In this document: piece by piece, positions 1 through 64,000 of the stretch
How positions within the stretch are numbered: the stretch's first letter is position 1
How the letters are laid out: every line of letters starts with the position of its first letter
Assembly (NCBI GenBank): GCA_963758615.1
Contig: CAVWVZ010000011.1
Span: forward strand, 302,369 to 366,368
DNA from: an uncultured Actinomycetota bacterium
GTDB lineage: Bacteria > Actinomycetota > Actinomycetes > Actinomycetales > Microbacteriaceae
Direction of reading: 5' to 3'
Length of the DNA stretch: 64,000 bases
Program-made: the position numbers and the translations under genes
Notes under the pieces: generated by a model
The model's input: only the letters and a program-made list of their open reading frames with translations
Database searches by the model: none
Told to the model about the DNA's origin: nothing

Positions 1-203
1 CCTCGATCCAATCGACGGCGTCGTCCTGGAGGAAGGAGACCGGTCGCACCGCGCTCATCGACCGACGATGCATCAGTCGCCACGGTGCCGCCCGCACGAC
101 GGATCTCAGCCGCGACCTCGGCCGGCAACTCTTCGCCGTTGTGCGCGATCAGCCATTCCCTCGTCGAGGGCTGCAGTCTCGGCCACCAGTTCTCGATGCC
201 CAT
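1..203 (-). CDS. Small hypothetical protein, 3' end outside the window, apparent +1 frameshift near 35
   Basis: ATG at 203 lies just after the SRAP stop (206-208). It reads MGIENWWPRLQPSTREWLIAHNGEELPAEV; removing one base near 35 continues as FLQDDAVDWIE, resembling a small actinobacterial hypothetical protein as I recall it. Confidence 0.45.
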   Translation of the reverse strand, partial: MGIENWWPRLQPSTREWLIAHNGEELPAEVAAEIRRAGGTVATDASSVDERGATGLLPPGRRRRLDR

Positions 204-205
204 GG

Positions 206-923
206 TCAAGGGTTGCTCTCCTCGAGTGGCTCGATGAGGGTCGGATCGGTGGTGTCGATGCGCCGCTGGTTGTTCACGCGCGGATCCACCTCGTACTCGG
301 TGATCGTCGGCGCGACCCGATCGGATGACTCGATCAGGAAGTCGACCATCGCCTGCATGCCGCCCGCGTCGAGCTTGGTGGGGTCGAGGTAGTGGTCGAC
401 CGCGTCGAGCGGGAGGTAGACCGGCATCCGATCGTGGATCTCACCGCTCGCGTCGCGCGCCTCGCGGGTGATGATCGACGTCGAGACCTCCCAGCTGCCG
501 TCGTCGAGCTTGCGCGCCGTCGAGATGCCGGCCGCCGCGAGCAGGTCGTCCTGCCCGCGCAGGAAATGCGCCTGCTTGTGACCGGGTTCACCCGTCCACT
601 CGTAGTAGCCGTGCATCGGCACGATGCATCGGCCCGACGCGAACGCGCCCTTCCACAGGCCGTTCGTGGAGACGCTCTCGATGCGAGCTGTTGAACTGCG
701 GCCGCTTCGAGTCGCGCATGAATGCCGGATGGAAGTTCCACACCGCCGGCTCGAGCCGGCGCACGAATTCACCGGTCTCGGAGTCGGGTCGCTCGCGCAC
801 GATCGGCACGGTGTCGGTCGGCGCGAGGCTGAAACGAGGCTCCCAGTCCTCGTAGTCGTTCTCGGCGTCGAACACTTCGGTCAGGTCGGTGACCTTCTGC
901 GAGACGACGAACCTTCCGCACAT
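206..923 (-). pseudogene. SOS response-associated peptidase (SRAP/HMCES family), +1 frameshift at ~689 (probably a sequencing error)
   Basis: The N-terminus MCGRF (ATG 923) is the SRAP signature. The second frame supplies ARIESV...CIVPMHGYYEW...IITREA...IHDRMPV. Removing T689 restores QFNARIES. Confidence 0.88.
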
Positions 924-998
924 GGCAACTCCTCCGAGGTGCTCCGAGTCCTCCGGCCAGCTTTCCATGCCCCGGCGACCGTCGCCACCGCCATGTCG

Positions 999-2483
999 TC
1001 AGCGTTCATCCGGGGACTGGGATTCCGGCCCGAACCAGCGCGTGAGCGCGTCGGTGAGTGATTCGCCGGTTCCGGGATCGACCCATGCCACGTGACCGTC
1101 GGGCCGGACGAGTACCGCCGTCGGAGCTGCGATCTCCCCCAGTACCGGCAATTCCCACGCGCCGGTGAACCGCACGTCGAGGGCACGCACTCGGTCGCCC
1201 CAGGGCGAGATGTCGAGGCGCCCCGGACCCGCGAAGTCGAGGAGCACCGGTCTGGCCTCGTGCAGCAGCGCGTAGACCCGAGTGGGGCCCCGCGAGGTGT
1301 CGAGGTCCAGGTCCGGCATCCGTCGTCCAAGAAGCGGATGTCCCTCCCCCAGGTCGTAGACGACGTCCAGGCCGTGGATGAGCCCGGCGATCCGTCTGCG
1401 GGCCGGGGCCGTCGTCATGAGGTCGTTGATGATCTCGTCCAGCGCAATGGTTCGTGGGTCGGCGCGCTGGAGGACCGTCTGCGCCATCGAGAGCCTGAGC
1501 GCCCGTGCTCCCGCAGGGTGCCGCTCGGCGTGGTAGGTGTCCAGCAGCGACTGCGGCGAGACGCCATTGACGACCTGGGCGAGCTTCCACCCCAGGTTGA
1601 CGGCGTCCTGGATGCCCAAGCCGATCCCCTGACCGCCGGCGGGATAGTGGATGTGCGCCGCATCGCCGGCGAGCAGCACGCGCCCGTTCCGGTACGCCGC
1701 AGCCTGGCGAGTGGCGTCGGTGAACCGCGAGATCGACGTCGCGTCGTGGACACCGAAGTCGGTTCCGAAGACCGATGTGAGCGCGCTGCTGAGATCGGAA
1801 AGCGTGGGGTCGATCGCCGGCCCGATCCGTGGTTCGGTCGTGACGACCCGATAGGTGTGCCCATCCGGCATCAGATGGAGCGCGTGCACACCTGTCTCGT
1901 CCTGGACGAAGCCGGGCGGAGGCTCCTGGGTGACTTCGACCTCGGCGATGAGGTTGCTGCGCGTCGCGTCCCAACCGGGGAACTCGATGCCGGCCGCCTT
2001 GCGGATCACGCTGCGGCCGCCGTCAGCCCCGACGAGGTACTTCGCCCGCGTCGTCTCACCGTGACCGAACGCAACGTCGACGCCGCTCTCGTCCTGGACG
2101 AAGCCGGTCACCTCGCGACCGTGCTCGACTCGGACCCCGAGCCGCTCGATCCAGTCCGCGAGGATCGGCTCGATACGGTTCTGCCACAGAGCCAGCCCAT
2201 AGGGGTGCCGTGTCGGAAAGTCGCTGATGTCCAACACGGCTGTGCCGAACCTCGCCGTCTGCGCGATCTGCCCTTCCGCGATGAACCGATCCGCGATCCC
2301 GCGCTGGTCGAGGATCTCGATGGTGCGCGAGTGGAATCCCCCTGCGCGGGACCCCGCCAGGTCCGACGTCGCGCGACGCTCCATCACCGCCACATCGATG
2401 CCCGCCAACGCGAGCTCACCGGCCAGCATCATCCCGGTCGGCCCGCTGCCCACCACGATCACCTCAGCCACAGCAACCCCCAT
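999..2483 (-). CDS. FAD-dependent monooxygenase, rifampin monooxygenase (Rox)-like / PheA-TfdB family
   Basis: GxGxxG (VVGSGPTG), ADGGRS, GDAAHIHYPAGGQG and C-terminal VRPDGHVAW motifs; Rox-like segments SRAGGFHSRTIEILDQRG, GTDFGVH and SRFTDATRQA. The start could be 2493 if the C run at 2477-2481 has one extra base. Confidence 0.85.
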   Translation of the reverse strand: MGVAVAEVIVVGSGPTGMMLAGELALAGIDVAVMERRATSDLAGSRAGGFHSRTIEILDQRGIADRFIAEGQIAQTARFGTAVLDISDFPTRHPYGLALWQNRIEPILADWIERLGVRVEHGREVTGFVQDESGVDVAFGHGETTRAKYLVGADGGRSVIRKAAGIEFPGWDATRSNLIAEVEVTQEPPPGFVQDETGVHALHLMPDGHTYRVVTTEPRIGPAIDPTLSDLSSALTSVFGTDFGVHDATSISRFTDATRQAAAYRNGRVLLAGDAAHIHYPAGGQGIGLGIQDAVNLGWKLAQVVNGVSPQSLLDTYHAERHPAGARALRLSMAQTVLQRADPRTIALDEIINDLMTTAPARRRIAGLIHGLDVVYDLGEGHPLLGRRMPDLDLDTSRGPTRVYALLHEARPVLLDFAGPGRLDISPWGDRVRALDVRFTGAWELPVLGEIAAPTAVLVRPDGHVAWVDPGTGESLTDALTRWFGPESQSPDER

Positions 2484-2519
2484 CGTCGCCCATCGACGGA
2501 ACAGCGTATTCGGCACCAG

Positions 2520-2538
2520 GGGGCTTGCGGCAAGACCC
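2520..2538. promoter_or_regulatory. Rifamycin-associated element (RAE)-like 19-bp inverted repeat overlapping a -35, with a 19-bp spacer to the -10
   Basis: GGGGCTTGCGGCAAGACCC is one mismatch from the RAE as I recall it (GGGGCTTGCGGCAAGGCCC). On the minus strand TTGCCG (2533-2528), N19, TACGCT (2508-2503) points to the monooxygenase. Confidence 0.75.
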
Positions 2539-2603
2539 CCTCGCCGCAATATCCTGAGAATGGCGAGGGCGACGGCCGCCGACGCGCAGTGCAGACTGGT
2601 CGT

Positions 2604-3689
2604 GTGAGCCAGGGCAGTCACTCATGGGTACTGCACGTCGACCTCGACCAGTTCATCGCGGCGGTCGAGGTGCTGCGGCATCCCGAACTCGCCGGCAAGC
2701 CGCTGATCGTCGGCGGCCGGGGCGATCCGACCGAGCGGGCCGTGGTCTCGACGGCCTCCTACGAGGCTCGCGAGTTCGGCGTCGGCTCGGGCATGCCGTT
2801 GCGCATCGCGGCTCGAAAGGCGCCCGAGGCGGTGATCCTTCCCGTCGACCATGAGGCGTACCTCGCGGCATCCGACGCGGTCATGGCGACCCTTCGCGTG
2901 CAGCCGGGGGCGGTCGTGCAGGTGCTGGGCTGGGACGAGGCGTTCGTCGGCGTGCAGACCGACGCGCCCGAGGACTATGCGCGTGCGTTGCAGGGAGCGG
3001 TTCTCGATCGCACCCGCCTGCACTGCAGCGTGGGCATCGGCGACACGCTCGTGCGGGCCAAGGTCGCGACGGGGTTCGGCAAGCCCCAGGGCGTGTTCCG
3101 GCTCACCGCCGAGAACTGGCTCGAGGTGATGGGGCACCGGCCGACGATCGAGCTGTGGGGTGTCGGCACGAAGATCTCGCGCCGCCTGGCCGCGATCGGC
3201 ATCACGACGGTCGCCGAGTTGGCCGCCGCCGACCCCGAAGGCGACGGCCTCGTCGCCGAGTTCGGCCCGCGTATGGGCCCGTGGTACGCCCAGCTCGGGA
3301 GGGGCGACGGCGCACGCATCGTCGACGACACCCCGTGGGTCGCTCGCGGCCACAGCCGCGAGACGACCTACCAGCACGACCTCACCGAGGTCTCGCAGAT
3401 CGAGGAGGCGATCCGCGAGCTGGCCGCCCAGGTGCTCGCGGATGTCGCAGCCGAGGGTCGCCCGGTTGTCGGACTCGCGCTCAAGGTGCGGTACGCGCCG
3501 TTCATCACCAAGACGTTCACGAAGAAGGTGGCCGAGACGTTCGACCGCGAGCTCGTGATGTCGCGCGTGATGGAGCTCGTGGCGCGCATCGAACCCGACC
3601 GGCCGGTGCGGCTGCTCGGGTTGCGGGCCGAGATGCGCATGCCCGAGGAGTCTCGTGATGGGCACACGCCGACCCGCAGTGGGTGGTGA
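2604..3689 (+). CDS. dinB: DNA polymerase IV (Y-family DinB)
   Basis: LHVDLDQFIAAVE, STASYEAREFGVGSGMP, LGWDEAF, AKVATGFGKPQG and little-finger RPVRLLGLR; probable leaderless GTG at 2604 after CAGACT. Confidence 0.93.
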   Translation: MSQGSHSWVLHVDLDQFIAAVEVLRHPELAGKPLIVGGRGDPTERAVVSTASYEAREFGVGSGMPLRIAARKAPEAVILPVDHEAYLAASDAVMATLRVQPGAVVQVLGWDEAFVGVQTDAPEDYARALQGAVLDRTRLHCSVGIGDTLVRAKVATGFGKPQGVFRLTAENWLEVMGHRPTIELWGVGTKISRRLAAIGITTVAELAAADPEGDGLVAEFGPRMGPWYAQLGRGDGARIVDDTPWVARGHSRETTYQHDLTEVSQIEEAIRELAAQVLADVAAEGRPVVGLALKVRYAPFITKTFTKKVAETFDRELVMSRVMELVARIEPDRPVRLLGLRAEMRMPEESRDGHTPTRSGW

Positions 3690-3743
3690 GCGTGCCGGTG
3701 ACGCCTGACCGTGGGCGCGTGCGCGTGGTCGCGGGGTGCCCGC

Positions 3744-5840
3744 CTACGCCCGTGCGGCGTTCGTCACCTTCACATAACGGTCGGGGGTGATCGTGAGTTC
3801 GGCCTGCCCGCCGGTCATCGAGCGCAGGTCGAGCACGTATCGCCCGAGCTCGGCCTCGGGCACGCTCGCCACCACACGGGCCCGGCCGTCGTCGGCCGTC
3901 TCGGTCGCGCTCACCCGGCCGCGGCGGCCCGAGAGGTCGGTCAGCACGGTGCCCTGCAGCTCTGCCGGCACGGTGACGGTGACGATCGACACCGGCTCGA
4001 GCATGACCGTGCCCGCCTCGGCCAGCGCCGCCTTCACCCCGATCGACGCGGCCGTGCGGAAGGCCATCTCCGAGGAATCCACCGAGTGCGACTTGCCGTC
4101 GTAGAGCTCGACGCGCACGTCGACGACGGGATGTCCGTGCGGCCCGCCGCCCGCGAGCGCATCCCGCGCGCCCTTCTCGACGGCCGGGATGTAGCTGCGG
4201 GGCACCGAGCCGCCGACCACGGAGTCGACGAACTCGAACCCCTCGCCCGGCTTCAGCGGCGAGACGCGCAACTGCACCACGGCGAATTGCCCATGCCCGC
4301 CCGACTGCTTCTTGAGCTTGCCCTCGACGTCGGCGCTGCCCGCGATCGTCTCACGGTAGGCCACGGGCGCGGGCCCGGTGTTGACGTGCACTCCGAAGAC
4401 TCGGGCGAGACGCTCGACGGCGACCTCGACGTGCATGTCACCGAGGCCGCGCAGGATCGTCTGGTCGCCGGCACGGTCGATGACGAGGGTCGGGTCCTCG
4501 GCGACGAGCCGCGCGAGCGCCGTCGACATCTTCTCGTCGTCGGACTGGGTCGCCGGCGTGAGGCTCACCGCGAACACGGCGGGGCGCGTCGGCAGCGCGG
4601 CCGGGCGGGCGGCGCCGCTCGTGCGCGACCAGAGCAGCGTCCCCGACGGGGAGCCCGTCAGCTTCGCGACGGCGCCGACCTCGCCCGCGCGCAGCGCCCC
4701 CACCTGAAGGTGCTCGGCGCCGCGCAGCTGGAAGAGCCCGTGGATGCGCTCGTCGGTGCCGGTGGTGGCGTTGTGGAGCCGGTCGCTCGGGTGCAGCACG
4801 CCCGAGAGCACCTTGAGCATCGAGACCTGCCCGACGAACGGGTCGGCCACGGTGCGGAAGACGTATACGAGCGGTTCGCCGTCGGGGTTCGGGGCGACCC
4901 GGAGCTCAGCGCCGCCGCCGGTTCCGGTGCCGGCCCCGTTCGAACCCTTCGCCGCGCCGCCGACCACGATCCGCGCTTCGCGCTCGAGGGCGGAGGGCGC
5001 CAGCTCGCAGATCAGGTCCGCCACCCGGTCGACGCCCGTGCCGGTCACTCCCGAGCAGACGACCACGGGCACCGCGCCACCCGACGCGACCTCGCGGGCC
5101 AGGGTGCGCTCGAGCTCCGCCGGGGACGGCTCGTTGCCCTCGAGGTAGGCCTCGAGCTGCTCGTCGTCGTGCGAGACGATCTCTTCAGTCACGTCGAGGT
5201 GCATCTGGTGCTCCTCGGCTTCGGCGTCGGCCGGCATCGGCCCGTCGCGATGGCGGCCGGAATCGTCGTACTCGAGCGCCTGCTCGCTGAGCACGTCGGC
5301 GATGCCGTGGAACGCCTGCTCCTCGCCGAGCGGCAGTTCGAGCGGCCACAGGTGATCGCCGAAGGCCGCCCGCAGCTCGCCCAGCACGCGATGGAAGTCC
5401 GCCCGCGTCTTGTCCTCCTGAGTGATCACGACCAGGCGAGGCAGACCCGCCGCCTCTGCCGCCGACCATACGAACCGGGTGCCCGCCGTGACACCGTCGA
5501 CCGCGCTCACGACCACCACTGCGACATCCGCCACCGCCAACGCGACATCGACCCCGCCGACGAAATCCGACCGTCCGGGCGTATCGGCCAGCGTGATCGT
5601 GCACTCGCCGGCGGCGCCCGGGGGCGTCCAGGCGAAGTGGGCAAGCGAAAGCCCGAGGGACGTTCCCCGGGCGATCTCTTCAGGCTCGTGGTCGCAGACC
5701 GTGGTGCCCTGTTCGACACTGCCCGCCCGCGGGATGGCCCCGGCGCGGTGCAGCAGCGCTTCGGCGAGCGTGGTCTTGCCCGCAGCCGCCGCGCCAACGA
5801 GGGCGACGGTGCGGTGGGTCGAGGTGGGTACCGAGTTCAT
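3744..5840 (-). CDS. Elongation factor G-like GTPase (EF-G2 type, not housekeeping fusA)
   Basis: G1 GAAAAGKTT, G3 DTPG, EDPTL, GLGDMHVEV, domain IV KKQSGGHGQFA and DGKSHSVDSSEMAF, domain V MLEP...DLSGRRG. GGAGG RBS before ATG 5840; not in an rpsL-rpsG-tuf operon. Confidence 0.9.
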   Translation of the reverse strand: MNSVPTSTHRTVALVGAAAAGKTTLAEALLHRAGAIPRAGSVEQGTTVCDHEPEEIARGTSLGLSLAHFAWTPPGAAGECTITLADTPGRSDFVGGVDVALAVADVAVVVVSAVDGVTAGTRFVWSAAEAAGLPRLVVITQEDKTRADFHRVLGELRAAFGDHLWPLELPLGEEQAFHGIADVLSEQALEYDDSGRHRDGPMPADAEAEEHQMHLDVTEEIVSHDDEQLEAYLEGNEPSPAELERTLAREVASGGAVPVVVCSGVTGTGVDRVADLICELAPSALEREARIVVGGAAKGSNGAGTGTGGGAELRVAPNPDGEPLVYVFRTVADPFVGQVSMLKVLSGVLHPSDRLHNATTGTDERIHGLFQLRGAEHLQVGALRAGEVGAVAKLTGSPSGTLLWSRTSGAARPAALPTRPAVFAVSLTPATQSDDEKMSTALARLVAEDPTLVIDRAGDQTILRGLGDMHVEVAVERLARVFGVHVNTGPAPVAYRETIAGSADVEGKLKKQSGGHGQFAVVQLRVSPLKPGEGFEFVDSVVGGSVPRSYIPAVEKGARDALAGGGPHGHPVVDVRVELYDGKSHSVDSSEMAFRTAASIGVKAALAEAGTVMLEPVSIVTVTVPAELQGTVLTDLSGRRGRVSATETADDGRARVVASVPEAELGRYVLDLRSMTGGQAELTITPDRYVKVTNAARA

Positions 5841-6055
5841 GGGGCCTCCCGCGCCGGTGCGGATCCGTGCATCCATCGTCTACCTGTCGGGGCGCGATTA
5901 CCAGAGGGAAGGCGGCGCTCGGCGCTGGGTTTGGTGCTGGGTTGGGTGCCTCCTGTGGAGTCTTCCGCGGCCCGTTCGACGGCGAACGGATGTCTCGAGC
6001 TGCGGATGTCCCGTTGCCCGTGACTTGTCCTCCACAGGCGGCGTGCTCGAGGGAG

Positions 6056-6064
6056 TTGTCCACA
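6056..6064 (+). promoter_or_regulatory. DnaA-box-like TTGTCCACA upstream of the DUF222/HNH gene
   Basis: Exact TTGTCCACA; related CTCCACAG at 6030-6037 and its inverse CTGTGGAG at 5953-5960. Confidence 0.4.
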
Positions 6065-6109
6065 GTCAGAACTGCTGATCAGGGATCGGAATTTCCATGG
6101 CAAGCCGAA

Positions 6110-6131
6110 TGTCAGTGGGTGGGTACAGGAT
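6110..6131 (+). promoter_or_regulatory. PafBC / RecA-NDp-type DNA-damage promoter, leaderless
   Basis: TGTCAGTG-N8-CAGGAT versus consensus TGTCRgtg-N8-TAnnnT; ATG follows 6 nt later at 6138. Confidence 0.6.
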
Positions 6132-6137
6132 CGAAGC

Positions 6138-7592
6138 ATGGAGCAACCGCTGCACCCGCTCCCGTGCTCGAGCGAGACCTCGATGCGCTGCGCGCGGCGT
6201 GGGCCGATTCGCTACCCGCCTTCGGTACGGTCGCCGGCACAACTCAAGTCGAGGTCGAGCAGATGAGTGATTCGCGGGCCTCGTGCGGGTCACCGACCTG
6301 CTGGCGCAGAGTGCGTCGTGACGCCGAGGCCGTTGCTGGCGCGGGTCGCCGCTGAGGTCGCGCGACGCTCGGGGCCTGGAGTTCGGCGAGATCGGGCTCG
6401 CCAAGGCGCAGGGCTTCCATAACCCGGTGCGGATGATCGCCGCTTCGACCGGGTCGACCCGCGGCGATGCGGCGAAACTGATCGCCGTCGGCGTCGCGAC
6501 CGCCGAACGGCGACATTCAGCGGCGAGCGGATGCGCGTCGAAGCATCCGCACGTCGCCGCCGCACTCGAGGCCGCCGCGATCAGCGTAGATGCGGCAGCC
6601 GCGATCACGGCGATGCTCGAGCGGGTCGCGCTTCGCGCCGAACCCGGACTTGCCGAGCGTCGACTGAGCCGCGTTCGTGGGCCTGGCGCGAGCAGGTGCC
6701 CGCTCGAGACCCTGATGCGCGGTGTGCGTGAGGCCGAGGCTCGACTCGACCCGAAGGCATCGAGCCCCGCGAAGAGCTGCTCCGCAGCGACGCGTTCGCT
6801 GACGATGCGCGAGCAGGCAATGGCATGGTTCACCTGAATGCTCGGCTCGACCCCGAGACCGCCGCACCGATCAAGGCCGCGATCGAGGCGCTCGTCAGCG
6901 ACGTGCTCCGCCGGCGTGAACCCGCTGGCCCGGGCGGCGGTGCGGGCGCCGGTGCCGGGCCGGATACCGATTGCAGGAGCGGCTGGGCCCGGCGTCGAAG
7001 ACGTGCGCACGATCCCGCAGATCCAGACCGATGCACTCGCGATGCTCGCCCGCCACGCCCTCGGGTTGCACGACCGACGCTGCCGCCGCTCGCCAAGACC
7101 ACCGTCGTCGTGCGCCTGGACCTCGAGACACTGCTCGATGGATCGGCCACGCGCGCATCGACGGACTCGAACAGCCGATCCCCGCCGAGCACCGCCCGGC
7201 GCATGGCGGCTGACGCCGAACTCATCCCGGCTGTGCTGGGCAGCGACAGCGTGCCGCTCGATCTCGGCCGCGCCGCGCGATTCTTCTCCCGTGCGCAACG
7301 CCTCGCGCTCGCAGAACGCGATGGCGGTTGCGCGTCCTGCGCCCAGAACATCTGCTACGTCGACGCCCACCACATACGATTGGTGGCACCGCGACACCGG
7401 CCCGACCGACCTCGAGCAACGGCGTCATGCTCTGCAGCTTCTGCCACCACATGATCCACCGCGAAGGGTGGGGATCCGCGCAGGCCGCGAACGAAGTGTG
7501 GTTCATCCCACCCCCGCACATCGATCCCGCACGAGCCCCACGACTCGGCGGGCAGGGCACGATTCGCGCTCCCATCCGCAACCGCCGCATGA
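6138..7592 (+). pseudogene. DUF222 (13E12 repeat family) / HNH endonuclease, with more than a dozen apparent frameshifts
   Basis: Fragments across frames: LDPETAAPIKAAIEAL, TTVVVRLDLETL, ARRMAADAELIPAVLG, PLDLGRAARFFSRAQRLALAERDGGCASC, AHHI..WWHRDTGPTDL, GVMLCSFCHHMIH (HNH/Zn motif), VWFIPPPHID. Inferred stop at 7590-7592. Confidence 0.85.
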
Positions 7593-7739
7593 ACGAGCTG
7601 CGATGCCGCCCGCTCGCTCGCGGACAGCGCACGGGCACAGCAGATCGCGCGCGCCGGCGCTTGGCCGCGCTCCGACCAGCCGCGGCGCGCGGTGTAGCGG
7701 CGCGGCGGGCCCGCGACGCGGCGCCGGTAGCGTGGCAGC

Positions 7740-8780
7740 GTGCAGATCACGGTGCTCGCGGGTGGAGTCGGCGGCGCGCGCTTCGTGCGCGGCGTTCGAG
7801 AAGAGGTGCGACGGCGATGGCCCGACCCTCCGACAGGCTCAGTGCGGCGCGGAAATGACGGCGGCGAGGCATCCGTCACCGTCATCGTGAACACGGGCGA
7901 CGATCTCTGGCTGGCGGGCGTACGCCTGATGCCCGACTTCGACTCGCTGCTGTACTCGCTCGCGGGCGTGAACGACGCCGAGCGGGGCTGGGGCCGGGCG
8001 GGCGAGACCGAGCGGGTCGCCGCCGAGTTGCGCGAGTGGGGCGTGGGCTGGCCGTGGTTCACGCTCGGCGACCTCGACCTCGGCACCCATCTCGCGCGAA
8101 CGTCGTGGCTTCGCGAGGGAGCGACGCCATCGCAGGTGGCCGAACGGCTGCAGGGTCGTTGGCCGCTCGGCGTCCGGCTGATCCCCGCGACCGACACCGA
8201 GGTCGACACGCACGTGCTCGTCGCAGACCCCGAGGCACCCGACGGCGAACGGGAGCTGCACTTCCAGGAGTGGTGGACGCGCTACCGGGCGACGCTCCCG
8301 GCGCTCGCATTCCGGCAGCGGAATATCGATGAGGCGCGCCCCGCACCGGGCGTCGTCGAGGCGATCACCTCTGCCGACCTCGTGCTGTTCGCACCGTCGA
8401 ACCCGGTCGTCTCGATCGGGACGATCCTCTCCATCCCGGGCATCCGCGAAGCGCTCGCGGCGACCCGCGCGCCGGTCGTCGGCGTCTCGCCCATCATCGG
8501 CGGAAAGGTCGTGCGCGGCATGGCCGACGCATGCCTTCCGGTGATCGGCGTGGACACGTCCGCCGAGGGGGTTGGGCTGCACTACGGCTCGCGTGCGTCC
8601 GGCGGCCTCCTCGACGGCTGGCTCGTCGACGAGACGGATGCCCCAGCCGTCGCGTCACTCGAAGCAGCCGGCCTCGTCGCGACATCCGTGCCGCTCTGGA
8701 TGCGCGATCTCGACACCTCGGCCGCCCTCGCGGGCGCAGCCATCGACCTCGGTGCGGTGCTCGGGCCTTCCAACTCATGA
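7740..8780 (+). CDS. cofD: 2-phospho-L-lactate / phosphoenolpyruvate transferase CofD (FbiA)
   Basis: ITVLAGGVGGARF, VNTGDD, PDFDSLLYSLAG, WFTLGDLDLGTH, LHFQEWW, PSNPVVSIGTIL, VSPIIGG; leaderless GTG after TAGCGT. Confidence 0.95.
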   Translation: MQITVLAGGVGGARFVRGVREEVRRRWPDPPTGSVRRGNDGGEASVTVIVNTGDDLWLAGVRLMPDFDSLLYSLAGVNDAERGWGRAGETERVAAELREWGVGWPWFTLGDLDLGTHLARTSWLREGATPSQVAERLQGRWPLGVRLIPATDTEVDTHVLVADPEAPDGERELHFQEWWTRYRATLPALAFRQRNIDEARPAPGVVEAITSADLVLFAPSNPVVSIGTILSIPGIREALAATRAPVVGVSPIIGGKVVRGMADACLPVIGVDTSAEGVGLHYGSRASGGLLDGWLVDETDAPAVASLEAAGLVATSVPLWMRDLDTSAALAGAAIDLGAVLGPSNS

Positions 8781-19142: not shown

Positions 19143-20159
19143 TCAGAGCGCCCGCAGCCGCGGCGCGAGGTCGCGGGCGAACAGTTCCTGGAACCGCAAC
19201 TGGTCGTGCCCGGGCGCGTGGAACACCAGGTGGTTGAAGCCCCAGTCGACGTACTGCTTGATCCCCGCGACGACCTCGTCGGGGTCGCTGCCGACGATCC
19301 AGCGCTTGGCGATCTGCTCGATCGGCAGGGCGTCGGCGGCGCGCTCCATCTCGACGGGGTCGGTGATGCTGTGCTTCTGCTCGGTCGAGAGCGACAGGGG
19401 CGACCAGAACCGCGTGTTCTCGAGTGCCGCCGTGGCGTCGGTGTCGTACGAGACCTTGATCTCGATCATGCGGTCGAGCGCGTCATAGGAACGGCCGCCC
19501 GCCTCGACGCCCTCCTTCACGGCCGGGATCAGCTGGTCGACGTAGAGCTCGGCACCCTTGCCCGACGTGCAGATGAACCCGTCGCCGGCACGGCCGGCGT
19601 ACTTCGCCACGGTCGGCCCGCCAGCGGCGATGTACACGGGCACCGGGACATCCGGACGGTCGTAGATCGACGCGTCATGCGTGGAGTAGTAGTCGCCCTC
19701 GAAGTTGACGCGCTCGTCCTTCCACAGCGCCCGCATCAGCCGCACCGACTCGCGCAGCCGCGCGAATCGCTCGCGGAACTCGGGCCAGTCCTGCTCGCCC
19801 GCACCGCGGAACCCGGTGGCGATCTCGTTGAGCGCCTCACCCGTGCCGAAGCCCGCGATGATGCGCCCGGGGTAGAGCACGCCGAGCGACGCGAACGCCT
19901 GCGCGAGCACCGCCGGGTTGTACCGGAACGTCGGCGTCATCACGCTCGTGCCGATCCGGATCGTCGACGTTCGCTCGCCGACGGCGGCCATCCAGGCGAG
20001 CGAGAACGGGGCGTGACCGCCCTCGTGCCGCCACGGCTGGAAGTGGTCGCTCGTGAACACCGACTCGAAGCCGTTGGCCTCGGCGGCGACCGCGATCTCG
20101 ACGAGCTCGCGTGGCGCGAACTGCTCGGCCGAGGCCTTGTATCCGAGGGTGAGCGTCAT
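19143..20159 (-). CDS. fgd: F420-dependent glucose-6-phosphate dehydrogenase
   Basis: [65 protein letters not shown]. Confidence 0.95.
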
Positions 20160-20851
20160 CTGGTTCCCTTTCGATCGGCGAGGTGCGCGACGACTTCGGC
20201 GGTGTGGTCGCCGACTCCATGGTGCAGCACGGCCTCGAGCGCGTCGACCGTGTCGACGTCGTGCGTGAGTCCGGTGAGGTCGGATGCCGCGAGCTCGACG
20301 AACCCGGCAGCCATGTGCCGCGCCGCGGAGTTGGGGCCGAAGAGTGGCTGGAACGCGGCGACTTCGTCGGCATCGCCTCCCGCGGCGACCGGAACGGCGG
20401 TCGCGAGCGTCGTGCCGGTTCCGTCGGCGTCGCGCACGAACGCGAGCGGATGCCGCGCCGCGGCCTCGAGCGCGGAGTGGAGCTCATCGGGGCGCAGCGC
20501 CGGGAGGTCGCCCAGCAGCACCGCGATACCGCCCTTGCGGTCGTGGAGGCGCGCGTGCGCGATGCCGTGCGCGATCGCGCGGCCGAGGCTGCGGGGTTCG
20601 ACGACGGGCTCCGCGAGGAACTCGGCCCCACCGGCGAGCGCGGGGTCGTCGCCGACCACGATGACGCGCGCGACCGAACCCGCCGCCAGCGCGGCTGCGA
20701 TCGTGTCGAGCGCGAACGCCCCGGCGAGCATCACCCGGGCGTCGTCGGCGACCGCGGGCGAGAGCCGGGTCTTGCCCGCCGGAGCGCTCTTCACGGGGAT
20801 CACGACGGTCCACGAGAGCGGCGCGGGCGAGACATCCGCCGCCCCGGTCAC
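20156..20851 (-). CDS. cofC: Phosphoenolpyruvate / 2-phospho-L-lactate guanylyltransferase CofC (FbiD)
   Basis: [45 protein letters not shown]. Confidence 0.92.
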
Positions 20852-21846
20852 GAACGCAACCCGGGCAGCACCTCGCGGCCGAACACGTCGAGGAACCCGC
20901 GCTGGTCACGGCCCGCGTTGTGCAGGTAGATGCGGTCGAAGCCGAGGTCGAGGTGACGCTGGATGGCCGCGCGGTGCACGTCGGGGTCCGCCGAGACGAC
21001 CATGCGGTCGGTGAAGTCCTCGGGGCGCACGGTGCGCGCGAACTGCTCGAACTCGAACGGCGAGCGGATGTCGCTTCGCGGGAATCGCATGCCCCCGTTC
21101 GGCCACTCGGTGAGCGCGTTGCGCATCGCCTGCTCGTCGGTCGCGGCCCACGACAGGTGCAGCTGCAACACCTTCGGCATCGTGTCGGCGTCGCGGCCGC
21201 CCTCGCGCGCACCCTCGCGGAAGCGCGTGAGCAGCGTCGCGAGCTTCTCGATCGGAGCGCCCGTCGTGATCATGCCGTCGACCGTGCGGCCGGCGCGACG
21301 GGCGGTGATCGGCCCCGACGCGGCGACGAGGATCGGCGGGGCGACGGCCGGCATCGTCCAGAGCCGGGCCGCCTCGAGCGTGAAATGCGGGCCGGAGTGG
21401 CGCACGTCGCGGCCCGCGATCGACCCCGAGAAGAGCTTCTTGATCAGGTCGACGGCCTCGAACATGCGGTTGATGCGCTCGGGCGCCTCGGGCCAGTACT
21501 CGCCGACGACGTGCTCGTTGAGCGCGTCGCCGGATCCGATGCCGAGCCAGGTGCGGCCGGGGTAGAGCGCCGCCTGGGTCGCGGCGGCCTGGGCGACGAC
21601 CGCAGGATGCATGCGGAACGTCGGGGTCGTCACGCCAGGACCGAGGTCGCCCGTCGTGCGGGCGCCGATCGCCGCGAGCACGCTCCACACGAACGACGAC
21701 TCGCCCTGCGACGGCACCCATGGCTGGAAGTGGTCGCTCGCCATCGTGCCGCGGAACCCGTGCGCTTCGGCGAGCGCCGAGTACTCGACGGCGTCGGCAG
21801 GGGGGAAGCGCTCGAGCATCGCGGCGTATCCGATGTGGGCTGGCAC
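20848..21846 (-). CDS. F420-dependent LLM-class oxidoreductase (TIGR03557-like)
   Basis: [45 protein letters not shown]; GTG start at 21846. Confidence 0.88.
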
Positions 21847-22940
21847 CCCTCCATCCTCCCGCAGCCGCCGGTCGAGGTAGCGACGCAGGAGCGTATCGAG
21901 ACGCACCCGCCGGTCGAGTAGCGACGCAGGAGCGTATCGAGACGCACCGCCGGTCGAGTAGCGACGCAGGAGCGTATCGAGACCCACCCGCCGGTCGAGT
22001 AGCGACGCAGGAGCGTATCGAGACGCACCGCCGGTCGAGTAGCGACGCAGGAGCGTATCGAGACCTCGACACGGGGGTCTCGATACGGCGCTGGCGCGCC
22101 TACTCGACCGACGGGAGGTGCTGGCGCGCCTACTCGACCGACGGGAGCGGCGCGCTGACGGGCTCCGGCGAGCGGCCCCTCGGCCTGCGCCTCGTCGAAG
22201 CCGGCGCGGTAGCCCTCGTCGTAGGCCTCGTCGGCACCCTGGCGGAACAGGTCGCGTTCGGCGGGCCGCTGGATCGACCGCGCGCCGGGCAGGTCGAGGT
22301 CGCCGACGTACTGGCCGAGCCCGCGCACCACCGCCACGGGCACCCCGGCCGACTTGCCCTTGACGAGCTCGGCCGCCCCCGCGATCTCGTCGGCGACGCA
22401 GGGCATCGTGACGGCGAGGGCCTTGCCCGAGGCATCCGCGTGCCCTCGGAGGTCTTCGAAGATGTATACGCCCGCGGCGCCGATCGCGATGTCGGTCTGC
22501 CCCTCGCGCCACGGCCTGCCGAGCGTGTCCGACAGGATCACGCCGACGCGCGCGCCCGTGAGCGCGCGCAGGCCGGTGGCGAGCGCCCGTGCCGACGCGT
22601 CGGGGTCGACCGGCAGCAGCAGCACCGTGCCCTCGGGCGCGTTCGAGGCGTCGACGCCTGCTGCGGCGCCGATGATGCCCTGGCGGTTCTCGACGATGCG
22701 CGTGACTCCGGACTCGTGCTCGCGGATCGCCACGACCCGCACGGTCTCGGCGATGATCGCCTGCTCGCGGTCGTCGGCCTGCACGACGCGTCCTTCGGCC
22801 TTCGAGACGATCTTCGACGTGACGACGAGGATGTCGCCGTCACCGAGCTCGGTCGCGTCTGCGATGACCGCGGCCAGGTCGTCGCCCGCCGCGATCTCGG
22901 GAATGCCCTCGACACCCTCGATGCGATACTCCACTGCCAC
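21630..22940 (-). CDS. cofE: Coenzyme F420-0:L-glutamate ligase CofE; homology ends near 22200, and as sequenced the frame reads through the REP array
   Basis: [65 protein letters not shown]; no FbiB-type nitroreductase domain. Confidence 0.9.
21865..22144. repeat. Five tandem 40-41-bp REP-like units plus an inverted cluster
   Basis: (CCGCCGGTCGAGTAGCGACGCAGGAGCGTATCGAGACsCAc)x5 from 21865 to ~22065, then GGTCTCGATAC...CCTACTCGACC with a duplicated tail. Confidence 0.9.
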
Positions 22941-23054
22941 CGCGCTCCCCTCGTGCTGCCTCGATCTTTGCAGCACCTGGCGCGCCGATGCCAGAATTCG
23001 GCTGGCGGGGCGTTTCCTCGGGGGCCACCGTCCCGAGGAAGAGAGGGAGCCGCC

Positions 23055-23450
23055 ATGACCGAGGCGGTACAACCGCACGATTCCAATCCGACCTCGGCAC
23101 CGCCGAAGCGGCCCCTCGTGGTCTGGGACCTCGTGCTCACCATCGTGCTCCTGGTGCTGATGGTCGGCGCGGCGCTCATCGCGTCGTTCCTCTCCTTCTT
23201 CCTCGCGTTCGCGAGCGACTCGTGCGGCGCAAGCGCAGTCTGCGACTACGACCGCATTGCAACCGGCATGCTCGTCGCGATGATCGGGCCGCTCCTCGTC
23301 GGGCTGATCGCACTTGTCGCCGCCGTCATCGTGCTCGTCCTGAAGCGCATCGCGTTCTGGATCCCCATCGCGGGGATCGTGCTGATCGGCGCGATCTTCG
23401 TCGGTGCCGTCGCTCTGACCGCCTCTGGCGTGTCCATGGCGAGTGCGTAG
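23055..23450 (+). CDS. Small membrane protein (DUF6264-like)
   Basis: GGGAG RBS; four hydrophobic segments; [10 protein letters not shown] and FASDSCG..CDYD. Confidence 0.75.
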
Positions 23451-23501
23451 CTCTCGCGCAAGGGGTTGAGTCGGTGGCTGCCGCCGTGGCTACGATCGAA
23501 C

Positions 23502-24095
23502 ATGAACGCCCGTCACTCCCGCCCGATCTCACCGGAATCCGACCCCGATCCCGCGCCCTCCGAGCAAGAGGCGCGGCCGGACCTCCGTCGCGACTTCGAC
23601 CACGGTGACGGGCGCGATGAGACGCCGAACGAGCGCAGCGACCGCAACTGGAACGACATCCTCCAGGAGCTGCGCGTCGCACTCAACGGCACCCAGCTCA
23701 TCGGCGGCTTCCTGCTCGCGGTCGCGTTCCAGCCCCGATTCGACGAGCTCGACACCTACCAGCTCACCCTCTACCTCGTCCTGGTGTCGCTGGCCGGCCT
23801 CGCGACGGTCGTCGGCCTGGCTCCCGTCACGCTGCACCGCACACTCTTCCGACGTCAAGTGAAGGAACGCGTCGTGCGCATCGGGAACCGGCTCCTCATC
23901 GGGCACCTGATCGTCGTCGCACTGCTCGTGATCGGGGTGTCCAGCCTGATCTTCGATTGGGCGCTCTCGCGCACCGCCGGGATCATCGCGCTGGTCGTCG
24001 GCGTGATCGTGCTCGTCGCGCTCTGGGTGGTGCTGCCGCGCCTCGTACTCGCCATGGGCGGGGAGGACGACCCCGCGGACATCGCGGCGGAATAG
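23502..24095 (+). CDS. DUF6328 family membrane protein
   Basis: ETPNERSDRNWNDILQELRVALNGTQLIGGFLLAVAFQPRF, LAPVTLHR; leaderless ATG after TACGAT. Confidence 0.85.
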   Translation: MNARHSRPISPESDPDPAPSEQEARPDLRRDFDHGDGRDETPNERSDRNWNDILQELRVALNGTQLIGGFLLAVAFQPRFDELDTYQLTLYLVLVSLAGLATVVGLAPVTLHRTLFRRQVKERVVRIGNRLLIGHLIVVALLVIGVSSLIFDWALSRTAGIIALVVGVIVLVALWVVLPRLVLAMGGEDDPADIAAE

Positions 24096-24251
24096 CGGAG
24101 GAGACGATCCGCGGGCGGGCACTCCTCAGCGCCCGCGCGTCGGTTCGGACCCGATACCCCGTTCGGGGGGTGGCGCGGGGTACTCAGGAGTCCTTACGAT
24201 GCCGCCTATGTGCGCCTGGATCGGCGCCCGAACCCTACGAAGGACAATTCA

Positions 24252-25790
24252 ATGACCCGAACCCCGCACGGCGCGCCGTGGCGCGTTGCGGCTTCCGCCG
24301 CTGCCGCCTGCGCGCTCCTGTTCGCCGGCACCACCACCGCGTTCGCCGACGAACCCCCGCCCGCCTCCCCCACCATCCCCGTCGAATCGCGCCACGTCCC
24401 CGCGGCGGCCGCGCAGCCCTCCGCAGAACAGCGGGCGGGCACCGCCGCCGACCCGACGACGCCCCGGAACAGGAGCCTCGGGATGTCGGCCGCCGACGCC
24501 GCCGCAGAGATCGGCGACGACGCCGTCGCGCGGATCACGGCGGGCACGGGCTCGATCTCGGGCACGATCACGAAACTCATCGACTACAAGGCGGACGCTC
24601 CGCTGAGCGGCGCCACCGTGACGGCACACACGTACGACGGGCCGCCCACCGACGTTCTGTCGCCAGCCCTCGCAACCGCGACAAGCGGTGCCGACGGCTC
24701 GTACACGCTCACCGGGCTCAGCACCGGCTCGTATGTCGTGCTCGTCAAGCACACCGCTTCGGGCTCGAAGCTGCTGCCCGACTTCTACCCGAACGCCGCG
24801 TACGCGTCGCAGGCGGAGGCGGTTCAGGTCACCGACGGTCAGGACACGCCCTCGATCGACGAGTTGCTCGCGCCGCTCCTCAGCGGCTACGTCGCGGGCG
24901 CGTCGCGTTACGAGACCTCTGCCGCCATCGCGGCCGAGTTCCAAGCGAATGTCGATTGCGTCTACCTCGCCTCCGGTGCGAACTTCCCCGACGCACTGAG
25001 CGCCGCCCCCGCCGCCGCGACCTGCGGCGGGCCGCTGCTGCTCGTCGAGCCGAACGCGGTGCCGGCGGCGATCGCCGCGCAACTCGCCCGCCTGAACCCG
25101 TCGAGCATCCACATCGCCGGCGGTACCGGCGCGGTCTCGAACGCGGTGCAGACGAAGGTGTCGCAGCTCGTCCCGGGTGCGGCCGTCTCGCGGCTCGCCG
25201 GTGCCGACCGCTACGCGACCTCGCGCGCGATCGTCGGCAAAGCGTTCGGAACGTCCGAGTTCGTCTGGATCGCGACCGGCGCGAACTTCCCCGATGCGCT
25301 GTCGGCGAGCAATGCCGCGGCGGCCTACGGCGAGCCCGTCCTGATCGTTCCCGGCACCGCGAAGTCGCTCGACAAGGCGACCATGGCCACGATCGCCGCA
25401 CGCAACCCTGCGGCCGTCGCGATCGCCGGCGGTACGGGCGTGGTCTCGACGGGGATCGAGAACCAACTCTGGAACCTGTATGGCAAGATCCGCCTGCAGG
25501 GCGCCGACCGCTACGGCACCTCGCTCGCCATCAACAAGTTCGCCTGGGACGTGCCGGAAGGCCACTCCACGTCGGTGTACGCCTTCCTGACCAACGGCAC
25601 GAAGTTCCCCGACGCACTCTCGGGTGCGGCGATGGCCGGGGGCCGATACAGTGCGCCGATGTACGCCGTGCCGCCGGCCTGCGTCCCCGACGCCGTCCAG
25701 CAGCACATCAAGGCCCTCAAGGTCTACGAGGCGTACCTGCTCGGCTACTTCTCGAAGATCTCGTTCGCCGAGCCGCTCAAGCGCTGCTGA
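24252..25790 (+). CDS. Secreted protein with a carboxypeptidase-regulatory-like beta domain and three cell wall-binding repeat 2 (CWB2) units
   Basis: Signal peptide; GSISGTIT...ADGSYTLTGLSTGSYVV; three repeats with G(A/S)DRY.TS and A(S/T)G.NFPDAL motifs. Confidence 0.88.
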   Translation: MTRTPHGAPWRVAASAAAACALLFAGTTTAFADEPPPASPTIPVESRHVPAAAAQPSAEQRAGTAADPTTPRNRSLGMSAADAAAEIGDDAVARITAGTGSISGTITKLIDYKADAPLSGATVTAHTYDGPPTDVLSPALATATSGADGSYTLTGLSTGSYVVLVKHTASGSKLLPDFYPNAAYASQAEAVQVTDGQDTPSIDELLAPLLSGYVAGASRYETSAAIAAEFQANVDCVYLASGANFPDALSAAPAAATCGGPLLLVEPNAVPAAIAAQLARLNPSSIHIAGGTGAVSNAVQTKVSQLVPGAAVSRLAGADRYATSRAIVGKAFGTSEFVWIATGANFPDALSASNAAAAYGEPVLIVPGTAKSLDKATMATIAARNPAAVAIAGGTGVVSTGIENQLWNLYGKIRLQGADRYGTSLAINKFAWDVPEGHSTSVYAFLTNGTKFPDALSGAAMAGGRYSAPMYAVPPACVPDAVQQHIKALKVYEAYLLGYFSKISFAEPLKRC

Positions 25791-25806
25791 GCCGGCACGA
25801 TCGATG

Positions 25807-25844
25807 GGGCGGATGCCTCGTGGGCGACCACGGGGCATCCGCCC
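25807..25844 (+). terminator. GC-rich hairpin with GNRA loop after the CWB2 gene
   Basis: GGGCGGATGCCTCGTGG-GCGA-CCACGGGGCATCCGCCC; no U-tract. Confidence 0.6.
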
Positions 25845-25888
25845 TCGTCGTGCTCGGGGTGTCGCCGGCCTGACCTACGCTTGAACCC

Positions 25889-26734
25889 ATGCGCATCGCC
25901 ACCTGGAACGTCAACTCGATCCGCACCCGCGTCGACCGCGTCGTCGACTGGATGGTGCGCGAAGACGTCGACGTGCTGGCCATGCAGGAGATCAAGTGCA
26001 AGCCCGAGCAGTTCCCCGCCGAGGCGTTCGAAGCGGCGGGCTATGAGCTCGCCATCCACGGGCTCAACCAGTGGAACGGGGTGGCCATCGCCAGCCGCTC
26101 GCCGATCCACGACGTCGAGACCACCTTCCCGGGCATGCCGGGGTTCCTGAAGGGCGACGAGGGCCCCGATCTTCCCAAAGAGGCGCGCGCGATGGGCGCC
26201 ACCGTCGACGGGGTGCGGCTATGGAGCCTCTACGTGCCCAACGGGCGAGCACTCGGCGACCCGCACTACACCTACAAGCTCGACTGGCTCGCCGCGCTCA
26301 CCGAGTACACGCGAGCCGAGACATCCGCTCGCCCCGACGTGCCGTTCACCCTCATGGGCGATTTCAACATCGCCCCGTTCGACATCGACAACGGCGACCC
26401 GACCGTCATCGTCGGGCAGACGACCCATGTCTCGCCGGCCGAGCGCGAGGCGTTCTTCGCGCTCGAGCAGGCCGGTGTCACCGACGTCGCCCGCGCCCGG
26501 GTTCCCGAGGGCCTCTTCACGTACTGGGACTACAAGCAGCTGCGGTTCCCGCGCAACGAGGGCATGCGCATCGACTTCGTCCTCGGCTCCACGGCGTTCG
26601 CCGCCGCGGTGACCGACGCGTCGATCCACCGCAACGAGCGCAAGGGCGTCGCGCCGAGCGATCACGTGCCGGTGCTCGTCGACCTCGCCCTCGGTGACGA
26701 CGACGGCGGCGATCTCCCGATGATCTTCGGCTGA
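25889..26734 (+). CDS. xth: Exodeoxyribonuclease III
   Basis: MRIATWNVNS, LAMQEIK, WNGVAI, LYVPNG, MGDFNIAP, MRIDFVL, SDHVPV; leaderless after TACGCT. Confidence 0.95.
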   Translation: MRIATWNVNSIRTRVDRVVDWMVREDVDVLAMQEIKCKPEQFPAEAFEAAGYELAIHGLNQWNGVAIASRSPIHDVETTFPGMPGFLKGDEGPDLPKEARAMGATVDGVRLWSLYVPNGRALGDPHYTYKLDWLAALTEYTRAETSARPDVPFTLMGDFNIAPFDIDNGDPTVIVGQTTHVSPAEREAFFALEQAGVTDVARARVPEGLFTYWDYKQLRFPRNEGMRIDFVLGSTAFAAAVTDASIHRNERKGVAPSDHVPVLVDLALGDDDGGDLPMIFG

Positions 26735-26773
26735 CTCGGCGGTCGTTCACCGAATCGGGTTACCCTCGAAAGG

Positions 26774-28085
26774 GTGACGACCCTTCCCGAGCCCGCGACC
26801 GCCGACACCTTCACCGGTGTCGTGTTCGGTGGCCGCTACCGCATCGACGGGCTCATCGGTCGAGGCGGCATGGCGTCGGTGTACCGCGGCACCGACACCG
26901 CGCTCGGCCGTGCGGTCGCCGTGAAGGTGTTCGCCGAGGCGGCCGAGGGCATCGACGACGTCGCCCGGCGCCGCTCAGAGGTGGCGCTGCTCGCGAGCGT
27001 CGAGCACCGCGCGCTCGTGCGGCTCTACGACGCCGCCCGCGACGACGCGACCGGCCGCGAATACCTCGTCATGGAGCTCGTCGACGGGCGCGACCTGCGC
27101 GAGACGCTGCGATCGGGGCCGGTCGGGCGCTGCCGATGCCGCAGGCCTCGCGGCCGACGTCGGCGAGGCACTGCACGTGATCCACTCGCGGGGCATCGTG
27201 CACCGCGACGTGAAGCCGGCGAACGTACTGCTCGAGCCGGCGCACCTGCCCACGCGCACCTGGAATGCGAAGCTCGCCGACTTCGGCATCGCGCGACTCA
27301 TCGACGACGCGCGCATCACGCGCACGGGCCTGCTCATCGGGACGCCCGGCTTCCTCAGCCCCGAGCAGGTCAGCGGCCAGCCCGCGGGCAGCGCGACCGA
27401 CGTCTACGCCCTCGGCCTGGTGCTGCTCGAGGCCCGCACCGGCAGCCCCGCCTTCCCGGGGTCAGCCGGAGAGGCGGCGAGCGCGCGGCTGGTACGCGAC
27501 CCCGACGTCCCCGATGCATTCGGGCCCGGGTGGGTCGACCTGCTGCGCGCGATGACCGCACGGGACCCCGCTGCGCGGCCGACGGCGCTCGAGGTCGCGG
27601 TCGCCGCCGCACAGCTCGACCACGGGTCATCCGCACCCGCCGTGGCCGGGGGCAACGGCGCGAGCGGCGCGAATGCGGCGTTCGCCGGCGCCGAGATCGC
27701 CGACGCCGCGACCGTCGCGGTGGACGCGCCCGACGACGGAACGGCCCCGACCCGGCGGCTGACGATGCCCGCGCCGGCCGGCGCTGCCTCCGCGGGCGAC
27801 GCCCAGGCGTTCCCGACCGCACAGACGCGGATCATGACGGCACCCGACGCCGCGCCACCCGTGCCTTCGACGCCGGCGAAGCCGCGTCGACGGCGGCGGG
27901 GGCCGCTCGCCGCCATCCTCGTGATCGTCGCGGCCGTCGTGGTCGCCGGCGTGCTGTTCCTCCCGGGCCTCATCGCCGCGATGAACCCCGAGCCGGCTGC
28001 GCCCGAACCCCTGCCCACGCTCCCCGCGGAACTCGGCGAACTGGGCGACCACCTGCAACAACTCGATGAGGCGGTGACCCCATGA
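26774..28085 (+). pseudogene. Hanks-type Ser/Thr protein kinase with a C-terminal TM, +1 frameshift at 27125-27127 (probably a sequencing error)
   Basis: Frame 1: RYRIDGLIGRGGMASVY, VAVKVF, YLVMELVDG. Frame 2: HRDVKPAN, KLADFGIA, GTPGFLSPEQ, DVYALG. Deleting one G gives a continuous kinase. Confidence 0.9.
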
Positions 28086-28522
28086 CGCGACTGCGAATCA
28101 CGCTGACGGCGACGGCCGTCACGGCCGCGCTCGCCCTCGGCCTCGGCGGGTGCGCAGCGGCACAACCGTCGCCCGCTGAAGGCCTGCACGCCTCGGTCGT
28201 GCAGATCGCCCAGCGCGCGAGCGTCGAGGACTTCACCGGCGCGATGGCCGAACTGCTGCTGCTCGAGCGAGCCGTCGATGCGGCGGTCACCGCCGGAGAG
28301 CTCGACGATGCCCGCGAGGCCGAGATCCGCGCGGCGATCGAACTCGTGCGAGCCGACCTCGATGCCGCGGCATCGCCGACACCGACGCCGACCCCGGCCG
28401 ATACCGGCAACGATGGCAACGACGGCGACGGCGACAACAGCGGTCCGGGCAACAGCGGCAACAACGGCAGCAAGGGCAACAAGGACAACAAGGACAAGGG
28501 CGGCGACGAGGACGACGACTGA
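28082..28522 (+). CDS. Lipoprotein with a Gly/Asn/Asp low-complexity tail, coupled to the kinase
   Basis: ATGA overlap with the kinase stop; lipobox LGGC; tail GNDGNDGDGDNSGPGNSGNNGSKGNKDNKDKGGDEDDD. Confidence 0.8.
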   Translation: MTRLRITLTATAVTAALALGLGGCAAAQPSPAEGLHASVVQIAQRASVEDFTGAMAELLLLERAVDAAVTAGELDDAREAEIRAAIELVRADLDAAASPTPTPTPADTGNDGNDGDGDNSGPGNSGNNGSKGNKDNKDKGGDEDDD

Positions 28523-28530
28523 GTCGGGTG

Positions 28531-28613
28531 CTGCTCGTTCAGGGGATTCTCGCGCCACGCCGTTCGGGCAGACCGACGCAGCGGCGTGTCGGCCAGATCC
28601 CCTGAACGAGCAG
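28531..28613. repeat. Perfect 17-bp inverted repeat around a 49-bp core
   Basis: CTGCTCGTTCAGGGGAT (28531-28547) / ATCCCCTGAACGAGCAG (28597-28613). Confidence 0.75.
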
Positions 28614-28673
28614 ACTCGAGCTCGCGCGAAGCGGCTGGTCCGGACCGTCGAGTGAACTGCGTAGTCTCGAGGG

Positions 28674-29492
28674 ATGCCACGCCTCACGACCCCGGGTGCC
28701 GATCTGTACTACGAGTCGAACGGGCCGGCGTCGGCACCTGCGCTGCTGCTCATTCCGGCTGGCATCGCGACGCTGCGGATGTGGGACGAGCAGGTTCCCG
28801 ATCTCGCGCGTGACCACTTCGTCGTGACCTACGACCCGCGCGGGTTCGGCGGCACCCGTCACGACCCCGCGGTGCCGTTCGCGAACCACCGCGACGCCAT
28901 CGCGGTGCTCGATCACCTCGGCGTCGCTCGCGCGACGGTGGTCGGCGCGAGCCGTGGCGGCAAGATCGCGCTCGACGTCGCACTCGATGCTCCCGACCGG
29001 GTGGCCGGTGTCGTCACGGTCGGGTCGGGCCCGAGCGGCCATCCCGATGTGCCCCCCACCGACGCCGAGCAGCGACTCGTCGACGAGATCGACGGGATCG
29101 ATCCGACGGTCGACCCCGCCCGGCTCGTTCGCCTCGAGACGTCGCTCTGGGCGGTCGGTCCGTCGCGATCCGAGTCGGCCCTCGACCCCCGATTCGTGCG
29201 ACGCGCACACGAACTGAATGCGCCGAACATCGCGCACGCAGCCGACGACGGCACGATGCTCCCGCTCGAACCGCCGGCCTTCGGCCGGCTGCGGGACATC
29301 CGCTCGCCGGCGCTCGCCATGGTCGGCGACCACGACCTGAGCGAGGTGATCGCGCAGTACGAGCACCTGATCGAACACCTTCCCGACGTGACGGGAGTCC
29401 GCTTCAGCGACGCGGCGCACCTGCCGAGCGTCGAACGACCGGAGCGGTTCCTGCAGGCGCTGCGCGACTGGCTGGGCGAGCGCGGGCTCTAG
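28674..29492 (+). CDS. Alpha/beta hydrolase
   Basis: YDPRGFGGT, nucleophile GASRGG, GDHD, AAHLPSVERP; leaderless after TAGTCT. Confidence 0.9.
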   Translation: MPRLTTPGADLYYESNGPASAPALLLIPAGIATLRMWDEQVPDLARDHFVVTYDPRGFGGTRHDPAVPFANHRDAIAVLDHLGVARATVVGASRGGKIALDVALDAPDRVAGVVTVGSGPSGHPDVPPTDAEQRLVDEIDGIDPTVDPARLVRLETSLWAVGPSRSESALDPRFVRRAHELNAPNIAHAADDGTMLPLEPPAFGRLRDIRSPALAMVGDHDLSEVIAQYEHLIEHLPDVTGVRFSDAAHLPSVERPERFLQALRDWLGERGL

Positions 29493-29503
29493 ACGCGAGC
29501 GCG

Positions 29504-30343
29504 TCAGGGACGGCCGGTGAACCGCTCCATCGTGCGGTAGACGCCGAACCCGTCGCCGACGATGCGGTCGAACGCCCGCGTCGGCAGCAGGCCGCGCAGC
29601 GCGCGCGAGAACCCGACGCTCCAGGGCAGCTGCACGAGCGGCCGCCCGGCGAGCATGGCGCGCCACACCCGGTCGACGACGTACTCGGGCTCGAGGACCG
29701 GCGCGAGCACCGGCCCGCGAGCACCCGCGAACATTCCCGTGGAGATGTAGCTCGGCGTGACGGTGGTGACCTTCACGTTGCCGTGGTCGGCCTGCTCGAG
29801 CTCGAGGCGCAGCGAGTCGCTCCACCCGATGAGCGCGGCCTTCGATGCGGCGTAGACCGCCATGCGCGGATTGGCGAGCGTGCCCGCCGCCGAGGCGATG
29901 TTCACGATGCGCGCCTCACGATATGCGTTCGCCATCATGCCGGGCAGGAACTCGCGGGTGATGTACATCGGCGCGAGCGCGTTGACCTGCATGGTGGGGC
30001 GGGTGTCGTCGCCGTTGTCGGTCGCCCAGAAGTACCGGTTGCCGCGCACGATGCCCGCGTTGTTGATGAGCACGTCGGGGTTGCCGACCTCCTTGCGCAC
30101 CTTCTGCGCGGTCTTCGCGATTGCGCCGAGGTCGCCCACGTCGACCACGAACGACGAGATGCGAGTGCGGCCCTGCGAGACCGAGCCCAGCGCATCGACG
30201 GTGCGCGCGAGGGCGAAGGAGTCACGATCCCAGAGGGTGACGGATGCCGCGCGCTCGGCCACCGCGCGCTCGGCGTACATGCGCCCCATGCCGCCGGCCG
30301 CACCCGTGATGAGCACTCTCGCGCCACGCACCGTTCTCGTCAT
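29504..30343 (-). CDS. Short-chain dehydrogenase/reductase
   Basis: TGAAGGMG, NNAG, catalytic YAASK. Confidence 0.92.
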   Translation of the reverse strand: MTRTVRGARVLITGAAGGMGRMYAERAVAERAASVTLWDRDSFALARTVDALGSVSQGRTRISSFVVDVGDLGAIAKTAQKVRKEVGNPDVLINNAGIVRGNRYFWATDNGDDTRPTMQVNALAPMYITREFLPGMMANAYREARIVNIASAAGTLANPRMAVYAASKAALIGWSDSLRLELEQADHGNVKVTTVTPSYISTGMFAGARGPVLAPVLEPEYVVDRVWRAMLAGRPLVQLPWSVGFSRALRGLLPTRAFDRIVGDGFGVYRTMERFTGRP

Positions 30344-30396
30344 CCCTCAATCTTCGCGCACGCGGCATCCAACCCGATGCCTGCTGCGGCAGCACC

Positions 30397-31683
30397 TCAC
30401 CCGCGCGCAACGCCGCCTGCTCGGGCGATGACGGCCCGACGGTGCAGCAGGCCCTCCTCCCGCTCGTTCGAGGTCATCGCAGCGGCGCGTTCGAACTCGA
30501 TCGCGGCCTCCTCGTTCCGGCCGAGCCGAAGGTACAGGTCGCCCCGCACGGCCGGCACGAGGTGATAGCCGCGAAGCGATTCGAATCCAGCGAGTTGCTC
30601 GAGCAGCTCGAGCCCTGCCTCAGGCCCATATGCCCGGCCGAGCGCGACCGCGCGATTCAACTCGACCACGGGCGACCCCGTGAGGCCGGCCAGTTCCTCG
30701 TACAGATCGGCGACGCGCGGCCAATCGGTGTCGCCGACGGATGCCGCGCGCGCGTGCTCGGCGGCGATGGCGGCTTGCAGCAGGTAGGGGCCACGAGCGG
30801 CGTCCGCGCGCGACGCGGCCACGAGCGCCTCAGCTCGGGCGAGGGCTTCGAGCCCACGGCTGATGCGCGAGGCATCCCACCGCTCGCGGTCCTGGTCGTC
30901 GAGGAGGATCGGCTCGCCGTCGGCTCCGGCGCGTGCGGCGAGCCTCGAGGACTGGAGCTCCATGAGCGCCGAGAGCCCGTGCACCTCGGCGTCGTCGGGC
31001 ACGAGCGCCGTGAGGATGCGGCCGAGCCGCACCGCCTCGTCGCAGAGCTGCGGTCGCATCCAGTCCGCGCCCTCCGTTGCGGAATAGCCCTCGTTGAAGA
31101 GCAGGTAGATGACGCCGAGCACCGTCGTCAGGCGCTCGGCGCGCTCGGCGCCGCTCGGCTCCTCGATCGCGGCGTCAGCCTCGGTCAGGGTGCGCTTGGC
31201 TCGGGAGATGCGCTGCGCGATCGTGGCCTCGGGGGCCAAGTGGGCCCGCGCGATCTCACGCGTCGAGAGTCCGGCGACGAGCTTGAGGGTCAGCGTGCTC
31301 TGCGCTTCGGTGGTGAGAGCGGGGTGGCAGCAGATGAACATGAGCCGCAGCACGTCGTCCTCGACGTGGTCGATGCCCGCACCGGGGTCGTCATCGGCGG
31401 TCTCGGCCAGGTCGCGGGCGATCATCGCGGCGGCCCGGTCGTGCTTGGCGCGCTCGCGGAACGCGTCGATCGCGCGACGCTTCGCGGTGGTCATCAGCCA
31501 GGCGCCGGGTTTCTCGGGGATCCCCGAGACGGGCCACTGCGCGAGCGCGGCGACGATCGCGTCCTGCGCGACGTCCTCGGCGAGCCCGACGTCGCGCACG
31601 ATGCGCACGAGCGCGGCGATGAGCCGCGTCGACTCCAGTCGCCAGACCGCCTCGATGGCGGCGCGTGTGGTCTCGTCTCCCAC
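30397..31683 (-). CDS. ECF42-type sigma factor with a C-terminal TPR/DUF6596 extension
   Basis: AEDVAQDAIVAAL..W, PGAWLMTTAKRRAID, DDVLRLMFICCHP, QRISRAK, YLLFNEGY, YLLQAAIAA, SPVVELNRAVA; downstream of a YciI/DGPF gene. Confidence 0.9.
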   Translation of the reverse strand: MGDETTRAAIEAVWRLESTRLIAALVRIVRDVGLAEDVAQDAIVAALAQWPVSGIPEKPGAWLMTTAKRRAIDAFRERAKHDRAAAMIARDLAETADDDPGAGIDHVEDDVLRLMFICCHPALTTEAQSTLTLKLVAGLSTREIARAHLAPEATIAQRISRAKRTLTEADAAIEEPSGAERAERLTTVLGVIYLLFNEGYSATEGADWMRPQLCDEAVRLGRILTALVPDDAEVHGLSALMELQSSRLAARAGADGEPILLDDQDRERWDASRISRGLEALARAEALVAASRADAARGPYLLQAAIAAEHARAASVGDTDWPRVADLYEELAGLTGSPVVELNRAVALGRAYGPEAGLELLEQLAGFESLRGYHLVPAVRGDLYLRLGRNEEAAIEFERAAAMTSNEREEGLLHRRAVIARAGGVARG

Positions 31684-31743
31684 GGGAGTGATCCGACCAC
31701 ACGCGCCGCCGACGACGCAAGCGTGTGGAATGCCGGGTGGCTG

Positions 31744-32097
31744 CTAGAACTCCGCGATCTGGCGGATCTCGACGCTGCCCTCCCACCCGGGCCAGTGATC
31801 CTTGTGGATCTGCATGAGCCGCCGCCCGAGCTCGAGTGCCTCCTCGCGCGAGCGGACCTCGATGACGGCATAGCCGCCGACGAGCTCCTTCGCCTCGGTG
31901 AACGGACCGTCGACTGCCTTGATGTTCCCGTCGACGAGCGACACGATCGCACCGGCCGCGCTCGGCAGCAGACCTTCGCTCTCGATGAGCACGCCGTTCG
32001 CGCGGCCCCATCGGTCGTACTCGGCCATCGCCTCGTAGACTCCGGGCGGCGCCTCGCCGTTCGACTCCCTGGACGTGATCAGGCACATGTATCGCAT
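31744..32097 (-). CDS. YciI/DGPF family protein
   Basis: VDGPFTEAKELVGGY and VEIRQI motifs. Confidence 0.92.
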   Translation of the reverse strand: MRYMCLITSRESNGEAPPGVYEAMAEYDRWGRANGVLIESEGLLPSAAGAIVSLVDGNIKAVDGPFTEAKELVGGYAVIEVRSREEALELGRRLMQIHKDHWPGWEGSVEIRQIAEF

Positions 32098-32147
32098 GGG
32101 ATCCCTCTTCCATGAGGCGTGCTCGGTCGGCTCGCCTTCACGATAGC

Positions 32148-32174
32148 GTCGGCGGCTCCCTCCGGTTCTCGACA
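32148..32174 (-). promoter_or_regulatory. ECF42-type promoter for the yciI-sigma operon
   Basis: Minus strand TGTCGA (32174-32169), N17, CGAC (32151-32148). Confidence 0.65.
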
Positions 32175-32200
32175 TCGGTCCCAGGAATTTCTTCGAGAGA

Positions 32201-32227
32201 TGTCGAGAATCGCCGTACCACCGCGAC
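32201..32227 (+). promoter_or_regulatory. ECF42-type promoter for the DUF998 gene
   Basis: TGTCGA (32201-32206), N17, CGAC (32224-32227). Confidence 0.65.
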
Positions 32228-32272
32228 GACCTGGTGAGCGGCCGGGTTCGACGGTCGCACCGACGGAAGGAC

Positions 32273-32959
32273 ATGACGATGACCACCACAACGCACGCGG
32301 CGACCGATGCCTCGCGCCGGATCGCCCACGCCGACGGCCGCACCGACCGGGCACTCGTGACCGCCGGCGCCGTCGCCGGGCCTGTCTTCGTGCTCACCGC
32401 GGCCGTGCAGACGGTGTCCCGTGACGGGTTCGACCTCACGCGGCAACCGATCAGCCTGCTCTCGCTCGGCGATGCCGGCTGGGTGCAGATCACGAACTTC
32501 ATCCTCGCCGGGGTGCTCATGCTCGGCTTCGCCGTCGGTGCGGGACGCGCGTTGCGGGGCGGGCCGTCGCGCCGGTGGGCGCCGTGGCTCTTCGGCGTCT
32601 TCGGCATCGGACTCATGATCGGCGGTGCGTTCACCGCGGACCCGGCGCTCGGCTTCCCGGCCGGCGCGCCCGAAGGCATACCCCTGACGATGAGCTTCCA
32701 TGCGATGGTGCACGCGGTCGCCCCGCCGCTCGCGTTCACCGCCCTCGTCATCGGGATGTTCGTGGTCGCGCACCGGCTCGCATGGGAGGGCCGACGCGGC
32801 GTGGCAGTGTGGACTCGAATCGCGGCGGTCGCGTGCTTCGCACTCTCGATTCCGGTGGGACCCGGCTTCAGCGTGCGTCTCTTCCTTGCCGTGGCGCTCG
32901 GCTTCGGATGGATCACCGCCTACGCCGTCTCGTTGCTCCGGCGGCCGAACGTCGCGTAG
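32273..32959 (+). CDS. DUF998 family membrane protein
   Basis: RDGFDLTRQPISLLSLG, WVQITNF, GAFTADP...GFP, HAMVH; about six TM segments. Confidence 0.85.
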   Translation: MTMTTTTHAATDASRRIAHADGRTDRALVTAGAVAGPVFVLTAAVQTVSRDGFDLTRQPISLLSLGDAGWVQITNFILAGVLMLGFAVGAGRALRGGPSRRWAPWLFGVFGIGLMIGGAFTADPALGFPAGAPEGIPLTMSFHAMVHAVAPPLAFTALVIGMFVVAHRLAWEGRRGVAVWTRIAAVACFALSIPVGPGFSVRLFLAVALGFGWITAYAVSLLRRPNVA

Positions 32960-33029
32960 CCCGGCGCGGCATGCGTCACTGACCATTTCGGCTCGACGAT
33001 ACGGATGCCGCGTATGCGAGCATGGGCGC

Positions 33030-33518
33030 ATGCCGAACTCCGACATCCGATTGGTGGCGAAGAACGACGCGCAGCTGGAGCGCTGGCTCGTCGAGTCGAT
33101 GGCCGAGTACGAGAAGGCCCGCATCGCGGCGGGCGACACCGCCGAGCAGGCGGTCGCGGCGCGCAAGGAGTCGGAGGCGCGGTTCTTCCCCGACCGACGG
33201 CCCGCCGCGGGCCAGCTCATCTTCACGGTGCTCGTCGATGGTGACGATGCGGGCTGGCTGTGGATCGGCCCGTGGAAGGACACCGACGGCGACGGCGGAG
33301 ACGGCGACCCGTGGTGGGTGTGGGACATCCGCGTGCACGAGGCATTCCAGCGTCGCGGAATCGGTCGCGCGACGATGCTCGAGGCCGAGCGCATCGCCCG
33401 TGAGCACGGTGCCGCGTCGCTCGGGCTGAACGTGTTCGCCAACAACGTGGCGGCGATCAGGCTCTACGAGAGCCTCGGGTACCTCACGACGTCGCTGCAC
33501 ATGTTCAAGGACGTCTGA
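33030..33518 (+). CDS. GNAT acetyltransferase
   Basis: WDIRVHEAFQRRGIG, LNVFANNVAAIRLYESLGY. Confidence 0.9.
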   Translation: MPNSDIRLVAKNDAQLERWLVESMAEYEKARIAAGDTAEQAVAARKESEARFFPDRRPAAGQLIFTVLVDGDDAGWLWIGPWKDTDGDGGDGDPWWVWDIRVHEAFQRRGIGRATMLEAERIAREHGAASLGLNVFANNVAAIRLYESLGYLTTSLHMFKDV

Positions 33519-33653
33519 GCCCTCGGGCGCTCCGTCCCCCGGTCGCCCGCCCGGCCTGCGGCTCTGTTACGTCGCGGGTCGTCGCCGCTTACCGCCGTGC
33601 AGCACCTCGGATATTTTCGGGACATCCCCCGTCCCGTCCGCCGAGGAGCAGTG

Positions 33654-34538
33654 ATGACCACGTCATCCGCAGGCAATGAGCCGACCGCCCAGGTGGTCGC
33701 GCGCGCCGCGGGCGACGTCGTGACTGCGGCTCCGATCTCGTTCCACGGGGTCGGGCGCACATTCGGCTCGGCAGATGCCGCGCGCCCTGTGCTGCGCGAC
33801 ATCGACCTCGAGGTCGCCGCCGGCGAGATCGTCGCGATCCTCGGCCCGAGCGGCTGCGGCAAGTCGACCCTGCTGCGCATCGCGGGCGGCCTCGACCGGC
33901 CGTCCGACGGTGTCGTCGCCATCGACGGCAGCACCGTCGCACCGTTCGACGCACGCTCGGCGGTGGGGTTCCAGGAGCCGCGGCTGCTGCCGTGGCGAAC
34001 GGTCGCCGGCAACATCGCCCTCGGCCTGCCGCGAGGCACCGCGCGCGACGCCGGTCGCGCGCACGTCGCCCGGCTGCTCGAACTCGTCGGGCTCGCCGAC
34101 TTCGCCGAGCACCGGCCGCGCGAGGTGTCGGGCGGCATGGCACAGCGCACCTCCCTGGCGCGCGCCCTCGCGCGCAACCCGGCGGTGCTGCTGCTCGACG
34201 AACCCTTCGGCGCACTCGACGCCCTGACCCGGCTGAAGATGCAGGACCTGCTGCTCGACGTGCACGCGGCCGAGCCCACCACCGTGCTGCTCGTCACGCA
34301 TGACGTCGACGAGGCGTTGCAGCTCGCAGACCGGGTCATCCTGCTCGGCAACGACGGCGACCGGCCGGGTGCCCGCATCCAGCAGACCGTCGTCGTACCG
34401 GGCCACCGTCCGCGCGACCGGGGCTCGGCCGAGCTCGCCGAACTCCGCGGACGCCTGCTCGACGGACTCGGCATCGACCGGCACGGCGACGCCCGCGGCG
34501 TGCCCACCACGACGACCATCCCGCACTACCCGTACTGA
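33654..34538 (+). CDS. Sulfonate/nitrate-type ABC ATPase (SsuB/TauB-like)
   Basis: GPSGCGKST, FQEPRLLPW, VSGGMAQR, LLLDEPFGALDALTR, VTHDVDEA. Confidence 0.92.
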   Translation: MTTSSAGNEPTAQVVARAAGDVVTAAPISFHGVGRTFGSADAARPVLRDIDLEVAAGEIVAILGPSGCGKSTLLRIAGGLDRPSDGVVAIDGSTVAPFDARSAVGFQEPRLLPWRTVAGNIALGLPRGTARDAGRAHVARLLELVGLADFAEHRPREVSGGMAQRTSLARALARNPAVLLLDEPFGALDALTRLKMQDLLLDVHAAEPTTVLLVTHDVDEALQLADRVILLGNDGDRPGARIQQTVVVPGHRPRDRGSAELAELRGRLLDGLGIDRHGDARGVPTTTTIPHYPY

Positions 34539-34550
34539 CCGACAAACGCC

Positions 34551-34622
34551 GATCGAGTGGCCGAAGGCTGTATCGAGATCACCGCATCAGGTCTCGATAC
34601 GCGCCTCCGGCGCTACTCGACC
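34551..34622. repeat. REP-like inverted doublet inside the ABC operon
   Basis: GATCGAGTGG...GTATCGAGATC, then GGTCTCGATACGCGCCTCCGGCGCTACTCGACC. Confidence 0.75.
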
Positions 34623-34645
34623 GGCGAGAAGCTGAAGGAGTCACC

Positions 34646-35680
34646 ATGTCCCGTCCCCCGTTCCTCCGATCCGCGCTCGTCGCGGGTGCCGCCGCCGCGG
34701 CGCTGCTGCTCTCGGGCTGCGTCGCCGGCGAAGGCCAGGCCTCCGAGCCCGAGCCCGCCGAGTCGGGCGAGGCCGTCTCGCTCGAGGGCCAGACGCTCAA
34801 CATCGACTTCGCCACGTACAACCCGCTGAGCCTCGTCATCAAGGACCAGGGCTGGCTCGAAGAGGCCGGCCTCGAGGTCACGTGGGTGCAGTCGGCCGGG
34901 TCGAACAAGGCCAACGAAGCGCTGCGCGCCGGCGCGATCGACGTCGGCTCCACGGCCGGCTCGGCCGCCCTGCTCGCCCGCTCGAACGGCTCGCCGATCC
35001 AGGTCATCGACATCTACTCCCAGCCCGAGTGGGCGGCGCTCGTGGCTCCCGAAGGCTCGCCGATCGCGTCGGTCGAAGACCTGAAGGGCAAGCAGGTCGC
35101 GGTCACCAAGGGCACCGATCCCTACTTCTTCCTGCTGCAGTCGCTCGAGGCCGAAGGTCTCGCACCCGAGGACATCACGGTGCAGAACCTGCAGCACGCC
35201 GACGGCTGGGCGGCCCTGCAGAACGGGTCGGTCGACGCGTGGTCGGGCCTCGACCCGATCATGGCCGGCGCTGAGGAGGCCGGAGCGACGCTGTTCTACC
35301 GCAACGTCGACTTCAACAGCTACGGCTTCCTGAACGCCACCGAGTCGTTCATCGCCGAGAAGCCCGAGGTCGCGCAGGCGGTCGTCGACGCCTACGAGTC
35401 CGCTCGCGCGTGGGCCGTCGAGAACCCAGAGGAGACCGCCGCGATCCTCGCCGAGGTCGCGGCGCTCGATACGGCCGTCGCGACGAAGGTCATCGACGAG
35501 CGCACCAACCTCGACGTCGACAACGTGCCCGGTGACGCACAGGTCGCGGTGCTCGAGAAGATCGGCCCGATCTTCGTCGAGCTCGGCGACGTCGCGAGCC
35601 AGCAGCAGGTCGACGAGGCGCTCGCCTCGCTCATCAACGACACGTTCGCCACGCAGGCCGACTCGGCCCGCTTCGAGTGA
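34646..35680 (+). CDS. Aliphatic sulfonate-type ABC substrate-binding lipoprotein (SsuA-like)
   Basis: Lipobox LLSGC, DFATYNPLSL, GSNKANE, TKGTDPY, DAWSGLDP. Confidence 0.88.
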   Translation: MSRPPFLRSALVAGAAAAALLLSGCVAGEGQASEPEPAESGEAVSLEGQTLNIDFATYNPLSLVIKDQGWLEEAGLEVTWVQSAGSNKANEALRAGAIDVGSTAGSAALLARSNGSPIQVIDIYSQPEWAALVAPEGSPIASVEDLKGKQVAVTKGTDPYFFLLQSLEAEGLAPEDITVQNLQHADGWAALQNGSVDAWSGLDPIMAGAEEAGATLFYRNVDFNSYGFLNATESFIAEKPEVAQAVVDAYESARAWAVENPEETAAILAEVAALDTAVATKVIDERTNLDVDNVPGDAQVAVLEKIGPIFVELGDVASQQQVDEALASLINDTFATQADSARFE

Positions 35681-35686
35681 GGTTCG

Positions 35687-35756
35687 CTCCGGGGGTGGGA
35701 ACCCGACATTTCGACGGGCTGACCGCAGTCCGTACGTCGGAAGACCACCCCCGGAG
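35687..35756 (+). promoter_or_regulatory. Long intercistronic hairpin after the binding-protein gene
   Basis: CTCCGGGGGTGG (35687-98) / CCACCCCCGGAG (35745-56), with inner CCGAC/GTCGG pairing. Confidence 0.55.
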
Positions 35757-35783
35757 TGGGCGCGGAGAGAGGGAGCAGGACCC

Positions 35784-36713
35784 ATGAGCGAAGCGGATGC
35801 CGCCACGTCGGTCGATCGCGGGTTCGCTGCGCCCGTGACCGACGGCGGACTCGCGGTCGCCGCCGCCGGTCCGGTCGGACCGTCGGGCGTCGACCGGCCC
35901 GAGCGCCCGCTCGGCCACCAGCCGTCCCCCACGTCCGGGTCGGCGCGTCGCCGGCTCGTCGACCGCCGCTGGTTCCGGGTGGTCGGCGGCGCCGTCATCC
36001 CGGTCGTGCTGCTCATCACGTGGCAGCTCGTGTCGACGAGCGGGCTCGTCCCCGTGTCGATGCTGCCGACGCCCGAGATGGTGTGGCTCGCCGCCGTCGA
36101 CCTCGCGCAGCGCGGTCTGCTCGGCCTCTACGTCGCCATCTCGACGCAGCGCGTGTTCCTCGGCTTCGCGTTCGGCGCGGCGCTCGGCCTCGCCTTCGGC
36201 GCGGTCGTGGGGCTCTCCAAGCTCGGCGACATCCTGCTCTCCCCGACGCTCGGTGCGATCCGCGCGGTGCCGTCGCTCGCGTGGGTTCCGCTGCTGATCC
36301 TCTGGTTCAAGATCGGCGAGGACTCGAAGATCATCCTCATCGCGATCGGCGCGTTCTTCCCCGTGTACACGATCGTCGCCGCCGCCCTGCGCCACGTCGA
36401 TCGCCACCTGCTCGAGGCCGGTCGGGCATTCGGCCTGCGCGGCGTCCCGCTGTTCACGACGGTGCAGCTGCCCGCGGTCGTGCCGTCGGTCATCTCGGCG
36501 CTCCGCCTCGCACTCGCGCAGGCGTGGCTCTTCCTCGTCGCCGCCGAGCTCATCGCGAGCTCGATGGGCCTCGGGTTCCTGCTCGTCGACTCGGGCAACA
36601 ACGGCCGCATCGACCGCATCTTCCTCGCGATCATCCTGCTCGCCGTGCTCGGCAAGCTCACCGACTCGCTCGTGGGACTCTTCGAGCGCTGGGCGATCAA
36701 GCGATGGGCGTGA
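35784..36713 (+). CDS. Sulfonate-type ABC permease (SsuC-like)
   Basis: STQRVFLGF, RAVPSLAW, GAFFPVY, EAA loop LLEAGRAFG, WLFLVAAEL. Confidence 0.9.
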   Translation: MSEADAATSVDRGFAAPVTDGGLAVAAAGPVGPSGVDRPERPLGHQPSPTSGSARRRLVDRRWFRVVGGAVIPVVLLITWQLVSTSGLVPVSMLPTPEMVWLAAVDLAQRGLLGLYVAISTQRVFLGFAFGAALGLAFGAVVGLSKLGDILLSPTLGAIRAVPSLAWVPLLILWFKIGEDSKIILIAIGAFFPVYTIVAAALRHVDRHLLEAGRAFGLRGVPLFTTVQLPAVVPSVISALRLALAQAWLFLVAAELIASSMGLGFLLVDSGNNGRIDRIFLAIILLAVLGKLTDSLVGLFERWAIKRWA

Positions 36714-38751
36714 ACGACGCGCCCTCGACGGCACCCCGCACCGCACCGGCACCGGCCCCGCGATCACGACCCTCGCGCACGAATCGCGGACGTATCCGCC
36801 CGACCCCGCCTTCGCTGCGACCGCCAATGCCGACGCCGCGTTCGTCGCCGCGGCAGCGGCCGACCCGCTCGCATTCTGGGCACGCGAGTCCGAGCGGCTC
36901 GATTGGGCCGAGCCCTGGCACACCCTGCACGAGTGGCAGCCGACGGATGCCTCGGCCACGACGATCCCCCAGGCCACGTGGTTCGCGGGCGGGCGCCTGA
37001 ACGTCGCCGTCAACTGCGTCGACCGGCACGTCGCTGCGGGCCGCGGCGAACGTGTCGCGTTCCACTTCGAGGGCGAACGCGGCGACCGCCGCTCGCTCAC
37101 CTACGCCGAGCTCCAGCGCGAGGTGTCGCGCGCCGCGAACGCCCTCGCCGCCCTCGGCATCGGCCGCGGCGACCGGGTCGTCATCTACCTGCCCGTGCTG
37201 CTCGAGACCGTCATCGCCACGCTCGCGATCGCGCGCCTCGGGGCGATCCACTCGCTCGTGTTCGGCGGGTTCTCGGCCGAGGCGCTGCGGTTCCGCGTCG
37301 CCGACACGGGAGCGAAGCTGCTCATCACGAGCGACGGCCAGTTCCGCCGCGGCACGGCGGTCGCGGTGAAGGCCGCGGCCGACGAGGCCGTGGCGGGGCT
37401 CGACCACGTCGAGCACGTGCTCGTCGTGCGCCGCACCGGCGACGAGACGCCCGGCATCCCGTGGACCCCGGGTCGCGACGTGTGGTGGCACGACGCCGTC
37501 GGCGGGGCATCCGATCATCACGACGCCGAGTTCTTCGACGCCGAGACGCCGCTCTTCATCATCTACACGTCGGGCACGACCGGCCGGCCGAAGGGGCTCG
37601 TGCACACGAGCGGCGGGTACCTCACGCACGCGGCCTCGACGTTCCGCTCGGTGTTCGACGCGAAGCCCGACACCGACGTGTACTGGTGCACTGCCGACCT
37701 CGCGTGGGTGACCGCCCACTCGTACGTGCTCTACGGTCCGCTGCTCAACGGCGTGACCAGCGTCATCTACGAGGGCACGCCGAACACGCCGCACCCCGGC
37801 CGGCACTTCGAGGTCATCGAGCGCTACGGGGTCACGACGTACTACACGGCGCCGACGCTGATCCGCTCGTTCATGAGCTGGTTCCCCGAAGGCGTGCCCG
37901 CCGCCTACGACCGCTCGACGATCCGCCTGCTCGGATCGGTCGGCGAGGCGATCAACCCCGCGGCGTGGGAGTGGTTCCGCGACGAACTCGGCGCCGGCAG
38001 CGCACCGATCGTCGACACCTGGTGGCAGTCCGAGACGGGCGCGGCGGTCATGGCGCCGCTGCCCGGACTCTCGACACTGAAGCCCGGCTCGTCGCTTCGC
38101 GCGCTGCCCGGGCTCACGACCCGCGTCGTCGACGAGCTCGGCGACGACGTCGCCCGCGGCGAGGGCGGCTACCTCGTGATCGACGGCACCTGGCCCGGGA
38201 TGGCCCGCACCGTGTGGGGCGACCCCGAGCGGTACCGCGACTCGTACTGGGCGCGGTTCGCGGGCCGCGGCTACTTCTTCTCGGGCGACGGCGCGAAGGT
38301 CGACGCCGACGGCGACATCTGGCTGCTCGGACGCGTCGACGACGTCATCAACGTGTCGGGGCACCGGCTCTCGACGATCGAGATCGAGTCGGCGCTCGTC
38401 GCCCACCCCGAGGTCGCCGAGGCCGGCGTCGTCGGGGTGACCGATGGCACGACGGGCGAGGCGATCGCCGCGTTCGTGGTCACCGGCGACGGCGTCGAAG
38501 GGCGGGCGGATGCCTCGGCTGATGTCGCCGCTCGGGCGCGGGCGCTGCGCACCCACGTGACGACCGCGATCGGGCCGATCGCGAAGCCCCGCGACATCCT
38601 GTTCGTCGCCGAGCTTCCGAAGACCCGCTCCGGCAAGATCATGCGGCGGTTGCTCGTCGACCTCGCCGAGGGTCGTGCGCTCGGCGACACGACGTCGCTG
38701 CAGGACGGCGAGGTGCCCGCGCGCATCGCGGCCGTGCTGGCGGCTCGCTGA
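36710..38751 (+). CDS. acs: Acetyl-CoA synthetase; a missing base near 36730-36760 separates the coupled GTG start from the main frame
   Basis: WFAGGRLNVAVNCVDRH upstream of the ORF-track start, YTSGTTGRPKG, GSVGEAIN, DTWWQSETG, YFFSGDGA, PKTRSGKIMRR. Confidence 0.9.
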
Positions 38752-38752
38752 T

Positions 38753-38796
38753 CCGCTGCCCGCTGCCCGCTGCTCGCTGACGCTGACCCGCTGACC
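38753..38796. repeat. Short tandem repeat (CCGCTGC-like, about 6 copies) between convergent stops
   Basis: CCGCTGC CCGCTGC CCGCTGC TCGCTGA CGCTGA CCCGCTGA. Confidence 0.55.
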
Positions 38797-40392
38797 TCAG
38801 CGCGGCCCGTGTGACACGGTCTGCCCGGCGGCCGGGTACGTTCCGCCGAGCTGCTCGCCCACCGTCGCGAGCGTGAAGCCGCGATCGCGGAGGCCGTCGA
38901 TGACGCCGGGCACGGCGGCGACGGTCGCGGAGTGCGTGTCGTGCATGAGCACGATGCTGCCGCGCGACGACTGCCCGACCGCCCGCTCGGCGACCGCGTC
39001 GCTGCCGGGCTCGGTCCAGTCGAGCGTGTCGACGTCCCACACCACGATCGGCAGGCCGACGACCCCTCGAACACGTTTGTCGACGTCACCGTAGGGCGGG
39101 CGCAGCGACCCGGCCGTCACCCCGGTCGCGGCGGAGATCGCGGCCTGCGTGCGCTGCACCTGCGAACGCACCTCGGGGTCGGGCAGCTTGGTGAGCTGCG
39201 GATGGTTCCAGGTGTGGTTGCCGAGCTCGTGGCCCTCGGCGACGAGCCGGTTCGCCACCTCGGGGCGACGCTCGACATTCACGCCCTGCAGGAAGAACGT
39301 CGCCGGTGCGCGCCAGTCGTGCAGGGTGTCGATGAGTCCGCCGGTGAGCGAGGTCGGACCGTCGTCGAACGTGATCGACGCGCAGGCGACGAGGGTGCAG
39401 TCGATCGGGTCGGCGGCGGCCGGCGCATCCGCGACCTGGAACGGCTCACCCCCGGCGACAACGCCGTGCACGGCCGTGCCGAACGGGCTGAGGAACGGCG
39501 CGAGCAGCCGCGCCGGCACGAGCACCGACACGAGGCGCCGCCCGAGACCGTCGGGACTCGGCTCGAGCGGCACCTGCACGACGAGGTCGTCGGCCATGAC
39601 GACCGTGTCGGCGAGCATCGTGCGAACCGCCTCGGGCGCGAGCGCCGCGAACGGGTCGGACGGCGTGGGCGCGAACCCGCCGGCACGAAGCCCCTCGGCG
39701 AGCAGTGCGAGCACGCGCTGCTCGGTGCCCGGTCGATACAGGGCCGAACCGTCGCCGATCTCGCCGGTCGCGACATCCGCGTACCAGACGGCGCGTTCGA
39801 GCGGAGCGGCCGACGCCCCATCGCGACGCAGCACGATGAGCCGCTCCCCGACGACAGAACCTGCCGCCGCGACGATCTGGCAGTCGACGGTGAGGCTCAC
39901 GCCGGCCGGCGGGGTGAGCGGATGCTGCGCGCACGCCGGTCCCACGCCGCCGGGCGCGATGTCGACGCCGGGTGACCAGGGAACGCCCTGCTCGGCGGCC
40001 ACGCCGCGTGCGAGTTCGGAGAACCGCGCGTCGAGCGCATCGCCGAAGGCGGTCACGCCCGCCGGCGTCGCCCAGCGCACCACGACCGCGAAGTCCGGCG
40101 CGGCCATCGCCGCGAGACGGGCGACCAGGCCCGGAGCAGCCCCAGGCCCCAGGCGCGGAAGGCGGTACCCGATGTCGGCGCGCGGCTGCGCCGGTGTCGA
40201 CGCGGTCGGCGGTTCGACCTCCCCCGACGCGACCGGGCCCGACGACGCCGTGCGTTGCGCAGTGGAACCAGGGGTCTGGGTGGGGTTGTGCCCCATCGAG
40301 TCGTCGACGCCCGGCACGGTGCATCCGGCGAGCGCGAGCAGGCCGACGAGTCCGATCCCCGCCCGCCACCGGCTTCGCCGACCGCGCCTCAT
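38797..40392 (-). CDS. Lipoprotein polysaccharide (peptidoglycan N-) deacetylase, NodB/CE4 domain
   Basis: Lipobox LALAGC; TFDDGP, HELGNHTWNHP, RPPYG, WDVDTLDW, IVLMHD. Confidence 0.9.
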   Translation of the reverse strand: MRRGRRSRWRAGIGLVGLLALAGCTVPGVDDSMGHNPTQTPGSTAQRTASSGPVASGEVEPPTASTPAQPRADIGYRLPRLGPGAAPGLVARLAAMAAPDFAVVVRWATPAGVTAFGDALDARFSELARGVAAEQGVPWSPGVDIAPGGVGPACAQHPLTPPAGVSLTVDCQIVAAAGSVVGERLIVLRRDGASAAPLERAVWYADVATGEIGDGSALYRPGTEQRVLALLAEGLRAGGFAPTPSDPFAALAPEAVRTMLADTVVMADDLVVQVPLEPSPDGLGRRLVSVLVPARLLAPFLSPFGTAVHGVVAGGEPFQVADAPAAADPIDCTLVACASITFDDGPTSLTGGLIDTLHDWRAPATFFLQGVNVERRPEVANRLVAEGHELGNHTWNHPQLTKLPDPEVRSQVQRTQAAISAATGVTAGSLRPPYGDVDKRVRGVVGLPIVVWDVDTLDWTEPGSDAVAERAVGQSSRGSIVLMHDTHSATVAAVPGVIDGLRDRGFTLATVGEQLGGTYPAAGQTVSHGPR

Positions 40393-40470
40393 GCCGCCAC
40401 CTTAGGCGACGATTCCTCAGGACTCAGCCGACTCGGCCGAGTCGAGGGGATCAGCCGGCCGAGCTGAGGG

Positions 40471-41082
40471 TCACCAGGGCTCTCCGGCCTCGGGCATCAG
40501 GTTGCGAGCCTTCTCGACCGAGTCGAGGAAGCAGGTGTCGAGCACCTCGGTGGCGGCCGGCTCGATGCCGTAGTCGCCGGTGAGGCGCAGGCCCACGATG
40601 GTGTTGATGAGCATGCCGGTGGCCATGAATGCCCGAGTCTCTTCGGCCGAGAAGCCGGCGTCCTCGCGCACGAACCGCCAGATGGCGCTGAAGCCGGCGC
40701 GCGCGACCCGCCCGATCTCGGGCTCGCCGCCGAGTGCGGTGGAGTTCGCGATGACCGAGAGCATGCCGCGCTCGGTGAGCAGGCCGGTGTAGGCGGTGCC
40801 CATGCGCTCGGAGCGTCCGTCGGGATCGCCCGGAAGGGCGCGGCGGAAATCGTCGAGGAGCCGCGCGTAGGCGCGCTCGATCACGGCGATGAAGAGCTTC
40901 TCCTTCGTGCCGAAGAGGCGCACGACGTAGGGCTGGCTCACCCCGGCCGCCCGCGCGACCTCGTCGGTGGTGGTGCCGACGTAGGTCTTCGCGCCGAAGA
41001 CCGCTGTGGCCGCCTCGAGGATCAGCTCGCGGCGATCGGAGGCCTTCATGCGCGGGGCCGTGGAAACTTCTTCGACCGTCAT
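40471..41082 (-). CDS. TetR family transcriptional regulator
   Basis: RRELILEAATAVF..KTYVGTTTDEVARAAGVSQPYVVRLFGTKEKLF; leaderless ATG 41082 after TAACAT (alternative start 41091). Confidence 0.92.
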   Translation of the reverse strand: MTVEEVSTAPRMKASDRRELILEAATAVFGAKTYVGTTTDEVARAAGVSQPYVVRLFGTKEKLFIAVIERAYARLLDDFRRALPGDPDGRSERMGTAYTGLLTERGMLSVIANSTALGGEPEIGRVARAGFSAIWRFVREDAGFSAEETRAFMATGMLINTIVGLRLTGDYGIEPAATEVLDTCFLDSVEKARNLMPEAGEPW

Positions 41083-41084
41083 GC

Positions 41085-41134
41085 TTGACATGTTATCAGT
41101 CGATTACTACTCTGCAAGTAATCATCCGATAACA
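41085..41134 (+). promoter_or_regulatory. Sigma-A promoter of the MFS gene overlapped by two inverted TetR operators
   Basis: TTGACA (41085-90), N17, TACTCT (41108-13); TGTTATCAGTCGATTACT (41091-108) and AGTAATCATCCGATAACA (41117-134). Confidence 0.8.
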
Positions 41135-41148
41135 ACCTAGGAGAACTC

Positions 41149-42636
41149 GTGTCCACCACCCTCGAGACCACGGCCCAGCCGCCCGCCCGCGTCGGCGCGC
41201 GTCGCCCGAGCCCGCTCTGGCTGGTGCTCGTCGCCACCGCGCTCCCGACGTTCATGGCCACCCTCGACAACCTCGTGATGACGAATGCGCTGCCGGTGCT
41301 GCACGCCGAGTTCGGGGCATCCGTCGAAGAACTGCAGTGGTTCATGAACGCGTACACGCTCGCGTTCGCGAGCACGATCCTCATGGCGGTCGCCCTCGGC
41401 GACCGCTACGGCCGGCGAACCCTGTTCGTCATCGGCATCATCGTCTTCACGCTGAGCTCGGCGTTCGCAGCGCTCTCGACCGACTCGGGCCAGCTCATCG
41501 TCGCCCGCGCCGTGCAGGGCTTCGGCGCCGCGGCGATCATGCCGCTGTCGCTCACGCTGCTCGTCGGCGCGGTGCCGCTCGCGCGCCGCGCACTCGCCAT
41601 CGGCATCTGGGGCGGCGTCACCGGCCTCGGCGTCGCCACCGGGCCGCTCATCGGAGGCGCGGTGCTCGAGGGCTGGGTGTGGCAGGCGATCTTCTGGATC
41701 AACGTGCCCGTCGGCGTCATCTCGGTCGCGCTCGCGCTCATCGCACTGCCCAACAGCTTCGGTGCCCGGCTGCGCGCCGACATCGTCGGCCTCGTGCTCT
41801 CAGGCGTCGGGCTGCTCGGGCTGGTGTACGGCATCGTGCGCGGCAACGACGCGGGATGGGACAGCTTCGAGGTGATGGGCAGCCTCATCGCCGGGGGCAT
41901 CCTGCTCGTCGCGTTCGTGGCCTGGGAGGCGCGGGCCGCCGCACCGCTGCTTCCGCTGCGGCTCTTCCGCAACCGCAGCTTCACGGTGGCGAACCTCGCC
42001 GGCTTCGGCTTCAGCTTCGGCGCGTTCGGCTCGATCTTCATCCTCATCCAGTTCCTGCAGGTCGTGCAGGGCGCGACCCCGCTCGAGGCCGCACTGCAGA
42101 CGTCCCCGTGGACCCTGGCGCCGATGGTCGTCGCGCCGCTCGCCGGGCTCATCGCCCCGCGCGTCGGCACGCGCGCCCTCATCGTCACCGGCCTCACGGT
42201 GCTCGGCGGCGCCCTGTTCTGGCTGAGCGGCCTGCTCGACGCCGACCTCGCCTACTCCAGCTACATCGCACCGTTCCTGCTCGCAGGCATCGGCATGGGG
42301 CTCGTGTTCGCCCCGTCGGCGACGGCCGTGCTCGCGGGCATGGCCTCCGACGACCATGCGAAGGCGAGCGGCACGAACTCGATGCTGCGCGAGGTCGGCG
42401 TCGCACTCGGCATCGCCGTGTCGACCGCGGTCTTCACCGGTGCCGGCGGCGCGCTCACGCCCGTCGACTACTCGATCGGCGCCCAGCCGGCGGTGCTCGT
42501 CGGGGCTGCAGTGCTCATCGCGTCGGCGCTCGTCGCGCTGCTGCTTCCGGCAGGCCGCGGTTCCGAGCACATCGAGCCCGCGACACCCGACGTCGAGACC
42601 GCCGCCGCCGATGCCGCGCCCGCGATGGCGCGCTGA
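41149..42636 (+). CDS. DHA2 (EmrB/QacA) MFS efflux transporter
   Basis: FMATLDNLVMTNALP, LGDRYGRR, ARAVQGFGAA, WQAIFWINVPVG, PLLPLRLF; 14 TM segments. Confidence 0.92.
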   Translation: MSTTLETTAQPPARVGARRPSPLWLVLVATALPTFMATLDNLVMTNALPVLHAEFGASVEELQWFMNAYTLAFASTILMAVALGDRYGRRTLFVIGIIVFTLSSAFAALSTDSGQLIVARAVQGFGAAAIMPLSLTLLVGAVPLARRALAIGIWGGVTGLGVATGPLIGGAVLEGWVWQAIFWINVPVGVISVALALIALPNSFGARLRADIVGLVLSGVGLLGLVYGIVRGNDAGWDSFEVMGSLIAGGILLVAFVAWEARAAAPLLPLRLFRNRSFTVANLAGFGFSFGAFGSIFILIQFLQVVQGATPLEAALQTSPWTLAPMVVAPLAGLIAPRVGTRALIVTGLTVLGGALFWLSGLLDADLAYSSYIAPFLLAGIGMGLVFAPSATAVLAGMASDDHAKASGTNSMLREVGVALGIAVSTAVFTGAGGALTPVDYSIGAQPAVLVGAAVLIASALVALLLPAGRGSEHIEPATPDVETAAADAAPAMAR

Positions 42637-42639
42637 CCC

Positions 42640-43404
42640 TCACCGCATCGCGCGGTAGGCGGCGCGCTCCTCGGGCGCGAGGTGCTCGGTCGCATAACTC
42701 AACATCGTGCGCGGCATGCGTGGGGCGTACTCATCGAGGAATCCGGTGAGCACGTCCCGCGCGACGCGCTTGCCGAGCTCGCGCAGCATCCAGCCCACGG
42801 CCTTGTGCATGAGGTCCTCGCGATCGTCGAGCAGGCGGGGCGCGAGCCGCAGGATGGGCGCCCCGTCGCCGGCCCTGATGAAGGCGAACGTCGCGAGCAC
42901 CGCCACGCGCCGCTCCCAGAGCGAGTCGGATGCCGCGAGCTCGTCGAGCAGCGCGTCGTCGCCCCGCCCCGACTCCCGCAGGAACTCCCCGACGAGCGAA
43001 TCGGCCGACGCGTCGACGAGATCCCAGTTGTTCACCCGGCCCCGACGCACCGCGTCGAGGTACGCCGCGTGCAGGGCTGCGCGTGCGGCATCGTCGCGCG
43101 TGCGCGGCCGGCCGGCGACCCGGAACTGCCGCACCATGACGAGCAGGGCGGCCAGCCGGTGCTCGTGCACGGGGCTGTCGAGCAGGGCTGACGCCTCGCC
43201 CAGGGGCATCCGCTCGAATCGAGCGACGATCGCGCGCGTCGCCGGCACGCGCACGCCGACGAATACATCGCCCGCGCCGTACTGGCCCGGGCCGGTCTTG
43301 AAGAAGCGTTGCAGGAACGCGGCGTCCCCGGGATCCCCCGCGGCGTCGATCGCTGCGGCGAGTGCGGTCGCCGTCAGACCGGGCGATTCGGGTGCGACTG
43401 CCAC
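42640..43404 (-). CDS. DNA alkylation repair protein (AlkD-like)
   Basis: FFKTGPGQYG.GD.FVGVRVP, HEHRL, VNNWDLVDASA, LWERRVA, HKAVGWMLRE, MPRTMLSYATE; leaderless GTG after TAGAGT. Confidence 0.9.
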   Translation of the reverse strand: MAVAPESPGLTATALAAAIDAAGDPGDAAFLQRFFKTGPGQYGAGDVFVGVRVPATRAIVARFERMPLGEASALLDSPVHEHRLAALLVMVRQFRVAGRPRTRDDAARAALHAAYLDAVRRGRVNNWDLVDASADSLVGEFLRESGRGDDALLDELAASDSLWERRVAVLATFAFIRAGDGAPILRLAPRLLDDREDLMHKAVGWMLRELGKRVARDVLTGFLDEYAPRMPRTMLSYATEHLAPEERAAYRAMR

Positions 43405-43450
43405 GTTCCGCACTCTATCGATGCGCACCGGCGAACGGTGACGACGGCAG

Positions 43451-43493
43451 ACGAGAAGCGGGACCGGGCCATCGGCTCGATCCCGCTTCTCGT
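43451..43493 (-). terminator. 13-bp stem hairpin downstream of the lipoprotein gene
   Basis: ACGAGAAGCGGGA / TCCCGCTTCTCGT. Confidence 0.6.
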
Positions 43494-43513
43494 TGTGGGG
43501 GCTTGCAGCTGGG

Positions 43514-43975
43514 TCACCACGCCTGCGGGTGCTGGGCGCGGCGCTCTTCGTCGGCGACGCGCTTCTGAGCGTCTTCCTCGAGCTCTGCGCGGTACGCTTC
43601 GGCCTGCTTGGAGAGGCGGAGGCCCTGTGCGTCAGCTGCAGACATCCGGGTGGACGACGTCTGCTGCTTCTCCTGGCGGATCGCTTCCGCTCCAGTGACG
43701 GCTGCGCTGCCGACCTTGGTCTGGGTCGACGCCTGCTTCTCGCTCCGGATCGCCTCGTTGGCGGCCAGCTTCGATGCGTCGAGCGGAACCGCGTGCTGAC
43801 GCGCACGGACCTCGGCGGCTTCGCGGTGCTGGGTGTCGGCCTGGTTCTGCAGCGAGGTGATGCTCGACTGCCCTGAACCTGCGTCAACCTGCGACCGTAC
43901 GCCGGCGCAACCGCTGACCAGCACGATGAGTGCCACGGCGCTGAGTGCTACTGCGCCGGTCTTCTTGGTGTTCAT
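43514..43975 (-). CDS. Hypothetical lipoprotein, helical with internal repeats
   Basis: Strong RBS; MNTKK..LVSGC lipobox; repeats ANEAIRSEKQ / GAEAIRQEKQ. Confidence 0.75.
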   Translation of the reverse strand: MNTKKTGAVALSAVALIVLVSGCAGVRSQVDAGSGQSSITSLQNQADTQHREAAEVRARQHAVPLDASKLAANEAIRSEKQASTQTKVGSAAVTGAEAIRQEKQQTSSTRMSAADAQGLRLSKQAEAYRAELEEDAQKRVADEERRAQHPQAW

Positions 43976-44329
43976 GGCTCTCTCCTCTTCTGTTGGGGGT
44001 GATGGAGAACTGAACATGACTCACGTTATGGACGCAGGAATCGTGCGTCATCGGGACCTGCACCTGTATCGCCGTAGGTACTGACACCACCCCGCCACTG
44101 GTGCTGGCATGGACGGCCACCCGTGCCAGTGCTGAGCGAATCCGCTCCGAATGGCGCGGCCGGTCTTTCGGCCCAATGGCGATCTGCGGCGCGGATTCTT
44201 GCGCGCACGCAGCATTCCCGCGCCGCACCGCAAGCAATCGCACAGGGATCGCTCGTAGCCTTGAGGGGTGCGGCGAATCGCGCCGCGACCACACCCATGC
44301 AGATTTCCTCACGAGGAACGGAGGTTCAT

Positions 44330-45781
44330 ATGTCGAACACCACCATCGACGCCGTCGTCGGCGAACCCGAGGTCCTCGAGGACGAGGTCGCCGCCGCCCA
44401 GATCGCGCTTGCCGCCGGCGTCGAGACCGCCCCCGCGTGGCTCGCGCTCAAGCAGGCGGCCACCGCGCTGCAGTCGCTGCAGGTCAAGGACGGCTCGGTT
44501 CCCGAAGAGGGCGACCGGTCCGAGGCATCCGCGCTCGTCGACACCATCGTCGAGTCGGTCGTCGCACTCGCCCCGCGGTTCCCGCACGAGGCGGCGTACC
44601 TCGAGGCGCTGCAGGCCGACTTCCGCAAGTGGCAGGGCGAGGGGCTCGGCGTGCCCGACTTCCTCGACTCGCTCATGGCGTTCCAGCCGCAGCGGCACCG
44701 CGTCGACGGCATCCGCCACCTGGTCGTGTTCCCGATGTACACGCAGAACGGGTCGACCGATCGGCACGTCGAGGCGCTCGTCGTCGAGACGATCTGGCCC
44801 GAGTTCATCGCCGCGCTCGAGGCGGGCGACTACGGCAACAAGCTCTTCGTGAGCCTGCGCCTGGTCGACTTCACGCCCGGGTACGACACGAACTCGGCGG
44901 TGCTGTTCCCCGAGACGGTCGCGATGCGCGAGATCCCCACGTTCACGTGGGGTGCGATCTTCCAGGACCGCGAGGCGGCCCGGTACCGCCGGGTGGTGCG
45001 CGCGGCATCCGAGATCACGAAGCTCGAACTGCCCGACGACGCGGCGTCGCTGCTCGACGACCAGGAGCTCGCCGAGCGCACGTTCGTGATGTGGGACATC
45101 ATCCACGACCGCACGCACATGCGCGGCGACCTGCCGTTCGACCCGTTCATGATCAAGCAGCGCATGCCGTTCTTCCTCTACTCGCTCGAGGAGCTGCGGT
45201 GCGACCTCACCGCGTTCCGCGAGTCGGTGAAGATCGAGCGCGGCCTGCGTCAGCGCGTCGACGCCGGTGAATCGCTCACCGACATCGAGCAGCAGCTGCT
45301 CGAGCACGGCAAGCTCGTGCAGTACGCGGTGATCTTCGACCGCATCTTCCGGTTCGCCATCACGGGGTCGCGCGTGCGCAACTACGACGGGCTCGGCGGC
45401 CAGCTGCTGTTCGCGTGGCTGCACCAGAAGCACGTGCTCGAGTGGACCGACGTCTCGCTCAGCTTCGACTGGGCAGCAGTGCCCGACGCGGTCGTCGAAC
45501 TCGGCGACGCGATCGACGAGCTGTACTGGAAGTCGATCGACCGGCCGAAGACGGCGCACTGGCTCGCCGCGTACGAACTCGTGCGCAGCGTGCTCACGCC
45601 GAACCCGGCGTCGATGTGGGCCGAGGGCCTGCCGCGCGAGGTGCTCGCCGGCCCGCCGAAGGGCTACACCGACCTGGTGATGGACGACGAGTTCCCCCTG
45701 TCGATGTTCTTCGAGGCACTCGACAAGAAGATGAAGCCCGTCATCGAGTCGACGGTCGGCATCACTGCCGCCGACGCCTAG
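44330..45781 (+). CDS. DUF6421 family protein (possible M49-like metallo-fold)
   Basis: GGAGG RBS; HLVVFPMYTQNGS, GYDTNSAVLFPE, WDIIHDRTHMRGDLPFDPF, YSLEELRCDL, RNYDGLGGQLLF. Confidence 0.85.
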   Translation: MSNTTIDAVVGEPEVLEDEVAAAQIALAAGVETAPAWLALKQAATALQSLQVKDGSVPEEGDRSEASALVDTIVESVVALAPRFPHEAAYLEALQADFRKWQGEGLGVPDFLDSLMAFQPQRHRVDGIRHLVVFPMYTQNGSTDRHVEALVVETIWPEFIAALEAGDYGNKLFVSLRLVDFTPGYDTNSAVLFPETVAMREIPTFTWGAIFQDREAARYRRVVRAASEITKLELPDDAASLLDDQELAERTFVMWDIIHDRTHMRGDLPFDPFMIKQRMPFFLYSLEELRCDLTAFRESVKIERGLRQRVDAGESLTDIEQQLLEHGKLVQYAVIFDRIFRFAITGSRVRNYDGLGGQLLFAWLHQKHVLEWTDVSLSFDWAAVPDAVVELGDAIDELYWKSIDRPKTAHWLAAYELVRSVLTPNPASMWAEGLPREVLAGPPKGYTDLVMDDEFPLSMFFEALDKKMKPVIESTVGITAADA

Positions 45782-45790
45782 ACACCACTC

Positions 45791-45915
45791 GTCGGTCGAG
45801 TAGCGGAGCGTATCGGCACCCGTCGGTCGAGTGCGGAGCGTATCGAGACCACTCACCCTGGTCTCGATACGCTCCTTCGTCGCTACTCGACCGACGGAGG
45901 TGCGCCTACTCGATC
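45791..45915. repeat. REP-like cluster between DUF6421 and the SDR
   Basis: Two forward GGTCGAGT(A)GCGGAGCGTATCG units, then inverted GGTCTCGATACGCTCCTTCGTCGCTACTCGACC. Confidence 0.8.
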
Positions 45916-45940
45916 CACCCCGTAAGAGGAGAATGACCGA

Positions 45941-46594
45941 ATGGCTGAACTGGCAGGCAAGACCGTGCTCATCGCGGGAGCGACGAGCGCGTCCGGCCGG
46001 GCGGTCGCCCGCGCCCTGCTCTCAGCGGGCGCACGGGTGGTCGCCGTCGGCAGCGACGAGGGGCGCATTCGCGAGCTCGAGGCCGAGCTCCCCGGCATCA
46101 TCGGAGAGCAGGCCGACCTCACCGATGGCGACGACGTGCTCGAACTCGCGATGCGCGTGCACGCGCATGTCGGCGATGTCGACGGCGTCGTCCATCTCGT
46201 CGGCGGGTGGCGCGGCGGCGGCGGCATCGCGGGGCAGACCGAAGAGGACTACCGGGTCCTCGAACGCTCGTTCACGGCGCTGCGCTACGTGAGCCGCGCG
46301 TTCTGGGACGACGTGGTCGCCTCACCCGCCGGCCGCATCGCGATCGTCTCGTCGACCACGGTCGAGCGACCCACCGCGGGCGGCGCGAACTACACCGCCG
46401 TGAAGGCGGCGAGCGAGTCGTGGATGCGCTCGCTCGCCCAGGGAATCGGCAAGTCCGACTCGCCCGCTGCCGCCGTCACCTTCCGGGTGAACTCGCTCGC
46501 GGGTCTCGAAGACCGGTTCGCGACATCCGTCGTCGATCTCTGGCGAACGGATGACCCCGACCTGAACGGTTCCGTCATCGAACTGCGACCCTGA
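45941..46594 (+). CDS. Short-chain dehydrogenase/reductase
   Basis: VLIAGATSASG, HLVGGW, NYTAVKAA (YxxxK). Confidence 0.88.
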   Translation: MAELAGKTVLIAGATSASGRAVARALLSAGARVVAVGSDEGRIRELEAELPGIIGEQADLTDGDDVLELAMRVHAHVGDVDGVVHLVGGWRGGGGIAGQTEEDYRVLERSFTALRYVSRAFWDDVVASPAGRIAIVSSTTVERPTAGGANYTAVKAASESWMRSLAQGIGKSDSPAAAVTFRVNSLAGLEDRFATSVVDLWRTDDPDLNGSVIELRP

Positions 46595-46628
46595 ACAGGA
46601 CGCTCCGGTCGTCGACGTCGCCAGGCGA

Positions 46629-47330
46629 TCAGTTCGTGCCGCCGGTGAGGTGCACCGCGTAGCCCCAGCAGCCCGCCTGCTCCCAGTCGTAGTCTGCGCC
46701 GAGACCGGAATCACCGTAGAGCGCGAGATCCCAGGCCGCGTACTCGTCGGAGGTCAGTTCCGCAGGCATCGGCGGGAACCGGTTGGACTGCGCGGACTTC
46801 GGGTTCCACCACTCCCAGTAGAGGTACTCCTGACCGGCGGCGGTCATGCAGTCGCGCACGATCTGCTGGAACGCGAGCCACTCCCTGCGCTTCTCGGGCG
46901 GCGGCGGGGGCGTGGTGCCGTCGGGGTTCGGCTCGACGGAGTCGGGCCCGCCGGGTGCCGGGTGGCCGGCGGCCGGGTCGTCGGGTATGGGCGTGGGGGT
47001 GGGCACGTCGCCTGTGGGCGGCGCTGCGGACGGAGGGGTGACCGGCTCGGTCGGTTGCGTCGAGGGAGTGGGGGCCGGCTCGGTCGGCTGCGTGGCGGCC
47101 TCGGGCGGGGCCGGTTCGGCCGCGTCGACCTCGGGCGCGCCATCGGTCGACGACTCCGGCGCCTCGCCCTCGCTCACCTCGAACGCGCCCGAGGAGTTCG
47201 GCACCTCGTGCGGCAACCGGGCGTCGTAGAAGACCGGGGCTCCGGTCATCGCGGCGGCAGCCCCGGCGAAGACCGCCGCGGCGACGGCGAGCGCGACCCC
47301 ACCGGCCAGCACCAGCAACTTCTTGCGCAC
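46629..47330 (-). CDS. Hypothetical membrane-anchored/secreted protein: Pro/Thr linker plus one Cys/Trp domain
   Basis: MRKK plus hydrophobic segment, PT-rich linker, C-terminal VRDCMTAAG..WEWW..WDLALYG..AGC. Confidence 0.8.
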   Translation of the reverse strand: MRKKLLVLAGGVALAVAAAVFAGAAAAMTGAPVFYDARLPHEVPNSSGAFEVSEGEAPESSTDGAPEVDAAEPAPPEAATQPTEPAPTPSTQPTEPVTPPSAAPPTGDVPTPTPIPDDPAAGHPAPGGPDSVEPNPDGTTPPPPPEKRREWLAFQQIVRDCMTAAGQEYLYWEWWNPKSAQSNRFPPMPAELTSDEYAAWDLALYGDSGLGADYDWEQAGCWGYAVHLTGGTN

Positions 47331-47380
47331 GTCACACCCCCCGGATCGGCGTCATCGCACACCCCACGTATCCGGACATG

Positions 47381-48697
47381 CTAACCGCGATCGCCGTCGC
47401 CGGAAAGCGGAAGGTCGGCCGCCGTCTCGTCTGCCGGCGTGAGGTCGGTCGCGACATCGGCCGGGGGTTGCCGGCGCCGGCTCAGCCAAAGGAACGGGGC
47501 CGCGAGAATCTGGATGCCGCCGCTCAGGATCAGCGAGCCGGGGTACCCCCAGATATCGGCCGACCGGCCGAGCACCGGCTGGATCACAACACCTCCCGTG
47601 CTGCCGAGCAACGAGTCGAACGACAGCACCGTGGCGCGCTGCGCCGAGGGGATCATGTCGTTGAGGTAGGCCCGCTGCACGGGTCCGGCGGCCGCGTCGA
47701 CGAGGCCCCAGACGATCAGCAGTGCGAACGCCACCCAGAAGTTGCGGGTGATGCCGAGGGCGACGAGCACGAGGCTGCTCATGACGAGGCTGAGGATGAT
47801 CGTGGTCGTGCGCTTGCGGAACCGGGCGCGGACCCAGGGCGCGATCAGTCCGCCGAGGATCTGGGAACCGGACAGGATCGCCGCTGCGAGGCCGGCGATC
47901 GTGTATGCGTTCGGGTCTCCCCACAGTTCGACGAGGTACGGCTGGAGCGCGTAGAACACGTAGAAGCCGACCCCGGTCGTGAAGAACGACGCGAACATCA
48001 CGAAGCGCACGGCAGGCCGCCTGATCCCGTACTTCACCGACTCCTGCATCACCCGCTTCGTGGCCTGCAGCGGATGCGCCCGACCGGTAGGCGTGAAGCC
48101 CATGTCGTGCATCACCAGCGCGGCGACGATGAACATGAGCACGAGGATGACCGCACGCAGCACGAACGGCACCCCCAGATCGGTGAGCTGCGCGATCGCG
48201 CCGCCGGCGAGCGAGCCGATGAACATCGCCGCGCCCGACACCGCCATGCCGCGGCCGAACACCCGCTCGAGGCTGCCCGAGTACCCCGTCACGGTGAGCG
48301 CGTCGACGAGCCACGCCTCGACCGCACCCGAGAAGAACGTGAACCCGAGGCCGAGCAGCACCGACACGACCGCCCACGCCCAGAACGGCGAGTGCATCAC
48401 CCAGAGCATGTAGTAGAGCGCCGTCGTCACCGCGAGGGTGACGGTGCCGAGCAGGTACGACATGCGCCGCCCGAGCGTGTCGGCCACGACACCCGTGGGC
48501 ACCTCGAAGATGACCATGCCGAGCGAGAAGAACGCGTTCGCCGCGAACGCCTCGAGGTTCGTGAGGCCCGCGTCGAGCAGGAACAGCGTGTTCACGCCCC
48601 AGATCAGCGACGCGGCGAGCGTGTTGCCGGTGAGCAGCGTGAAGTACACGGCCTGCACCCGCCGTGCCGCGTGGTTCACCGTGGCCGGGTCGCTCAT
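47381..48697 (-). CDS. MFS transporter
   Basis: FEVPTGVVADTLGRR, FFSGAVEAWLVD, IPSAQRATVLS; 12 TM segments. Confidence 0.9.
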   Translation of the reverse strand: MSDPATVNHAARRVQAVYFTLLTGNTLAASLIWGVNTLFLLDAGLTNLEAFAANAFFSLGMVIFEVPTGVVADTLGRRMSYLLGTVTLAVTTALYYMLWVMHSPFWAWAVVSVLLGLGFTFFSGAVEAWLVDALTVTGYSGSLERVFGRGMAVSGAAMFIGSLAGGAIAQLTDLGVPFVLRAVILVLMFIVAALVMHDMGFTPTGRAHPLQATKRVMQESVKYGIRRPAVRFVMFASFFTTGVGFYVFYALQPYLVELWGDPNAYTIAGLAAAILSGSQILGGLIAPWVRARFRKRTTTIILSLVMSSLVLVALGITRNFWVAFALLIVWGLVDAAAGPVQRAYLNDMIPSAQRATVLSFDSLLGSTGGVVIQPVLGRSADIWGYPGSLILSGGIQILAAPFLWLSRRRQPPADVATDLTPADETAADLPLSGDGDRG

Positions 48698-48772
48698 AGG
48701 CGAGTTCGTCGATCGGACACGAGCCCCATCTTCCTCCTGCGCACCGACAGCGGGAAGGGCTAGCCTCAACCC

Positions 48773-49162
48773 ATGGTGCGCTTCCTGATCCGCACGGCGA
48801 TCTTCCTGGTCACCGCCGCCCTCGGCCTGCTCGTCGCCTTCTGGCTGCTGCCCGAGTTCCACATCGAGTGGGGCGGGTTCCTCGTCGCGACGCTCGTCTT
48901 CGCGATCGCCCAGAGCCTGCTCGCACCGTTCACCTTCAGGCTCGCCCACCGCCACGCGCCGGCGGTGCTGGGCGGCATCGGCCTCGTCTCGACGTTCATC
49001 GCGCTCCTCATCGCGAGCCTGTTCCCGAGCGGGATCCAGATCGACGGCTTCACCACGTGGGTGCTCGCGACGCTCATCGTCTGGGCGGTCACGGCGCTCG
49101 GCACGTGGCTGCTGCCGCTCATCTTCCTGAAGCGACGCGTCGACGCGCGCAACGAGCCGTAG
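48773..49162 (+). CDS. 4-TM membrane protein of the 'phage holin superfamily IV'/DUF360 type
   Basis: Four hydrophobic segments, GGIGLVSTF, IQIDGFTTWVLATLIVW; leaderless after TAGCCT; no phage context. Confidence 0.8.
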   Translation: MVRFLIRTAIFLVTAALGLLVAFWLLPEFHIEWGGFLVATLVFAIAQSLLAPFTFRLAHRHAPAVLGGIGLVSTFIALLIASLFPSGIQIDGFTTWVLATLIVWAVTALGTWLLPLIFLKRRVDARNEP

Positions 49163-49196
49163 TAATCATCCGCCGCAGCTGCGCGGCGTCGCCCGC

Positions 49197-50060
49197 TCAG
49201 TGCATGTTGTCGTTGCCGGTGACGTGCGTCGCGTAGCCCGAGCAGCCGGCATCCTCCCAGCGGTAGGCGGCAGCCGAACCGGCGTCGCCGTACATCGCCG
49301 CAGTCCATGCGGCCTGTTCATCGGCGCTCAGGTCCACGGGCATCCGTCCGTCGACCCGCGGGTCGGACGGCTGGTGCTCGGGGTTCCACCACTCGTAGTA
49401 GAGCACCTCGAAGCCGGCGTCGGCCATGCACTGACGAACCGCGTCGTCGAATACGAGCGACTCCTGGCGCGGCGTCGGCGTCGACGGGTCGTCGGGTGGC
49501 ACCGGGGCGGTGAGCGGCGTGCCCGCCGCGCGTGCGGCCTCTGCCGCGGCGACGCCAGCATCGGCGCATCCTCCGCCCGGGTTGTAGATGTCGGGTCCGT
49601 ACAGGGCCTGCGTCCAGAGCACCGAGGTCTCGAAGTCGAGCCCAGGGGGTTGCCCGCCTTCGCCGATCCACCAGAGGTTCGGCAGGTACTCGAACCCGGC
49701 GTCGTTCATGCACTGGCGCACGACCGCGTCCTGCCCGAGGTACTCGGCGCGTTCCTCGAGGCTCACGTACTCGGGGTCGCCGGGTTCGAGGTACGGGTTG
49801 TAATCGGCGGCCATCACGCCGGTACCGGGAACGCGCTCGGGACTCGCAGGGGTCACGTCGGTGGGCGCCACGGCGGCGGGCGCTGGGGCTGGCTCGGTCG
49901 ACGTCGGCTCGACGTCGACCGCGGTGGGCTCAGCCGCCGCGGTCGGCACCGGCTCCGGTTGATTGGCCGCGTACGCGGCCACGCCGAGTGCGACGACGGA
50001 TGCTCCGCCGACGACGGCGCCCGAGATCGCGACGATCGCGGCGATGCGTTGGAGGTTCAC
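49197..50060 (-). CDS. Hypothetical membrane-anchored/secreted protein: Pro/Thr linker plus two Cys/Trp domains
   Basis: GTG overlaps the upstream stop; N-terminal hydrophobic segment; VRQCMNDAG..WW..WTQALYG..GGC and VRQCMADAG..EWW..WTAAMYG..AGC. Confidence 0.8.
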   Translation of the reverse strand: MNLQRIAAIVAISGAVVGGASVVALGVAAYAANQPEPVPTAAAEPTAVDVEPTSTEPAPAPAAVAPTDVTPASPERVPGTGVMAADYNPYLEPGDPEYVSLEERAEYLGQDAVVRQCMNDAGFEYLPNLWWIGEGGQPPGLDFETSVLWTQALYGPDIYNPGGGCADAGVAAAEAARAAGTPLTAPVPPDDPSTPTPRQESLVFDDAVRQCMADAGFEVLYYEWWNPEHQPSDPRVDGRMPVDLSADEQAAWTAAMYGDAGSAAAYRWEDAGCSGYATHVTGNDNMH

Positions 50061-50818
50061 GCGGCGGCTCCCTCGGTGGTCATTCGCGCGGCGACATCCG
50101 TTCGCCGACGCTTCGATGCCCAGAGCGATCCCGCCGATGGCAGCCACCAGGCGGCCATCGCGACGAAGAAGAGGACGCCCGCGGCGGCGAGGCCCCGATT
50201 CAGCAGGATCGCCTGGGAGAGGGACGACAGGTAGAACTCGGTCAGCGTGGCGCTCGACGCGATGAGCGTGTACATGCCGAAGCGGATCAGCACGTAGCTC
50301 GCGGCCGCGAGCCAGAGCGCGCCGAGCCAGCGCAGCCGGGGGATCGCCGTGAGCACGGCACCGAGGAGCGCCATCGCGAGGCCGACCACCCCGGCCGCCA
50401 CGAGATCCCAGGCGCCGGCCCAGTCGCCGGCCGTCATGCCGGCTGCGGTACGTGCGACGACGAGCACTCCCCACGCGAGCAGCAGCGCAGTCGCGAGGTG
50501 CGCGAGCGCCGGCAGCGCCAGGGGGAACGTGCCCCAAGGGGCCGCGAGCGCGGCTCGGCGAAGTCGGGCGTACCGCCAGGCGAGATCGGCCGGGATGCCC
50601 CTGATCGCACGGCCCACGATCGCACGGCTGGTGGCGGAGTCGCCGCCGGCATCGGCGCGTTGCTCGTAGAGATCGGAGGCGAGCTCGGCGACGCGCGCGG
50701 TGGCGACCGGCTCGGGGAGGTCGCGGGTGTACCAGCGGCACCAGCCCAGCACGGCAGCGTCGACCCGGTCGCCCGCCGTGCGCGGCACGATCGTCTGTTC
50801 GATCAGCTCGCCGCTCAT
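50057..50818 (-). CDS. PadR-associated membrane protein
   Basis: Cytoplasmic N-terminus WCRWYTRDLP..RVAELASDLYEQ..GIPADLAWR, then about four TM segments; coupled to padR. Confidence 0.8.
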   Translation of the reverse strand: MSGELIEQTIVPRTAGDRVDAAVLGWCRWYTRDLPEPVATARVAELASDLYEQRADAGGDSATSRAIVGRAIRGIPADLAWRYARLRRAALAAPWGTFPLALPALAHLATALLLAWGVLVVARTAAGMTAGDWAGAWDLVAAGVVGLAMALLGAVLTAIPRLRWLGALWLAAASYVLIRFGMYTLIASSATLTEFYLSSLSQAILLNRGLAAAGVLFFVAMAAWWLPSAGSLWASKRRRTDVAARMTTEGAAA

Positions 50819-51171
50819 GCGAACGCCGCCTTCGGCTGCGGAGCGACGGCCTCGGCGCGTGCGGCGAGCTCGGCCCGGTGCGCAAGCTCGCCGGCACCGG
50901 TCACCCGGTACAACCGGCGCCGCGGACGACCCTCGGCCTCGGCGATCGCCGCGTCCTCCCACGTCGGTTCGAGCAGGCCGGAATCGGTGAGGCGCGCGAG
51001 CGCCTTGTAGAGCGTGCCGTGCGCCGTGAGCGCGCCGGCATCGTTGTGCTCGGCGATGCGCTTCGCGAGTGCGAACCCGTAGAAGTCGCCGTCTTCCCCC
51101 TGCAGTTCCATGCCTGCACCGAGGATGTGCATCTCGAGGTCGAGCAGTCGACCTTCACGTCTGCGTGCCAT
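50815..51171 (-). CDS. PadR family transcriptional regulator
   Basis: YGFALAKRI, GTLYKALARL..GLL..W, GRPRRRLYRVT..G; leaderless ATG 7 nt after TATTCT. Confidence 0.9.
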   Translation of the reverse strand: MARRREGRLLDLEMHILGAGMELQGEDGDFYGFALAKRIAEHNDAGALTAHGTLYKALARLTDSGLLEPTWEDAAIAEAEGRPRRRLYRVTGAGELAHRAELAARAEAVAPQPKAAFA

Positions 51172-51181
51172 GGTGGAAAGA

Positions 51182-51201
51182 ATAGGAAGATATCTTCCTA
51201 T
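51182..51201. promoter_or_regulatory. Perfect 20-bp palindrome, probable PadR operator
   Basis: ATAGGAAGATATCTTCCTAT, AT-rich in a GC-rich background, overlapping the padR -10. Confidence 0.8.
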
Positions 51202-51361
51202 CCGCAAGCACCTCTTCGAGCGACCTCTCGCGCCGCCGCTCGAAGCCGAACCTGATTCGGTGTTCGACCGTGCTCGGGTTAGCATGCTCCGCACCCCGAA
51301 TCACCCCGCTGCATCCGCGGGCACCGCCCCCGCAGCATCCGAACCCGAAAGCACCACCACC

Positions 51362-52207
51362 ATGCGCAAGCGCACCGTCGCGCTCATCGTCGTCGCCGCC
51401 GTCCTCCTCGCCCTCGTCGGCGGGGCGTACTGGGCCGGCCGCCACCTCTTCCACGAGCCCACCGCCGAGGGGGTCGACTCCGTCGTCGGCGAGCTCGGCG
51501 GCACCCGCGTCCTCGGCGTCTTCGCCCATCCCGACGACGAGCAGACCGTGAACGGACTGTTCTTCCGCGCCAAGCAGCGCGACGGCGCGTACACCGCGAT
51601 GATCACGGCGACGCAGGGCGAGGCCGGCCACCAGACGCCCGTGGTCGCCAGGCAGGAGGACCTCGGGACCATCCGCAAGGCCGAGGCGCTGAAGAACAGC
51701 TTCAACCTCGGTGTCGACCGTCACGTCGTGTGGGACTACCCCGACGGCGGCGTGCCCGATGCCGACGAGGACGAGCTCGTGGCGCGCGTCGTCGCCGAGA
51801 TGAAGCGCGTGCGCCCCGATGTCGTCGTGGCCTTCTGGCCAGAGAGCGGCGCGACCGGGCACGCCGACCACATGGAGATGGGCCGGATCACCGAGCTCGC
51901 GATCGCCGAGCTCGAGGCATCCGACGGCTCATACACCGGGCCCGACCAGCTCGTCTACACGATCAGCCCGTCGGGCGCGCTCGCGGCGTTCGGCGGCGAG
52001 ACCGGGGCGTTCGTCGTCGCGAACCAGCCGAAGCCCGAGTACGCGATGAGCGCCGAGGTGGCGAAGAAGCACGAGGGCTGGACCATCCACGCGTCGCAGG
52101 CGAACTTCCTGCCCGAGGCGTACATCCTGCCCACGTGGCTCGTCTACTCGCTGTGGGACCAGGAGTTCTACCACGTGCGCGATCTCGAGGCCGAGCCCCT
52201 CACGTAG
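51362..52207 (+). CDS. PIG-L/LmbE family de-N-acetylase with an N-terminal membrane anchor
   Basis: AHPDDE, TATQGEAG, RKAEA, YPDG, GHADH; N-terminus MRKR plus hydrophobic segment. Confidence 0.87.
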   Translation: MRKRTVALIVVAAVLLALVGGAYWAGRHLFHEPTAEGVDSVVGELGGTRVLGVFAHPDDEQTVNGLFFRAKQRDGAYTAMITATQGEAGHQTPVVARQEDLGTIRKAEALKNSFNLGVDRHVVWDYPDGGVPDADEDELVARVVAEMKRVRPDVVVAFWPESGATGHADHMEMGRITELAIAELEASDGSYTGPDQLVYTISPSGALAAFGGETGAFVVANQPKPEYAMSAEVAKKHEGWTIHASQANFLPEAYILPTWLVYSLWDQEFYHVRDLEAEPLT

Positions 52208-52316
52208 CGGTGCGTCCGGCGCCTCCGCAACCCGGTTGCCGGTGCGGCCGGGCGCGAGCAGACTGGGGCGAACGATCGGATGCCCCGGCATCGACCCGGC
52301 GAGGAATGAGGCGACG

Positions 52317-53123
52317 TTGCCCACCATCATGAGCTCCGACGGCGTGCGGCTCAACTACCTCGAGACCGGTGATCCGAGTGGCCGGCCGGTCGTGCTCGTC
52401 GCGGGGTTCAAGGCTTCGGCGACGAGCTGGCGCTACCAGGTGAAGACGCTCGAGAAAGCCGGCCACCGCGTCATCGCGTTCGATCGCCGTGGGAACGGTG
52501 CCTCCGAGGTCGGCGGCGAGCACACCATGGAGCGCCACGGTGCCGACATCAACGACCTGCTCACGCGCCTCGACCTCGCTGACGCGACGATCGTCGGGGG
52601 GTCCATGGGCGGCAACTCGGTCTGGGCGCTCGTGGCGCAGTTCGGCTCCGCCCGCCTGCGCGATGTCGTCATCGTCGACCAGACGCCCAAGATGCTGAAC
52701 GACGATGACTGGGCGTACGGGTTCTACGGGTGCGACGCGTCGAACATCGACACGTTGTTCGCCTCCGGCATCCCCGACCCCGGGCGCGTTCCGCCGAGAT
52801 CGAAGGGGCTCGTACGCACCGCTCGGGTGTTGAAGGCGTTGGAGATCCCGAAGGGCGGCAAGCCGACGTACACCGAGGCCGAGCTCGCCCTCCTCAACGA
52901 CCACGCGAAACGCGACTGGCGACCGGTGATCGCCGGGTTCGACCGGCCCGCGTTCTTCATCGCCGGCGCCGAGAGCGAGGTCTGGCCGGCCGCGCACGCC
53001 GCGGCATCCGCAGCTCTGAACCCGCTCGCGCGCTCGACCGTGATCGAGCGCGACGGGCACGCCGCGAACATCGAGCAGCCGCAGCGGTTCAACGAGGCAC
53101 TGCTCGGGTTCCTGCGGCGCTGA
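52317..53123 (+). CDS. Alpha/beta hydrolase
   Basis: SDGVRLNYLETG, FDRRGNG, GGSMGG, VDQTP, GHAANIEQP. Confidence 0.9.
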   Translation: MPTIMSSDGVRLNYLETGDPSGRPVVLVAGFKASATSWRYQVKTLEKAGHRVIAFDRRGNGASEVGGEHTMERHGADINDLLTRLDLADATIVGGSMGGNSVWALVAQFGSARLRDVVIVDQTPKMLNDDDWAYGFYGCDASNIDTLFASGIPDPGRVPPRSKGLVRTARVLKALEIPKGGKPTYTEAELALLNDHAKRDWRPVIAGFDRPAFFIAGAESEVWPAAHAAASAALNPLARSTVIERDGHAANIEQPQRFNEALLGFLRR

Positions 53124-53165
53124 GGCCGCAACGCCCTGCCGCGACGTCGGCGGCGGCCGAGCAGC

Positions 53166-54903
53166 TCACCGCCGTTGACGCACCCATTCCTCGGCATCGT
53201 CATGCGCGCGGTGCACGGCCTCGCCGACCCATTCCGAGCTCTCGTAGACACGATCGGGCCCAAGGCGTTCGAGCAGGCCGCCGGCCTCGAGCTGGCCGCG
53301 GATCCGCTCGCCGGCGATCACGAACCACAGCGTGGAATCGTTCTGCTCGAGGTCGTTGAGGTAGCGGTCGAACACCGCGACGAACGACAGCCCGAGCTCG
53401 TCGATCCCCCGGAGGCGGAGGATGACGACCGATCCCCGCGACTCCGGTTCCACCTTCGGCAACTGCGCCTCGAGCACCGGAGCGCTCGCGTAGGCCATGT
53501 TGCCGTAGGGCTGGAGGACCACGACCTCGTGCGGAGGCAGGACCGGCACCGGATCGATCTCGCGCAGCCGGCCCTCGCCGTGGAACTCGAGCTGGCGGAC
53601 CCTGAGCCGGTTCGACTGCTGGGCCACGAACAGGATGATGCCGAGGCCGACGCCCACGAGCACCGCGAACTGCAGCGGGATGATGAGCGTGAGCACGAAC
53701 GTGACGGCCATGACGGCGGTCTGCAGCGCGCCCGGTCTTCACGACCGACTGGATGCGCGCGGGCTTGATCGCCTTCACCCCGACGACGATGAGCAACCCG
53801 GCGAGCGCCGACATCGCGACGAGTGAGACGACGCCGGAGGCGACGAGGATGACGAGCGCCATGACTGCGGCGGCGATGAACAGCGCGAGGCGGGTGCGTG
53901 CACCCGCTGCGGTGATGAGCGCCGATGCCGACATCGAGCCGCCGACCGGCATGCCCCGGAACACCCCGGAGACGATGTTGCCGACCCCCTGGCCGACGAA
54001 GTTGCGTGAATCGTCGGCCGGCTTGCCGTCGGCGTTCGGAACGCCGGCCGCGACGGCGGCGCCCTGCACGAGGCCGACGAACGCGAGCGAGAGGGCCGGC
54101 AGCGCCAGGTACCCGAGGTCGCCGAGGCTCGGGAGCACGGGCATCGGAAGTCCCGTCGGCACCTCGGCGACGTCGCCGACGACGAGCACCGGCCAGTCGA
54201 AGACGTAGGTGAAGAGGGCGGCGAGCCCCGAGCCCACGGCGATCGCGACCACGAGGCCGAGCGAGTGCAGCGGCGTTCGCGTGAGCACCACGATGAGCGC
54301 GATCGTCACGAGCCCGACGATCAGGGTCGGCAGGTCGAACAGCCGCACGTGCGCGAACGTGTCGATCGCCCTGAACAGCCGGTTCGGACCCCTGCCGGCG
54401 TATCCGGTCAGGTTCGTGAGCTGGCCGAGCACGATGTTGACGCCGACCGCGGTCACGAAGCCCACCATCACGGCGGTGGGCACGAAGCGCAGCATCCGTC
54501 CGCCCTTGAGCAGGCCCGCGATGATCATGAACACGCCCGTGAGCATCGCGAGGGTGAACAGCGCGCGATCGGGGTCGGGCCGGGTGCCGAGATCGGTGTC
54601 CGAGACGATGAGCGCCATCGCGCCGGTCGCCTGCACCGCCATGAACGAGCTGCTGGTGGCCAGGGCGGCCCCCGCCAGCCCGAACAGGAAGGCGTAGATG
54701 CCCGCGACCGGGTTGACGCCGGCGAGCAGGCCGATGGCGAGGCCGTCGGGAACGCTCTCGATGCCGAGGATGGTGCCGGCGAGGGCGTCCTTGCCCAGCG
54801 TCTCGCGCCGGAACACCCCGCGGATGCGGCGCCATCGCGCGGCGAGCCACGACCCGCGGGCGCCTGCGGGCGCACCCGGCCGATCGTCTGGTGCAACCCC
54901 CAT
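53166..54903 (-). pseudogene. SulP/SLC26 anion transporter with STAS domain, +1 frameshift at 53731-53733 (probably a sequencing error)
   Basis: DALAG..ESVPDGLAIGLLAGVNPVAGIY, GFVTAVG, GQGVGNIVSG.F.GMPVGGSMSAS; second frame YGNMAYASA, VILRLRGIDEL (STAS). Removing one base joins KTG-ALQTAVM. Confidence 0.9.
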
Positions 54904-54971
54904 CGCGCATCCCTCCGATCGGCTGAGGTGCCCTCGGCACCCAGAGCGTAAGCCCGTGTGCAGCCCCGACG

Positions 54972-56381
54972 CTACCCGGGGAACGCCTTGCCCGGGTTGA
55001 GCGTGCCGAGCGGGTCGAGCGCGCGCTTGATGGCCGTGTGCATCGCGATGACCCGGTCGCCCAGTTCCTCGCGGGCGCCGGGCAGCTTCAGCAGTCCGAC
55101 GCCGTGCTCGCCGGTGACCGTGCCGCCGAGGTCCCGGCAGTCGTCGACGATGCGGTCGAACGCGAGCTTGGCGCGGGCCTTGGCCGCGTCGTCGCCCTCG
55201 GGCGCGATGATCAGCGGGTGCAGGTTGCCGTCGCCCGCGTGCGCGATGTTCGCGATCACGATGTCGTGCGCGGCCGCGGTCGCCTGGATGCGCGCCAGCA
55301 TCTCGGGCACTGCGCCGCGCGGCACGCAGATGTCCTCGGTGAGCACGGGACCGAGGCGCTCGAGGGCCGGGTAGGCGAGCCGGCGGGCGAGGAACAGCCG
55401 ATCGACCTCGTCGGCCGCGACCGCCTGTTCGACCGAGATCGCGCCGGCATCGGCCATGATGCGGGCGACGGATGCCGCGAGCTCGACGCCCACCGCACCG
55501 ACCTCGTCGACCTTCGCCAGCAGCATGGTGTCGACGCCGTGCGGCAGCCCGAGCGACTGCCACGCGTCGACCGCCTCGACGCAGGTGCGGTCGATGAGTT
55601 CGAGTGCCGCGGGAACGATGCCCGCAGCGGTGATCGCCGCGACCGCGTCGCCGGCCGCCGTCAGGGAGGCGAACGAGCCGACGATCGCGCGCTCCTCGCG
55701 GCCGCCGAGCGGCAGCAGCTTGAGTGTGACCTCGGTCACGATGCCGAGCGTGCCCTCCGATCCGACGATCAGCGCGGTGAGGTCGTACCCCGTCACGCCC
55801 TTGGCCGTGCGGCGACCGAGCGCCACCACGTCGCCGTCGGCGAGCACGACCCGCATGCCGAGCACGTAGTCGCGCGTGACCCCGTACTTCACGCAGCAGA
55901 TGCCGCCCGCGTTCGTGGCGACATTGCCGCCGATCGTCGAGATGCGGTAGCTCGCCGGGTCGGGCGGGTACCAGAGGCCCTGCTCGGCGACGACGTCGCG
56001 CAACGTGTCGTTGATGACCCCGGGTTCGGCGACGACGTACCGCTCGGCGGCGTTCACCTCGACGATGCGCGTCATGCGCTCGAGCGACAGCACGATGCTG
56101 CGCGCCATCGCGTTCGCGCCACCCGAGAGCCCGGTGCCTGCTCCGCGGGCGACGACGTGCAGACCGGATGCCGCTGCCAGCCGCACCACGTCGACCACGT
56201 CCTGCTCGCGCTCGGCCAGCACCACGGCGAGCGGCGGTGCATAGGGCGCCCACTCGGCATCGTCGTGCGCGTAGGACTCGAGCGCCGCGGCATCCGTCAG
56301 CACCTGATCGGCGCGCAGCAGCCGCCCGAGATCGGCGACGACGCGCGCTCGGTCGACTGCGGTGTCGGGGGAGGCCGTCAT
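54972..56381 (-). CDS. FAD-linked oxidase, GlcD / D-2-hydroxyacid dehydrogenase type
   Basis: RGAGTGLSGGA, YPPDPAS, TIGGNVATNAGG..KYGVTRD, GSEGTLGI, HAGDGNLH, GEHGVG, LNPGK; leaderless after TAGGCT. Confidence 0.92.
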   Translation of the reverse strand: MTASPDTAVDRARVVADLGRLLRADQVLTDAAALESYAHDDAEWAPYAPPLAVVLAEREQDVVDVVRLAAASGLHVVARGAGTGLSGGANAMARSIVLSLERMTRIVEVNAAERYVVAEPGVINDTLRDVVAEQGLWYPPDPASYRISTIGGNVATNAGGICCVKYGVTRDYVLGMRVVLADGDVVALGRRTAKGVTGYDLTALIVGSEGTLGIVTEVTLKLLPLGGREERAIVGSFASLTAAGDAVAAITAAGIVPAALELIDRTCVEAVDAWQSLGLPHGVDTMLLAKVDEVGAVGVELAASVARIMADAGAISVEQAVAADEVDRLFLARRLAYPALERLGPVLTEDICVPRGAVPEMLARIQATAAAHDIVIANIAHAGDGNLHPLIIAPEGDDAAKARAKLAFDRIVDDCRDLGGTVTGEHGVGLLKLPGAREELGDRVIAMHTAIKRALDPLGTLNPGKAFPG

Positions 56382-56415
56382 GCAAGCGAGCCTAGGACCT
56401 CGAATGCGAGCCGAC

Positions 56416-57303
56416 TCAGCGCTCGGCGACGAACCGGCGCGTGACCGCGATGTCGCGGTCCCCGAGCCCCGCGGCGACGAGCTCGTCGAACGCGTCCCGC
56501 AGGGTGGGCAGCAGCACGGTGTTCGTGCCGGTGGCTTCGGCCACATCGGCGGCGAACGACAGGTCCTTCATCATGTACCGCGCGATGCCCGAGGGCGAGT
56601 CGTCGCCGGTGACGAGCTTCTCGCGGCGACTGTCGAGCAGGTTCGACCCCGCGTAGCCGCCGCCGAGCAGGTCCCAGAGCACCCCGAGGTCGATGCCGCT
56701 GCGCTCGGCGAGCACGCTCGCCTCGCCGAGGGCGAGGATCGTCGCCGACACGATCATCTGGTTGCAGGCCTTCGCCACCTCACCGGCGCCCAGCGGCCCC
56801 AGGTGCACCGGCCGTCCGCAGGCGGCGAGGACCGACGATGCGCGCGCGACATCGTCAGGCGTACCACCGAGCATGATCGAGAGCGTCGCGCCGATCGCTC
56901 CGTCCTCACCGCCCGAGACGGGGCAGTCGACGACTCGGACGCGTCCGTCGGTCTCGTCGGCCAGCCGCGCCGCGAGCGCGCGCACGCCGGTCGGCGATGA
57001 CGACGATCCGATCATGAGCAGCACGTCGGTGCCGGCCGCGAGGATGCCGGCCGGCCCTGCGAGCACCTCCTCGACCTGCGGCAGGTCGGGGAGCATCAGC
57101 AGGATCACGTCGGATGCCGCGGCGAGGTCCCTGGGCGTGTCGTGCCAGGCCGCGCCCGACGCGATCAACGAGTCGTCGTCGCGTCGCGTGCGGCCGGTGA
57201 TGTGCAGCGATCCGTTCGCCTCGAGCAGGTGGTGCGCCATGGGGCGCCCCATGGCGCCGAGGCCGATGACGCCGATGCGGTCGTCGTGAACGTCGATGGT
57301 CAT
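56416..57303 (-). CDS. Beta-hydroxyacid dehydrogenase (tartronate semialdehyde reductase / HIBADH family)
   Basis: IGLGAMGRPMA, DCPVSGG, GEVAKACNQ, KDL. Confidence 0.9.
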   Translation of the reverse strand: MTIDVHDDRIGVIGLGAMGRPMAHHLLEANGSLHITGRTRRDDDSLIASGAAWHDTPRDLAAASDVILLMLPDLPQVEEVLAGPAGILAAGTDVLLMIGSSSSPTGVRALAARLADETDGRVRVVDCPVSGGEDGAIGATLSIMLGGTPDDVARASSVLAACGRPVHLGPLGAGEVAKACNQMIVSATILALGEASVLAERSGIDLGVLWDLLGGGYAGSNLLDSRREKLVTGDDSPSGIARYMMKDLSFAADVAEATGTNTVLLPTLRDAFDELVAAGLGDRDIAVTRRFVAER

Positions 57304-57333
57304 GCGACCACCCTACCAAGCGACCATTCTGTA

Positions 57334-57355
57334 GAACAGTGTTCAACATGTTGAA
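57334..57355. promoter_or_regulatory. Probable IclR operator between the divergent dehydrogenase genes
   Basis: GAACAGTGTTCAACATGTTGAA contains the perfect palindrome TTCAACATGTTGAA and shares GAACAGTGTYCA with 59314. Confidence 0.65.
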
Positions 57356-57400
57356 TTCCGGGTACCATTGAGTCGTCGCCCACGAATCGAAGAGGATCCC

Positions 57401-58459
57401 ATGACCGACACCACCACGCCAATGCGCATCGTCGTCTCCGTCGACCTGAGCGAAGATCTCTGCCGCCGGATCGAGCAGCTCGAACCGCGTGTCGAACTCA
57501 TCCGCGACCACTCGCTGTACCGCCCCATGCGGGGACCTGCCGACTGGTCCGGAGATCCGGCATTCACGCGAAGCCGCGAGCAGCAGGCCGCGTTCGACGA
57601 GCTCGTCGACTCCGCAGACGCGCTCTTCGGCATTCCTGACGTCGACTCGGCTGCACTCGCACGCACCATCGGAGCGAACCCACGCCTGCGCTGGGTGCAC
57701 ACCACGGCCGCGGGCGGCGGCGGCCAGGTGAAGGCCGCGAGCCTCTCCGAATCCGACCTCGAGCGCGTGCTCTTCACGACGAGCGCCGGAGTGCACGGCG
57801 ACACCCTCGCCGAGTTCGCCCTCTTCGGCGTGCTCGCGGGCGCGAAGGACCTCCCGCGTCTGCACCGGCAGCAGGCTCGACGCGAGTGGACCGACCGCTG
57901 GGAGATGCGCCAGCTCGACGAGATGACCGTGCTGATCGTCGGCCTGGGCGGCATCGGCGTTGCCGCAGCCCGCAAGTTCTCGGCGCTCGGTGCGACCGTC
58001 CTGGGCACGACGCGCTCAGGCGAACCCGTCGACGGCGTCGACCGGCTCATCCCCATCGACGAACTTCCCACCGCGGTGCGCGAGGCCGACGCGATCGTCG
58101 TGACCCTGCCCGGCACGGCGGCCACCGAGGGCCTCCTCGGCGAGGAGGTCTTCGCGAACGTGAAGCCCGGCGTCATCGTCTCGAGCGTCGGCCGGGGCAC
58201 CGTCATCGACGAGCCGTCGCTCATCGCGGCGCTCGACGACGGCCGCGTCTCGTTCGCAGCGCTCGACGTGTTCGCCGTCGAGCCGCTGCCCGACGACAAC
58301 CCGCTGTGGGGACATCCGAACGTGCTCGTCAGCCCCCATACCGCCGCGCTCTCGAGCGCGGAGGAGTCGCGGATCGCGAGACTGTTCGCAGAGAACGCGC
58401 GCCGCCTGCTCGATGGCGAGCCGCTCAAGAACGTGGTCGATACTGTCGAGTTCTACTGA
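57401..58459 (+). CDS. D-2-hydroxyacid dehydrogenase (NAD(P)-dependent)
   Basis: WVHTTAAG, GVHGDTLAEF, IVGLGGIG, VGRG, ALDVFAVEPL, SPHTA. Confidence 0.92.
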   Translation: MTDTTTPMRIVVSVDLSEDLCRRIEQLEPRVELIRDHSLYRPMRGPADWSGDPAFTRSREQQAAFDELVDSADALFGIPDVDSAALARTIGANPRLRWVHTTAAGGGGQVKAASLSESDLERVLFTTSAGVHGDTLAEFALFGVLAGAKDLPRLHRQQARREWTDRWEMRQLDEMTVLIVGLGGIGVAAARKFSALGATVLGTTRSGEPVDGVDRLIPIDELPTAVREADAIVVTLPGTAATEGLLGEEVFANVKPGVIVSSVGRGTVIDEPSLIAALDDGRVSFAALDVFAVEPLPDDNPLWGHPNVLVSPHTAALSSAEESRIARLFAENARRLLDGEPLKNVVDTVEFY

Positions 58460-58491
58460 TTCGTCCATCACCACCCTGCGAGGGAGCAGAA

Positions 58492-59292
58492 ATGACCGCC
58501 GAGCCTGCAGCCGACAAGTCCGAGCGCGATCCGGCTCCCGCGGTCACACGATCACTGCGCATCCTCACGCTGCTCGCCGAGGCCGAGGGCGCGCCGATGA
58601 CCCTCAGCGACATCGCCCGCGCGCTCGGCATCGCGAAGTCCTCGACCGCGAACCTCGTCTCGGTGCTCGAGGACGGGCAGATGCTGCAACGGGTGCCGCG
58701 GGGGTACCTCCTCGGTCGCCGCACGGCCGAACTCGGCGGTGCCTTCGCCATGCAGTTCAACCAGATCCGCGAGTTCTTCGGCGTCTGCGACGCGTCGCCG
58801 GTGCTGCGTACCGAGGTCGTGCAGATCGTCATGCTCGACGGAACCGACGCGGTGTACCTGTCGCGGCACGAGGGCCGGCGCCGCTATCAGCTGGGAACGC
58901 CGCTCGGATCGCGCCTGCCCGCCGCGCTGACCGCATCGGGCAATGCGCTGCTCATGCGCCTCGATGACGAGGACATCGTCGAGCTCATCGGCCCGACCGC
59001 GCCGTTCCCGCGGCTCACCGAACACAGCGTCGCCGACATGGACGGCCTCCTGGCCAAGGTGCGCGCGTCGCGCGACCGCGGCTACGCGATCGACGCGAAC
59101 GGGTCGGTCGGCGGCGTCACCGGAGTGGCGGTTCCGCTCGAGTCGTGGTCGCCGAGCGACCCGCCGTTCGCCCTGGGCGCGGCCCTGCCGACCGAGCTCG
59201 CCGACACCGAGCGCGTCGCGATCGTGGGCGATGCGCTCATCGAGGCCGCGCGCGAGCTCACGAATCCGCTGACCGGCCCACGGCGTGCATGA
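58492..59292 (+). CDS. IclR family transcriptional regulator
   Basis: PAVTRSLRIL, LSDIARALGIAKSSTANL, RLPAALTASGNALL, RGYAID. Confidence 0.92.
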   Translation: MTAEPAADKSERDPAPAVTRSLRILTLLAEAEGAPMTLSDIARALGIAKSSTANLVSVLEDGQMLQRVPRGYLLGRRTAELGGAFAMQFNQIREFFGVCDASPVLRTEVVQIVMLDGTDAVYLSRHEGRRRYQLGTPLGSRLPAALTASGNALLMRLDDEDIVELIGPTAPFPRLTEHSVADMDGLLAKVRASRDRGYAIDANGSVGGVTGVAVPLESWSPSDPPFALGAALPTELADTERVAIVGDALIEAARELTNPLTGPRRA

Positions 59293-59298
59293 CCATAA

Positions 59299-59340
59299 AC
59301 TGTTCAGAGTATTGAACAGTGTCCACTGGAGTGTTACAGT
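59299..59340 (+). promoter_or_regulatory. Promoter of the MFS-SDR-FAH-idnD operon with an overlapping palindromic operator
   Basis: ACTGTTCA-GAGTAT-TGAACAGT (59299-59320); TTGAAC (59312-17), N17, TACAGT (59335-40). Confidence 0.72.
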
Positions 59341-59403
59341 GATGCTCGAACGTTCGTCCTCATGGCAACGACGCGCATCGCGCTCATCAAAGGAGATGAC
59401 CCC

Positions 59404-60774
59404 TTGACTGACACACTCCGCCCGCCGGTGCACACCGACGACCCCGAGTACGCGGCGAACCTCCGACGGGCGACGCTCGCGTCGAGCGTCGGCTCCGCGC
59501 TCGAGTACTTCGACTTCGCGCTCTACGGCCTGGCGACCGCCCTCATCTTCAACCAGCTGTTCTTCACCAACCTCGACCCCGCCATGGGCACGGTCGCCGC
59601 GTTCGCCTCATTCGGCGTCGGCTTCATCGCCCGACCGCTCGGCGGCCTGTTCTTCGGCACCATCGGCGACAAGATCGGCCGCAAGTGGGTGCTGGTCACC
59701 ACGATCCTCCTCATGGGCGGCGCGACGACCCTCATCGGCCTGCTGCCGACCTACGAGACCATCGGCATCTGGGCGCCCATCCTGCTCACCGTGCTGCGCC
59801 TGCTCCAGGGCTTCGGCGCCGGCGCCGAGCAGGCGGGAGCCACGGTGCTCATGGCCGAGTACTCGCCCGTCAAGCGTCGCGGGTTCTTCTCGTCGCTGCC
59901 GTTCATCGGCATCCAGCTCGGCACGCTGCTCGCCGCCCTGGTCTTCTCGGGACTGGCCGCGCTGCCCGAGGAGATCTTCCTCGGCTGGGCATGGCGCATC
60001 CCGTTCCTGATGTCGTTCCTGCTCATCCTCGTCGCCATCTTCATCCGGGTGCGGCTGCGTGAGACGCCGACGTTCGTCGTGCTCGAGAAGGCCGACCAGG
60101 TCACCCAGCACCCCATCAAGGAGATCTTCACGAAGGGCTTCCCGGGCGTCGTCGTCGGCATCGGCCTGCGCATGGCCGAGAACGGCGGCTCGTACATGTT
60201 CCAGGCCCTCGCCCTGACCTTCGCGACCACGGTCGCCGGGGCGACCGTCGACAAGTCGCTCGCCACGTGGGGCGTCACGATCGGCTCGCTCATCGGCATG
60301 CTCACCATTCCGATCACGGGCCACCTCTCCGACAAGTACGGACGCAAGCCGGTCTACCGGGCGGGCGCGTTGTTCATGCTCGTCTTCGCGATCCCCGCCT
60401 GGTGGCTGCTGTCGCTCGGCAACCCGGGCATCGTCATCGCGGTCGTCGCAATCGGCATCGGCGTTGCGGTCAACACCATGCTCGGCCCGCAGTGCGCGAT
60501 GCTGCCCGAACTCTTCGGCAACCGTCACCGCTACCTCGGCGTCGCCATGGCACGTGAGCTCTCCGCGGTGCTCGCCGGTGGTCTCGCGGGTGTGCTCGGC
60601 GCGTGGCTGCTCGCCGTGTCCGACTACAACTGGCTCGTGCCGGCGGTGTACATGGCCACGCTCGCCCTCATCACGACCGCCGCCACCTTCCTCGTGCCCG
60701 AGACGCGCGGCCGCGACCTGCTGCGCCTCGAGGACACCGTGCAGATCTCGACGACCGAGCAGGGAGAGCGCTGA
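59404..60774 (+). CDS. MFS metabolite:H+ symporter (MHS family)
   Basis: GSALEYFDF, ARPLGG..FGTIGDKIGRK, LRLLQGFGAGAE; TTG start after AAAGGAG (alternative ATG 59362). Confidence 0.92.
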   Translation: MTDTLRPPVHTDDPEYAANLRRATLASSVGSALEYFDFALYGLATALIFNQLFFTNLDPAMGTVAAFASFGVGFIARPLGGLFFGTIGDKIGRKWVLVTTILLMGGATTLIGLLPTYETIGIWAPILLTVLRLLQGFGAGAEQAGATVLMAEYSPVKRRGFFSSLPFIGIQLGTLLAALVFSGLAALPEEIFLGWAWRIPFLMSFLLILVAIFIRVRLRETPTFVVLEKADQVTQHPIKEIFTKGFPGVVVGIGLRMAENGGSYMFQALALTFATTVAGATVDKSLATWGVTIGSLIGMLTIPITGHLSDKYGRKPVYRAGALFMLVFAIPAWWLLSLGNPGIVIAVVAIGIGVAVNTMLGPQCAMLPELFGNRHRYLGVAMARELSAVLAGGLAGVLGAWLLAVSDYNWLVPAVYMATLALITTAATFLVPETRGRDLLRLEDTVQISTTEQGER

Positions 60775-60776
60775 AC

Positions 60777-61546
60777 ATGACCGCACTGTTCGACCTGACC
60801 GGGCGAACCGCGCTCGTGACCGGATCGAGCCAGGGCATCGGCCGCGCGCTCGCACTGGGCCTCGCCCAGGCGGGCGCGCGCGTCGTGGTGCACGGCCGCG
60901 ATCGCGCGAAGGCCGAACGCACCGCGCGGGCCATCGCGCGAGGCATCCGGCACCGAGCCGCTCGTCTCGACCTTCGACGTCACCGACGCCGCGGCGGTCG
61001 ACGCCGGCATCGCGGCGCTCGAGTCCGAGGTGGGCACGGTCGACATCCTCGTGAACAACGCGGGCGTGCAGCGACGCGCCCCGATCACCGAGTTCACCGA
61101 CGCCGACTGGAACGACCTGGTCGCGACGAACCTCACGAGCGCGTTCCTGCTCTCGCCGCCGCGTCGCGCGCGGCATGGTCGAGCGCGGCAGCGGCAAGAT
61201 CGTCAACATCGGCAGCGTCCAGTCGCAGCTCGCCCGCCCGTCGATCGCGCCGTACAGCGCGACGAAGGGCGCGATCGTCATGCTCACGAAGGGGCTCTGC
61301 GCCGACCTCGCCCCGAAGGGCATCACGGTCAACGCCCTCGCGCCCGGCTACTTCGCCACCGAGCTGACGCAATCGCTGGTCGACGATGCCGAGTTCTCGG
61401 CCTGGGTCGCCCAGCGCACACCCGCGGGTCGCTGGGGGCAGGTCGAAGACCTCGTCGGCACGCTCGTGTTCCTCTCGAGCGACGCCTCGGCCTTCGTGAA
61501 CGGGCAGACGATCTTCGTCGACGGCGGCATGACGGCGGTGGTCTGA
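60777..61546 (+). pseudogene. Gluconate 5-dehydrogenase-like SDR (IdnO/Gno type), two +1 frameshifts at ~60938 and ~61156
   Basis: LFDLTGRTALVTGSSQGIG, NNAGVQRRAP, KIVNIGSVQSQLARPSIAPYSATKG, RTPAGRWG, VNGQTIFVDGG in three successive frames. Confidence 0.88.
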
Positions 61547-62280
61547 TGCGCATCGGCAGGATCGCGACGCCCGAAGGCCCGCGGCATGCCTTCGCCGAGG
61601 GCGACGCCTGGGTGCCGTGCACCGACCCCTTCGAGGCGTTCGCCGCCGGCCGCCGCCCGCAGCCCGCAGGGGAGCCCGTGACCGACGCGGTCCTGCTGGC
61701 GCCCGCCGAGCCTCGCGTCGTCGTGGGCATCGCGCAGAACGGCCCCGATCATCACTCCCCCGTGCAGGCGTGGCTGAAGAGTGCGCGCACGGTCGTCGCG
61801 AGCGGCACGCCCGTCCCCCTTCGCCGCGGCGTCGGCCGAATCGTCATCGAGGGCGAGGTCGCCGTCGTCATCGGGCGCGACACCGCCGACGTGAGCCCCG
61901 AGCGCGCGCACGAGCACGTCCTCGGCCTCACCGCGGTGAACGACATCTCGAATCCCGACCGCGGCGAGTCCGATCCGCGCAACTTCGAGGGCAAGGGCGG
62001 CGTCGGATACACGCCGCTCGGGCCGTGGATCGACACCGACGCAGACCTCGCCCGCACCGGACTCGAGGTGCGGATCAACGGCGTGAGCAAGGTCGTCACC
62101 GGCAGTCACGAGCTTCCCGCCTCGATCGCCGAGTGCGTCGCGTACGTCTCGCGCTGGGTGCCGCTCGGCCCGGGCGACGTGATCATGACGGGTGCCCCGA
62201 AGTCGGCCTTCGAGGCGGCGCCCGGCGACCTCGTCGAGATCACCGTCGCGGGTGCGCGACTCGTCACGCCGTGCCGGTAG
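61546..62280 (+). CDS. Fumarylacetoacetate hydrolase (FAH) family protein
   Basis: IEGEVAVVIG, LTAVNDIS, GKGG..YTPLGPWI, LGPGDVIMTGAP; TGATG coupling. Confidence 0.88.
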   Translation: MRIGRIATPEGPRHAFAEGDAWVPCTDPFEAFAAGRRPQPAGEPVTDAVLLAPAEPRVVVGIAQNGPDHHSPVQAWLKSARTVVASGTPVPLRRGVGRIVIEGEVAVVIGRDTADVSPERAHEHVLGLTAVNDISNPDRGESDPRNFEGKGGVGYTPLGPWIDTDADLARTGLEVRINGVSKVVTGSHELPASIAECVAYVSRWVPLGPGDVIMTGAPKSAFEAAPGDLVEITVAGARLVTPCR

Positions 62281-62300
62281 CAAACGTCGAGGAGCCCTTC

Positions 62301-63347
62301 GTGCCCAGCAAGAACATCGCGGTCGTCGCCCACGCCGCCGACGACCTCCGCGTCGACGAGCTTCCCGAGCCGCGACCAGCGGCCGATGAGTCCGTCGTCG
62401 AGATCGCCTACGGCGGCATCTGCGGCTCCGACCTGCACTACTGGACTCACGGCGCTGCGGGCGAGTCGATCCTCCGCGAGCCGATGGTGCTCGGGCATGA
62501 GATCGTCGGCGTCGTGGTGGCGCAGGCGGCCGACGGCAGCGGGCCGGTCACCGGCACGCGCGTGGCGGTGCATCCGGCGACCCCGGTCGACGACGGCTCG
62601 GCGCCGTTCCCCGCCGATCACCCGAACCTGGCGCCGGCCGGCACCTACCTCGGCTCGGCAGCACGTACGCCGCACACGCAGGGCGCGTTCGCGCGCCGCG
62701 TGGCCCTCCCATCGCGCATGCTCCGCGCGGTGCCCGAGGGACTCGACCTGCGCACGGCGGCGCTCGCCGAGCCGGCGGCCGTCGCCTGGCACGGGGTCGG
62801 CCGGGCCGGCGACGTGTCCGGCCGCCGCGTGCTCGTCATCGGCGCCGGTCCCATCGGCGCGCTCGCGATCGCGGTGCTCCGGCATCACGGCGCGGGCGAG
62901 ATCATCGCGAGCGACCTGCACGAGTTGCCGCGCCGGACGGCGCTCGCGCTCGGCGCGACCCGCGTGATCGACGCGAGGGATGACGAGGCGATCGCCGACG
63001 TGCACGCCGACGTCGTCATCGAGTCCTCGGGCACCGTTCCCGGTCTCGCCGGCGCCATCCGCGGCGCGGGTCGCGGGGGTCGCGTCGTCCTCCTCGGCCT
63101 GCAGCGATCGGGCGAGGTGCCCGCGCTCATGTCGCTCGCGATCACGCGTGAGCTCACCCTCGTCGGCTCCTTCCGGTTCAACGACGAGATCGACGAGGTG
63201 CTCGCCGCCCTCGCCGACGGCTCACTGCAGGTCGATCCCGTCATCACGCACGAGTTCGCGGCCATCGAGGCGCTCGACGCATTCGCGGTGGCGCGCGACG
63301 CGTCGGCATCGTCGAAGGTGCTGCTGCGCTTCGCCGACGAGGCCTGA
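62301..63347 (+). CDS. idnD: Zn-dependent L-idonate 5-dehydrogenase-like protein
   Basis: GICGSDLHYW, PMVLGHE, VAVHPA, YLGSAA..PHTQGAF, GAGPIG, IESSG, GSFRF. Confidence 0.8.
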   Translation: MPSKNIAVVAHAADDLRVDELPEPRPAADESVVEIAYGGICGSDLHYWTHGAAGESILREPMVLGHEIVGVVVAQAADGSGPVTGTRVAVHPATPVDDGSAPFPADHPNLAPAGTYLGSAARTPHTQGAFARRVALPSRMLRAVPEGLDLRTAALAEPAAVAWHGVGRAGDVSGRRVLVIGAGPIGALAIAVLRHHGAGEIIASDLHELPRRTALALGATRVIDARDDEAIADVHADVVIESSGTVPGLAGAIRGAGRGGRVVLLGLQRSGEVPALMSLAITRELTLVGSFRFNDEIDEVLAALADGSLQVDPVITHEFAAIEALDAFAVARDASASSKVLLRFADEA

Positions 63348-63374
63348 GGCACCGCGCTCGAAACGCCTCGCGCC

Positions 63375-63418
63375 GGCGATGCGACGGCGATGCGACGGTG
63401 ATGCGTCGACGATGCGCT
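63375..63418 (+). repeat. Four 11-bp direct repeats
   Basis: GGCGATGCGAC GGCGATGCGAC GGTGATGCGTC GACGATGCGCT. Confidence 0.65.
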
Positions 63419-63508
63419 GACAGCCGGGATCCGGCGGGTCCGCAGCGCGGCGGGCATCTCCGCCACGCGACGGATGACCCGACCGAGCCTGCTCGCTAGC
63501 GTGGAACC

Positions 63509-64000
63509 ATGAGTTCCCCCGCCGCCCCGCCCGTCATCGACGGCGTCGAGTGGGTGCGCCCCCGCCCGGGCCGCACGGGGCTGCGCAACGACATCGTGCT
63601 CGCCCTGGTGCTGCTCGTCGGCCTCGCCGCGAGCGTCGTGCTGTACCGCATCACCGGCTGGGGCGAGGACAGCCCATGGTGGGCCTCGGTCATCTGGGTG
63701 CCGGCCATGTCGCTTCCCCTCGCAGCTCGGCGCCTGCAGCCCGAGATCGTCGCGCTCGTGGCATCCGTCGCGTTCATCGTCGGCTCGGTGACGATGGCCG
63801 GAGAGGCGCTGTTCAGCAACATCTGCCTGTTCGTCGCGATCTACACGGTGGGCGCCTGGGGTCGCAGCCGCCGGCGCGCGACGATCGTGCGCGGCGTGAT
63901 CGTGTTCGGCATGTTCGCGTGGCTGTTCTGGGCGCTCATCTACTACTCGGCCGTGCAGGACTACCTGCCCGACCTGCCGCGCGAGGGCGCGCTCTCGCCG
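63509..64000 (+). CDS. Probable sensor histidine kinase, N-terminal membrane domain (runs off the window)
   Basis: Leaderless ATG after TAGCGT; MSSPAAP..WVRPRPG..RNDIVLA, PLAARRLQPEIV, AIYTVGAWG; multi-TM N-terminus typical of actinobacterial NarX/HisKA_3-type kinases; kinase core not visible. Confidence 0.65.
   Translation, partial: MSSPAAPPVIDGVEWVRPRPGRTGLRNDIVLALVLLVGLAASVVLYRITGWGEDSPWWASVIWVPAMSLPLAARRLQPEIVALVASVAFIVGSVTMAGEALFSNICLFVAIYTVGAWGRSRRRATIVRGVIVFGMFAWLFWALIYYSAVQDYLPDLPREGALSP

What the first reader, a model, noticed from the sequence alone, without database searches (positions are those of the whole stretch)
999..2540. RAE-like element upstream of a divergent Rox-like monooxygenase: candidate inducible rifamycin resistance gene
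Seen: GGGGCTTGCGGCAAGACCC at 2520-2538, about 37 bp upstream of the monooxygenase, containing a -35 (TTGCCG) 19 bp from a -10 (TACGCT) aimed at that gene. Established: a 19-bp RAE, recalled as GGGGCTTGCGGCAAGGCCC, marks rifamycin-inducible rox, rph, rgt, arr and helR genes in Actinobacteria. The protein shares Rox-like segments but differs in the middle substrate region (GFVQDETGVHAL) and in HYPAGGQGIG. Inference: a Rox sister-clade enzyme that would normally be annotated only as a generic FAD monooxygenase.
Basis: partly seen in the sequence, partly recalled or inferred. Interest (0 to 1): 0.8.

Follow-up and report, generated by a model that had tools for sequence, protein, structure and literature searches.

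The report
Rifamycin-responsive element before Rox-like monooxygenase
A genuine rifamycin-associated promoter element sits in front of a flavin monooxygenase from an uncharacterised family (NCBIfam PRK06834), only about 42% identical to the known rifamycin-destroying enzyme Rox, and most members of that family carry the same element, so it is probably a second, unrecognised family of rifamycin-inducible resistance enzymes.

Summary
GGGGCTTGCGGCAAGACCC lies at 2520-2538, 36 nt before the ATG of a minus-strand FAD monooxygenase (999-2483). The same 19-mer occurs verbatim upstream of canonical rox genes. The element comes with the whole conserved RAE promoter module. A module profile built from 69 foreign loci finds only two sites in this 3.96-Mb genome: this one, oriented toward the monooxygenase, and one before a bona fide helR.

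The enzyme is not a canonical Rox. It scores 446 bits against a cut-off of 800 on NCBIfam rif_monoox, and is 42-43% identical to RIFMO and Rox. It belongs to subfamily PRK06834 ("hypothetical protein", 772 against 625). This clade has 100/100 support and is separate from the Rox clade. Sisterhood to Rox is neither shown nor rejected.

- Of 101 other family loci, 52 carry an RAE and 30 carry a variant palindrome in the same module.
- Among canonical rox loci, 24 of 30 carry it.
- Among other paralogues, 0 of 19 carry it.

Residues lining the rifampicin pocket of RIFMO are systematically replaced but conserved within the family. The gene is a stand-alone accessory cassette.

Rifamycin induction and inactivation are strongly predicted but untested. 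I rate it a new variant of a known kind, of moderate interest.

The parts
999..2483 (-). FAD-dependent (group A) monooxygenase of NCBIfam subfamily PRK06834. It is 494 aa from the ATG at 2483; the probable true start is the GTG at 2471 (490 aa, MAEVIVVG...).
   Evidence: It aligns full length to Rox 5VQB (343 bits), RIFMO 5KOW (333), OxyS (346) and PgaE (341). It scores 772 bits on PRK06834 (cut-off 625) and 445.7 on rif_monoox (cut-off 800). It sits in a 100/100 clade.
2503..2508 (-). -10 hexamer TACGCT of the sense (gene-directed) promoter
   Evidence: The position is the same (RAE + 11 nt) as CAGAAT or CATAAT in 71 aligned modules. TACGCT is shared by the window's subclade: L005, L009-L012 and L039.
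2520..2538 (.). Rifamycin-associated element (RAE), a 19-bp palindrome GGGGCTTG-CGG-CAAGACCC. It holds the sense -35-like TTGCCG (2533-2528, minus strand) and a mirror-image TTGCGG (2525-2530, plus strand).
2545..2563 (-). Conserved upstream box of the RAE module. Read toward the gene it is CCATTCTCAGGATATTGCG, against the consensus CCACTnTCAAnnTATAGCG. Read on the plus strand it offers -10-like hexamers (AATATC at 2548-2553, TATCCT at 2550-2555) 17-19 nt from TTGCGG.
   Evidence: The nhmmer module match spans window 2507-2568 on the minus strand, E = 1.7e-9.
2604..3689 (+). Divergent neighbour, DNA polymerase IV (dinB), with a GTG start 65 nt from the RAE. It is not part of the resistance unit, but it lies where other modules have a hairpin plus T-run.
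   Evidence: NF002883, 526 bits against a cut-off of 330; no terminator here

Best explanation
The unit is a self-contained, horizontally mobile resistance cassette: an RAE promoter module driving a PRK06834-family flavin monooxygenase.

Shown:
- The module is complete, in order: upstream box, 19-bp palindrome overlapping a -35-like TTGCCG, 19-nt spacer, -10 TACGCT.
- It is oriented toward the monooxygenase.
- It is one of only two such modules in the genome. The other drives helR.
- The same module precedes most members of this enzyme family and most canonical rox genes, but none of the other paralogues sampled.

Inferred:
- Sub-inhibitory rifamycin switches on transcription from the RAE-embedded promoter, as shown experimentally for rox, helR, rph and arr in other actinobacteria. 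How the RAE senses the drug is still unknown.
- The induced enzyme uses NAD(P)H and O2 through FAD to hydroxylate the naphthol or naphthoquinone core of rifamycins and so inactivates them. In this genome it would play the role that Rox plays elsewhere, alongside HelR target protection.
- Because the substrate pocket is rebuilt relative to Rox and RIFMO, the regiochemistry or the rifamycin spectrum may differ.
For: - RAE identity: the site matches exactly, and the identical 19-mer stands at canonical rox loci.
- Whole-module homology: 71 modules aligned. nhmmer with a profile from 69 foreign modules hits only C9 (helR, E = 1.5e-16) and the window's minus strand (E = 1.7e-9) in 3.96 Mb.
- The second RAE gene is HelR: NF041254, 1256 bits against a cut-off of 750.
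- The genome has no canonical Rox. The best rif_monoox hit is this gene, and the next scores 166 bits.
- RAE or variant palindrome is present at 82 of 101 family loci and 24 of 30 canonical rox loci, against 0 of 19 other paralogues.
- In an even phylum sample, 16 of 25 loci were classified positive, and 2 more have degenerate RAEs.
- The family is a clean clade, 100/100, and equals PRK06834.
- The FAD and catalytic motifs are intact, and the protein is collinear with Rox and RIFMO over 480 residues.
- Family-specific pocket residues are highly conserved: G43 in 97 of 100 family loci in the alignment, W97 in 81, G200 in 100, R206 in 71, Q341 in 69 and I176 in 97. This argues for one conserved substrate.
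- No conserved neighbour genes were found in 80 loci, as expected for a stand-alone resistance gene.
- The gene is accessory: only 1 of 30 same-genus genomes has it, and its nearest relative is in another genus.
- Literature: the RAE is necessary for rifamycin induction and has predicted new resistance genes (10.1101/2021.05.10.443488; 10.1101/2021.05.10.443476).
- Literature: a Rox homologue only 49% identical to NfRox still degrades rifamycin SV (PMC7283461).
Against: - No expression or biochemical data exist for any member of this family.
- Most residues reported to contact rifampicin in RIFMO are not conserved. Positions 43, 74, 97, 200, 201, 206 and 341 differ systematically.
- The protein is as similar to the tetracycline and angucycline oxygenases OxyS and PgaE as to Rox.
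- In the best tree its nearest clade is an RAE-less group of unknown function.
- Some close relatives lack the RAE (L006-L008 and the one same-genus orthologue, L168), so the enzyme can persist without it.
- The promoter hexamers are weak and the spacer is 19 nt. A strict consensus scan calls nothing.
Confidence: 0.65

Rival explanations
1. The promoter is a working RAE and the gene is induced by rifamycins, but the enzyme does not inactivate the parent drug. It might act on another ansamycin or RNA-polymerase inhibitor, on a rifamycin breakdown product, or on quinone or redox stress that accompanies exposure.
For: The rifampicin-contact positions of RIFMO are replaced: W for P97, R for P206, G for L200, V/I for R201 and Q for L341. 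Similarity to OxyS and PgaE equals that to Rox. The nearest clade lacks the RAE.
Against: Every RAE-linked gene characterised so far acts directly on rifamycins or on their target (10.1101/2021.05.10.443488). Rox homologues tolerate large sequence divergence and differ in substrate scope (PMC7283461). In the class sample, canonical Rox and this family never co-occur in a genome: 34 and 22 genomes of 301, overlap 0, expected about 2.5. That is not significant, but it fits functional replacement.
Confidence: 0.2
2. The RAE module is a hitch-hiking or decayed promoter with no present role. The gene would be an ordinary aromatic-ring hydroxylase for catabolism or tailoring that merely inherited the upstream sequence.
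For: Nineteen of 101 family loci, including the closest Agromyces-type relatives, lack the module. The hairpin plus T-run found on the far side of most modules is degenerate here.
Against: The window's module still scores E = 1.7e-9 against a profile built from foreign loci, with all boxes in register. The module is retained across classes and even phyla. There is no catabolic or biosynthetic gene context. Paralogues in biosynthetic-type contexts never carry it, 0 of 19.
Confidence: 0.1
3. The element chiefly regulates the divergent dinB (DNA polymerase IV) gene, which starts 65 nt away on the other strand.
For: The palindrome offers a mirror-image TTGCGG with -10-like hexamers 17-19 nt away, pointing at dinB. 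Unlike most modules, no terminator intervenes.
Against: The asymmetric flanks place the module toward the monooxygenase: 39.0 against 27.3 bits. The dinB adjacency is unique to this genome and is not syntenic in the genus.
Confidence: 0.05

Closest known systems
Rox / RIFMO rifamycin monooxygenases (S. venezuelae Rox, PDB 5VQB/6BRD; N. farcinica RIFMO, 5KOW/5KOX; R. equi Iri; NCBIfam NF033145)
   Same: Both are group A FAD monooxygenases of the same length and domain order, collinear over about 480 residues. H46, F256, P283, G285 and the GDAAH/GGQG motifs are kept. Both are preceded by the same RAE promoter module.
   Different: Identity is only 42-43%. The rif_monoox score is 446 against a cut-off of 800. 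The two form separate clades with 100/100 support. The rifampicin-contact positions 43, 74, 97, 200, 201, 206 and 341 are systematically different, and the 196-215 segment is replaced by D(A/E)TGVH(G/A)L. No activity data exist.
RAE-helR (S. venezuelae SVEN_6029; M. abscessus MAB_3189c; M. smegmatis MSMEG_2174)
   Same: The regulatory module is the same. This genome has an RAE-helR locus of its own (C9:457355-457373), so the two genes form the usual pair of target protection plus a candidate inactivating enzyme.
   Different: The product is an oxidoreductase, not an RNAP-binding ATPase.
Aromatic polyketide oxygenases OxyS (4K2X), PgaE (2QA1) and CabE
   Same: Sequence similarity is equal to that with Rox, 341-346 bits.
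   Different: Those enzymes lie in biosynthetic clusters. Paralogues of that kind in the sample never carry an RAE, 0 of 19, and they fail PRK06834 at 412 bits.
B. subtilis dual convergent-promoter rifampicin sensor of helD/pps (PMC12802891)
   Same: It is a promoter-level response to sub-inhibitory rifampicin. The RAE module also looks like two promoters sharing one core.
   Different: The arrangement there is convergent, with no palindrome. The authors state that the actinobacterial RAE mechanism is unresolved.

Membership tests
Rifamycin-associated element (RAE) | 19-bp palindrome with arms GGGGCTTG / CAAGCCCC | tested here: met
   The site at 2520-2538 has one arm position off the ideal palindrome. 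The identical 19-mer stands at five canonical rox loci.
Rifamycin-associated element (RAE) | Lies in the promoter region of a rifamycin-resistance-type gene and overlaps its -35 | tested here: met
   TTGCCG lies inside the element, 19 nt from TACGCT and 36-48 nt before the start codon. The register is the same as in 71 modules. The layout matches the published M. smegmatis helD P2 (PMC10719064).
Rifamycin-associated element (RAE) | Few copies per genome, at resistance genes (regulon behaviour) | tested here: met
   A whole-genome nhmmer scan found two sites only, helR and this gene. The pattern search agrees.
Rifamycin-associated element (RAE) | Needed for induction by rifamycins | not testable with these tools
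   This needs RT-qPCR or a reporter.
Rox (NCBIfam NF033145 rifampin monooxygenase, equivalog) | Score at or above the curated cut-off (800 bits) | tested here: not met
   The score is 445.7 bits. Canonical loci score 790-926, with a gap below them.
Rox (NCBIfam NF033145 rifampin monooxygenase, equivalog) | Falls in the clade holding S. venezuelae Rox | tested here: not met
   The clades are separate, each 100/100. A union of the two clades is not rejected, AU p = 0.18.
Rox (NCBIfam NF033145 rifampin monooxygenase, equivalog) | Conserved rifampicin-contact residues of RIFMO (5KOX) | tested here: not met
   H46, F256, P283 and G285 are kept. Positions 43, 74, 97, 200, 201, 206 and 341 are replaced family-wide. 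The residue list is from PMC11375879.
Rox (NCBIfam NF033145 rifampin monooxygenase, equivalog) | Hydroxylates and linearises rifamycins and raises the MIC | not testable with these tools
   Biochemistry and genetics are needed.
NCBIfam NF005303 (PRK06834 subfamily, 'hypothetical protein') | Score at or above the curated cut-off (625 bits) | tested here: met
   The window protein scores 772 bits. Family members score 746-855, canonical Rox 454, the intermediate clade 592 and another paralogue 412.
Group A flavoprotein monooxygenase (PHBH fold with C-terminal thioredoxin-like domain) | GxGxxG, DG and GDAAH/GGQG FAD motifs, with full-length collinearity to solved members | tested here: met
   GSGPTG, GADGGRS and GDAAHIHYPAGGQG are present. 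Residues 7-487 align to 5VQB, 4K2X and 2QA1.

The most novel reading that the evidence does not exclude
PRK06834 monooxygenases are a second, phylum-wide family of RAE-controlled rifamycin-inactivating enzymes. They occur in about 9% of sampled Actinomycetota species, in single copy, and also on contigs assigned to Gemmatimonadota, Terriglobia and Chloroflexia. They have a rebuilt substrate pocket, and hence possibly a different site of attack or drug spectrum from Rox. Current resistance-gene catalogues miss them because curated cut-offs exclude them.

A further reading is possible. Within this family the module occurs with two different palindromes (CTTG-N3-CAAG and yTCATGAr). One genome uses both, on rph and on the monooxygenase. 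This hints that the flanking two-way promoter geometry, rather than one operator sequence, is what matters for sensing.
Probability: 0.5. Interest if true: 0.7.

Novelty: new variant of a known kind. Interest (0 to 1): 0.55.

Why it matters
Rifamycins are front-line drugs, and environmental actinobacteria are the reservoir of enzymes that inactivate them. The RAE has twice led to new resistance mechanisms (Rph, HelR).

Here it marks a whole enzyme family that annotation pipelines label "hypothetical protein" or "FAD-dependent monooxygenase", and that the curated rifampin-monooxygenase model rejects. If the family does destroy rifamycins, three things follow:
- Resistome surveys under-count rifamycin inactivation, especially in Microbacteriaceae, Micrococcaceae, Thermoleophilia and Acidimicrobiia.
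- The rebuilt pocket would show a second way of binding the ansamycin.
- The natural palindrome variants in this family's modules offer ready-made material for working out how the RAE senses the drug.

Tried and rejected
- **SaRox placement.** SaRox (WP_018809167.1) is biochemically proven and 49% identical to NfRox (PMC7283461). The RAE-less 'intermediate' clade has the right identity, 49-50%. Its nearest public homologues are from Streptomyces, Frankia and Embleya, with no Salinispora among them. The placement is unresolved.
- **Primary sources.** The original RAE paper (PMC4024899, 10.1073/pnas.1402358111) is not held. I derived the RAE consensus empirically from 24 canonical rox loci instead.
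- **Rfam.** Nothing credible was found in 2300-2800.
- **Promoter and terminator scan.** The strict sigma-70 and terminator scan of 2380-2720 found none.
- **Synteny in the genus.** dinB and the SRAP gene are not neighbours elsewhere, so no empty site could be defined.
- **Conserved neighbours.** A search for conserved neighbour genes in 80 loci found none.
- **Second variant-palindrome module.** A search in eight genomes that carry the variant found only the monooxygenase copy.
- **Quick tree.** The 93-row quick tree was sub-optimal: a constrained tree scored 51 log-likelihood units better. Deep relationships are taken from the careful 49-row tree instead.
- **Hairpin and T-run scorer.** My automatic scorer was crude. 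That feature is reported only qualitatively.
- **Structure prediction.** I did not run it, because 42-45% identity to several solved structures already fixes the fold.
Full report
**1. The observation**

The 19-mer GGGGCTTGCGGCAAGACCC is at window 2520-2538. Allowing 3 mismatches, the window holds nothing but this site read on its two strands, against 0.02 expected by chance.

The long ORF 999-2621 on the minus strand contains the monooxygenase. Homologues begin at MA(D/E)VIVVG. The start is therefore the ATG at 2483 or, more likely, the GTG at 2471, which is preceded by GGGGG.

Read toward the gene, the element is GGGTCTTGCCGCAAGCCCC. A strict sigma-70 consensus scan calls no promoter here. 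The promoter assignment rests on comparative evidence, given below.

**2. Is it a real RAE?**

The original RAE paper is not in the library. I therefore built the benchmark from data.

NCBIfam's rifampin-monooxygenase equivalog (NF033145, cut-off 800 bits) was searched in 301 genomes of the class. It gave 30 canonical rox loci. Twenty-four of these carry, within 300 nt upstream, the palindrome GGG(G/C)CTTGCGGCAAG(A/G)CCC. Five of them carry exactly the window's 19-mer.

The palindrome is embedded in a longer conserved module. In order, it consists of:
- a co-varying hairpin;
- the box CCACTnTCAAnnTATAGCGCAC;
- 2-3 nt;
- the RAE;
- 11 nt;
- CAGAAT or CATAAT.

The window has the same parts in the same register: GCCATTCTCAGGATATTGCGGCGAGG, then the RAE, then ctggtgccgaa, then TACGCT.

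A profile HMM built from 69 modules of other organisms was run over the whole 3.96-Mb genome. It found just two sites:
- one on contig C9, E = 1.5e-16;
- the window site on the minus strand, E = 1.7e-9. The plus-strand echo of the palindrome scores lower, E = 7.6e-6.

The C9 site (GGGCCTTGCCGCAAGGCCC) lies just upstream of a 732-aa gene. That gene matches NCBIfam motor_HelR at 1256 bits against a cut-off of 750.

So this genome has the classical two-gene RAE regulon, and the module at 2507-2568 points at the monooxygenase, not at dinB.

The published picture agrees:
- The RAE is a 19-bp palindrome needed for rifamycin induction of rox, rph, rgt, arr and helR (10.1101/2021.05.10.443488; 10.1101/2021.05.10.443476).
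- It overlaps the -35 of sigma-A promoter P2 of M. smegmatis helD (PMC10719064).
- As of January 2026 its sensing mechanism was still called unresolved (PMC12802891).

**3. What the enzyme is**

The protein aligns end to end with four solved enzymes: OxyS at 346 bits, S. venezuelae Rox at 343, PgaE at 341 and N. farcinica RIFMO at 333.

| Model or comparison | Result |
|---|---|
| NCBIfam rif_monoox (cut-off 800) | fails, 445.7 bits |
| NCBIfam PRK06834 "hypothetical protein" (cut-off 625) | passes, 772 bits |
| Identity to RIFMO | 41.9% |
| Identity to Rox | 42.9% |

PRK06834 separates the groups cleanly. Family members score 746-855 bits, canonical Rox 454, an intermediate clade 592, and another paralogue 412.

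The own genome has no canonical Rox. The next-best rif_monoox hit scores 166 bits.

A careful IQ-TREE of 49 sequences gave these supports:

| Group | Support |
|---|---|
| The window's family | 100/100 |
| Canonical Rox, including the 5VQB sequence | 100/100 |
| Family plus an RAE-less Streptomyces/Frankia clade (49-50% identical to RIFMO) | 97/94 |

An AU test does not reject Rox plus family as one clade: p = 0.18, and p = 0.87 on the larger quick tree. 'Distinct clade' is therefore shown. 'Sister of Rox' is neither shown nor excluded.

**4. Do orthologues keep the element?**

Eighty orthologous loci (61-82% identity) came from one genome per species. A further 21 came from the class sample.

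| Group | RAE | Variant palindrome yTCATGAr in the same module | Neither |
|---|---|---|---|
| Family, 101 loci | 52 | 30 | 19 |
| Canonical rox, 30 loci | 24 | 0 | 6 |
| Other paralogues, 19 loci | 0 | 0 | 19 |

The 52 RAE loci have CTTG-N3-CAAG with at most 4 arm mismatches.

An independent, evenly drawn phylum sample found the family in 28 of 301 genomes, always as a single copy. Among 25 newly fetched loci, 14 have an RAE, 2 have the variant, and 2 more have degenerate RAEs.

Carriers include the following groups:
- Microbacteriaceae, Occultella, Arthrobacter, Pseudarthrobacter, Rhodococcus and Pedococcus;
- many Solirubrobacterales, Thermoleophilaceae and Acidimicrobiia;
- a few contigs binned as Gemmatimonadota, Terriglobia, Chloroflexia or Archangium.

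The closest relatives L006-L008, and the only same-genus orthologue (L168), lack the element. The window's nearest relative with it is from Cryobacterium, at 82% identity and 100/100 support.

Only 1 of 30 same-genus genomes has the gene at all, and its neighbours are not syntenic. Across 80 loci no neighbouring gene is conserved. This is the signature of a mobile, self-contained resistance cassette.

**5. The active site**

I used the RIFMO residues that contact rifampicin in 5KOX, as listed in PMC11375879. RIFMO numbering was verified on the 5KOW sequence.

The general catalytic and FAD positions are conserved: H46, F256, P283 and G285. The pocket itself is rebuilt in a family-specific and conserved way:

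| RIFMO position | Window family (100 loci in the alignment) | Canonical Rox (of 30) |
|---|---|---|
| 43 | G (97) | L/R/Q |
| 97 | W (81) | P (26) |
| 176 | I (97) | L |
| 200 | G (100) | L/K/Q |
| 201 | V/I | R (19) |
| 206 | R (71) | P (30) |
| 341 | Q (69) | L/M |

The GQGIG in place of GQGLN is not a defect, because the family varies S/N/G at that position.

Strong within-family conservation argues for one conserved substrate. The differences mean that substrate identity cannot be read from homology alone. Rox homologues are known to keep rifamycin SV-degrading activity down to 49% identity and to differ in substrate scope (PMC7283461).

**6. How it most likely works**

Shown by computation: a complete RAE module, oriented to the monooxygenase, belonging to a two-member regulon with helR, and a family-wide association of this enzyme clade with that module.

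Inferred from published work on RAE genes: rifamycin at sub-inhibitory concentration induces transcription from the RAE-embedded promoter.

Inferred from enzyme class and regulon logic: the flavoenzyme oxygenates and inactivates rifamycins, complementing HelR. I put this at 0.65.

The rivals are:
- induced but acting on another molecule, 0.2;
- a relic promoter, 0.1;
- regulation of dinB, 0.05.

In the class sample, canonical Rox (34 genomes) and this family (22 genomes) never share a genome. About 2.5 overlaps would be expected, so this is not significant and is confounded by taxonomy. It is compatible with functional replacement.

**7. The module itself (side result)**

On the far side of the RAE, most modules have three features, read away from the gene:
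- the mirror-image TTGnnn of the palindrome;
- a 17-nt spacer and a TATAnn box;
- about 10 nt later, a hairpin whose arms co-vary (GGCAAGGAG/CTCCTTGCC, GGAAAGGAG/CTCCTTTCC, GGCGGGGA/TCCCCGCC, GGAGAGCAC/GTGCTCCC), followed by a T-rich tail.

This looks like a second, outward promoter that makes a very short terminated RNA. Earlier notes of this scan reached the same idea (e1-5198623, e1-3894096). I saw it independently but did not test it further.

In the window the hairpin and T-run are degenerate. dinB (NF002883, 526 bits) starts 65 nt from the RAE.

**8. Novelty**

RAE, Rox and HelR are known. What I could not find in the searchable literature is any recognition that a separate monooxygenase family, PRK06834, is RAE-associated, or any test of its activity. 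Zheng et al. included sequences down to 40% identity in a similarity network but tested none of this kind (PMC7283461).

I therefore class it as a new variant of a known kind, with moderate interest (0.55). It is a clear, cheap-to-test prediction with consequences for resistome annotation, but it is not a surprise in kind.

Noticed in passing
L013-L016, L020, L023, L024, L026, L028, L030, L033, L036, L037, L040, L054, L061, L063, L066, L067, L070, L071, L073, L075, L077, L078, L082, L084, L203, L204 (upstream of the monooxygenase): About 30 family loci, mostly Solirubrobacterales and Thermoleophilia, keep the RAE module's flanks: the TTTATA box, the CATAAT -10 and the leader cgcccgccgcaagccagaacctacgg. 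In the RAE position they carry a different palindrome, GGCCyTCATGArGGCC, in which TTG-N3-CAA is replaced by TTCATGAA or CTCATGAG.
   Followed up: partly
L183 (G608, Solirubrobacter phytolaccae, C33:26718-26736) and L084: One genome uses both palindromes in the same module layout. A perfect classical RAE (GGGGCTTGAATCAAGCCCC) precedes a gene whose N-terminus (MAYVVGLDEVDATQVELVGGKGASLGEL) looks like a rifampin phosphotransferase; I did not run a family search on it. The variant palindrome precedes the PRK06834 monooxygenase. In seven other variant-carrying genomes, no classical RAE above background and no second variant module was found.
   Followed up: partly
L017, L029, L013, L016, L024, L036, L043, L061, L070, L073, L075, L077, L078, L082, L196, L204 (between RAE and monooxygenase): A conserved 14-15-codon upstream ORF, M(R/C)VL(L/F)STYP(T/S)GVW(L/R)*, follows the RAE leader. 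Its stop overlaps the monooxygenase ATG (ATGA). It looks like the N-terminal stub of an Rgt-type glycosyltransferase, as if the monooxygenase had been spliced behind an RAE-rgt promoter. The window lacks it.
   Followed up: partly
window 2539-2604; L002 1440-1500; most modules: In most RAE modules the side facing away from the gene has a -10-like TATAnn box 17 nt from the palindrome's mirror TTGnnn. A co-varying hairpin with a T-rich tail follows, as in a micro-terminator. The genome's own helR copy has GGAGAGCAC-ccgat-GTGCTCCC-TTTTTT. In the window this hairpin and T-run is degenerate, and dinB begins at 2604.
   Followed up: partly
window 206-968, minus strand (junction near 685-704): The SRAP/YedK-like gene (MCGRF...) downstream of the monooxygenase is split between two reading frames. 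One extra base after ...CAG TTC AAC shifts QFN|ARIESVSTNGLWKGAF out of frame. This is either a pseudogene or a sequencing error.
   Followed up: partly
G320:C1:2457307-2457365, G325:C4:363369-363417, G313:C2:315925-315987, G316:C8:357008-357051, G312:C30:84826-84874, G170:C1:3304938-3304999: Short nucleotide matches (77-84%) to window 2506-2572, which is the RAE module alone, occur at other loci in same-genus genomes that lack the monooxygenase. They are presumably those genomes' helR promoters. I did not inspect them.
   Followed up: no
L005 2380-2445 (Cryobacterium tepidiphilum): The place of the upstream hairpin is taken by a tandem array of GCAGGT/CACCTG hexamers, at least 8 copies, directly next to the RAE module.
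   Followed up: no
class sample: Canonical Rox (34 genomes) and PRK06834-family genes (22 genomes) never co-occur in the 301 genomes sampled. About 2.5 overlaps would be expected, so this is not significant, and it is confounded by taxonomy.
   Followed up: partly

What the first reader, a model, noticed from the sequence alone, without database searches (positions are those of the whole stretch)
46629..50060. Uncharacterised ~70-85-aa Cys/Trp domain in three copies across two nearby surface proteins
Seen: consensus VRxCMxxAGxExxxxxWW...PxxL...WxxA(L/M)YG...GC, once in 46629-47330 and twice in 49197-50060. Both proteins have an N-terminal hydrophobic anchor and a Pro/Thr/Glu stalk. Two invariant Cys suggest a disulfide, and the conserved Trp/Tyr suggest a binding surface. 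I recognise no named family. Inference: a stalk-displayed binding module, for example for a glycan, a peptide antibiotic or a phage.
Basis: partly seen in the sequence, partly recalled or inferred. Interest (0 to 1): 0.65.

Follow-up and report, generated by a model that had tools for sequence, protein, structure and literature searches.

The report
Unnamed two-cysteine surface domain tied to regulators
Two neighbouring Agromyces genes carry three copies of a real, unnamed 85-residue outward-facing protein domain that, across its bacterial family, is almost always encoded next to membrane signalling genes, so it is probably the ligand-binding end of a small envelope-sensing device, though its ligand is unknown.

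Summary
Protein A (46629-47330, minus strand) has one copy and protein B (49197-50060, minus strand) has two copies of an ~85-residue domain. The two Cys are kept in 196 of 196 full-length domain alignments. The copies are clearly homologous (BLASTP 3e-27; hhalign 99.1 %). AlphaFold2 gives the same three-helix pattern for all of them (pLDDT 91 and 81).

Nothing matches in Pfam, NCBIfam, PADLOC, PHROGs, PDB sequences, Foldseek against PDB or BFVD, phages or plasmids. The family is small: 297 representatives among 1.84 billion proteins. It is nearly confined to Microbacteriaceae.

New here is the context. B-type genes always follow a PadR regulator and a 4-TM membrane protein, with overlapping start and stop codons. 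That operon sits under a conserved palindrome that is unique in the genome. A-type genes always follow an efflux-type MFS transporter. In another genus the same domain is the outer end of single-pass proteins encoded directly after ECF sigma factors. Other relatives are lipoproteins.

Best reading (about 0.5): a membrane-tethered, disulfide-stapled extracytoplasmic binding module that feeds transmembrane signalling. The ligand is unknown, and a purely protective "sequestering" role is not excluded.

This is a new family inside a known kind of system. Interest is moderate.

The parts
46629..47330 (-). Protein A (233 aa): N-terminal anchor or signal peptide, Pro/Thr/Glu stalk, one C-terminal domain copy
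   Evidence: ORF. Orthologues at 62-90 % domain identity in Agromyces. Always downstream of the MFS gene.
47250..47330 (-). A residues 1-27: hydrophobic anchor, possibly a cleavable signal peptide (AAA|MTGAPVFYDAR). The motif TGAPVFYDAR(Y/L)P after it is conserved in A-type orthologues.
   Evidence: Hydropathy peak at residues 5-23. Motif visible in the sequences. Cleavage is inferred, not tested.
46899..47249 (-). A residues 28-144: Pro/Ala/Thr/Glu-rich stalk
   Evidence: Composition. Length and sequence vary between orthologues.
46632..46898 (-). Domain copy A (residues 145-233)
   Evidence: AF2 pLDDT 91, pTM 0.82, helices 2-20, 50-61 and 76-84. Alignment A3.
47381..48700 (-). MFS transporter (~439 aa), efflux (drug:H+ antiporter)-like. 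It ends 50 bp before A, and the scan found no terminator-like site in the gap.
   Evidence: Pfam MFS_1. Distant matches to Tet(40), TetA(P) and NorA. Gap sequence. Terminator scan. MFS followed by A in 31 loci.
49197..50060 (-). Protein B (287 aa): TM anchor, linker, domain B1, linker, domain B2
   Evidence: GTG start overlaps the upstream stop as GTGA, with GAGGGAG 11 nt upstream. Orthologues.
49971..50060 (-). B residues 1-30: single TM anchor (IAAIVAISGAVVGGASVVA)
   Evidence: Hydropathy.
49521..49763 (-). Domain copy B1 (residues 100-180), the divergent subtype
   Evidence: hhalign 99.1 % to the A/B2 profile. Separate clade, support 100/99. AF2 helices 17-36, 59-70 and 81-94 of the two-domain model.
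49200..49478 (-). Domain copy B2 (residues 195-287), ending in the conserved tail HVTGNDNMH
   Evidence: 53 % identical to A. AF2 helices 113-130, 162-173 and 184-197. Tail conserved in alignment A4.
50057..50818 (-). 253-aa membrane protein: about 95 cytoplasmic residues (W.RWYTRDLP..VA..R.AEL.SDL.E...RGIPADLAWR) followed by about 4 TM segments with only short outside loops
   Evidence: ATGA overlap with padR. Alignment A5 with invariant G74 and P76. Hydropathy. No Pfam or NCBIfam match.
50815..51171 (-). PadR-family regulator (118 aa)
   Evidence: Pfam PF03551, E 5.4e-12. Start ATG at 51171.
51182..51201 (.). Perfect 20-bp palindrome ATAGGAAGAT|ATCTTCCTAT, 10 nt upstream of the padR ATG; likely the PadR operator
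   Evidence: Only copy in the genome at up to 3 mismatches. The core GGAAGATATCTTCC at up to 2 mismatches gives only two further sites, near the control rate. Related sequences sharing the half-site ATCTTCCTAT, often with most of the palindrome, lie at the position of the padR start in the B-type loci.

Best explanation
The three copies belong to one undescribed family of ~85-residue extracytoplasmic domains. The predicted fold has three helices. A Cys at the end of helix 1 (the CM motif) and a Cys at the start of helix 3 (the AGC motif) probably form a disulfide that staples the fold. A loop of variable length lies between helices 1 and 2. The domain is held outside the membrane by an N-terminal TM anchor, a lipid anchor or a signal peptide, plus a Pro-rich linker.

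I read it as a ligand-binding input or partner module for polytopic or single-pass membrane signalling proteins.

In the window, B is made in fixed ratio with a 4-TM protein (overlapping stop and start codons). That protein has almost no outside loops. Its cytoplasmic N-terminus looks like the HAAS-type partner of PadR regulators. B would supply the missing outside domain. Binding of an envelope-derived or external ligand would be passed through the membrane protein and release PadR from the palindromic operator, which would raise expression of the operon.

B is the only non-regulatory product of that operon. It may therefore also titrate the ligand it senses, that is, sense and sequester.

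A is a copy found here only in Agromyces and MAGs that is co-transcribed with an efflux-type MFS transporter. It probably works with that transporter on the outer face.

Shown: homology, invariant Cys, predicted fold, outward topology signals, synteny, the operator. Inferred: the disulfide, the contact with the membrane partners, signalling, ligand binding.
For: The domain is real and has one fold.

The Cys pair is kept in 196/196 complete domain alignments.

Outward location: single N-terminal hydrophobic segments. Relatives carry lipoprotein boxes (P0041, P0044, P0066; L091, L092, L118, L120, L122). Among 148 representatives, 107 have an early TM segment and 14 have a lipobox.

Synteny: PadR, then membrane protein, then domain protein in 30 of 59 loci from genome contigs. 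These include single-domain forms in Glaciihabitans, Pseudolysinimonas and MAGs. The same order occurs in 18 of 40 further Microbacteriaceae loci.

Translational coupling: ATGA and GTGA overlaps.

The operator is unique in the genome, and related sequences lie at the padR start in the B-type loci.

The membrane protein has no sizeable outside loop, and it has an invariant G-x-P in a three-helix N-terminus. This matches the description of HAAS partners of PadR in 10.1101/2020.09.24.301986.

Independent link to signalling: in 5 loci of another genus, an ECF sigma factor (Sigma70_r2 plus r4_2; L107 read by eye) sits directly upstream of a single-pass protein with a short cytoplasmic N-terminus, a TM segment, a linker and this domain.

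MFS followed by A in 31 loci, with no terminator-like site in the 50-bp gap.
Against: There is no direct evidence for any ligand, for the disulfide (model coordinates could not be inspected), or for contact with the membrane protein or the MFS.

The membrane protein does not match the HAAS models by HMM. hhalign against a likely HAAS protein of the same genome was negative.

The operator seems to control only this operon. A pure sensor role for B would leave the system without an output.

The sigma-linked proteins have no recognisable anti-sigma domain.

A-type copies and lipoprotein forms have no regulator next to them. Several loci have neither partner (L024, L027, L036, L037, L040).
Confidence: 0.5

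Rival explanations
1. Effector only. B (and A) is the output of the system, not its sensor. It would be a stalk-displayed protein that binds and neutralises or shields against an envelope-acting compound, or modifies the wall zone. The 4-TM protein would do the sensing by itself. This is.
For: The palindrome is unique in the genome, so the operon's only non-regulatory product is B. A-type and lipoprotein forms occur without regulators. The long Pro-rich stalk of A would reach into the wall.
Against: The same domain forms the outer end of single-pass proteins encoded right after ECF sigma factors. That is a sensor-like position. The tight translational coupling with a membrane protein that lacks outside loops suggests a complex. 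No similarity to any known binding, immunity or enzyme family was found.
Confidence: 0.25
2. Accessory or assembly subunit. The domain has no external ligand. It stabilises, positions or gates the polytopic membrane protein encoded just upstream: the 4-TM PadR partner for B and the MFS exporter for A. The nearest analogy is a small tethered partner protein of a transporter.
For: In both cases the gene lies directly downstream of a polytopic membrane protein and is conserved there. The A-type keeps a conserved juxtamembrane motif, TGAPVFYDARYP.
Against: Lipoprotein forms and sigma-linked forms have no such upstream membrane protein. Two very different membrane partners would have to be served by one small domain.
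Confidence: 0.1
3. Redox or metal sensor, a special case of the sensor reading. Either the invariant Cys pair is a reversible thiol-disulfide switch, or the conserved tail H-x-(T/S)-G-x-D-x-(A/M)-(N/H)-COOH with nearby Glu/Asp binds a metal ion. The state would be reported to PadR or to the sigma factor.
For: The Cys pair is never substituted. His, Asp and the terminal His/Asn are conserved in PadR-linked, sigma-linked and lipoprotein forms. Membrane-tethered all-helical periplasmic metal sensors are known (CnrX; from my own knowledge).
Against: The tail is degenerate in the A-type (HLTGGTN, or E/Q in place of His). There are no metal-resistance or thiol-oxidoreductase genes next to the operons examined. 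An invariant Cys pair is also what a purely structural disulfide gives. The tail is modelled with low confidence in B.
Confidence: 0.12
4. Not a domain: a chance resemblance between low-complexity, GC-rich coding sequences.
For: The window has about 71 % G+C and many spurious long ORFs. A few giant repetitive proteins appear among the weak profile hits.
Against: E-values run from 1e-8 to 3e-27 between copies. hhalign gives 99.1 %. There are 109 representatives at E<=1e-10. Synteny is conserved across genera. AF2 models are confident.
Confidence: 0.01

Closest known systems
HAAS-PadR-like wHTH signalling dyads (Ravi et al., PSP paper, bioRxiv 10.1101/2020.09.24.301986 / PMC11237479)
   Same: A standalone PadR regulator is encoded immediately before a membrane protein. 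That protein's cytoplasmic N-terminus is a short helical region with a conserved G-x-P, followed by several TM segments. The pair co-migrates across genomes. The operon looks autoregulated.
   Different: The membrane protein is not recognised by the Pfam HAAS models PF22564 and PF08006. The third gene is not a Toastrack, PspC or LiaF-type protein. It is a tethered outside protein with this new domain. No such three-part version was found described.
ECF sigma factor / single-pass anti-sigma factor pairs with an extracytoplasmic sensor domain
   Same: In one Microbacteriaceae genus the domain sits at the outside end of a single-pass protein. That protein's gene overlaps the end of an ECF sigma gene.
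   Different: This arrangement is not in the window. The cytoplasmic part shows no known anti-sigma domain (no zf-HC2 or RskA match), so only the topology and position are alike.
Tethered accessory sensor proteins of membrane signalling systems: CnrX of CnrYXH, HbpS of SenS/SenR, YycH/YycI of WalK (from my own knowledge, not tested here)
   Same: Each is a separate, membrane-tethered or secreted extracytoplasmic protein, encoded with the signalling proteins, that supplies ligand sensing to a membrane partner lacking its own outside domain.
   Different: There is no sequence or fold similarity: the PDB profile search and Foldseek were negative. The downstream regulator here is a PadR protein, not a histidine kinase or an anti-sigma factor.
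LprG-Rv1410c (P55) lipoprotein plus MFS exporter operon of mycobacteria (PMC4709180, PMC4214796)
   Same: An efflux-type MFS gene and a tethered outside protein sit in one conserved operon in an actinobacterium. This is the closest analogy for the MFS-A pair.
   Different: LprG is a beta-rich lipid-binding lipoprotein (LppX/LprAFG family), and its gene precedes the MFS. A is all-helical, unrelated in sequence, and follows the MFS. No lipid link is shown.

Membership tests
Any curated protein family (Pfam-A 2025, NCBIfam 20.0, PADLOC 2.0, PHROGs v4) | Significant HMM match of the domain region | tested here: not met
   A and B: nothing at or above threshold. Ten diverse relatives: nothing. The best hits are noise: Peptidase_M15 at E 0.14 and phrog_33784 at E 0.032.
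Any solved or predicted viral structure | Sequence-profile or fold similarity | tested here: not met
   Profiles A3 and A4 against PDB sequences: best E 0.19-1. Foldseek against PDB: best E 2.5 and 3.0, TM at most 0.28. BFVD: best E 3.3. AlphaFold DB was not available.
HAAS-PadR dyad | Standalone PadR-like wHTH gene adjacent to the partner gene | tested here: met
   PF03551 at E 5.4e-12. ATGA overlap with the membrane-protein gene.
HAAS-PadR dyad | Partner carries a HAAS domain (three helices, kinked third helix with conserved GxP) | tested here: inconclusive
   Invariant G74-I-P76 and an LP...R..EL pattern in alignment A5 fit the published description. However, hmmscan finds no HAAS model, and hhalign to a likely HAAS protein of the same genome is negative. 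The PF08006 genome search also failed on its control genomes.
HAAS-PadR dyad | HAAS lies N-terminal to multi-TM or sensory domains, and the pair co-migrates | tested here: met
   About 4 hydrophobic segments after residue 95. PadR plus membrane protein are conserved together in 30/59 and 18/40 loci.
ECF sigma / anti-sigma pair | ECF sigma gene directly upstream of the single-pass protein | tested here: not met
   Not in the window: A follows an MFS gene and B follows the PadR partner. It is met only in relatives L095 and L103 (Pfam Sigma70_r2 plus r4_2), L105 and L106 (tblastn) and L107 (read by eye).
ECF sigma / anti-sigma pair | Recognisable anti-sigma domain in the cytoplasmic N-terminus | tested here: not met
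   The L095 and L103 domain proteins match 0 Pfam families.
LprG/LppX-type lipoprotein with MFS partner | LppX_LprAFG fold or family in the tethered protein | tested here: not met
   No Pfam match. The model is all-helical. Only the operon logic (MFS plus tethered protein) is shared.
Disulfide-stapled extracytoplasmic domain | Two Cys conserved together and close in space | tested here: inconclusive
   Both Cys are present in 196/196 complete alignments. They sit at the end of helix 1 and the start of helix 3. The Cys-Cys distance in the model could not be read with these tools.

The most novel reading that the evidence does not exclude
The domain is a new extracytoplasmic sensor fold that is interchangeable between two unrelated signalling routes. 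It is fused to anti-sigma-like proteins in one genus and supplied in trans to a PadR/HAAS-like membrane pair elsewhere. If so, the PadR / 4-TM / B operon is a self-contained three-component "sense and sequester" circuit. It would give a compact, testable model for the proposed but largely untested idea that PadR-HAAS pairs are an alternative to two-component systems.
Probability: 0.3. Interest if true: 0.6.

Novelty: new variant of a known kind. Interest (0 to 1): 0.42.

Why it matters
It defines a protein domain family that no database names and for which no structural relative was found. It also gives the family a concrete, testable context. PadR regulators paired with membrane proteins are widespread and have been proposed, largely from comparative genomics, to act as an alternative to two-component signalling. 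Here the pair comes with a dedicated outside protein in a three-gene, apparently self-regulated operon with a clean operator. The same outside domain is also wired to ECF sigma factors. That makes it a good handle for asking what such systems sense in the actinobacterial cell envelope. The practical reach is limited by the narrow distribution in soil and freshwater Microbacteriaceae and by the lack of any clue to the ligand.

Tried and rejected
1. Family searches with Pfam, NCBIfam, PADLOC and PHROGs on A, B and ten relatives found nothing.

2. Structure searches found nothing: PDB sequence profiles, Foldseek of both models against PDB, and Foldseek of the single-domain model against BFVD.

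3. tblastn of domain B2 against 50,697 phage and 72,556 plasmid records gave no match. A mobile or phage-related origin is therefore not supported.

4. Giant proteins among the weak profile hits (P0137, P0190, P0187): P0187, the one inspected, is an unrelated Cys/Gly-rich repeat protein. I treat these hits as spurious.

5. HAAS membership of the 4-TM protein stays unresolved. hmmscan of 15 orthologues and of the N-terminal 95 residues was negative. The PF08006 search of the genome found nothing, but its control genomes also failed. hhalign to the PadR-adjacent protein of locus L079, which itself only reaches E 0.006 on PF22564, was negative.

6. Further operator copies that would reveal a regulon: none at up to 3 mismatches of the 20-mer. 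Two sites at 2 mismatches of the 14-mer core are near the control rate. There is none near A or the MFS gene.

Full report
**1. What is in the sequence**

The window is about 71 % G+C and comes from an Agromyces genome, to judge from the closest relatives.

- Protein A (46629-47330, 233 aa) has one hydrophobic segment at residues 5-23. A 104-residue stalk with 30 Pro follows, then a C-terminal domain at residues 145-233.
- Protein B starts at GTG 50060, inside a longer spurious open frame, and has 287 aa. It has a hydrophobic segment at residues 6-24, a Pro/Ala/Thr-rich linker, domain B1 (residues 100-180), a short linker and domain B2 (residues 195-287).

The three copies are homologous well beyond chance:
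- A vs B2 is 53 % identical, E 3e-27. A vs B1 gives E 1e-8.
- A profile of 45 A/B2-type domains against a profile of 11 B1-type domains gives hhalign probability 99.1 %, E 1.6e-18, with both Cys in register.
- In 196 of 196 complete domain alignments across the family both Cys are present. No substitution of either was seen.

**2. Fold**

AlphaFold2 on the A domain with a 45-sequence alignment gives pLDDT 91 and pTM 0.82. The model has three helices (residues 2-20, 50-61, 76-84) and a long, mostly confident, aromatic-rich loop between helices 1 and 2.

The first Cys ends helix 1 and the second begins helix 3. A disulfide would therefore staple these two helices. This is an inference, because the coordinates could not be read.

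The two-domain part of B (pLDDT 81) shows the same helix pattern twice. The loop between helices 1 and 2 ranges from absent to about 40 residues among homologues.

Invariant or nearly invariant positions are C-M...G in helix 1, W..A(L/M).G in helix 2, and G..Y.W..AGC.G into helix 3. Most forms also end in H-x-(T/S)-G-x-D-x-(A/M)-(N/H) at the very C-terminus. This tail is degenerate in the A-type.

**3. Is it known?**

No, on every test available:
- Pfam, NCBIfam, PADLOC and PHROGs give nothing for A, B or ten diverse relatives.
- Profiles against PDB sequences give nothing.
- Foldseek of both models against PDB gives best E 2.5-3 and TM at most 0.28. BFVD gives nothing.
- There are no relatives in phage or plasmid collections.
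- Source annotations are all "hypothetical protein".
- No paper was found on this arrangement.

AlphaFold DB could not be searched. "No known fold" therefore means no match in the libraries at hand.

**4. Size and spread of the family**

An exhaustive profile search of 1.84 billion representative proteins finds only 297 at E<=0.001 and 109 at E<=1e-10. P0187, one of the few giant repeat proteins among the weak hits, is an unrelated Cys/Gly-rich repeat protein, so I treat these hits as spurious.

- In 400 sampled Microbacteriaceae genomes, 43 have a match, spread over 18 of 101 genera. Five of 6 Agromyces genomes have one.
- In a sample of 400 genomes of the order, only 2 weak hits fall outside the family.
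- Of 148 representatives, 107 have an early TM segment and 14 have a lipoprotein box. This supports an outside location.
- Some relatives are longer lipoproteins (320-410 aa). They carry an insert after helix 1 and a second Cys-containing C-terminal part.

**5. Gene context, the main new result**

(a) B-type genes. In 30 of 59 loci fetched from one-genome-per-species contigs, the order is PadR, then a ~250-aa membrane protein, then the domain protein. This includes single-domain versions in Glaciihabitans, Pseudolysinimonas and MAGs. The same order holds in 18 of 40 further loci taken from other Microbacteriaceae genomes.

In the window the three genes overlap: ATGA at 50815-50818 and GTGA at 50057-50060, the latter with a GAGGGAG ribosome-binding sequence upstream.

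A perfect 20-bp palindrome (51182-51201) lies 10 nt upstream of the padR ATG. It is the only copy in the genome at up to 3 mismatches. Relaxing to the 14-bp core adds only two sites, close to the control rate. Related sequences that share the half-site ATCTTCCTAT, often with most of the palindrome, lie at the position of the padR start in the B-type loci.

(b) The membrane protein. It has no family match. It has a conserved ~95-residue cytoplasmic N-terminus with an invariant G-I-P. About four hydrophobic segments follow, with only short outside loops. This fits the published description of HAAS partners of PadR: three helices, a conserved GxP, N-terminal to multi-TM domains, always next to a PadR gene. 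Membership could not be confirmed by HMM or hhalign.

(c) A-type genes. In 31 loci the domain gene directly follows an MFS gene. Two more loci (L013, L055) keep the same surroundings. The MFS is efflux-like, with distant matches to Tet(40), TetA(P) and NorA. In the window the gap is 50 bp, with a G-rich ribosome-binding sequence and no terminator-like site.

The tree puts B1 in its own clade (support 100/99). The A-type falls among B2 and single-domain forms with weak support. A-type copies were found only in Agromyces and MAG loci. This is compatible with A being an offshoot of the PadR-linked form, but it does not prove it.

(d) Sigma-linked forms. In five loci from four genomes of another genus, the domain is the outside end of a single-pass protein whose gene overlaps the end of an ECF sigma gene. 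Sigma70_r2 and r4_2 were confirmed for two of them. Two more were identified by tblastn and one by reading. The cytoplasmic parts have no recognisable anti-sigma domain. The likeness is therefore one of position and topology only.

(e) Loci with no partner. Several loci have neither a regulator nor an MFS nearby.

**6. Reading**

A small outside domain recurs next to two unrelated kinds of transmembrane signalling genes. It is translationally coupled to a membrane protein that has no outside domain of its own. The best explanation is a tethered ligand-binding input or partner module.

One point cuts the other way. The operator appears to control only its own operon, so B is the only non-regulatory product. 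A pure sensor role would leave no output. I therefore favour a combined "sense and sequester" role (about 0.5) and keep an effector-only role as the main rival (0.25).

The other rivals are an assembly or accessory role for the upstream membrane proteins (0.1) and a redox or metal-sensing special case suggested by the invariant Cys pair and the His/Asp tail (0.12). Nothing identifies the ligand.

The absence of any defence-system or phage relatives gives no support to the phage idea.

**7. Limits**

- AlphaFold DB and HHsearch libraries were not available.
- Genome samples are samples: "not found" applies to those searched.

**8. Verdict**

This is a new, lineage-restricted domain family within a known kind of system (regulator plus membrane partner plus outside module). 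Interest is moderate.

Noticed in passing
window 51182-51201, and related sequences at the padR start in loci L005-L063: A perfect 20-bp palindrome lies 10 nt before the padR ATG. It is unique in the genome. Related sequences sharing the half-site ATCTTCCTAT lie at the padR start across genera. padR may be leaderless, with the operator over its promoter.
   Followed up: yes
window ~51362-52207 (+): A PIG-L family deacetylase (MshB/BshB-like, PF02585) with an N-terminal hydrophobic anchor is transcribed divergently from padR, out of the same ~190-bp intergenic region. This divergent pairing recurs in many Agromyces loci but not in other genera. Shared control by PadR was not tested.
   Followed up: partly
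window 44123-45781 (+) and 45941-46594 (+): DUF6421 (E 1.5e-244) and a short-chain dehydrogenase form a pair that converges on the end of gene A. The pair keeps this place in nearly all A-type loci.
   Followed up: partly
window 48773-49162 (+): A 129-aa four-TM protein of the Phage_holin_4_2/DUF360 family (E 5.5e-9) lies between B and the MFS gene, divergent from the MFS. It is conserved there in most Agromyces loci.
   Followed up: partly
loci L095, L103, L105, L106, L107 (genomes G156, G281, G333, G381): ECF sigma genes are followed by single-pass proteins that end in this domain and carry a short conserved cytoplasmic N-terminus (for example ERRAALRALLVEQA or DPVFAAAAQAELERRV) with no known anti-sigma domain. 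This may be an undescribed anti-sigma type.
   Followed up: partly
loci L041, L042, L055 and proteins P0116, P0123, P0124: These A-type variants have a changed region after helix 2. Some have a short GxGC motif followed by an acidic, Pro-rich tail. Others have a different C-terminus altogether. L007 and L038 show frameshift-like stretches inside the gene, which could be assembly errors or decay.
   Followed up: no
loci L087, L096, L098, L114, L074 and proteins P0189, P0195, P0204: These are longer lipoproteins (320-415 aa). They carry the helix 2 to helix 3 core of this domain, a large insert after helix 1, and a second Cys-pair region (W..CM..AG.P ... DC). They occur in other Microbacteriaceae and in one other family of the order, and they are also unannotated.
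   Followed up: partly
own genome, loci L078 and L079: Other PadR genes of this genome are followed by a DUF1048 protein plus an ABC ATPase (L078), and by a membrane protein with a sub-threshold HAAS match, E 0.006 (L079). The genome therefore holds several PadR-partner pairs of different kinds.
   Followed up: partly

What the first reader, a model, noticed from the sequence alone, without database searches (positions are those of the whole stretch)
49197..51201. PadR - membrane protein - surface protein operon under a perfect 20-bp palindrome
Seen: three overlapping genes (ATGA and GTGA junctions), a leaderless padR, and ATAGGAAGATATCTTCCTAT over its -10. The single-domain paralog at 46629 lacks the palindrome. 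Established: short PadR regulators are often co-encoded with membrane proteins in envelope-stress modules. Inference: a three-part signalling unit, with the Cys/Trp protein sensing outside, the membrane protein relaying, and PadR released from or held off the operator.
Basis: partly seen in the sequence, partly recalled or inferred. Interest (0 to 1): 0.65.

Follow-up and report, generated by a model that had tools for sequence, protein, structure and literature searches.

The report
Self-repressed PadR, membrane partner, surface protein
A small Agromyces operon encodes a PadR repressor that very probably shuts off its own promoter through a conserved palindrome, a membrane partner resembling known PadR signal transducers, and an unannotated surface protein; the unit is conserved in about a tenth of sampled Microbacteriaceae genomes and is a lineage-specific version of a described signalling design.

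Summary
On the minus strand, padR (50815-51171), a 253-aa membrane gene (50057-50818) and a 287-aa Cys/Trp gene (49197-50060) overlap by ATGA and GTGA. The perfect 20-bp palindrome lies at 51182-51201 and is unique in the 3.96-Mb genome.

In 34 loci from Agromyces and 16 other Microbacteriaceae genera, the core GGAAG-ATAT-CTTCC fills the spacer between a TTGC -35 and a TAnnnT -10. That -10 ends 6-7 nt before the padR start codon, which is the layout of a leaderless, autorepressed promoter. Both 4-nt gene overlaps are conserved as well.

The membrane protein has three N-terminal helices with a conserved GxP, followed by 4 TM helices. Every homologue follows a padR. This matches the published HAAS-PadR dyad in form, but HAAS sequence models do not reach significance.

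The Cys/Trp domain is all-helical with two invariant Cys per copy. It has no Pfam, PDB or viral fold match, and named members come only from Microbacteriaceae.

The operator has no second site, the third gene varies between genera, and Cys/Trp paralogues exist without PadR. The surface protein is therefore more likely the regulated output than the dedicated sensor. I rate this a new variant of a known kind, of moderate interest.

The parts
51182..51201 (.). Perfect 20-bp palindrome ATAGGAAGATATCTTCCTAT. The conserved core GGAAGATATCTTCC (51185-51198) is the inferred PadR operator.
   Evidence: Unique in the window and the genome. The core is conserved at the same promoter position in 34 loci from 17 genera.
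51202..51207 (-). Inferred -35 hexamer TTGCGG of the padR promoter.
   Evidence: T at the first position in 34 of 34 loci and TTG(C) in most, at a fixed 17-nt spacing from the -10. The simple consensus scan missed it.
51179..51184 (-). Inferred -10 hexamer TATTCT. Its first 3 nt are the end of the palindrome.
   Evidence: TAnnnT is present in 34 of 34 loci, ending 6 nt (29 loci) or 7 nt (5 loci) before the start codon. This is the leaderless layout.
50815..51171 (-). padR: a 118-aa short (subfamily-2-sized) PadR winged-helix repressor.
   Evidence: Pfam PF03551 at 2.8e-12, 46.9 bits. The closest solved chains are 2esh and 9qbd, both PadR-family. Orthologues are 76-96% identical in Agromyces type A loci (66-69% in the type B loci) and 48-66% in other genera.
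50057..50818 (-). Membrane partner, 253 aa. Its start ATG overlaps the padR stop (ATGA).
   Evidence: The AF2 model has pLDDT 85.8. A padR lies upstream of every homologue (18 of 18). There are no Pfam or NCBIfam hits.
50546..50776 (-). Cytoplasmic three-helix HAAS-like domain (residues 15-91) with the motif R73-G74-I-P76-A-D-L-x-W-R.
   Evidence: Helices 15-30, 36-57 and 61-91. 14 of the 23 invariant columns lie in residues 23-82, including G74 and P76. hhalign against a HAAS alignment gives P=0.0012 and probability 19%, against 0.23 for the reversed control. One of 25 members hits Pfam HAAS at E=0.0088.
50135..50518 (-). Four transmembrane helices (residues about 101-228). The short outer loops carry conserved G131, W133, G135, A136, D138 and S189.
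   Evidence: Secondary structure from AF2 and the conservation list. The N-in/C-in topology is inferred from the positive-inside rule.
49197..50060 (-). Cys/Trp protein, 287 aa. It has an N-terminal hydrophobic anchor or signal (49965-50060), a Pro/Ala/Thr/Glu-rich linker and two helical domains. Its GTG start overlaps the membrane gene stop (GTGA).
   Evidence: Translation. The AF2 model has pLDDT 80 overall and above 90 in the domains. Orthologues start at the same overlapping codon, ATG in most.
49503..49805 (-). Cys/Trp domain 1 (residues 86-186; invariant C117 and C165).
49200..49493 (-). Cys/Trp domain 2 (residues 190-287; invariant C211 and C273; W252).
46629..47330 (-). Single-domain Cys/Trp paralogue (233 aa) lying after an MFS gene. 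It has no palindrome and is not part of the operon.
   Evidence: The positional orthologues in other Agromyces carry two domains and also lie after the MFS gene.

Best explanation
This is a self-contained, autorepressed envelope-signalling operon.

(1) A PadR dimer binds the palindrome GGAAG-ATAT-CTTCC. The site fills the -35/-10 spacer and runs into the -10 of a leaderless promoter, so bound PadR blocks RNA polymerase and keeps all three genes low. This step is inferred from the anatomy and its conservation; I put it at about 0.85.

(2) The second gene encodes a 4-TM protein whose cytoplasmic three-helix, GxP-bearing N-terminal domain works like a HAAS transducer. On a membrane or envelope cue it captures or reconfigures PadR and relieves repression. 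This is inferred by analogy and from strict padR adjacency; I put it at about 0.55.

(3) The third gene encodes an anchored or secreted, disulfide-stabilised helical protein on a Pro-rich stalk. It is the regulated output of the system and may feed back on the 4-TM protein through its conserved anchor helix and the conserved outer loops of the partner. This is an inference; I put 'output' at about 0.5 and 'pure sensor' at about 0.25.

The conserved 4-nt overlaps suggest coupled translation of the three products.
For: Operator: it is unique in the genome. It is conserved in position and sequence in 34 loci from 17 genera, with the -10 ending 6-7 nt from the start codon in 34 of 34.

PadR identity.

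Precedents: Listeria LstR and LltR repress mainly their own operons, which encode TM proteins (PMC6624303). B. cereus bcPadR1 binds its own promoter and represses padR plus a membrane protein; induction by AS-48 is indirect, because DNA binding is unaffected in vitro (PMC3506622). The HAAS-PadR dyad has been proposed as an alternative to two-component systems (PMC11237479).

Membrane partner: three helices plus 4 TM. G74 and P76 are invariant, and conservation is concentrated in the N-terminal domain. A padR lies upstream in 18 of 18 homologues. The ATGA overlap is conserved.

Third gene as output: there is a single operator. The third position is variable or empty in several genera. Orphan Cys/Trp paralogues exist, and some genomes have the domain without the partner. 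Identity falls from PadR to the membrane protein to the Cys/Trp protein.

Linkage: the genes are adjacent in 9 of the 10 other genomes that hold both.
Against: HAAS homology is not significant. Pfam HAAS gives no hit for P0002. hhalign probability is only 19%. Neither the PDB sequence search nor the fold search finds a relative.

The operator lacks the ATGT-N8-10-ACAT motif reported for other PadR proteins (PMC3506622).

Degenerate operators elsewhere in the genome cannot be excluded, which would weaken the argument that the third gene must be the output.

The conserved 4-nt coupling of the third gene, and its conserved anchor helix (M1, R5, A8, G14, A20 and A29 at 90% or more), would also fit a stoichiometric sensor complex.
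Confidence: 0.6

Rival explanations
1. The Cys/Trp protein is the extracytoplasmic sensor, the 4-TM protein relays the signal, and PadR is released from or held off the operator. All three are signalling parts, and the true output lies elsewhere or is the 4-TM protein.
For: The 4-TM protein has only very short outer loops, so like intramembrane-sensing kinases it may need an accessory outside protein. The 4-nt translational coupling of genes 2 and 3 is conserved across genera. The outer-loop residues are conserved, and so is the anchor helix of the Cys/Trp protein. The two genes are adjacent in 9 of 10 genomes.
Against: No second operator exists in the genome, so a system made only of sensors would have no output. 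PadR-membrane pairs occur with a different third gene or with none. Cys/Trp genes occur without the pair (P0004; G117 and G193). Extra Cys/Trp copies sit in the same operon in G156 and G237.
Confidence: 0.25
2. Ligand-gated PadR with no relay. PadR itself binds a small molecule in the cytoplasm, as PadR does with phenolic acids or LmrR with drugs. The membrane and surface proteins are both simply effectors, for example a resistance or repair pair.
For: Classical PadR and LmrR work in this way (background in PMC3506622). HAAS membership of P0002 is not proven.
Against: The most conserved part of P0002 is its cytoplasmic N-terminal domain, not the membrane part. A padR lies upstream of every homologue with a start/stop overlap. 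The C-terminal helix of the 118-aa PadR has no Trp of the kind that, as I recall, lines the drug pore in LmrR (sequence). For the analogous B. cereus pair, the inducer did not affect DNA binding in vitro (PMC3506622).
Confidence: 0.12
3. The palindrome is not a protein operator. It would be a promoter element, a hairpin, or a signal for the divergent PIG-L gene.
For: A 10+10 perfect inverted repeat can form a cruciform or hairpin. It lies in a shared 190-bp intergenic region with a PIG-L deacetylase gene.
Against: Its position is fixed relative to the padR -35, -10 and start codon in 17 genera, whereas the PIG-L neighbour is kept only within Agromyces. The arms are conserved while the flanks vary.
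Confidence: 0.03

Closest known systems
HAAS-PadR-like wHTH dyad (Ravi et al., mSystems 2024, PMC11237479)
   Same: A standalone short PadR is followed directly by a membrane protein. The N-terminus of that protein is a three-helix cytoplasmic domain with a GxP motif in helix 3, fused to a multi-TM domain. The dyad is proposed to act in place of a two-component system for envelope signals.
   Different: The Pfam HAAS model does not recognise P0002, and profile-profile comparison is only suggestive. The 4-TM part matches no described family. A translationally coupled extracytoplasmic Cys/Trp protein is a regular third member. No PspC, Toastrack or LiaF domains are present. The N-terminal domain family was found only in Microbacteriaceae among the genomes searched.
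B. cereus bcPadR1 (BC4206)-BC4207 operon (PMC3506622, PMC2774856)
   Same: A subfamily-2 PadR binds its own promoter and represses a padR-membrane protein operon. Induction by an envelope-active bacteriocin appears indirect. The membrane protein itself confers tolerance.
   Different: That operon has two genes and no secreted partner. The reported PadR operator motif is ATGT-N8-10-ACAT, not GGAAG-N4-CTTCC. It is from a Firmicute and is not leaderless as far as is known.
Listeria LstR-Lmo0421 and LltR-Lmo0600/0601 (PMC6624303)
   Same: These PadR repressors have regulons that are essentially their own operons, which encode TM proteins. [quoted passage not shown]
   Different: The downstream proteins differ (a RodA/FtsW homologue and other TM proteins). 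There is no Cys/Trp domain, and the inducers are equally unknown.

Membership tests
PadR family (Pfam PF03551), short subfamily-2 type | Winged-helix PadR domain scoring above the Pfam gathering threshold | tested here: met
   46.9 bits against a cut-off of 27, E=2.8e-12, residues 27-96. PDB relatives 2esh and 9qbd are PadR-family.
PadR family (Pfam PF03551), short subfamily-2 type | About 110 aa with a single C-terminal helix after the wHTH | tested here: met
   The protein is 118 aa, and only about 20 residues follow the PadR domain. The structure itself was not modelled.
PadR family (Pfam PF03551), short subfamily-2 type | Operator with an ATGT-N8-10-ACAT inverted repeat, as reported for LmrR and PadR (PMC3506622) | tested here: not met
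   The conserved site is GGAAG-ATAT-CTTCC, and there is no ATGT/ACAT pair in 51179-51207. This is a typical feature of the family rather than a defining one.
HAAS domain (Pfam PF22564; PMC11237479) | Three consecutive alpha-helices at the N-terminus | tested here: met
   AF2 helices 15-30, 36-57 and 61-91, with pLDDT 86-95 in that stretch.
HAAS domain (Pfam PF22564; PMC11237479) | Conserved GxP motif in the third helix | tested here: met
   G74 and P76 are invariant in 53 sequences. Across genera G is invariant and P is present in most. The kink itself was not measured.
HAAS domain (Pfam PF22564; PMC11237479) | Always next to a standalone PadR-like wHTH gene | tested here: met
   A padR lies directly upstream in 18 of 18 homologues outside this genome, usually with a 4-nt overlap.
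HAAS domain (Pfam PF22564; PMC11237479) | Sequence match to the family model | tested here: inconclusive
   Pfam HAAS gives no hit for P0002 even at E up to 10, and none in the whole-genome scan. One of 25 N-terminal domains hits at E=0.0088. hhalign against 30 actinobacterial HAAS regions gives P=0.0012 and probability 19%, against 0.23 for the reversed control.
LAS / Peptidase_M15 (VanX-like), considered for the Cys/Trp domain | Zn-binding H-x6-D...H motif and the mixed alpha/beta LAS fold | tested here: not met
   There is only a 20-residue match at E=0.14. The motif reads EWWNP with no His. The model is all-helical, and no PDB fold match was found.

The most novel reading that the evidence does not exclude
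The Cys/Trp protein is a new kind of extracytoplasmic co-receptor. It docks through its conserved anchor helix onto a loop-poor 4-TM HAAS-like transducer. This would give a three-component, phosphorylation-free signalling relay (surface sensor, membrane transducer, PadR) that Microbacteriaceae use instead of a two-component system for an envelope cue.
Probability: 0.25. Interest if true: 0.65.

Novelty: new variant of a known kind. Interest (0 to 1): 0.45.

Why it matters
PadR-HAAS pairs have been proposed from comparative genomics as an alternative to two-component signalling, but how the signal reaches PadR has not been shown.

This Microbacteriaceae version is unusually clean for testing that. 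It has one operator, one operon, a leaderless promoter with a sharply defined 14-bp site, and a small 4-TM partner with almost no outer loops. It also has a regular third partner that is either the output or the missing sensor.

The work also defines two unannotated families. One is the N-terminal HAAS-like domain, which Pfam does not detect. The other is a disulfide-bearing helical surface domain with no structural relative. Both are currently labelled 'hypothetical protein' in every source checked.

Tried and rejected
- The consensus promoter/terminator scan found nothing. The -35 TTGCGG is too weak for that scan, and the promoter was recovered only by cross-genus alignment.
- Pfam and NCBIfam scans of the membrane and Cys/Trp proteins found nothing.
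- The weak Peptidase_M15 hit, and a UniRef name 'D-alanyl-D-alanine dipeptidase' on one homologue, were rejected. There is no His motif and the fold is all-helical.
- Foldseek of the Cys/Trp model against PDB and viral structures gave no match.
- Foldseek and PDB sequence profiles of the membrane protein gave only generic helical-bundle noise.
- I suspected a LysM domain in the alternative third genes of L038 and L043. Pfam does not support it.
- An HMM of the Cys/Trp domain against the alternative third genes gave only a weak hint for L046.
- A genome-wide search for further operators found none in a promoter context.
- An order-level search for the N-terminal domain found it in no genome of the 23 other families sampled. 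Only 18 candidates per genome were scored, so sensitivity was limited.
- The divergent PIG-L gene as a co-regulated partner was rejected, because it is syntenic only within Agromyces.
- Complex prediction was not possible, because the structure tool takes single chains only.

Full report
**What is there.** The window is a high-GC Actinobacterium. Homologues of its proteins are named Agromyces, and it lies at G000:C11:302369-366368. Three genes lie on the minus strand.
- padR, 50815-51171, 118 aa, Pfam PadR 46.9 bits.
- A 253-aa membrane protein, 50057-50818. Its ATG overlaps the padR stop as ATGA.
- A 287-aa protein, 49197-50060. Its GTG overlaps the membrane gene's stop as GTGA.

The palindrome ATAGGAAGATATCTTCCTAT lies at 51182-51201. 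It has no other match at up to 3 mismatches in the window, and 0 of 100 shuffles gave one. It has no other match in the 3.96-Mb genome. The 14-bp core GGAAG-N4-CTTCC occurs three times against 3.7 expected, and only this copy is in a promoter. The single-domain paralogue at 46629-47330 has no such site.

**Promoter and operator.** I collected the homologous operon from 30 Agromyces loci and from 18 loci in 16 other Microbacteriaceae genera, then aligned the DNA upstream of padR.
- In all 34 loci with enough upstream sequence and a recognisable -10 (L049 is cut off by its contig end), a TAnnnT hexamer ends 6 nt (29 loci) or 7 nt (5 loci) before the start codon. No Shine-Dalgarno sequence is present.
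- A T-T-G-C -35 lies 17 nt upstream.
- The 14 bases next to the -10 are GGAAG-ATAT-CTTCC, with most positions conserved in 28-34 of 34 loci.
- In this window the -10 is TATTCT (51179-51184) and the -35 is TTGCGG (51202-51207). The palindrome fills the spacer and contributes the TAT of the -10.

This is the classic position of a repressor operator on a leaderless promoter. Binding itself is inferred, not shown. The site differs from the ATGT-N8-10-ACAT motif reported for other PadR proteins (PMC3506622).

**Conservation of the triad.** Within Agromyces, 17 of 30 loci found with the third protein carry padR and the membrane gene directly upstream. The others are positional orthologues of the paralogue P0004, which lies after an MFS gene.

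Synteny within a genus is weak evidence, so I sampled 201 genomes from 101 genera of the family.
- The membrane protein has homologues in 19 genomes, and each of the 18 outside this genome is preceded by padR.
- The Cys/Trp domain is found in 21 genomes.
- Eleven genomes, counting this one, have both. In 9 of the 10 others the Cys/Trp gene directly follows the membrane gene.
- The 4-nt overlaps at both junctions recur in almost every locus.
- The flanking PIG-L, holin-4-like and MFS genes are kept only within Agromyces.

The mobile, conserved unit is therefore the three genes and their promoter.

**The membrane partner.** The AF2 model (pLDDT 85.8) gives three N-terminal helices (15-30, 36-57, 61-91) and four TM helices. 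Fourteen of the 23 invariant columns fall in residues 23-82, including R70, G74, P76, D78, W81 and R82. The cytoplasmic domain is thus the most constrained part.

The outer loops are very short but carry conserved G131, W133, G135, A136, D138 and S189.

This matches the published description of the HAAS domain: three helices, GxP in the third, always next to a standalone PadR, and N-terminal to multi-TM domains (PMC11237479).

Sequence tests do not confirm homology, however.
- Pfam HAAS (PF22564) gives no hit for P0002.
- One of 25 N-terminal domains hits at E=0.0088.
- hhalign against an alignment of 30 bona fide actinobacterial HAAS regions gives P=0.0012 and probability 19%, against 0.23 for a reversed control.
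- PDB sequence and fold searches are empty.

I therefore call it HAAS-like. It works like one by anatomy and context, but membership is unproven. Its N-terminal domain was not found in 23 other families of the order (limited sensitivity).

**The Cys/Trp protein.** It has an N-terminal hydrophobic helix (residues 3-32) with a possible AYA/A cleavage site. A low-confidence linker rich in Pro, Ala, Thr and Glu follows, then two all-helical domains of three helices each with pLDDT above 90. Each domain has two invariant Cys: C117 and C165, then C211 and C273. This fits one disulfide per domain outside the cell.

No Pfam or NCBIfam family matches, and neither does any PDB or viral fold. A profile of the three window copies finds only 126 cluster representatives among 1.84 billion proteins. 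Every named member is a 'hypothetical protein' from Agromyces, Plantibacter or Leifsonia.

The weak VanX-like match is 20 residues at E=0.14. It lacks the His ligand and is rejected.

- The operator has no second copy, so derepression yields only these three proteins, and one of them must be the output.
- The third position varies. L038 and L043 have a different anchored Cys-containing protein of 310-330 aa, L046 has a lipoprotein that is at most a divergent relative, and several loci have none.
- Cys/Trp genes exist without the pair. Examples are P0004 here, genomes G117 and G193, and multiple copies in many Agromyces. In G156 and G237 extra copies sit in the same operon.
- Identity falls from PadR (76-96% in Agromyces type A loci) to the membrane protein (53-86%) to the Cys/Trp protein (36-85%). 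That is expected for a surface-exposed cargo.

In favour of a sensor role are the very small outer loops of the partner, the conserved coupling, and the conserved anchor helix. I therefore favour 'regulated output that may also feed back' over 'pure sensor', and I could not test the interaction.

**Relation to what is known.** Short PadR repressors that mainly control their own operon encoding TM proteins are documented in Listeria (PMC6624303). In B. cereus, the inducer AS-48 acts indirectly and the membrane protein confers tolerance (PMC3506622). The HAAS-PadR dyad has been proposed as a replacement for two-component systems (PMC11237479).

The present locus is a lineage-specific variant of that design. 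It has a distinct operator, a leaderless promoter, a partner that current models miss, and a new surface-domain family as regular cargo.

**Limits.** No multimer modelling was possible. All mechanistic steps beyond gene and site anatomy are inferred.

Noticed in passing
L026-L030 (Agromyces genomes G048, G080, G061, G050, G004), upstream of padR; for example L027:3190-3270 minus strand: A second, paralogous triad type in Agromyces has three direct repeats of GATATCTTCCTAT(A/G)(G/C)T about 23 bp apart instead of one perfect palindrome. Each repeat carries its own TAnnnT. Some genomes hold both triad types (G055, G077). They could be three tandem operator/promoter units.
   Followed up: partly
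L003 (G066:C9, closest relative, 85% identical) and L028 (G061:C12): The membrane-partner gene is split into two frames by a frameshift, giving 209 aa and 164 aa truncated readings, while padR and the Cys/Trp gene are intact. This is either a pseudogene or an assembly error.
   Followed up: no
L038:524-1519(-) and L043:2160-3086(+): In two other genera the third, translationally coupled gene is a different anchored protein of 310-330 aa with conserved Cys. Its C-terminal 'AAY(I/V)VA(A/S)GD...IADRFG' stretch looks LysM-like by eye, but Pfam does not confirm it.
   Followed up: partly
G000:C7:181851-182314 (own genome, outside the window): A second padR (59 bits) is followed directly by an ORF with the best HAAS hit in the genome (20.8 bits, below the cut-off). 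It is probably another PadR-HAAS pair.
   Followed up: no
window 48773-49162 (+): A 129-aa Phage_holin_4_2 family membrane protein (E=5.5e-9) lies convergent with the operon's end. It is syntenic with the MFS gene in many Agromyces but is not part of the triad in other genera.
   Followed up: partly
window 51362-52207 (+): A PIG-L (LmbE-type) deacetylase with an N-terminal TM helix is divergent from padR and shares the 190-bp intergenic region. This neighbourhood is kept only within Agromyces.
   Followed up: partly
L034 and L036 (G156, G237; same genus): Here the operon is padR, then the membrane gene, then a single-domain Cys/Trp gene, then a two-domain Cys/Trp gene. Both paralogue types that are separated in this window lie in one operon there.
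   Followed up: partly
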